A stretch of DNA of 63,453 bases, the filler included, from Octopus bimaculoides (lineage: Eukaryota): assembly GCF_001194135.2 (NCBI RefSeq). It is 6 parts of 5 records of this genome, joined end to end, with 100 filler letters (N's around TTAATTAATTAA, not from the genome) between each part and the next. Parts side by side here need not be neighbours in the genome. Positions count along the whole stretch, not along the records: positions 61,282 to 63,453 come from NC_068989.1; 5 more parts are not named here. One strand, written 5' to 3'. The number at the start of each line of letters is the position of its first letter. The stretch's first letter is position 1. Shown in pieces: positions 1 to 63,453 of the stretch. The position numbers were made by a program, and so were the translations under genes. The notes under the pieces were generated by a model. It did not search any database. It saw nothing but the letters and a program-made list of their open reading frames with translations, and was not told where the DNA came from.

Positions 1-47
<47 letters not shown>

Positions 48-580
48 TACATAAACATACATTCATAGCTTTCCATCTGTAAAATGCAACAAAGTGCAGT
101 GTTGCTAAGAACCACACACACACATGCACACACACACACACACACATGCAAGAAACCATGAAGTGATACAAGAGAAACAAAGGAATTGTAGTCAATGACA
201 TAGCACTCACCACCAGGATTGTTGTCAGTGTCATAGTACTTATCACTAAGATTGTAATGAATGACATAGAGCTAACCACTAGAAAATTAGTGATGCAATT
301 AATTTATACTCAATTATTGATTCGTTGATCTCATTAAATATAACTGTCTCGACAATAATTAATGTTCATTTATTTAATCCAATTAAATCGGATGACTTCA
401 TTCTTTTCCTTTTCCTCCAAGACACTGTTATCGTTTTAGCCAAGTCCATAGAAATTGTTTTGTATTGGAACTGATGAGGCTCTGTTTTAAAATATCATAA
501 AACTAATCAGTTTGATAAACAACTTTTGCTTTTTAAAATATTTCTAATAACATTTTATTATTCATTATTCCAGAAACCCT

Positions 581-777
581 CTCTTTTACTTGTTTCAGTC
601 ATTTGACTGTGGCCATGCTGGAGCACCGCCTTTTAGTCGAGCAAATCGACCCCAGGACTTATTCTTTGTAAGCCTAGTACTTATTCTATCGGTCTCTTTT
701 GCCGAATCACTAAGTTACGGGGACATAAACACACCAGCATTGGTTGTCAAGCGATGTTGGGGGGACAAACACAGGCA

Positions 778-831
<54 letters not shown>

Positions 832-1011
832 CACATATACAATATATACGACAGGCTTCTTTCAGTTTCCGTCTACCAAATCCACTCACAAGGCTTTGGT
901 CGGCCCGAGGCTATAGTAGAAGACACTTGCCCAAGGTGCCACGCAGTGGGACTGAACCCGGAACCATGTGGTTGGTAAGCAAGCTACTTACCACACAGCC
1001 ACTCCTGCGCC
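581..1011 (-). mobile_element. Full-length tRNA-headed SINE, family A (head, CCTTGGGCAAGTG box, internal (TA)n/(TG)n, body, GCTCCAGCATGGCC...GACTGAAACAAGTAAAAGAG tail)
   Basis: On the minus strand it starts GGCGCAGGAGTGGCTGTGTGGTAAG (A-box-like) with GGTTCAGTCCC (B-box-like). Near-identical blocks recur at 31.2, 32.7, 38.6, 51.4 and 55.2 kb. Confidence 0.9.
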
Positions 1012-2166
1012 TCTGTTTATTTATTTATTTAATATCATTATTATCATCATTTTATTGTGGTTATAATTATCGTTATGATTGTTAATGTTATTTTATGTGG
1101 GTTTTTCTCTTTTTGGTAAATGAAATTTCAGAAAAATCTTCCTTTCAAATGTGGAGTTTTTTTTTTTTTTCCTTCAGTTACACTTTTCTCATTTAAAAAA
1201 AAAAATCTCTAAGTCTTTTATATTTTCTCTCCTCATTCTGTAATTAGTTGATGGGGTATTAATTAACCAAGTGTAGATGCAAATGTTGGAAAATAATATT
1301 GGAATATTACAATAATCGAAATTCAACTGAGGCTAAATTATAGCGTGGCTTCATCATCGCCATCATCACTACTGCCACCACCATTACCACCATCATCATC
1401 ACCATCACCATCATCATTACTATCATCATCATCATTACTATAATCATCATCATCATCATCATCATCATAATTTAATGTCTGCTTTCTATGCTGGCATGGG
1501 ATATGCAGTTTAACTGGAACTGCCTCGTCATCATCATCAATGTTATCATCCTCATCATCATCCTCTTCCTCCTCCTCGTCATCATAATCATCGTCGTCAT
1601 CATCACTAATTGTCCATGCTCCATGCTGCCATCTGATTGATGGCTTAACAGTATCTAACAGACCTAAGGTCTACATGAGCTCCACTGTCCACTTTAGCAT
1701 GGTTTCGATGGCCTGCTGCCCTTTTCAATGTCACCAGCTCTTGTGGGGCCACCATGCAACTTGCAAAACTACAAACCCCAAGAGAGGTAGCTTTATATCA
1801 AAAGATAAGGGGTTGAAGCATGAGAAAAGGGGCCAGGGCAGAACAGGTTGCTTGCTATAGAAGGGCCACATGACTACTCACATTTCATATGAGAGGGAAG
1901 TGGGGGGGGGTGTTTTGGGAGGAATGGCAAAGGAGAGATAAAAAGCATTGGTAATGAGATGTCTGTGTGAAACCTGAAGGTATGAGATGAGTAGAAATGA
2001 ATGAGGGTGGGGTGGGGTTGTGGAAGAACCAGGAGAGTGGGTGGGCAGAGGTTTCATGAATGTTAGAGGACAGAGTAAAAGATGGGGAAGAATAGGGGTC
2101 AGTTGGTGAATATGATGAATGAAAAGGACAAGTATTGAGAGGAGAATAGTAATTGTTCCAAATCAC

Positions 2167-2240
2167 CAGTTTCAACCATTTTGGCACCTTGAGCCAATAG
2201 GCCTCTTTTGTTGAAGCTATTTAAACTCGCAAATTCCATT
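2167..2240 (-). CDS. Isolated candidate exon (MEFASLNSFNKRGLLAQGAKMVET)
   Basis: Acceptor ttttttag, donor G|gtgatt, one frame open. No partner exon established. Confidence 0.2.
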
Positions 2241-2700
2241 CTAAAAAATTTCTTTCCAAAATGGTCAAGAGATGCTTCCTAATTCATTTTGAATTAAACA
2301 AAACAAGTCATTAAAACAAAATATCAACAAAAAAAAAAAAAGAAACAAAAGTGTATTAGATACTCTCTTTCTTTAATTAATGTATTTAAATGTTCTGATA
2401 AATTTAGGAGTTTATTCAAATCACTCAGAGAAACATGCATACTGATAATTTAAATTAATTTATCAAATTTCTTTCATAAATAGTTTCATAGCCACTTCCT
2501 CATATTTTCTTCATATTGTCATCTACACATTACTACATTAACCTAAATTGTTTGGAATTAGATTACAAAATGATGACATTTTCAAAATAAAACCAAAATG
2601 CATAAATCATATTTTGATGTGTGTGTGAGTGTGTCAGTATGCATGTGTGTGTTTATACGTGTATATCATTGTTTTAAAACAATTAAAAGATATATATATG

Positions 2701-2740
<40 letters not shown>

Positions 2741-3399
2741 GGAGCTATATGTCCAATGAATGGGAACGTGAAGCTCCAAGTAACATGATAAACATAAACC
2801 TAACTAATGAGATCAGAATATACTGAAGCATGCCTAGAGTTGTCCCCCATTGTTGCCCCCGCCAAAAAAAGAATGAAGGTAATATTCGTAGTCATTGATC
2901 AATATTGATTTCTTTAGGTAACTTCATAATTGTGTATCTTTTAAGTTTTAATGAATTGCATGTGCAGCAAACATGTTGAAACCTCATCAACTATTAGTTA
3001 AAAATCAGTCGACATCTAGATTAAATAATTTGATGGTGTTAATTTGAAAATTGGATTCTGTAATAGAAAGTAATCTAAACCAATTAACAGTGTATGTACA
3101 GCTACAAATTAACTCAATATAAACAGGTGTGTAGAGTGTGACATATATATTTCCAATAAACTACGATGTCTTTGCTAATCATTTAATTTCCAAATATCTC
3201 AAGATAAACGTAAATTTGTGATTACATATTTGTTCTATCATAATTTGATTGTTATGATTGATAAGGTCATCAATAGCTGACTGGACTAAGTCTTTCCCTC
3301 TTACTGCTCCTGTCATTTTAATACACTTAGTGCTCAATAGCCGAGTACACCTAGTCATAGTGAAGTACCACTTGCTGGTGCGAAGTGACTTATACTTCA

Positions 3400-3512
3400 C
3401 AATCTCATAGTTCTAGGTTCAGTCCCACTGCATGGAAACGTGGGCTAGTGTCTTCTACTGTAGCCCTAGGTTGACCAATGCTTTGTGAATGGATTTGGTA
3501 GACGGTGACTAT
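3400..3512 (+). mobile_element. SINE family A head fragment
   Basis: GGTTCAGTCCCACTGCATGG...GTGTCTTCTACTGTAGCC...GGATTTGGTAGACGG matches the head of the 581-1011 element. Confidence 0.8.
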
Positions 3513-4639
3513 GTATGTATTTATGTATGTATGTGTATATATATATATATATATNNNNNNNNNNNNNNNNNNNNNNNNNNNNNNNNNNNNNNNNNNNNNN
3601 NNNNNNNNNNNNNNNNNNNNNNNNNNNNNNNNNNNNNNNNNNNNNNNNNNNNNNNNNNNNNNNNNNNNNNNNNNNNNNNNNNNNNNNNNNNNNNNNNNNN
3701 NNNNNNNNNNNNNNNNNNNNNNNNNNNNNNNNNNNNNNNNNNNNNNNNNNNNNNNNNNNNNNNNNNNNNNNNNNNNNNNNNNNNNNNNNNNNNNNNNNNN
3801 NNNNNNNNNNNNNNNNNNNNNNNNNNNNNNNNNNNNNNNNNNNNNNNNNNNNNNNNNNNNNNNNNNNNNNNNNNNNNNNNNNNNNNNNNNNNNNNNNNNN
3901 NNNNNNNNNNNNNNNNNNNNNNNNNNNNNNNNNNNNNNNNNNNNNNNNNNNNNNNNNNNNNNNNNNNNNNNNNNNNNNNNNNNNNNNNNNNNNNNNNNNN
4001 NNNNNNNNNNNNNNNNNNNNNNNNNNNNNNNNNNNNNNNNNNNNNNNNNNNNNNNNNNNNNNNNNNNNNNNNNNNNNNNNNNNNNNNNNNNNNNNNNNNN
4101 NNNNNNNNNNNNNNNNNNNNNNNNNNNNNNNNNNNNNNNNNNNNNNNNNNNNNNNNNNNNNNNNNNNNNNNNNNNNNNNNNNNNNNNNNNNNNNNNNNNN
4201 NNNNNNNNNNNNNNNNNNNNNNNNNNNNNNNNNNNNNNNNNNNNNNNNNNNNNNNNNNNNNNNNNNNNNNNNNNNNNNNNNNNNNNNNNNNNNNNNNNNN
4301 NNNNNNNNNNNNNNNNNNNNNNNNNNNNNNNNNNNNNNNNNNNNNNNNNNNNNNTATATAACTATATATACGCCTTTTGCTTTCCCTCTCTTTTTTCTTT
4401 TATAATGTCTGTTTCCTGTGCTAGCATGGGTTGAATGGTTTGATAGGAAGTGAAAAGTCAGAAGACTACGTGCTTTGGCTTGGTTTCTATGGCTGGATGC
4501 CCTTCCTTATACAAACCACGTTACAGAGTGCAGACTGGGTGTCTTTTACATGGCTCCCAACAGCAATGAAGTCACCAAATAATTTTCAGGATCCATTAAA
4601 CTGAAGAAGGAGTAGCATTGAGGATTTGGCATCGTGGTT

Positions 4640-4790
4640 CTGTCAAGAAAAGGGTTTAGTCCTACAAGAACTTCCAGCTTTATCAACAGTACAAAAGTGG
4701 GCAGATGAATTGAGGAGGAAAAAGAAGAATCTTAATGATGACCCAACAGCTGGACGTCCAGCAACTTCCACCATCAAGGAAAACATGTTC
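4640..4790 (+). mobile_element. Mariner transposase N-terminal (HTH) remnant
   Basis: PALSTVQKWADELRRKKKNLNDDPTAGRPATSTIKENM resembles the mariner PS.STV.KW..EF.RG...L.DDPRSGRP.T motif. No catalytic domain follows. Confidence 0.7.
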
Positions 4791-6714
4791 ACCATGTACT
4801 TAGGGATGGCAGAACACATGATCAAGAGCATGCCAGGATGATATAAGACAGGGAAATTTGACATTGTTTGAGTTTGATCCAGCTGGATACATTTCATATA
4901 CACGTTCATACATCTTTCACTTTCTCCGCTCTTTCATTTTAAACAAAAGTAACAGGTGATTTTCAGGATAAAAATTGTTAAAAAAAAAAAGCTTTTACTC
5001 ATGTAAATTGATTACCATTGTTTGGATAGTTCCAATTAAATAAATCCAGAAATTAAATTAAATATATATACAAGCATAAGTACTGTGAATTCCCGTTTTA
5101 CAAACTGGCAAACAATTCTCTGAATACTTTACCAGGCAACGCTGGGTAGTAAGTCTAGTATCATATATCATTTATCTACCTATCTATGCATATATCATTT
5201 ATCTACCTATCNNNNNNNNNNNNNNNNNNNNNNNNNNNNNNNNNNNNNNNNNNNNNNNNNNNNNNNNNNNNNNNNNNNNNNNNNNNNNNNNNNNNNNNNN
5301 NNNNNNNNNNNATATATACAAACACACATACATATACATATATAATGATATATGTATAAATATTGTACGATAAAAAAAATTCCATTACACAAAGCAATTT
5401 CATCTTAAAACAACTCTTATTTAAAGACTTGATTGATGGATTCTGCTTTGACATTGATATATTTTTGTTGGCTGGTGACGTCAAGATAAAAGTAGTAGTA
5501 GTAGCAGCAGCAGCAGCAGCAGCAGCAATAGTTCTGCTTCTTATTTTTGTGACCAATTTCTATTCAGTATGAAAAATTTGCGTTTGAAATTAAAGTTTCA
5601 CGTATCCTTTCCTTTCATTTTCGCTGTTTTTTTTTTATTTAGTTTCTTCTGGTTGGTGTTTGTTCCTTTCTCATTTCCTCCTGCCTCTGTTTTCTTTTTG
5701 CTAGCTTTATGATGATTGTTGTTGTTCTTCGTTAAAGTGTGATCACATTTAATTAGCTCCTTCTTTATATAAATAGAAAGGACAGCAACTACATTTTCAC
5801 AAATTCCTATTTTTTCACATGTACTTTGAATAAGAAGAAGATATACATAATATATACAAGGAAGGGAAGACTTTCCTTTTTTTTTAGTTTTGTTTGGAGC
5901 TTGCGTACATGATTAAACCCCCTTCCAAAACTAACCATTCTCTGACATTTTCAAGGAGGTCATTCAATCAACTAATTCATAACAGAATTGATTTTGTTTC
6001 TTACAGTTGTTACATCTTGTGCACCTAACTAAAGTAGCATATATTTACCAGTTCCATCCAAATTTACTTTTAGAAATATTTACCTTTAATGTTGTTTATA
6101 TCCCACAGGCAGCCTTTAGCATTTGTTCCATCCAAGAGGACTTTTTAACCCAATATTCTATATGCTGTTAATTATAACTTCATATCTTCCAAGTTCCACT
6201 GCTAAAAATTACTTATTTTTTAATATCCATTTTCTTTTTTCTTTTCTTGTTTCCATCTGTAACCAGTTTGAACAGATATGAAATCAAAGACATTCAATAT
6301 ATTAGCATCTTGTCATTTTGATCAATAAATATTTGTTTCAGACTGTAAGAGCCGATGTAACCTTCACTTTCATGCAAAATTTGGCTGATATTTTTAGCAG
6401 GTCATATGACTGCATTGCTCTTTCTTTGTCTAGTGCACCATTAAATCTATCAAGCAATATTTTATCCTCTTAAGGCAGTGAGCTGACAGAAACATTAGCA
6501 TCTCATATGCCACATACCAACTTCCACTCCAATCAGTATCAAAAAGATACTGCTTTAAATCAGTCAAACATTTACCCGGGGAGCCTTATTTCTAATGGCA
6601 AAACCTGTTAAAAAGACAACCACACATTGCCAAAGTCAGTACTTCTTTCGGATGTTTGCAGATGGTAAAAGAGTGTGCTAACCACCAGGATCAAAGTTTA
6701 AAGGCCAGTTGTCA

Positions 6715-7175
6715 TCAGTACTCTCTTTTGCTGGAGAGGAAGTAGGTGAAGTTGCTGGAATGCCTCCAGCAAAGATGTTTTCACTACATCATGGGCATCG
6801 CATGGAAGGAAGCTATCACTAACAACTAAGTCTTCCAACAGGTCAACCTTCCAAGTACTGAAATCCTGCTGCTGCTGCTCACACAGCTCAGGTGAGCAGG
6901 TCATGTCTCACAGATGGACAAATCCAGAATGCTGAAGGCTGTATTGAACAACAAGCTGGTCCAGATCAAGAGACAGAGGTATTATCTCAGAAGTATTTAA
7001 AAGAGGTCTGAAACACCAACCCATCCAGGCAGGGTTAGGACTCCACAGGGGGAGAAGGAGTTGTATGATGGAAGGAGGTGGGGGTGAGACTGCATCCAGA
7101 TTGCTGCAACCAGTTTGTGAAGATCAGAAAAACTGCTGCAAACAAGAATCACCGAAGAAGAAACAAGTCATTATC
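6715..7175 (+). mobile_element. Degenerate RTE-clade LINE, 3' part of ORF
   Basis: Broken frames read LLECLQQRCFHYIMGIAWKEAITNN*VFQQVNLPSTEILL...TQLR*AGHVSQMDKSRMLKAVL. This is the RTE C-terminal QRCLR.I..I.W...ITN.EV / QLRW.GHV.RM...R.PK signature. Confidence 0.8.
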
Positions 7176-7317
7176 ACAATCCCCATCTGACCAAAGCCTA
7201 TATATTTGGCACAAGTGAGGAGCCAAACCATGTCACTATAGGATTAGTTTACACATGGGTTTCCACTATTCATCATGATCTTTGGATATGAAGAACTGCC
7301 ACTATATATATATATAT

Positions 7318-7395
7318 ATATACAGGGATTAGCATTGAGTTGCTTCTCCAACATACTGAAAATTTAGAAGCAACTCAATGCTAATCCCTGTATAT
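7318..7395. mobile_element. 78-bp perfect foldback, minimal TA-flanked MITE with CAGGG ends
   Basis: Arms 7318-7347 and 7366-7395 are exact reverse complements (30 bp) around an 18-nt loop. Termini are TA-CAGGG...CCCTG-TA. Confidence 0.65.
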
Positions 7396-7911
7396 TTATG
7401 ATGATAAATGGTTTTACCGATAAAGGTTTTTTCATACTGAACTACTTGGCAAAATTGTTAATTATTAATTCTATTATTAATTGATGATTCCCTGCTCTTA
7501 TNNNNNNNNNNTATATATATACATGTGTGTGTTTGTGCATATATATTAATATATAATAAATGCTTTGTTGAGTCTTGAAAATGTATGTTGAAACAGCATT
7601 TTTTTACATCAAGTGGGTCGTAATCAGTATTAATCACATTTGCTGGTTATATCTCAGTTAGTCAGCTAATTAACTAACCGTTTGTTTGATTAATCAATCA
7701 GTCACTCAATCAATCACTATCTCTCTTTCCCATAAGCATGAATATACAACCCATAAACTAGGAGACAGCAGAGCTGGAGTAGAGAGGGGATGTCATTGAT
7801 GAGGTTATGAATGGTGATGAAAAGACTCTGATGAGCCTAGGTGAATGATTGATTGATCGAACAATTAACAAATGATTTGTTAATTGGTTAAACAGTTAAC
7901 TAGTTGACTAA

Positions 7912-7913
7912 TG

Positions 7914-7958
<45 letters not shown>
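7912..7958. repeat. (AAT)n microsatellite; similar tracts at 13.2, 14.2, 14.5 and 17.4 kb
   Basis: Direct trinucleotide repeat. Confidence 0.95.
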
Positions 7959-7960
<2 letters not shown>

Positions 7961-8066
7961 GAAGTGAGACAGAAACAGTTCCTGTGTTTACGATTGATAT
8001 AATGACCCACCAAATATACAACAAAATATGTATATCCACATATAAATTTATAAATACACATGTGTG

Positions 8067-8104
<38 letters not shown>

Positions 8105-8253
8105 AGCGTATATAAGATAAACCTAACAGTTGATACTTGTAAACATAAGAACAAAAACTAAATTTTGTTATTCTTTCACACGAGATACAAGTGAACCTAT
8201 CACTCTTTCTTTCTGTCCTTCTGTATTTCTTTTTACTTTGTTTTTCTTTCGTT

Positions 8254-8289
<36 letters not shown>

Positions 8290-9431
8290 TCTTATCTAAG
8301 AACTGGAAAGAAAATATTTATTCTTTTAATTCCATTTTTGTGTATTTTCTTTCGGTATTAAGTTGTGTTACTAATAATCTCAAGTTGTTAAGATATCTTT
8401 TTACTCTCGCTTTTTTTTTTTTTAGATTTATATTTTCATCATTATATATATATATTTTTTTTTTTGTTTTCAATTGATGTAATTTATGATATTTTTCTTA
8501 ATAGAAATTAATCAAGTTTACGCTTGACTGGGAAATTCCATTATGATAATTGAATGTAAGTTTTGCTTCTAAAGGAAGATAATTATTTTCATCAACAACA
8601 AGACTTATAGATTGTACAGCTTATCAGAGTTTCATTCGTTCAGCTTAGATAAACAAAATATGTTAATTTTTCAAGTTATGTTATTTGTGAAAATTAATGC
8701 ATTACAGAACTGGTGTAATAACAACAACCACTATAATTATTAATATGATAATTAATATGATAATTATTAATATGATAATTTTAATATTGTATGTAACTAG
8801 ATTTTTTTTTGTCTTTCTTTTAAAATTAAAGGACAACATTTTAAATAACTTTAATTTAGCTTTTCCTTCTATCGATTTCTGATTCATTTCCATATTTCCA
8901 ATTTCATCTGCTAAAATCTCTGGAGACACTAAAAAGCCCAGACAAAAACTACACTAGTGTCCATATTTTCTGTAGTTTTAAGTATATCATAGCAGGTGGA
9001 AAGTGCTGGACCGGTGCCCAACTTTGTTCCTGTCAAAATTTAATTTACTTCTGGAAATATATGTCTACCTTCTTGTTCTACTTGCATTTTATTTTAACAC
9101 ATGTTATGGCTGTAGTATATCTATTGGAGAAAAAAATATTTTCTTCAAGTCACAAGCCTTTCTTACTTTTCTCAGCCAACGAAGTGGAGTACAACTATTT
9201 TTTAGTAAGAGCTGAATATTGGGCACTGTGGACAGAGGCTCAGTGTTTTAACACTTTCCTCTTTACAGTTTGTGGACCTCATTGTCATCTCTATATCTCT
9301 CAGTACACAAAGCTATAATTCTTACTGAATGAGAGAACCAAAACATAAACATTTACAACCATTTTGAATCAATAGCATCTAAATTACATATTTTCATGGT
9401 TAATATTTTCTTATTGATAAAAGCATCAAAT

Positions 9432-9637
9432 GCTGGCCAAATCATTAGCATGGTTGGCAAAATGCTCGGCAGCATTTCCTCCATCTTTATGTTCCGAGTT
9501 CAAATTCCACCAAGGTTGACTTTGTCTTTCATCCTTTCAGGGCCGATAAAATAAGTACCAGTTGAGTATTAGGGTTGATGTAATTGACTTAAGTCCTGCC
9601 CTGAAATTGCTGGCCTTGTGCCAACATTTGAGACCAT
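9432..9637 (+). mobile_element. tRNA-headed SINE, family B (GGTTGACTTTG(C/T)CTTTCATCCTTTC.GGG..GATAAAATAAGTACC central box, GCTGGCCTTGTGCCAA.ATTTGA tail)
   Basis: GAGTTCAAATTCC B-box followed by the conserved central box. The same module occurs at 14.0-14.7, 22.9, 40.9, 48.5 and 62.4 kb. Confidence 0.85.
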
Positions 9638-9640
9638 TAC

Positions 9641-9677
<37 letters not shown>

Positions 9678-10488
9678 TTCTTACTAGTTGCCAACGAAGT
9701 TTAATTGTATTCACCTCTTAAAACAGAAAAAAAAGTGAAACTAAGTTACTTATTATCCTTGTTTCTATTATCTTTGTTTCAAAGGGAGTAGCAAGAGGTG
9801 ACCGCTGGGTCAGCAATGTGAACAGAGGGTCAGTATTTTAACCATGCATCCATTCTTCCTTAGCTGTTGTGTGTTCCACTCACATCTATAAATCATTCAG
9901 TATTTAAGACGATAAGTCTTAGTGGATAAGAGAACCAGAATGCATAGAAGTTACAACCATTTCTAATGCAGCGACGTTCCAAGGGAAATGAAACTGCTAC
10001 TGTAAATCAAAATTATACTTTCCTACGCTTAATATTTTCTTATGAGTTGCTGAAGAAATTTAATTGTCTTTGCCCTTTAAAATAGAGAGAAGGGAGAGGA
10101 GAGAGAGGGGGGGATCATTGTCCTCCTTTCCATCATAAAGGCTTGAGGCAAACTCTTGAAAATGCCATGTCCACTGTAGGTAATAATGTTTTCTATACAT
10201 CAAACACGAGTTGAAATTTGTGAAAGTAGTTTGGCTCTAATTCACTCCGGCATATCGTTTAACTTTCTCACAGCACAATTATCCACTACAAGTGTAACAT
10301 GTACTTGCCATATTGCAGCCAATCTTTATTCCCATTTGAAAGACATGAAATTTCTAAATTATAGAACCTGTCCACAGTTGGTAACAACAATTGCTGGCTT
10401 ACATGTGTGTTAGATGCTTTCAATCCTTAATCAAAGTCCTATTCAAATTGTTAACATCAATTCTCAATGCAGCAGCACTTGGCATTCA

Positions 10489-10544
<56 letters not shown>

Positions 10545-12063
10545 GCTGGAGGGGCTGAGTTCTACTCATTGACATTTAGAAGTAGATTTAATTATTAAAA
10601 TAAAAGGGAATGACCAAAAGAAAGGTAGAAGCTACAGATCTAACTACTCAATGCTGCCCACAAAATCTGATACAACAAACAACTAAATTATTCTTCATGT
10701 TGATAACACACATCTTCACTTGTAAATAACTGACCAAAATTTATCTATGCAATAAAAATCAAATGTTTTTTGTCTACGACTACAGTTTGTTTGTTGGCAC
10801 TATACAACCAAATGGTTCTGAAGATAGTTTTGCAGTCATGAGTTCCCAATTTTGATTCCACGATATGGTATGATAGGAAAATGTTATTTTCTATGGCTTT
10901 GGGTCAACCTAATTACATTCAATGAAAGGAACATGTATTGAAACCTTCAGGTGGATTGCATTTGCAATTTCAATGGCACAGCCACGTGTCTCTTAGCCAC
11001 ATTGATTCTACCTGAGAATTACATTAAGGAAACATGTATCTGTAAAATACTGAGCTACTTAGATGCTAATTCAAAGATTCTGATTTGTTGATCAAACTAT
11101 TGAACATTCATAGTTGGAAATTCCAAATGTGATCCAATTATACTTATGTTTGATTGTCCTGGTTGGCCATCTTCTTCTTGTGCAGAGGGTACTACTACTA
11201 CTGCTACTGCTGCTGCCCTCACTGCCTCTACTACTGCTGCACCTTTGGTTATTAACCATGTTCTGGGTCTGATATAATCTGAGGCCATTATGATGCCAGG
11301 CAAAATACTTGGCAACATTTTGTCTGTCTGTGTGTTTTGAGTTTGAATTCTGCTAAGGTTGACTTTGCCTTTCATCCTTTTGGGGTCAATGAAATAACAG
11401 TGGCACACTAGAATTAATAAAACCGACTACAAAATTCCAGGCGTTGTGACAATTGTACTACTACTGCTGCTGCTGCTATTACTACTACTACTACAATTGG
11501 ATTTATTTCCCTTTTTCCTTTAATTTTGTTTGCATTTCTGGCCAAGTGTCTTCTCGACACCTAGGCTAAAGAACCCATATACATTGATAGGCTATTAAAA
11601 TAAACACACCAGATTGTTCATTAACAAAATCAACTAAAGTTAATTTTAAAAAATTCTTTACACACTAGGTTATCACCGTTCCAGCATCAATGCTTTTCTC
11701 AGTTCATCCTTTTGCGCTTCTAGCATGAAAGATAAACCAGGGATTATTCTCAAATAATTTTTAGCTCCTTCTTTGATCATTTCAGGTGTTCCTACAATCA
11801 CTGGTATTGTAAAAGCCTTCAGATAACACATTTTTTTAGATTTCAATAAACTAATCTTTATATTTTCTCAGCTTGACAAATTCTTTTGCTGAAATATTGG
11901 GATCACAAGAGATACTCATGTTGGGCAATAAACAAATTTTATTGTTTTGGCCTTTCACAACAATATCTGAAGAACATTGATACATTTATTTTCAACTACG
12001 TCGACAGGATATTACTATATTTAAATCTTACGATGAGAGATATTCAGCAACAGTACTTTGGTG

Positions 12064-12315
12064 TAAAGATTGTTTGCCAGCATAACATGGCAGTCCTGGT
12101 TTAGGACGAATGTTGCTGTAATTTAGCCCCAGGAGACATCGTCTCCAGCTGGCTATATGACATGATCTGTGTCCTTATATTTTCAAACAAGAGTGGGGGT
12201 GCTAGATTCTCTTGTTTGAAAGACACAGATCGTGTTGTATAGCCAGCTGGGGCTAAATTACAGCAACATTCGTCCTAAACCAGGACTGCCATGTTATTTT
12301 GGCAAACAATCTTTA
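12064..12315. mobile_element. About 250-bp foldback element (MITE-like, TA at both ends)
   Basis: Left arm TAAAGATTGTTTGCCA...CAAACAAGAG pairs with right arm CTCTTGTTTGAAA...GGCAAACAATCTTTA. There are two left-arm bulges and a 15-nt central loop. Confidence 0.75.
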
Positions 12316-12328
12316 TCTTGACAGGCTT

Positions 12329-12339
<11 letters not shown>

Positions 12340-12363
<24 letters not shown>

Positions 12364-12590
12364 TTAACGTCCGCTTTCCATGCTAGCATGGGTTGGACGA
12401 TTTGACTGAGGACTGGTGAAACCGGATGGCAACACCAGGCTCCAATCTGATTTGGCAGAGTTTCTACAGCTGGATGCCCTTCCTAACACCAACCACTCAG
12501 AGTTTAGTGGGTGCTTTTACGTGTCACCTGCACGAAGGCCAGTCAGGCGGTACTCACCAATTCTTCTCATGTGGGAGTCCACACTTAAGG
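12340..12590 (-). mobile_element. SINE family C (AGGAAGGGCATCCAGCTGTAG box, CCAACCCATGCTAGCATGGAAAGCGGACGTTAAATGATGATG tail)
   Basis: Ends in (ATG)n on the minus strand and is nearly identical to the copy at 17.9 kb. An (ATG)n tail is typical of RTE-mobilised elements. Confidence 0.85.
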
Positions 12591-13177
12591 CACATGATCC
12601 AGTGTAAATGCTGGCCAAGTCTACCATGACAATTGATATATTCGTTATTATTATTATATTATTATTATTTCGCTCGTGAAAATATGTAGATGAAAAGGAA
12701 CTGCATGTGTGTTCAAAATTCATACCATCACTAAAAAGGTTCGGTCATTTCTTTTTCTCTCTTTTTTTTTTTTTCTTCAGTTATTTATGTTTTATAAAGC
12801 AAAGCTACATCTGTGACCTTCTGAACAAGTTTAACCTGTTCTCTTGCAATACGAATCATTATCTGCTTCAAGTGAAGCAGAAAATTATACATGATTAAAG
12901 TTATTTAAAAATTGGTTTCCCAACATGATAATTATATTGGGAAAAAAAAAAAACAAAAAAAAAACGAAAAAGGAAAACCAAAAACTGGCAAATTTTTTTA
13001 TTATTATTTATACAATTACATTATACTTTATTTCTTATATTTACATTTTTAATTGAAAAAGAATTACAATTATTGCACCCAAAATTTATTGGAAGACAAA
13101 TAANNNNNNNNNNTATAAAACAAATCACTGAACTATAATTATTATTTTTTATCATTTCTATTACTGCATCATCATCA

Positions 13178-13251
<74 letters not shown>

Positions 13252-27674: not shown

Positions 27675-27880
27675 TTGACCTCACTAGTGCTGGTGCCATG
27701 TAAAAAGCAACCAGAGTACCCTGTAAAGTGATTGGCATTGGAAAGGTCATTCAGCTGTAGAAATCATGTCAGAGCAGAGATTGGAGCCTGGTGCAACTCT
27801 CTGGATTGTCAGCTCCTGTTGAACTGTCCAACCCATGCCAGTATGGAGAACAAACGCGAAATGGTGGTGATGGTGATGAA
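27675..27880 (+). mobile_element. SINE family C 3' half
   Basis: GAAAGGTCATTCAGCTGTAGAAA...CCAACCCATGCCAGTATGGA...ATGGTGGTGATGGTGATG. Confidence 0.75.
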
Positions 27881-28054
27881 TCCTTCTTATGGGTTGCCAC
27901 TCTATTTCTAAACCTAAGTCTTGGGTAAAAAAAAGCAAAAAACACTTGCCCAAGCTGCCACTCAATACAATTGCACCCCAGAAACTTATGACTGCTAAGT
28001 GAACTTGTCCTGTTCATACACAGTATATATTTTATAAAATCAGATGTCTCATAC

Positions 28055-28154
28055 TTGTCTTCAGGTACCTTATTCCTGGATATGTACATAGTACCAGATG
28101 AGGAGCCATTATTTCTAAACTGAGATTATTCAACAGATGACCAGTAACAACAAT
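28055..28154 (-). CDS. Candidate internal exon of gene Y (IVVTGHLLNNLSLEIMAPHLVLCTYPGI[RYLKT])
   Basis: Acceptor ggtttcatttcag; only phase 0 is open. Donor is either A|gtatga (exon end 28055) or AG|gtacct (exon end 28069). Confidence 0.5.
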
Positions 28155-28608
28155 CTGAAATGAAACCAATCTTAACGTCATCTTCAGATATTAAATATTT
28201 TATCATTTACATCCTCATTGTCTAAAAAATTATAATCTTATTAACTATTGCATTAACAAAAATATTGTTTGGTTTTCTTAGCTACTTACTATCTTCATTG
28301 CAAGGATTATACATTAGTCCTCTTAAACTTCATTAGTATAATGTGAGTATTGAGCATTGTATGGTAATGGTGAGTGTATTTTATAAAATATGTAGGTACA
28401 GGTACAGCTGTGTGGTTAAGTTTGCTTTCCAACCGCATGGTTTCAGGTTCAGTCTCACTTTGTGGCTCCTTGAGCAAATGTCTTGTACTATATCCCTGAG
28501 GGGATTTGGAAGATGGAAACTGAGAGAACCTCACCATCATTTGACGTCCATCTTCCATGCATGCATATATATATAGAGAATATTCATGTGTATATGTGAC
28601 TATATGTA

Positions 28609-28666
<58 letters not shown>

Positions 28667-29781
28667 TGTACATATGTATGTGTGTATGTATATATATATG
28701 CATGTATGTTTGTATATATGTATATATATGTATGTATGTATATATATATATGTATGTATATATGTATGTGTATATACGTATATATATATAGTTCAAATTT
28801 ATAGAAAGACAAAAGACAAAGCCAGGTGTTGGAACAACAAGCAGGTGTATTAGTTTAACACTTGGGAAAAATAGCAAAGTCTTTTACTTTTTGAGCCAAC
28901 GCTCTTCGGCAGAAAGGAAGGAACTAGAGGAAATAAATGGGGAGAATGAAAAATAACAGAGAAAAACTGTGTAGAGTTCACTGGTTCAACATGGCACTGT
29001 GTGTGTGTGTATATCTGTGTGTGTGAGACTATATATCTCTGAGTATATAGATAGATAGATGGATATATTTAGATGTGTGTATGTGTGTTACACACAAACA
29101 CAAACAAACCCAAAGTGTTTATAAATAGTGCAGAAAATGTGCAGAATAAGTAGATATAAATAGTGCAGAAGTATTTGTCTAGCATACCTTATTTAAATAA
29201 GTACTTTTGTTAAACTTAAGAACACACAGCCTGACATAGACAGGATGGTCTGACAAACTGTTTGTAAGACCAATATTGCAGGTATGTCTTGCTTTCACTA
29301 TGATAATTGTGCGTTTGATTAGTTAATAACAAACTTTGTTTTTATTAATCATTGTGACTAAATAGAAATTTATAAACCAGCTTTTTTGAGACTAATCGTT
29401 TTGATTGAATAAGAAAATTATTGCCTATATATTGCTTATGTAGATGTACTTGCATTAGTCACTAAGCCAGCAGGGAGCTTTGACGGAGTTTGAAAAGCCG
29501 ATGGTCAGTTTTATTACAGAATCATTAGTGATACATCCTTCAAAATGAAGAACTACATATAATGTATTGTGACATTAGAGTATCATATGAAATGTCGTGC
29601 AGTATTTATTATAGGTCCTTGCATTCTGAGTTCTAATCCTATTAATGTCAGGTTTTCCTTTCGTTCGTCTGGAGTTGAAAAATAAGTATACTAGTTTAGG
29701 GCTGTTTGACTGATAGAATTGTTAAAGCATCATTCTGCATTTTCAGTTCAGATCTTGCTGAGGCCTTCTTGGATGGTAGAT

Positions 29782-30329
29782 TTAACCCTTTAACATTTAG
29801 ATAATTTTGTCAAATGTCATACTTATTTTATTCACATTGTTTTGAATTAATCATGTATTATCTTGTAGCTTCAAGATTTTGATGATTGTCATTTACTTTT
29901 AGAATGAGATTGTTGGGTTGATGTGATTGGTTTAAACATAAAACAGGTAGAATATTTGGGTTGGATATGGTCAGTTTAAGGCACATAGCTCAGTAGTTAA
30001 GAGTGTTGGGCTCACAATCATGAGATAGTGTGTTCATTTCCAGGACTGGAGTGTGTGTTGTGTTCTTGAGCCAGACATTTTATTTCATGTTGCTCCAGTT
30101 CACTCATCTGCAGAAATGAGCTGTGACATCACTGGTGCCAAGCTACATCAGTCTTTGCATTTATCTTGGATAACATTAATGGTGTGGAGAAGGGAGGCTG
30201 TATGCATGAATTACTGCTAGTTTTCCATAAACAATCTTGCCCAGACTTGTGCCTCAGAGGGGAACTTTCTAGGTGCAATCCCATGGTCATTCATGACTGA
30301 AAGGGGTTTTTTAGATGCTAAAGAGTTAA
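29782..30329. mobile_element. TTAA MITE with a family D SINE (about 29980-30310, +) nested in its right terminus
   Basis: The MITE body stops at GGTCAGTTTAA and resumes ATGCTAAAGAG-TTAA after the SINE, whose head is GCTCAGTAGTTAAGAGTGTTGGGCTCAC. Confidence 0.7.
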
Positions 30330-31186
30330 CCTTGTGCTCAGTTTAACACTGCACCTGACTCTTGGGTGCCTTTAATGAAGTTCACTCATTTGCAAGCATT
30401 TAAGCTTGGTTTCCAGTTTGGTGAGACTTTGCTCCGTCTTTTGCCATAGTAAAGTGTTATGGACATTGCCTTTCTTCCTGATTAAATGATAAAACAAGAT
30501 GGGTGGTGTGAATCACAGCAGGAAATTCACTGGGTCAGTTCAAGTTAGCAAATTATGGAAGACATTTAACAAAAGAGGTAGAAGAGATAAGATAGAAAAA
30601 AGGCCAAAAGAAAAAAAAAAAAGCAAACATCTAGCCAATGACAATGACAAGTAAGAAAGCAAAGCATTTAGTGAGGGGTAAATTTTTATTGTTTTTAACC
30701 CTAGGTAAACTATGATTGAACAGAACTGATCAAACTTTTGGCAGCAATCTTACAGGCCCTACCAACACACACATAATAGGATGCCAGTGAGAATCAAATG
30801 TCATCATTTCATCAAGCTGTGCCCAACAGTTTGGCTTATTAAGCCGAGAAGTTCATCTAATGTTTAGATCCATTTTTTTTTACAGATTAGAGAGAGGTGG
30901 TTGAGGGATATTTAGCCAAGTGATTCACAGGTCCACACTGACTATTGCAGGTACTGCTTCATTAGTTTATTATTGATAGTGTTTTTTTCTGAATGATATC
31001 TCTTATGCCAGCTGCTCAATCAGACTTGATTAGGATCCGCTTAACAATAACAACTACTTTACTATTTAATCCTGCTGTTTTAAGATAGGTTCTATATAAA
31101 TCTTGTGTATCAATTTGTATTATTTATTTAGTTCTTATCTCTGCTTTTACATCATAAATGAAAAAAGAAGTAAGAACATTAAATAA

Positions 31187-31557
31187 GTGCAAGCACGGCT
31201 ATGTGATTAAGAAGCTTGCTTTGCAACCGTACCGTTTCAGGTTCAGTCCCACTGCATGGGACCTTGAGCAAGTGTCTTCTACTATGGTGCCAGGCCAGCC
31301 AATGCCTTGTTAGTGAATTTGGTTGATGGAAACTGTGGAAGCCCATCGTATGTATTTCTGTGTGTATGATCATGCTCTTCCCATTTCATAACAATTATTG
31401 CTTTGTTTATATCCCTGTAACTTAGTGGTTTGTCAATAGAGACTGATAGAGTAAGTACCAAACTTCAAAAATAATTACTGGGATCCATCTGTTTGACTAA
31501 AAGCCTTGAAAGTGCCCCAACATGGCTGCAATCCAATGACTGAAACGAGTAAAAGAT
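31187..31557 (+). mobile_element. SINE family A, old full-length copy
   Basis: Runs from the head to the CAACATGGCTGCAATCCAATGACTGAAACGAGTAAAAGA tail; CpG-depleted. Confidence 0.8.
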
Positions 31558-32599
31558 AGAAGATTTGGACAATGAGTATTCCAGTTGTTCATCGAATTAT
31601 AGCATAAGTGGCTGAATATTCCACAGATACTCATATCGTTAACATAATCTTCAGGCAGAATCAGCCTGTCAAAGGGTGTGATATGGTTTCTCAGTTTTGT
31701 TGATAAAGCTTTGGTTGATCCCCAGGCTTTGATAAAAGCCACTTGCTCAAAGTGCCACACAGGGTAATTGAACTTGGGATCTCGTGATGATAAAAGTAAA
31801 TTTTTTAACCTCTCTCTCTCTCTCTCTCTCTCTTATTGCTTTTGAAGATTCTCATGACTCAGTCGCCATCCAATTCCATTATTATGAATTCGAATTGGGA
31901 ACTTGAGTCATAGTGAAACTTTCATTTGCTGATTACGTAACCATGGATGCCACCCCTATGGATGCATTTCAGTTACTCTTTTGCTGGGGCTTGGTGATTT
32001 TGACCAGTAAATTGTGATTACTATTTGCCTATGCTACCCTGTGTACTCCTACTACAAAAGGAGTAGTATGTCATCTTTTTACTTCTGTGTTCAATGTAAC
32101 AATGATACTGCTTTCTGTTTCTTTTGTGCATTAGCCGATCTTTATTCCTGTTGTACAAAATGCAGGTTATTTACAAGCTTTTTTACATTGTGAATAGAAA
32201 TCTGAACAAGGTCAACTTTGCCTTTCATTCTTCCAGAGACAACCGCATAAAAGTACCAGTCAAGTACTAGGATCAACTTAAGAGTTTTTCTAATTCATAG
32301 CAGATGTAAATGGAATTAAAATAGAAAACAAAAATTCCATACAATGTAAACAGTTGTAATTCTACTTCTGAAGTAGGGTAGTGAGTTGGGGTTGGAGATG
32401 GAGTGAAATTTGGGATAGGTGTGACATTCATTCTGACCTTCTTGGCAAGTTGTTAAGTAGATAATTAACGAGAAGTTTCCAACTTAGTCTTTACTTGTTT
32501 TAAATATGACATCATCACACATTATCTGCTTGTATGTTTGTCTGTGCATATGTGTTTGTGTCTGTCTGTGCATGTATCTGTCACTATCTATGTATGTAA

Positions 32600-32635
<36 letters not shown>

Positions 32636-32639
32636 CTTT

Positions 32640-32940
32640 TATCTTTTACCTGTTTCAGTCATTAGACTGCGACCATGCTGGGACACCTGCCTTGAAGAAT
32701 TTTTAGTTGAATTTATTGACTCCAGTACTTATTTTTTCAAAGCCTGGTACTTATTCTATCAGTCTCTTTTTGCTGAACCACTAAGTTATGGAGGCATAAA
32801 TACACCAGCACTGGTTGTCAAGTGGTGGTGGGGGACTAACACACAACACACAATGGTCTTTTTTCAGTTTCTGTCAACCAAATTCACTCCCAAGGCTCTG
32901 ATTGACCTGAGACTATAGTAGAAGACACTTGCCTAAGGGA
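32640..32940 (-). mobile_element. SINE family A, internally shortened copy
   Basis: Same tail and body as 581-1011. Confidence 0.8.
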
Positions 32941-33871
32941 GCTTCGCACAGTCTTCTAACTTGACAGCTCCTGTCAAATCGTCCAACCCATGCCAGCATA
33001 GAAAGAGGACTTAAATGATGATGTATGTATGTATGTGTATAATGTCTATAAACTATGTGTGTACTTCTATTTTACTTCTATACAATTGATGTGTTGTGTG
33101 AGACAGATTGACAGACAGATACCAACACAGAAAGAATGGGGCGTGTGTAGATGGGTGAGAAACATCAAAAGAACAGATTCAAACACTGTCACCTGCCTGG
33201 TTATGTGTGTGCTATTCTTCTGACCTATTCTATTCATCTGACCTATTCTATTCATTTTGCCTGAGTAAGTCTCCATTGAAAAATGGACACCACTCCTACT
33301 TCACACAAAAGTGTTTGCTTTGTAACATTGTACCTCTCTTCATTCAGAACACCTCCTCCTACTCCCCACCCCCACCCCCACACACATTAAGCAGAAGTAA
33401 AATAGGTGCATGTGTACATATAAATATACTTGCTTTGGATATTCATAGAAGCTTTTCATAAAGCATTGGACTATTGGTGGCCTGGTAAAGCTGAAAATCT
33501 ACATGCATGCAGGCATGGCTCTATGGTTAAGAAGTTTACTTCCCAACCATATATGGTTTCAGTTTTAGTCCCACTGTGTGGCACCTTGAGTTAGTGTTTT
33601 CCACTACAGTCCTGGGCTGACCATAGCCTTGCGAGTGGATTTCGTAGATGGAAATTGTGGTGAAAGCCTGTCAATGGATGTTAAATGATGATGATGATGA
33701 TGATGATGATGATATGTATATGTGTGTATATATGGCTTAGTGGTTAGGGTGTTGCACTCGTGATTGCGAGATCGTGGGTTCGATTCCCAGACCAGGCATT
33801 TATCACCCTATGTCGTTGAAAGGATGAAAGGCAAAGTTGACCTTGGTAGAAGTTAATGATAATAAAAATAA

Positions 33872-33904
<33 letters not shown>

Positions 33905-34309
33905 AAGAAGAAGAAAACAGTGAGAATGTAGATAAACTAACTGTAAAGAAACAAAGGTTATCAGAACTAGCTAATGTCTTGTGTTTTTGTTTGCTTTTAG
34001 TTTGTTTATCCTGCCCAGAAGATAACTCCGAACGTTTTAGATTCCTCACAGAAAAGTAAGAATTTATTTTTATGTTTGTTTTGTTGCTAAGTGGGATCTC
34101 CCTTGGTTCCCAGCATGTCTGGTTCTGAGAAATGTCAAAGGGACTGTCAGCCACTCAGTGTAGAATGCAAATATTGCAGGAGGGAGACTTCCCTTGAGCA
34201 ACCCTAATTATTTTGGGTCTTCCTATTGATTGATGCTTACATCTTTTGCTAGTATAGATTATTAAAACAAACACAGGCACACATGTAACTGTGTGCACAC
34301 AAATGCACG

Positions 34310-34341
<32 letters not shown>

Positions 34342-34379
34342 TTTTAGCTCATAATTTCCTTTGTCCTCCATCCCCCTCT

Positions 34380-34610
34380 AGATCATCCTATGAGGGCTTT
34401 ATTCTCATTCGATGCAGCAACAGCTGGCTGGAAGAAGCCTCATGGCAAGTCCTGCACCAAATGGCTTGTCGTGATTGGCGAAGATCTCCAGAGGCTCAAC
34501 GTCACCTCTGAGGATGTAGAGGGGTTGGCACAGGACCACCAGCAATGGAGAGTGCTGGTAGACATGGTCAGCTCTTTACATGATGAAGTCTCTGGGATCA
34601 CTAACCTGAG
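34380..34610 (+). mobile_element. RTE-type LINE extreme 3' ORF remnant
   Basis: WKKPHGKSCTKWLVVIGEDLQRLNVTSEDVEGLAQDHQQWRVLV matches the W.RP.GRP...W...I..DL......A.DR..WR..V RTE C-terminus. Confidence 0.7.
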
Positions 34611-35475
34611 ATGACCCCAGCTCCGTCATGCCAAGCAAGCAACAACAGAGTAGTTTCTAAAAGGGTCTATTCATATTTTTCAGCGTGGCCTCAGTTGTTT
34701 CAGTAAAGCAAGTTTTTGCTAAGCCTCATCAAAAAAGTTCTCTGTTTTTTGAAAGCCTAATTTCTGTGATGAAGTTTAGTGAACATTTGCATTGTGGAGG
34801 CAATTGTAGATATGATATAAGAATATAACTAAACTAGCGCATGGCCATGTGGTAAGAAGTTTGCATCCCAGCTGTATGGTTCCAGGTTCAGTCCCATTGC
34901 ATGGTACCTTGAGTTTGTGTCTTTTACTATAACCCCAGGCCTACCAAAGCGTTGTGAGTAGATTTAGAAGATGGAAGTTGAAAGAAGCCTATTGTGTGTG
35001 TTATTGTCTCTTTGCTTTGACATTGTGTAATAGTTGTAAATAAGTGTTACTGTCATGCAGCATGCAAGCAATGTCCTCTAATTCCAATTTTCTGAGACAT
35101 ATCATTTGGTCATAGAGAAATATTACCTTACTTGGAAACAGGTGAGGGCTAGTAAAAGGAAATGCTCCAGTTATGGAAAATGAAGCTCAACAAATTCTGT
35201 CCAAACCATGTGAGCATGGAAAAGTGATTGTTAAATAAAGATGATATAGCATCATCATCATCATATGTCTGTTTTCCCTGCTGGTGTGGGTTGGACAGCT
35301 TGACAGGAACTGACAAAGCCAGGGGCTGCACCAGGTTCCATAGTCTGTTTTGACTTGGTTTCTATGGTTGGATGCTCTTCCTAATGCCAGCCACTTTACA
35401 GAGTGTACTGGGTGCTTTTTATATGGTACCAGCACCAGTGCTTTTTATGTGACGCCAGCACCCACACCAATACGT

Positions 35476-35524
<49 letters not shown>

Positions 35525-36958
35525 ACACATATCAAGCTACCTCACAGTTTCTATCTTTTGAATTCATCTCCAAAAGTATTGGTGAGTTCAAGGCTGTAAC
35601 AGAAGATATGTGCCTGAGGCATTTTGTTAGTGTGGCTGAATCTGGAGCCACAAGATTTGCAAAGAGAACTTCTTTGCTGCACAGCTATACCTGTTTCCAT
35701 ATCTGCAAATAACTTTCAGAATAACTCCTTTGTATATTTCATTCTTTATTAATGTCTTGTATTCACACTGTGTGTATGTGTGTGTGATATTCTATAACTA
35801 GAGGTGCATGCCAGCATGGGAAATGGATGTTAAATGGTGATGATGATGGTGATAATGTGCACGTATGTGTGTGTGTGTTTGTCATCATCAGTCGTTACCG
35901 TTTTCATGCCCACTTTTTGATGCTTGCATAGATGAGATGAAATCCATTGAGGTAGAAGGGTTGAAAATCGGTGAATGGTGGCGGGGGGATAGTCAATAAT
36001 GCATATCAATTGGCAGTTACAGGAGGATGAGGAGCAATATGATAGAGAGAATGAAAGATGGTGTGTGGGTGGGTAGGTTGCAAGGCTGTGAGTGGAAATA
36101 TGTAGTGCATGGGGAGAGAGCAAGAGACATGATGATGCGGGCAAATCAACAGGAAGTGATTCAGGGAAGAGGGGGAGATAATTTGGTAGCATTGAAGGGG
36201 TGGGGGGGTTATCAATGTAAAATGTGAATGAAGAGAGACAATGCCAATGTGTAATCCTTGTAACCAACTGCTTCCTGGAATATATTCTTTTATTCTTTTA
36301 CTTGTTTCAGTCATTAGACTATGGCCATGCTGGAGCACTGCCTTTATGCTTAACATCTATTTCAGTGTATTAGTTTAATATTTTACCTGTTTGTCTCGGA
36401 TCAACCCTGATTCAGCAGATTTATGGTAAAAAGCTTTTCAGCTGTTACCATCCTTTTTCTTTTTATTGTGTTCCCGACATAGTGTATCAAGGAATACATT
36501 ATTTAATGTCTTTCATTTTTTTGAAGATGATAGGGTGTGCTTTAAGAGACATTTAGGTGCTATTTCTAGCTGATCAGTAGACTGCATAGAGGCTCCCTTG
36601 TTGACTTGTTATGTGATTATGTTGTCAGCTGCATATGTAGCTGTGGTCATGTGATACCTTTGTTTCCATGTTAGCCTGTGTACAAGTATTGTTAGTAATA
36701 GTAAAATTGTGTAGTAAAGAAGGAATGTTTGATTGTGAGCAGAAAAACCATATCATGGCATTATATGATTTCCCATTCAGTTACCAGAATCTCAGACGAA
36801 ACACAATTAAAATGAGATTTTAATTTAAAATAGACAAAAAAAAAAAAAAGTTTAAAATTTTCTTTTTTCTCTTCATATTGTGATAATGCTCCTGTTTCAG
36901 TTTTAACTTCTGCTTGTTAATTCTGTTTGAAAACTATTGTATTAAAAGCAATGTTTAC

Positions 36959-37096
36959 TTTCAAATGTTCCATTGGATTTTGGATAATATCTGTCTGCGA
37001 TATTTCAAATAGTGAAATACTGATGCTGCAAAATGTTAAATTGCTGGGACACAACTTCTGGAAGATGCATTTTATTGTTTCTATTCCTCTTGAAGC
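36959..37096 (-). CDS. Candidate 138-bp phase 0-0 exon of gene Y (ASRGIETIKCIFQKLCPSNLTFCSISISLFEISQTDIIQNPMEHLK)
   Basis: Strong acceptor tttaaattcttttgtag, donor AAA|gtaaac. Only this frame is open across the whole exon. Confidence 0.6.
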
Positions 37097-37194
37097 CTAC
37101 AAAAGAATTTAAACTCAGCATATCAGCTGTCAAAACCCTTGCCAATTAATTAATTCATTAATTGTACAATTTCCATTTGCTTACAACAGTGAAC

Positions 37195-37725
37195 TTGGTA
37201 CCATGGTACCTTTTTACAGCAGTGTCTCATAGTACCTATTTATAGCACTCATGGTACCTTTTTACAGCAGTGGCTCATGATACCTATTTAGAACACCCAT
37301 GGTACCTTTTTACAGCAGTGTCTCATAGTACCTATTTAACAGTGTCTTGTGATACCTATTTACAGCAATGTCTCATAGTACCTATTTATAGCAGTGTTTC
37401 ATGGTACCTATTTATAGCACTCATGGTACCTTTTTACAGCAGTGGCTCATGGTACCTACTTAGAACACCCATGGTATCTTTTGACAGCAGTGTCTCATGG
37501 TACCTATTTAAGGCACTCACAGTACTTATTTAAAGCACTCACAGTATCTACTTAGAGCACTCACAGTGCCTTTTTAGTGTAGTGTCTTATGATACCTATT
37601 TACAGAAGTGTCTCACAGTACATATTTACAGCAGTGTCTCATGCTACCTATTTAGAGCACTCATGGTACCTTTTTACAGCACTGCCTCAAGATACTTATT
37701 TACAGCAGCATTTCCATGGTACATG
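37195..37725. repeat. Minisatellite of alternating about 26- and 22-bp monomers (ATGGTACCTTTTTACAGCAGTGTCTC / ATAGTACCTATTTATAGCACTC)
   Basis: About 20 diverged monomers visible directly. Confidence 0.9.
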
Positions 37726-38514
37726 TTATAGCAGTTTCCAATTGTGTTACTGTAACACCTTAGGGCAGCAGTTCTCAGCCTAAGGTCCATTGACAACAAG
37801 GGTTCAAAAAGGTTTTACTAGGGGTCTGTGATCTGTGTTCCAAATTTCAAAAGGTTACACTCAGTTATGTATATCTTTCAATGTCGAGATGAAATTTGGA
37901 AAATGCTTTTGTTGTTAATAAGAACTGATATATTGATAGATCCTTCAAAAGCCTGTGGTCTCAGAAGATTCATTTAAATAAGGATCCATAGTAGTGAAAA
38001 AGATGGGAACCACTGCCCTAAGATGTTGTAGACAGTAATTGGGATGTTGCAAGGTTTGAATTTTCAATTACATAATGGCCACAAAATGTCAATAACAGTG
38101 TTGTTGTATGCTACAGGCAGAAGGAGATAGAGCGACTGGTTCAGAGAAACTGACTTACAGTCCTGACTAGAAGCTAAATAAAGTGGTTGGTGATGAGATA
38201 TGAATACTTTGCAGTATCTGGTTACATTGCTATATGTCCCGAGTTCAAATTCTTCCCAGGTCCACTTTACCTTTCATCCTTCTAGTGTCGATAAAATAAG
38301 TTCTAGAGTCATTATAATTGTTGATAATATCTGAAAATAGTTAATGGTAAGGAAAATAGTTTGATCTATTGTGATTTAACTTAGCTTCGTTTCTGTTACT
38401 TTAGAAACAAAACCTTATTGATACTGGTGGTTTATGGAACTACACATTGGTAAAATAAGAAGTTTATCATAATCATAATCATCATCTTTCTTTCTAGCAT
38501 TATTATTTTATCTT

Positions 38515-38910
38515 TTATTTTTTACTTGTTTCAGTCACTGGACTGTGGTCATGCTGGAGCACCACCTTGAAGGATTTTTTTAGTCTAACAAATTGACTCT
38601 CGTACTTATTTTTTTTGTTTTTATGCCTGGTACTTATTCTATCAGTCTCTTTTGCTGAACCACTAAGTTACGGGGACATAAACACACCAACACCAGTTGT
38701 CAAGTTGTGGTGGAAGGGACAAACACAAAGGCATGTGCACACACACACACGACAGTCTTCTTTCAGTTTCCATCTACTAAATCCACTCACAAGGCTTTTG
38801 TCAGCATACAGCTATAGAAGACACTTGCCAAAGGTGCCATGCAATGGGACGGAACCTAGAACCATGTGTTTGCGAAGTAAGCTTCTTACCACACAGCTAC
38901 GCCTGTGCCT
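38515..38910 (-). mobile_element. SINE family A, full-length
   Basis: Colinear with 581-1011. Confidence 0.85.
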
Positions 38911-39261
38911 ATTGTGTTTATTTTCATTTTTATCGTCATTTTATATCTGCTCTTCTATGTTGGTTTGAGTTGGATGGGTCTTGATGTTGTAATTCAGTTC
39001 TTATTTGGAATTTTTGCCCTCCTAGATGGGCCGGAGGACCACATCTTGCTTGTATGTTCGATTTTTGGTATGTTTTCTATAGTTAGATAATCTTTGTATT
39101 GCCAACTTCTTTATGGAGTAAATTGAGTGAATTTTAATGTGGCACCACCACTAGAAAAGAGTGTCTTATCCTATGCAACTTGAAAGAGTCCTCACTACTT
39201 TACATTGTCTCCAGATTAGAAATATTTGAACTCAGATTATAGATATATGAAACTAAATACT

Positions 39262-39465
39262 TATGAGGGGTTCTGAAAAGTTCCTGGCTTTGGGTAAAAG
39301 AAAATACAGGAGAATCATTTATGATTTTAATCAACATATTCCCCTCTCAGATTCACACACTTATTGTAGCAGTCCTTCAGTTTTTTAAGAACTCAGAAGG
39401 TTGGGCCTCTAGTCAGGCCTTTCGCAACACCCTTAAAACCTGGAATTCTTCAGTACCCTCATGTA
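39262..39465. mobile_element. About 200-bp internally deleted mariner-type element (MITE)
   Basis: TIRs TATGAGGGGTTCTGAAAAGTTCCTGGCTTT and AAAACCTGGAATTCTTCAGTACCCTCATGTA, with TA ends. Confidence 0.75.
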
Positions 39466-40066
39466 TAAGGGAACTTGTATGGAGCTCTATCAATTCTTTT
39501 TATGTAACATTTCACTTCAGATGATTGTAGATTTTTGCATCACTTTCTATATATTGTGAAGATGTCTTGCACAATTGCATACTTGTATGGAACAGCTTTA
39601 CTCCATTCCAAGTTTGGTGAAGCTCTTAATATTGAGAGATTTGCAAATAAATGAGTTTACTGGGTATGAGACAAGCATAGTTAGTATGTTTCTGATAATC
39701 CTCAGTTTGTTGAATCACTCTTAATAGAATTGGCAGAACTGCAGATAATTGAGTTTATTGGCACCAGACAAGCAGCTAAGGGGTTGGTAGTTCATATTCT
39801 TGTCACTACTAGCATGTTATGTTAGTAACTAAAGACAAATTATGAGAAAAGCATAAGATCAACAAAAAAAAAAAAATCTACATAAATTAGAAGCAGTTAC
39901 ACACAATCTAACAGGTTCAAAATGCAGCACATGCATAGGGCAAATTTAATTATCAAACTCTTCCCTGAACTTTCCTGTTATATAACTAACTAGGACTGTC
40001 ATATTTATTCAACTACAGTGCATTCTCAGATTTAATACCACTTCCACTTTTTGTATGTAGATATCA

Positions 40067-40196
40067 TACGCTAGGGTATAATGCTACCCATTAATTTTTA
40101 TCTTGATATTTTGTAAGGTTGTTGAATTGGTACGCTAGGGTATAATGCTACCCATTAATTTTTATCTTGATGTTTTGTAAGGTTGTTGAATTGGTA
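40067..40196. repeat. 64-bp tandem duplication of unique sequence
   Basis: TACGCTAGGGTATAATG...GTTGAATTGG twice, with one mismatch. Confidence 0.95.
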
Positions 40197-40766
40197 TTAG
40201 AAAATTGTTGACTCCATCTCTAACTCTTCAATTTATGGTACCAATTTATGGTCCTTTGACTACAACTCTATTTCTTCTATTTGTATTTAGACAAATCATG
40301 TAATACATAACTAATGCAAATCAACAGGTTACTTACCTTTCTGATCTGTTTAAAATTTGGGCTTATGTGGTATGCCAGTGTGGCTTCTTTTGATATTATT
40401 TATGAAAGAACTTCTAAGACAAAACTTATGGATTGAAAAAAATGGGCCTTTACTTTATAGCCTTTATCAAAATGCTTTAAATTAAAAAGATATAAAAATA
40501 ATAGACTATAAAAATGGCATGTAAGAAACTTTGTTGACCAGTTCATAAATGAAATGCACCCAGTGAAACTTAACAAATGACTAATTTAAAAGAAATAAAC
40601 TGAATTAGATACATAACCTTCCTTTTTGAAATTAACACATTGTTTCAGTATAAAATTTACATTCATTGAAATAAAATTTATACAAGATTTATTAAAGAAA
40701 CATTGTATCTGTTAAATAAAAATCCCAATTGAAAATTTACTAAAATCATGTTAGAAATACATTTAC

Positions 40767-40828
40767 TTCTTCTAAACCTTCTTCGAAAGAAGTCTTTAAA
40801 TCTGATTTGATTGTTTTCAAATTAGAAC
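40767..40828 (-). CDS. Candidate exon of gene Y (xSNLKTIKSDLKTSFEEGLEE)
   Basis: Acceptor tttctaattccacag, donor GAA|gtaaat. A single open frame with a phase-0 end that joins 37096 in frame. Confidence 0.5.
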
Positions 40829-40892
40829 CTGTGGAATTAGAAATTTTGATACATTGTATCATTACATTTTATATTTTGTCAGTTGGGGGTCA

Positions 40893-41090
40893 GCAAACTG
40901 GTAGAACTATGAGCACACTGTACAGAATGCTTAACAGCATTTCATCTGTCTTTATGTTCTGAGCTCAAATTCCGTTGAGTTTGACTTTGCCTTTCATTCT
41001 TTCAGGGTCGATGTCAAGTATTGGGATCAATGTAATTGACTTCCCCTGCCCCTCAAAAGCTGCTGTCTACTGCCAAAATTTGAAACCAAT
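40893..41090 (+). mobile_element. SINE family B
   Basis: Head, GAGCTCAAATTCC, central box and CCAAAATTTGAAACC tail. Confidence 0.8.
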
Positions 41091-52907: not shown

Positions 52908-54986
52908 TATCTCTTTATTACCCACTAGGGGCTAAACAAAGAAGGGACAACACAATCTAATTGGGGTCAGATTAAAACATGAGGTTACATAAAATATGAA
53001 ACAATTAAAAATTTGGATATAATGAAATCGGTGAAATCGGAAATCGAATGCTACGACATACAATGTACAAAACAACATAGAAAGATGAAGTGGGGGACTG
53101 GGTTACGCTCCGACTCCACAAGCTCCATCCCACCACTGGCACTTTTGAAGACACTTATGGCATATTCAATTGGAATCTTTCACTCGCAAGTCTCGAGCGA
53201 CATACTTCCATCTTGATTGGAACACTTTCTCCGACAGACATTTCCTCTCCAGTCATATTTTTCTTTTCAAATGAAAAGAAAAATATCTCACCAGGTGATG
53301 GCTGGATATGAAAGTGCCCGTCTTGGCCCCTTTCATTCGAGTCTTCCACACTACCTCTTTCGCTACTGCTATTATAGTGAGGAAACATTTCTTACCTTTG
53401 TTTGATAACAAACTTGGCGGGTCAATTTTTATAATTGACTCAGCTGACAACTGTAATCTTCCTTCACTTGACACTAGGTGTTCCACGTAAACCCACATTT
53501 CAGAGACTCTTGAACACTGTACAATAGCATGCGGGGCGGTTTCCCTATCCCGCCCGCATCTTGGACAGGTCGGTGATGTCTGCATTCCATGTCTTGCAAG
53601 TTTATCGCGAACGGGTAAGGCTCCTCTGTAACATTACCAGGTCAAAGACATTTGGAAATTATCCAACGACTTCAACCTGAATGTACGAAAGAACAGGCTG
53701 TCGAGTTCAATAAATCCGAGACCCAGAGTCGTTCCCAGGCCATCGTCACATTCTGCCTCTACTAACCCTCTATAGAAGAATGCTGTAGAACCCCCGCTGC
53801 CGGCGTTGCCCGAGCGTCGGAATAACAGGAGGGCCTTACAACACTCCGTGTACCATAAACTCAACCTCGGACTGTGATAGCACCAAGCTTCCTTTGCACT
53901 CTACTGGCGAACTTGGGGAACATTTGTCTTGCCAACGGAGACCACAGCTGGTCACCATCCAGGAGTATCCAAAGATGCCTCAACCTCAACGCGTGCCTGC
54001 GCATCATCAACCAAGGCATCCCTAAACCTCCCTTTAACGGTTTCTGGCAACAGATAGAGCGTCTCACAAGTGGCTTTGAGCCCCTCCACAAAAAGTGAAA
54101 GAGCTGTCTTTCCAACTTGGTCAACTATGAATCAGGGCAAGGAACGACGGTCAGGCGATAGGTAATAACCGATGCGATGAACACATTGGCTACCTCCGCC
54201 CTCCCATTCAAGGACAGCCTTCGCCAAGACCAACTCTTGGCTATACCGGCCACCTTGCTCAAAACCTCTGCCCAGTTCTTCTCCACCTGGTGGTCTGGAC
54301 CAAACCAAACTCCCAGCAACTTAACCGGTCCCTCCGTCCAGCATCCTACGACACTATCCGAAGGCATCGACTTGCTCCTCCAGGTGCCGAGTTGCAAGCC
54401 GACTGACTTATCCCGATTAATCTTTGCTCCTGCCACTGTCTCGTAATCCTCAATAACCTCGCCTACTTTACGCAGGCGTGTCATTGTGGTCACGCTGATG
54501 GTGATGTCGTCCGCATACACTGTAACAAACTCCCCCAAGACCGGCGCTCTTGGGATCTCTCTCAGCTTTATCAGCAGCGGCTCAAGAGCCACCATGTACA
54601 AAAGCGGAGAGAGTGGACACCTCTGACGAACCGAACGCTTGATGAAGAACGGCTTAGAAAGAAAACCGTTCACCCGAACTAGCGAGTCGATGTTGTGATA
54701 CAATTGAATAATCCACCTGAGGAAACAGACGCGCAAGCCAAACCTCGCAAGAACACTCACCAGGTACCGATGGCCGACCCTATCGAAAGCGTTAGATGCA
54801 CCAAAGCCCCCCCCCCTCTGCCAGTCTTAGTCCCAAACCTCTCTATGGTATAGCAGATAAGGTGGAGATTATCCTGAATGGTCCTGCCGGGGATGGCACA
54901 GGTCTCTGCCTCCCCAATCAAACCATCCGTGACACACGCCAACCTTTTCGCTAATACCTTGGCCAAAATCTTCACTTCTGTATTTA
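52908..54986 (-). mobile_element. Tx1/L1-clade LINE copy A: RT, CCHC C-terminus and 3' UTR (degenerate)
   Basis: KILAKVLAKRL, IPGRTIQDNLHL, SVRQRCPLSPLLY..ALEPLL, VYADDIT, GAKINRDKS, KPL.GGLGMP and CPRCGRDRETAPHAIVQC, with several frameshifts and stops. Confidence 0.95.
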
Positions 54987-55111
54987 NNNNNNNNNNNNNN
55001 NNNNNNNNNNNNNNNNNNNNNNNNNNNNNNTTAATTAATTAANNNNNNNNNNNNNNNNNNNNNNNNNNNNNNNNNNNNNNNNNNNNATATATATATATAT
55101 ATATATATATA

Positions 55112-55273
55112 CGACAGGCATCTTTCAGTTTCCGTCTACCAAATCCACTCTCAAGGTTTTGGTCGGCCCGAGGCTATAGTAGAAGACACTTGCCCAAGGT
55201 GCCACGCAGTGGGACTGAATCCGGAACCATGTGGTCGGTAAGCAAGCTACTTACCACACAGACACTCCTGCGC
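55112..55273 (-). mobile_element. SINE family A head, young
   Basis: Nearly identical to 850-1011. Confidence 0.9.
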
Positions 55274-55289
55274 CGATGGAAATGAAGTC

Positions 55290-55445
55290 AGGCTCTTTAC
55301 CCGGCGTGATAACCATTCCAGGAGTTCGAAATTCTGATACACCAAGCGAATTCAACACAAGACACCCGAAGAAGGCTGGAGTGTACAGCAGCCGAAACGT
55401 AGTGAGAGTAACAATGAAGATGACGTCACAAGTCTGACTAATATA
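55290..55445 (+). mobile_element. Penelope-like terminal remnant with a hammerhead-like motif
   Basis: CCGAAGA-A-GGCTG...CAGCC-GAAACGT...ACGTC. The order of core boxes and stems fits the minimal hammerheads found in Penelope pLTRs. Confidence 0.45.
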
Positions 55446-55558
55446 AACAGCATAGTGTTATCGCCGGGTTTTGCATCTGTTAGAATAGTTAATTCCTGCC
55501 AGAACAGTCATTTCTCTTTCCATCAATCACTGTGGATTAGAACAATTGGTCGGGGATG

Positions 55559-56135
55559 TTCACCCTTTAGCATTCAAATTACTCAGTCGGGTGTAATGCT
55601 TCTTTAGTCACACAGTTTTGAATTGATCATGCATTATCTTGTAGCTTCGAGATTTCAATGATGTGATTGTTGCCTTCGCCTTCGCGAAAGCGGAGGCATT
55701 GTTGTCAGTCGTGGACAAGATATCTCAAGAACCGCTGGGGGGATTCGGATGAAACTTTCAGGGATGTTTGGCCTCGTAACTGGCACGAACTGATTAGATT
55801 TGGGAATCGATCTAGTACCGAACGAGGATTCTGGATTATTTTTCAGTTTTTTTTTTACTTAATTTTTGAGAGCATTCAGGTTCGTTTTTAGTATTCTCGT
55901 TTGTGAGAGCAGTCGAGTTTATTTCAGATATTCACATTTTAAAAATCACCTCCGGCTAATCGTTGAGAGAACGTTGGTGTTGCCTTGGCGGAGGTTTGCG
56001 CTCTCTGAGTGCTCTTGTTTATTTTTTAGAACGACATTGTAAGCTAGGTGTGAGAGGCGGGGTCTGACTGGTTTGAACATAAAACAGCCAGAATATTTGG
56101 GCCTGATATGACCAGTTTAAATGCTAAAAAAGGGG
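55559..56135. mobile_element. TTAA-family MITE interrupted by a Helentron-type non-autonomous element (about 55668-56019)
   Basis: The MITE halves match 27361-27590. The insert has CCTTCGCC/GGCGGAGG subterminal inverted repeats, a 5' GCCTTCGCGAAAGCGGAGGC palindrome, a 3' hairpin GCGCTC-TCT-GAGTGC, and T-rich junctions. Confidence 0.7.
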
Positions 56136-56569
56136 ACAGTTATAGCAACTACTATTTCTTAATAACCATCAAGAAAAGTTTTGTTGGAGCTTTGTAAAAA
56201 TGTTGATGCATGTTAGAACAGTCAGAGACATTTAGTGACTTAAATTCCAGACTCTATGTTATTAACATACATAACTGTTCATATTTACTTAGAAAAGTTC
56301 TTCCATCTTGTCTGAAAGCTGCCAAAAATCTAGGGCCTGATATGACCAGTTTAAATGCTAAAAAGGGGACAGTTATAGCAACTACTATTTCTTAATAATC
56401 ACCAAGAAAGGTTTTGTTGGAGCTTTGTAAAAATGTTGATGCATGTTAGAACAGTCAGTTAGAGACATTTAGTGACTAGAATTCCAGATTCTATGTTACT
56501 AACATACCTAACTGTTCATATTTACTTAGAAAAGTTCTTCCATCTTGTCTGAAAGCTGCCAAAAATCTA
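56099..56569. repeat. About 234-bp tandem duplication spanning a MITE end and a candidate 41-bp exon
   Basis: Units 56099-56332 and 56333-56569, with a few substitutions and indels. Confidence 0.95.
56526..56566 (-). other. Candidate 41-bp exon (coding status unclear)
   Basis: Acceptor gcagtttctgtag and donor A|gtaaat. Confidence 0.3.
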
Positions 56570-56920
56570 CAGAAACTGCATAATATTTCCAATATCGATC
56601 GGCAGAATGATTGAATCAGAGTAAAAAGTTTCTACGCTCTTCCCGCTTCTTCTCTTTAATATTTCCGTCGAATCACGTGTCGGCACACTTCCAGTTATAA
56701 TGCAGTTTTATGTCGATAAATACACTACCAGGTGGATGACGGTTAAAAGGGTTGGTGGTGGATGTGCCTGGGGGCCGGGGTGAGGTGGCTGTTGTTAATG
56801 GCGCTGCGGTGGGTGGTGGGNNNNNNNNNNNNNNNNNNNNNNNNNNNNNNNNNNNNNNNNNNNNTTAATTAATTAANNNNNNNNNNNNNNNNNNNNNNNN
56901 NNNNNNNNNNNNNNNNNNNN

Positions 56921-56966
<46 letters not shown>

Positions 56967-57339
56967 CAAATGAAATATATATATATGTTTATACACCCCT
57001 CCTCACACACACATATACACATGTACATATAACTTATTCACTTCTCATCCTCTTATCATTCATATTGTGTCCACCCTCCCATACAGATCCTGTATTAATC
57101 CTTACCCGTATTCTGTTCTCCTCAGAACATCACCCCTCCAAAGCGAGAGTGTTTCAGAAAGATATTGAACTCAGAATACAAAGCGGTGTAATTTAATACT
57201 GGAAACTGTGTGTCTGCCGCTCTACCGATTCTACCCTTTTATCGCCTTCCACATCATGGCAGAGAGAAACTAAATACCTTGTGGTATTTAGGTCCGCTCA
57301 TTTACATTCTTATTACGATTTACACCCAGGTCGACTTAC

Positions 57340-57420
57340 CATTCTTTCTTCCGAAGTCTGCAAAATATGAACTGGTGAAAGTACTGGAAGTGAGAGGGAG
57401 TGATAATTGACTATACCCAA
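57340..57420 (-). other. Candidate first exon ending in ATG directly before a consensus donor; 5' boundary arbitrary
   Basis: ...CGGAAGAAAGAATG|gtaagt in a unique, relatively CpG-containing region. Confidence 0.3.
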
Positions 57421-57929
57421 GATGATCACAGTCTAATGACGGCGACAGACTTAAATAATGATCTGATGGTTCGGTTTCAGTTTCTTCCTGTAACTGTTTT
57501 AGTTACTACACTTCACCAATTCCTTGTAGGAAGGTTATAAACATATAAAGATTCTGTTGATTCTGAAGCTTTATGGTTTATATTTTATGTTTTATATGTT
57601 AACGATTTAATTTTTCTTACTTGCTGGGTTCACGGGAAGGGTCAGTACCCATGTGCTTCCTAGGTTCTCTAAGACCTGTGAGATTAATGCCATTAACGTT
57701 CCCATATGCATTTTAAGTCAACACCCGTGGGAAGTATGTGACCAAGGAGGTAATTATAGAAGCCGAGGTAGGAGAGGCGTAGTTCGGGGTAGGACAGAAA
57801 TTAGTATAGTGATTAGTGCGGGTCCTGAAGGGCTTGAAAACAATTAACCTTTGTCATTCTGGAGAACCAAAAGGAAACTTGTTTTGCGGGTCTACCTAAC
57901 GCCGGTTATCACACGTTAGATCCTAGAGT

Positions 57930-57961
<32 letters not shown>

Positions 57962-58029
57962 TGTATGTATGTATTATGTATGTATGCATGTATGTATGTA
58001 TGTATGTACGTACATACGTGTGTATGTAT

Positions 58030-58820
58030 ATATGTTATTATTCAGTTTATTTCAAGATCTCTTGCCAATAGAGAAAGAATCGGTTTCTAACCAAGATCCA
58101 AAGCTCCTTCATTGAAATTTCAACATCAGCAACAGGGTATTTTTGTTTGTATGTACGTACGTATGTATGTATGTATGTATGTATGTATGTATGTAGGTAG
58201 GTAGGTAGGTAGGTAGGTAGGTAGGTAGGTAGATAGGTGCAAATTTGTTTTATGTATGTATTTTATGTATTTTCATACATATAGTTGCATATCTAGAAAT
58301 GCTCATTTATATTTAAATGATAAATTTCTGGAAAGTTTTACAGATTTTTACAGTCCCAGTGATGGGACTGTAAAATTAGCTTTCTCCTTTCTGGTTTAGA
58401 GAAACCTAATTTCTCAAGATTGGTATTTAGACAGTGTGTTACATGTCTCAGGACCCCAATAATTACAGGTATAAACCTGAACTTGTAATCTGGATAGAGT
58501 AACTGCAGATTTATCAATATCCATCATAAGTGTTCTCTTTTTAGCTTTATGTTAACATCCGCTGGGCAGCTAATTTTCGCAACTGTGCACAGTTTCTCTA
58601 CTCTATCCCAAATCATTATATCAGGTCTGTTGTACTTACATTTTAATGAGGTCTTCACTGGTACATTCCACCAGTATTCCTGGCTTCTACCATATTGTTG
58701 GTTCTTATTTCTTTGACCTCAGGATTATCCTTCTGATGGATTTCATTAAAGAGTGTCCTAGCTACGATGTCATGTCTCATCGGTAGATAATACCGTGATG
58801 ATATTTTCAGACTTTATAAA
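58030..58820 (-). mobile_element. R4/Dong-like (restriction-like endonuclease) non-LTR element, 3' fragment; inferred 3' UTR contains (TACA)n/(TACC)n
   Basis: Broken frames give RHDIVARTLFNEIH, WWNVPVKT..KYNRPDIMIWDRVEKLCTVAKISCPADVNI, YPDYKFRFIPVIIG, and ITGTVKICKTFQKFII*. This is the RHD / PD-(D/E)xK / IPxIIG layout. Confidence 0.75.
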
Positions 58821-60072
58821 CGAAAGGTAATAATGTTATTCACTCAGCCAGTAACGCAAGTAGATGTAAATTATATTTCAATTGCTGTGATAGACCTGGC
58901 TGTTAAAACCAGCTCAGTGGCGCCTCACACCTCTTCAACAAAAAGATTTCACCTATTTCTTTTTCTATTTTTTGTACTTTTTCTTTTTCATATTTCTCAC
59001 TGTAACAATTTTTTAGTTTGAAATAACATTACTCATTTGATTGTGGTGAGCGTATAATGAATAATTAAGATCCATGTACATACATTACTGCTATTAAATT
59101 TATCGACAGACTCAGAATAAAGAGGGACTAACAAATAGAAGTAGCAGTAAGTATAACAAGGTATGTTAGACTATGGTATACCGACCCAGTCCATCTGACA
59201 TTTTACATTTGTTAGTATAAATTTCATTAATTAAAAGACATAATTACATTACATATTAAGAAATACAATAATATTCTTTATGGCGTCTTGGCTTAAATTG
59301 ACTTATTAGAAGTAATTATAATTATAATTGTCTCATATGAAAATGTCTTATAGTTTTAGAATGAAAATTAGCAATATGATGAAGCCTGTTTTGTAATTAA
59401 GGTTTTAAATATGACCAAAGGATTATCATTTAATGCAAGATATAATTAAGATTTTCAGTCAACTTCAGTAAGTAAAAACTATATCTGACTAATTTTTGCT
59501 TTGTTTTGTTTTGTTTTCTTGTAATAATTAACTATTAAAAGTTTCTTTTGGAGACTAAATAAGTTATTAACTCTACCTAACTAGATATAGAGTTCTATTG
59601 AGGAAGACCTGGTAGCACTATGGTTACTGCACTTGTCAAACCAAATGATTTCAAATCGCATTAGTGCTCTGCTTACATATGAGAGACGGTTCAATTTCAG
59701 CCATAATCACACACAAAAGCAGACACACACGCGCGCACATTTTAGACTTGTCTGAACTAACGAAACAAATTGTTTATAAACTATAATGCTATTCTGATTG
59801 TCACGAAAAACGTTTCTGTATTCGAGTGTTACGCTTGAAACAGCCTTTAAGACAACAAAACTGAAGACAAAATCGAAATAATTGACATAATGACACAATG
59901 TTATGAGAATCGATAATTTCTTTATATTTATAGTTCAAAATACGCTGAAGAAAATTTATTAAACGTGGAATTTCCACGGGGTGCCACTAGTGTTATTGAT
60001 TTTCCGACTTAAAACCTCTTCTTTAATATGCGTGTATATCTACCTCCCTCCCTCCCTCCCTNNNNNNNNNNT

Positions 60073-61179
60073 AATCTTTGCTTCAGAAAATAACAATGGC
60101 TGACCCTCAGCTTACTCAAGAAATGAAGGCTGAGCATAGCGATTTAGAAATATCTCGATTTTTAAAAGTTGCCGGACTTTCGTCTACAAAATTTGTAAGG
60201 AGTTAGAGACTAAAGATGGAAACGTATCACCAGTATCAAAGCATAAAAAAACATTCTAAACACTCTGAAATCATCAGATCACTTGAATTTATCGAGCAGG
60301 TTCAACAGACCATTGATTACAATCCCAGAAAGTTCATGAGGTCAATTGCAAAAGATCTCCATGCGTCAGAAGGAACAGTCAGAAATGTTGTCCACGAAGA
60401 CATCAGATATAAGTGTTATATGATGACGAAAGGCCAATTTGTTAGAAAAAAGCAAAAGAAAATCATTACATCAGATATAGAAGGTTGTTAAACAAACTGA
60501 AAAATCCAGCCGAAGAAGATTTGATTTGTTTTTTTTTTTTCAAACGAGAAAAACTTCGACCAACATCAAAACGTTAACAGAAGAAATGACACATGGTTAT
60601 GTGCAAACCCTTCTGAAGCTCCAAGTGTAATGCATAAAAAATGTTCTGCAACTGTCATATGATGCCTCCTTACTTCATTCCACAGTGCCTTAAAGTTAAC
60701 TCTGCCACCTACATTAAGGTCCTGGAAATAATTGTTAAGCTCTGGATAGACAGTGTATGCAATTGAAGGCCATATGTGTTTCAGTAAGACTCTGCACTTT
60801 CGCAGATGGCTCTAAAAACACAGGGATGACTGAGTGAAAATTTTCATGATCGCATAACCCCTAACATTTGGCCTCTTAATTCCCTAGACCGCAATCCATG
60901 TGGAGCGTTATTGAGAGAGAGGTCAATGAACGCGTCCATAACACCAAAGATTCTATGAAAGCTACCATAGTCAGAGTAATGTCCAAAATGAACCAGGACC
61001 ACTTGATTCGAGCATGTAGATGATTTAGATCTCATATAGAAGCAGTTGTTGAAGTTGAAGGTAGCTTTAGTGAATAACATTATAGAAAAGAAGGTTTATT
61101 TTTAGCCTCATAGCATTTTTTTGATAAAGTTGTTATCTGTTAAAAAAAATATGTCCTCAAATATCTTACGCACCCTGTA
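60073..61179 (+). mobile_element. Decayed Tc1/mariner transposon, maT (DD37D)-like
   Basis: MRSIAKDLHASEGTVRNVVHEDIRYK, FFSNEKNFDQ, PPYFIPQCLKVNS..YIKVL, Q*DSA, WPLNSLDRNP. The right end is TATCTTACGCACCCTG-TA; the left end is lost in a gap. Confidence 0.85.
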
Positions 61180-61419
61180 TANNNNNNNNNNNNNNNNNNN
61201 NNNNNNNNNNNNNNNNNNNNNNNNNTTAATTAATTAANNNNNNNNNNNNNNNNNNNNNNNNNNNNNNNNNNNNNNNNNNNNGGTATTGACACCAACCCCC
61301 ACGGCTGTAGTAAAAGAGATTTTTCCAAGGTGCCGCGCAGTGGGGCCGAGCCCGAAACCGCATGGTTAGAAAGCGATCTTAACCAGATAACAATGCCTGC
61401 GTCTATTAAAAGCACAATG

Positions 61420-62273
61420 TTATTTCATTCCACTTCAGCATGGCTGTTCCGTAGGAACCGACATAACTACCATTTTTAATCCCAGGAGCAGCCTCCTCCA
61501 GTGGTTATCGATGCAATCTGCACCCGATATATATTGCCAGCAGAGGAGCGAACACCTACCATCTTCCAACGACGACGACCGGACAACCAGACTGTTCGGT
61601 TTCGAGCTATTTGTGCTCATCCTCGGTGGTGGACATCCGTCCGCTAGAAATAGCAGTAGTTCGTTTCAGCTCGCAATAATAAAAACAAATGCGCCCTTTT
61701 AAAGTCTAGCCAGGCTCATGGGCCCGGTTTCCCAGTTTCTATGGCGTATGTGTTCTCCAGCTGGACGGGACGCCAGTCCCTCGCAGCGTTACTCAGTTTT
61801 GCCAGCTGAGTGGACTGGAAGAACGTGAAATGAAGTGTTTTGCTCGAAAACACAACGCGTCACCCGGTCCAGGAATCGAAAGCACGATCTTACGATCATG
61901 ATGCTGACACCCTAACCACTAAGCCACGCGCCTCCACTCAGCTCGCAATACATACAAAAAATAACTGCCAACCAGTCACTGATCTTGCAACAAGCAAAGT
62001 AGCTACTTAGAAAATCTACATAAAGAGATGAAAGTAGTAACTATTACTGAAAGGTAATGTTTACCACAACTTCAACATGGCTGTTCCATAGAAACTGACG
62101 TCACTATCATTTGCTTGTTGCAAGATCGGTGACGGATTGTCACTTACTTTTCTATATATTGCGAGCTGGATGAGGCTTCTCCTGGGTTAAAAATAATAGC
62201 AAAGTCGGTTCCTATCGAACAGCCATGTTGAAGTGGTGATAAACATTACTTCTCAGTATAGTCACTACTTCAT
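61420..62273. mobile_element. Composite TIR element: three copies of a CACTTCA(G/A)CATGGCTGTTC...GAA(A)C(C/T)GAC terminal module, with a nested SINE
   Basis: Modules at about 61437 (+), 62070 (+) and 62180-62240 (-). 62028-62273 forms a MITE with about 65-bp imperfect TIRs. Confidence 0.6.
61695..61935 (-). mobile_element. Young tRNA-headed SINE (family D head, GACTGGCGTCCCGTCCAG box)
   Basis: On the minus strand: GGAGGCGCGTGGCTTAGTGGTTAGGGTGTCAGC...GTTCGATTCCTGGACCGG; CpG-rich. Confidence 0.85.
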
Positions 62274-62442
62274 TTCATACAGATTTTCTAACTAGCTACT
62301 TTGCTTATTATTTCATTCTCCTATTTAACTAATTACTTTTTATTCATAATATATTTCGTATATTATCTAATTCAGTTATTCAATATATTCTCTTATTCCT
62401 TCATTCCACTATGTTTATTACTCTAAAATCTGTTGCATAAAC

Positions 62443-62860
62443 GGCGAGCTGGCAGAAACGTTAGCACGCCGGGCAAAATACTTAGCGGTATTTCGTCTGT
62501 CTTGACATTCTGAGTTCAAATTCCACCGAGGTCGACTTTGCCTTTCATCTTTCGGGGTCGATAAATTAAGTACTAGTTACGCACTGGGGTCGATGTAATC
62601 GACTTAATCCCTTTGTCTGTCCTTGTTTGTCCCCTCTATGTTTAGCCCCTTGTGGGCAATAAAGAAATAAGAAACGTTAGCACGCCGGGCGAAATGGTTA
62701 GCGGTATTTCGGCTGTCTTTATGCTCTGAGTTCAAATTCCGCCGAGATCGACTTTGTCTTTCATCCTTTCGAGGCCGATAAATTAAGTATCAGTTGCGTA
62801 CTGGGGTCGATCTAATCAACTGGCCTCCTCCTCCAAAATTTCGGGTCTTGCTCCTAGAGT
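62443..62860 (+). mobile_element. Two family B SINEs in tandem; the first ends in a Tx1-like tail, the second in the usual tail
   Basis: AGAAACGTTAGCACGCCGGGC starts at both 62454 and 62670. 62627-62669 matches the LINE 3' end at 52908-52950. Confidence 0.9.
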
Positions 62861-63347
62861 AGAAAGGTATAATTTATGTTACATACTGTAGCCCTTTATT
62901 GCATGTTTCATAATAAATTTTTTAAAGTTCTTATTTGTTTAAAGAATGCTATCCATGTCTCTTTTAACACGTCTATTCGATACACCCTCTCTAACCGATC
63001 AGCCATTTGTTTTGTTACTTTTTGCTTTTGCTTTTAACCCTAGGAGTAAAACTCCACTTGCCAGAGGCTCGCATTTGGTTCCATTTCCCATTTAATTCCT
63101 TTACCATGCACATTCATATCTATTTTTCTTCATCATTATCTTCTTCTACATCATCGTCGTCTTCTTCATCCCCCCTTCTTCTCCCTTTTCGTGTTCCTCT
63201 CTAATTGACTCCTCTCTTTCGATCTCTCTCTATCCGTCTCTCTTCTATCTGTTTCTGTTTCTTTCTCACTGATTGTCTCTCTTTCTCTCAGTTTTTTGTG
63301 TGTATCTCTCTCTCCCTTCGTCACTTTCCTCTCTCCTTGCATCCCTT

Positions 63348-63453
63348 CTTCTTCTTCTTCTTCTTCTTCTTCTTCTTCTTCTTCTTCTTCTTCCTCATCT
63401 TCTTCCTCATCTTCTTCTTCTTCTTCTTCTTCTTCTTCTTCTTCTTCCTCATC
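63348..63453. repeat. (CTT)n microsatellite in a pyrimidine-rich tract
   Basis: Direct repeat. Confidence 0.95.

What the first reader, a model, noticed from the sequence alone, without database searches (positions are those of the whole stretch)
62443..62700. SINE carrying a Tx1/L1-type 3' tail, positioned at a precise site inside the head of another copy of the same SINE
Seen: 62627-62669 (TTGTCCCCTCTATGTTTAGCCCCTTGTGGGCAATAAAGAAATA) matches the minus-strand 3' end of the Tx1-like LINE at 52908-52950 (TTGTCCCTTCTTTGTTTAGCCCCTAGTGGGTAATAAAGAGATA) at 38/43 nt, ungapped. The other family B copies that reach their 3' end (9.6, 41.1, 48.6, 62.8 kb) have a different tail. The Tx1-tailed unit is immediately followed by a second copy that begins at nt 12 of the head (GGCGAGCTGGC^AGAAACGTTAGC). 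Established: SINEs borrow 3' tails from their partner LINEs, and many Tx1-clade elements are sequence-specific. Inference: this SINE subfamily has swapped its tail for that of a Tx1 LINE and may insert site-specifically into other SINE heads, i.e. a SINE that parasitises its own family.
Basis: partly seen in the sequence, partly recalled or inferred. Interest (0 to 1): 0.75.

Follow-up and report, generated by a model that had tools for sequence, protein, structure and literature searches.

The report
Octopus SINE joined into another SINE's head
Two copies of an abundant octopus short retrotransposon (SINE) sit head-to-tail, and the same junction (complete tail joined to base 12 of the next copy's head) recurs at many other octopus loci, so these elements appear to land repeatedly in one another's heads and build arrays; the claimed link to a Tx1 LINE could not be checked.

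Summary
A full-length SINE (62443-62669) ends in a 65-nt tail, here called tail A. It is followed without a gap by a second copy that starts at head nt 12 (62670) and carries the family's common tail, here called tail B.

The organism is an octopus. I obtained 76 kb of Octopus bimaculoides chromosome and ten short octopus contigs.
- Tail A is a working 3' end. One full-length tail-A copy lies in unique DNA with a 16-nt target-site duplication (TSD, 15/16 matching).
- The junction tail A|AGAAACGTTAG recurs. Of 17 tail-A ends, 11-12 abut a SINE head at nt 12±1, though the sample is biased toward this junction.
- Arrays read [A][B], [A][A][B] and [A][A][A][A][B].
- Tail-B copies do the same at a lower rate.
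- Units within an array are no closer to each other than to the consensus. Unit ages differ in some arrays.

Best reading (about 0.4): new copies insert into the head of resident copies at nt 11|12, and homology absorbs the target duplication. Rivals are amplification of multimeric SINEs and template switching.

Tails A and B are homologous at their ends and leave the same insertion signature, so a swap to a different LINE clade is not supported. The Tx1 match lies outside my piece and is untested.

The closest precedent is the crocodilian SINEU/Tx1-Mar system, so this would be a new variant of a known kind.

The parts
62443..62453 (+). SINE head nt 1-11 (GGCGAGCTGGC). Ownership is ambiguous: it is either the 5' end of unit 1 or the retained 5' end of the resident copy into which unit 1 inserted. 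In RNA folding it pairs with nt 18-28.
   Evidence: hairpin with loop nt 12-17, AGAAAC; full-length copies elsewhere start (A/T)GGC-GGCGAGCTGGC.
62454..62604 (+). Unit 1, head nt 12 through the body. It carries the A-subfamily diagnostic bases (TACGCAC, GATGTAAT).
   Evidence: D3, D4. alignment; 94.4% identical to the family body consensus.
62605..62669 (+). Tail A (65 nt). It contains AATAAA at 62658-62663 and ends ...GAAATA.
   Evidence: The same tail, 92% identical, ends at the same base next to a 16-nt TSD in O. bimaculoides L005 40605-40669.
62669..62670 (+). Junction: last base of tail A | head nt 12 of the next unit (AAATA|AGAAAC). Nothing is lost and there is no spacer.
   Evidence: The same junction appears in L006 (twice), L007 (twice), L008, L010 and L016.
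62670..62821 (+). Unit 2, head nt 12 through the body, of the B subfamily.
   Evidence: nhmmer against consB, model nt 12-207, 169 bits; 92.9% identical to the body consensus.
62822..62867 (+). Tail B (GGCCTCCTCCTCCAAAATTTCGGGTCTTGCTCCTAGAGTAGAAAGG), the majority tail of the family.
62431..62440 (+). Candidate upstream copy of a TSD flanking the whole two-unit composite (TGTTGCATAA). Weak evidence.
   Evidence: Best partner is TGTTTCATAA at 62904-62913 (9/10). A second candidate, TGTTACATA at 62877-62885, I read by eye. An equal score was reached in 26 of 2000 shuffles and in 7 of 140 real control windows.
62877..62913 (+). Region holding the two candidate downstream TSD copies (62877-62885 and 62904-62913). 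Inconclusive.
   Evidence: for 62904-62913; sequence for 62877-62885.

Best explanation
The locus is a two-unit head-to-tail array of one abundant octopus tRNA-related SINE family.

Proposed mechanism:
1. A tail-B copy was resident at this site.
2. A tail-A copy was later reverse-transcribed into its head. The priming nick lay between head nt 11 and 12, so the complete tail A is joined to AGAAAC.
3. The target duplication created at such a site (head nt 12 to about nt 27) is identical to the newcomer's own head. The 5' junction therefore resolves by annealing and leaves a seamless full head.
4. The result is [nt 1-11][nt 12 to tail A][nt 12 to tail B]. Each insertion regenerates the AGAAAC... 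site, so repeated hits build arrays.

Shown: the junction is recurrent; tail A is a functional 3' end; array units descend independently from near-consensus sources; unit ages differ in some arrays.

Inferred: the order of events at this locus, absorption of the duplication by homology, and whatever directs the nick to nt 11|12.

The partner LINE is probably of the L1/Tx1 kind, judging from the 16-nt TSDs and the AATAAA in tail A. It was not seen.
For: - The junction recurs. Of 17 tail-A ends in 9 non-redundant sources, 11-12 abut a head at nt 12±1 (sequences). About ten diverged ORFs from public assemblies read across the same junction in frame.
- Unbiased sample: 3 of 14 tails in L005 plus the piece abut head nt 8-12.
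- Tail completeness is what reverse transcription primed at the target nick (TPRT) predicts. Tail A always ends at the base defined by the 16-nt TSD of the solo copy L005 40897-40605.
- A B-tailed unit occurs only at the 3' end of arrays: window [A][B], L007 [A][A][B], L016 [A][A][A][A][B]. This fits an older B resident that is hit later by A copies.
- Array units are closer to the consensus than to their neighbours. The arrays therefore did not grow by late local duplication.
- Unit ages differ within L007: 82%, 76% and 58% over the same 76 positions. L015 shows 89% versus 74% against own consensus.
- Solo copies that start at nt 12 are essentially absent among about 11 L005 copies, which are full length.
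- Precedent: SINEs mobilised by target-specific Tx1 LINEs make tandem insertions that sandwich a TSD (Kojima 2015, PMC4494074). B-type triplets with TSD-like spacers occur in L005 66626-65995.
Against: - GGC^AGAAAC does not resemble the nick sites of solo copies, whose TSDs start AATA(A/T)T. An extra targeting factor has to be assumed.
- Ages inside arrays show no consistent direction. They are equal in L016. The downstream unit looks younger in L008 and L010, at about 2 sigma. In the window itself the values are 94.4% versus 92.9%, which is not a significant difference.
- Most junction examples were found with a query that spans the junction, so the 11-12 of 17 figure is inflated.
- No empty site, no LINE copy at the site, and no clear TSD for the composite were seen.
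- The species behind the Logan runs (Logan assemblies of public sequencing runs) is unknown.
Confidence: 0.4

Rival explanations
1. Composite (dimeric or multimeric) SINE. One founding event joined an A unit to a B unit that lacked nt 1-11. The multimer is transcribed from the single intact head and retrotransposed as a whole through its last tail. All loci therefore inherit the same internal junction. Tail A acts as a linker within multimers.
For: - The junction is identical across diverged loci.
- The architecture is always full head first, with a B tail, where present, last.
- Unit ages are equal in L016 and not significantly different in the window.
- Neither tail contains a run of four T, so Pol III could read through (sequence).
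- There are possible TSDs around the whole window composite.
Against: - The number of A units varies from 1 to at least 4.
- Ages are unequal in L007 and L015.
- Other junction types exist: B tail to head nt 8, A tail to head nt 3, A tail to body nt 119.
- Solo tail-A copies with their own TSD exist.
Confidence: 0.25
2. Template switching in a single retrotransposition event. The reverse transcriptase starts on a tail-B SINE RNA at the target and leaves it at nt 12, either because the RNA is truncated or processed there or because the enzyme pauses. It then jumps end-to-end onto the 3' end of a tail-A SINE RNA and copies that to its 5' end.
For: - The acceptor tail is complete and the junction has no spacer.
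- The first unit has a seamless full head.
- The site is not a typical nick motif.
- The downstream unit is truncated at variable positions: nt 3, 8, 12, about 19 and 119. This resembles premature termination.
- nt 12-17 form the loop of a predicted 5' hairpin.
Against: - Solo copies truncated at nt 12 should then be common, but they are not.
- Ages differ inside L007.
- No [B][A] order was seen, although both tails can prime. The search was, however, biased against finding that order.
Confidence: 0.2
3. Chance adjacency: two independent insertions, one of them 5'-truncated, landed next to each other in a SINE-rich genome.
For: SINEs make up about 12% of an octopus genome (PMC13282606). The piece holds four SINE copies in 2 kb.
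Against: The same base-precise junction recurs at many loci. My rough estimate of the random expectation is below 0.1 of 14 tails, against 3 observed.
Confidence: 0.03
4. Local tandem duplication (unequal crossing-over or slippage) of a single SINE, or an assembly artefact.
For: Head-to-tail arrays are what such processes produce. L016 holds one recent exact 18-nt duplication.
Against: - The two window units carry different tails and differ at 12-14% of positions.
- Units are not closer to their array neighbours than to the consensus.
- The junction is seen in independent assemblies, and in several sequencing runs for the same locus.
Confidence: 0.03

Closest known systems
SINEU families and Tx1-Mar LINEs of crocodilians (Kojima 2015, PMC4494074)
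   Same: The SINEs show a shared insertion preference for one site in another abundant transposon. Tandem insertions arise from sequential hits on the same site. The TSD is 16 nt. The system is attributed to target-specific Tx1-clade LINEs.
   Different: There the target is an unrelated Mariner DNA transposon, and tandem copies sandwich a visible TSD. Here the target is the head of the same SINE family, the junction has no spacer, and the LINE partner has not been seen.
Tx1L inserted in Tx1D, and other target-specific Tx1-clade LINEs (Keno, Kibi, Koshi), as summarised in PMC4494074 and PMC3747384
   Same: A retrotransposon uses one site inside another repeated element as its landing site.
   Different: Those are autonomous LINEs with demonstrated or census-based specificity. 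Here only non-autonomous copies were examined, and insertion into unique DNA also occurs.
SINE-LINE pairs with a shared 3' tail (stringent recognition, e.g. UnaSINE1/UnaL2; review PMC3747384)
   Same: The SINE ends in a specific non-poly(A) tail. There are two tail variants on one body, and their extreme 3' ends are conserved.
   Different: The matching LINE 3' end could not be examined here.
Octopus tRNA-derived SINEs OK, OR1 and OR2 (Ohshima and Okada 1994, cited in PMC4824008 and PMC4758252)
   Same: Same host genus, and a tRNA-related, highly abundant SINE.
   Different: Their sequences are not held in any tool I had, so identity with one of them is untested. No report of head-targeted arrays turned up in the papers I searched.
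Dimeric SINEs such as Alu, and L1-mediated chimeric retrocopies made by template switching (from my own knowledge)
   Same: Two RNA-derived units are joined head-to-tail at a fixed point.
   Different: Here the number of units varies, unit ages can differ, and monomers with either tail transpose on their own.

Membership tests
tRNA-derived SINE (SINE2) | Head related to a tRNA, with internal Pol III A and B boxes | tested here: inconclusive
   ARAGORN and Rfam call no tRNA. By eye, the head keeps tRNA-like U8, A14, R15, G18 and A21, a TGGCAGA A-box-like motif, and a B-box-like GAGTTCAAATTCC.
tRNA-derived SINE (SINE2) | Short, non-coding, highly repeated and interspersed, flanked by target-site duplications | tested here: met
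   The units are about 210-230 nt with no long ORF. There are about 26 units in 62 kb of O. bimaculoides. 16-nt TSDs match at 15/16 and 14/16.
tRNA-derived SINE (SINE2) | 3' tail shared with a partner LINE | not testable with these tools
No LINE ORF is present in L005. No cephalopod LINE sequence was obtainable.
Target-specific SINE mobilised by a Tx1-clade LINE (SINEU/Tx1-Mar type) | One kind of sequence flanks more than 20% of copies (criterion in PMC4494074) | tested here: inconclusive
   11-12 of 17 tail-A ends abut head nt 12±1, but six loci were found through that junction. In the unbiased sample the figures are 1 of 2 tail-A ends and 2 of 12 tail-B ends.
Target-specific SINE mobilised by a Tx1-clade LINE (SINEU/Tx1-Mar type) | The partner Tx1 LINE shows the same target preference | not testable with these tools
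   No LINE copy was available.
Target-specific SINE mobilised by a Tx1-clade LINE (SINEU/Tx1-Mar type) | Tandem insertions produced by sequential hits on the same site | tested here: met
   L005 66626-65995 holds three full-length units separated by 23-nt and 8-nt spacers. The spacers repeat the downstream flank AATATAT.CTA.AT.GA, as read by eye from the flanks. Ages are 82%, 83% and 99%. Arrays joined at nt 12 have unequal ages in L007.
Dimeric or composite SINE family | The same internal junction in all copies | tested here: met
Dimeric or composite SINE family | Fixed unit number, and equal age of the units within a copy | tested here: not met
   There are 1 to at least 4 A units per array. 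L007 units are 82%, 76% and 58% identical to consensus. Ages are equal in L016 and the window, so the test fails for some arrays only.
Octopus OK/OR1/OR2 SINEs | Sequence identity with the published consensus | not testable with these tools
   The JMB 1994 paper, SINEBase and Repbase sequences are not held. A full-text search for four sub-strings of the element found nothing relevant.

The most novel reading that the evidence does not exclude
An octopus LINE/SINE pair, possibly Tx1-clade, homes to one position (nt 11|12, the edge of the 5' hairpin loop) in the tRNA-like head of its own SINE family. Each insertion regenerates the target, so the family builds head-to-tail arrays. This would make the family a self-targeting SINE whose landing pads are its own hundreds of thousands of copies, and it could help explain how octopus genomes tolerate about 12% SINE content.
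Probability: 0.3. Interest if true: 0.7.

Novelty: new variant of a known kind. Interest (0 to 1): 0.5.

Why it matters
SINEs are the most expanded repeat class in Octopus genomes. Why they are tolerated and how they spread is an open question.

If copies of this family preferentially land in the heads of older copies, much of the expansion would go into safe sites. It would also inactivate the promoters of internal units. And it would produce arrays that repeat annotators may mis-score as new families or as satellites.

It would extend the known crocodilian case (SINEs riding target-specific Tx1 LINEs into a DNA transposon) to a self-targeting system in a mollusc.

If the arrays instead come from multimer amplification or template jumping, the finding is an ordinary structural variant of a SINE family.

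Tried and rejected
- Scans for the SINE core and for tail A in the viral, metagenome and GTDB contig collections gave either nothing or four chance matches to the tail pattern.
- The word-indexed protein search with the junction peptide found nothing.
- A six-frame concatenate found only one O. bimaculoides gene model with an exonised SINE (P0001). Its locus is not on record. Its homologues include no cephalopods.
- Exact look-ups of window ORFs failed.
- RNA folding of the two tails and of unit 1 gave no significant structure, with z-scores between -1.25 and +1.25. I therefore make no claim of a recognition stem-loop.
- Rfam found no hammerhead ribozyme or tRNA, so I dropped a retrozyme or circular-RNA reading.
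- The TSD search around the window composite was inconclusive. No TSD was found for unit 1 alone.
- No LINE ORFs are present in L005.
- A literature search for the SRR run numbers did not identify the species of the Logan contigs.
- The L016 1181-1240 segment, which I first read as a tail fragment nested in a head, turned out to contain an exact 18-nt duplicate. I left it uninterpreted.
- Slippage between the AGAAA of the tail and the AGAAA of the head is rejected, because both copies of the motif are kept at the junction.

Full report
**Scope.** Only window 61282-63453 holds sequence.

**Checking the observation.**
- The piece carries two same-strand copies of one SINE (families D3/D4).
- Unit 1 runs from GGCGAGCTGGC at 62443 to ...GGGCAATAAAGAAATA at 62669.
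It runs to about 62867.
- Head and body are 86-88% identical between the two units.
- After ...AATCGACT the units diverge. Unit 1 has a 65-nt tail, here tail A (62605-62669, with AATAAA at 62658-62663). Unit 2 has a roughly 46-nt tail, here tail B.
I could not confirm that the second string exists in a LINE.
- ARAGORN and Rfam call nothing in the piece.

**Getting comparison sequence.**
- DNA pattern scans of the viral, metagenome and prokaryote collections found no octopus DNA.
- A six-frame concatenate of the locus hit one Octopus bimaculoides gene model with an exonised copy of this SINE (P0001). This identifies the host as an octopus.
- The full HMMER search of protein representatives was queried with the 61-residue reading frame that crosses the junction (window 62607-62789, minus strand). 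It returned 17 hits.
- About ten of these are short ORFs from public assemblies that read in frame from a SINE head straight into tail A.
- Their loci could be fetched:
  - L005: 76 kb of O. bimaculoides chromosome CM046612.1, of which 62 kb is not N.
  - L006-L014 and L016: Logan contigs (assemblies of public sequencing runs) from runs SRR11869384-94, species unknown.
  - L015: an ENA metagenome scaffold.

**What the family looks like.**
- From L005 I derived a consensus.
- Most copies end in tail B (...CCTTGTGCCTAGAGTAGAAAAG).
- Tail A is rarer, with one copy in the 62 kb of L005.
- That copy (40897-40605, minus strand) is full length and lies in unique DNA. It is flanked by a 16-nt TSD, AATACTATAAGGCCTA / AATAATATAAGGCCTA (15/16). 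Tail A is therefore a working 3' end, and its last base is the A at window 62669.
- A tail-B copy has a 16-nt TSD as well, AATATTCTTCTTATTA / AATATTCCTCTAATTA (14/16).
- Both TSDs start AATA(A/T)T.
- The last ~32 nt of the two tails align ungapped at 19/32 (read).
- Older tail-A copies keep the GGCC..CCCC block of tail B in front of the A-specific segment.
- The two tails are therefore diverged relatives with the same insertion signature. This does not fit a swap to a different LINE clade. It fits related LINE lineages.

**The junction is recurrent.** An nhmmer census with both consensus sequences over nine non-redundant sources gave the following.

| Tail type | Ends counted | Abut head at nt 12±1 | Other SINE position | Spacer then full head | Unique DNA |
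|---|---|---|---|---|---|
| Tail A | 17 | 11-12 | head nt 3 after a 7-nt spacer (L013); head about nt 19 (L010); body nt 119 of a tail-B copy (L015) | - | 2 |
| Tail B | 15 | 2 (at head nt 8-12) | - | 3 (spacers of 8-23 nt) | 10 |

- The tail-A junctions at nt 12±1 are in the window, L006 (twice), L007 (twice), L008, L010 and L016 (three or four times).
- The junction sequences are shown.
- Six of the loci were found through a junction-spanning query, so the tail-A fraction is inflated.
- In the unbiased part (L005 plus the piece, about 64 kb), 3 of 14 complete tails still abut a head at nt 8-12. My rough estimate of the random expectation is below 0.1.
- SINE units are also strongly clustered head-to-tail in L005. 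There are four arrays among about 26 units.

**Architecture of the arrays.**
- Window: [A][B]. L007: [A][A][B]. L016: [A][A][A][A][B]. L010: at least three A units, then a degenerate remnant.
- The first unit has the intact head, and internal units start at nt 12.
- A B-tailed unit, where present, is last.

**How the arrays arose.**
- Pairwise identities are star-like. Each unit is closer to the consensus than to its neighbour in the array. Window units are 87% identical to each other but 95% and 91% identical to the youngest L005 copy. L016 units are 54-60% identical to each other and 68-73% identical to the consensus. The arrays therefore did not grow by late local duplication.
- Ages inside arrays are unequal in L007: 82%, 76% and 58% over the same 76 positions. 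L015 is also unequal.
- Ages are equal in L016.
- In L008 and L010 the downstream unit looks younger, at about 2 sigma.
- In the window the difference is not significant: 94.4 ± 2.0% versus 92.9 ± 2.3%.
- Almost all solo copies in L005 are full length. Copies that begin at nt 12 without a preceding tail are essentially absent.

**Most likely mechanism (inference).**
- A new copy is reverse-transcribed at a nick between head nt 11 and 12 of a resident copy. This explains why the complete tail always meets AGAAAC.
- A TSD of about 16 nt formed there would be head nt 12-27. This is identical to the newcomer's own head, so the upstream junction can form by annealing and leaves no visible duplication.
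- On this reading, the octopus arrays are what the 'tandem insertions sandwiching a TSD' described for SINEU-3 (PMC4494074) would look like when the TSD is part of the element itself.
- L005 also holds ordinary tandem insertions with spacers. In 66626-65995, spacers of 23 and 8 nt repeat the downstream flank, and the last unit is 99% identical to the consensus while the others are at 82-83%.

**Weak points of this reading.**
- GGC^AGAAAC is unlike the AATA(A/T)T sites of solo insertions, so an unknown factor would have to direct the nick. Candidates are a sequence-specific endonuclease, Pol III factors bound to the head, or the predicted hairpin whose loop is nt 12-17.
- The window composite has only weak candidate TSDs.
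- No LINE and no empty site were seen.

**Rivals.**
- Amplification of multimeric SINEs explains the identical junction and the equal ages in L016 and the window. It does not explain the variable unit number, the L007 and L015 ages, or the other junction positions.
- End-to-end template switching explains the spacer-free junction and the variable truncation of the downstream unit. It predicts many solo copies truncated at nt 12, which I did not see.
- Chance adjacency, local duplication and assembly error are disfavoured by the recurrence, by the different tails, and by independent assemblies of the same loci.

**Comparison with known systems.**
- SINEs borrowing LINE tails, and Tx1-clade target specificity, are established (PMC3747384; PMC4494074).
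- L1-Tx1 LINEs are among the recently active families in O. vulgaris, and SINEs make up about 11.6% of that genome (PMC13282606).
- The closest precedent is SINEU/Tx1-Mar.
- What would be new here is that the target is the head of the same SINE family, and that the target is regenerated at each insertion.
- Whether the element is one of the published octopus SINEs (OK, OR1, OR2) could not be tested.

**Verdict.**
- The site-preference idea gains real support from recurrence at other loci. It is not specific to tail A, it is not obligatory, and it is not yet separated from two rivals.
- The Tx1 link is untested, and the 'tail swap' is better described as two diverged versions of one kind of tail.
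- Interest is moderate. If targeting is confirmed, this is a new variant of a known kind.

Noticed in passing
window 61691-61937 (minus strand), with repeats at 61666-61690 and 61938-61962: A different tRNA-like SINE family lies on the minus strand. Its head reads GTGGAGGCGCGTGGCTTAGTGG.... It is flanked by a 25-nt direct repeat (80% identical, TCAGCTCGCAATA...), which is probably its TSD. Copies of this family also occur in L005, for example at 41125-40916.
   Followed up: partly
window 61282-61400: A fragment of a third tRNA-like repeat (minus strand) is cut off by the edge of the piece. It has four matches of 74-78% identity in L005.
   Followed up: partly
window 61957-62310, and 61430-61482: A nested inverted-repeat (foldback-like) structure: arms 62045-62112 / 62191-62258 (68 nt, 84% complementary), plus outer arms 61957-61998 / 62110-62151 and 61989-62024 / 62274-62309. 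A third copy of the inner arm lies at 61430-61482. It has no match in L005. It could be a MITE-like or palindromic repeat.
   Followed up: no
window 63100-63453: A long polypyrimidine tract ends in a (TTC)n microsatellite that runs to the edge of the piece. Similar arrays occur in L005. (TTC)n is the known target of some Tx1-clade LINEs (Koshi), but nothing is inserted here.
   Followed up: no
L005 about 69665-69700: A short interstitial run of telomere-like repeats (TTAGGG about four times) sits between a head fragment of the studied SINE and the head of the second SINE family.
   Followed up: no
L005 37223-37622: Three tail-less units (head and body to about nt 100-140) lie in tandem, each followed directly by the next head at nt 2-6. 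This is a different kind of array from the tail-to-nt-12 type, and may be an older, shorter relative of the family.
   Followed up: no
P0001 (UniProt A0A0L8GQ56) and P0121 (XP_052828027.1), L005 10001-66298: Two O. bimaculoides gene models translate antisense SINE sequence. P0121 is made almost entirely of two adjacent SINE copies. They look like annotation artefacts or exonised repeats.
   Followed up: partly
L015 (ENA ERZ23499442 scaffold_285125): A metagenome assembly contains an octopus SINE locus (a full-length tail-A copy plus a tail-B fragment). This indicates host or dietary octopus DNA in that sample.
   Followed up: no
L016 1181-1240: An exact 18-nt duplicate (TATGGGCAATAAAATGAT) brackets a 24-nt head-like segment inside an otherwise ~70%-identity array. 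It is a recent local duplication at a unit junction and remains unexplained.
   Followed up: partly
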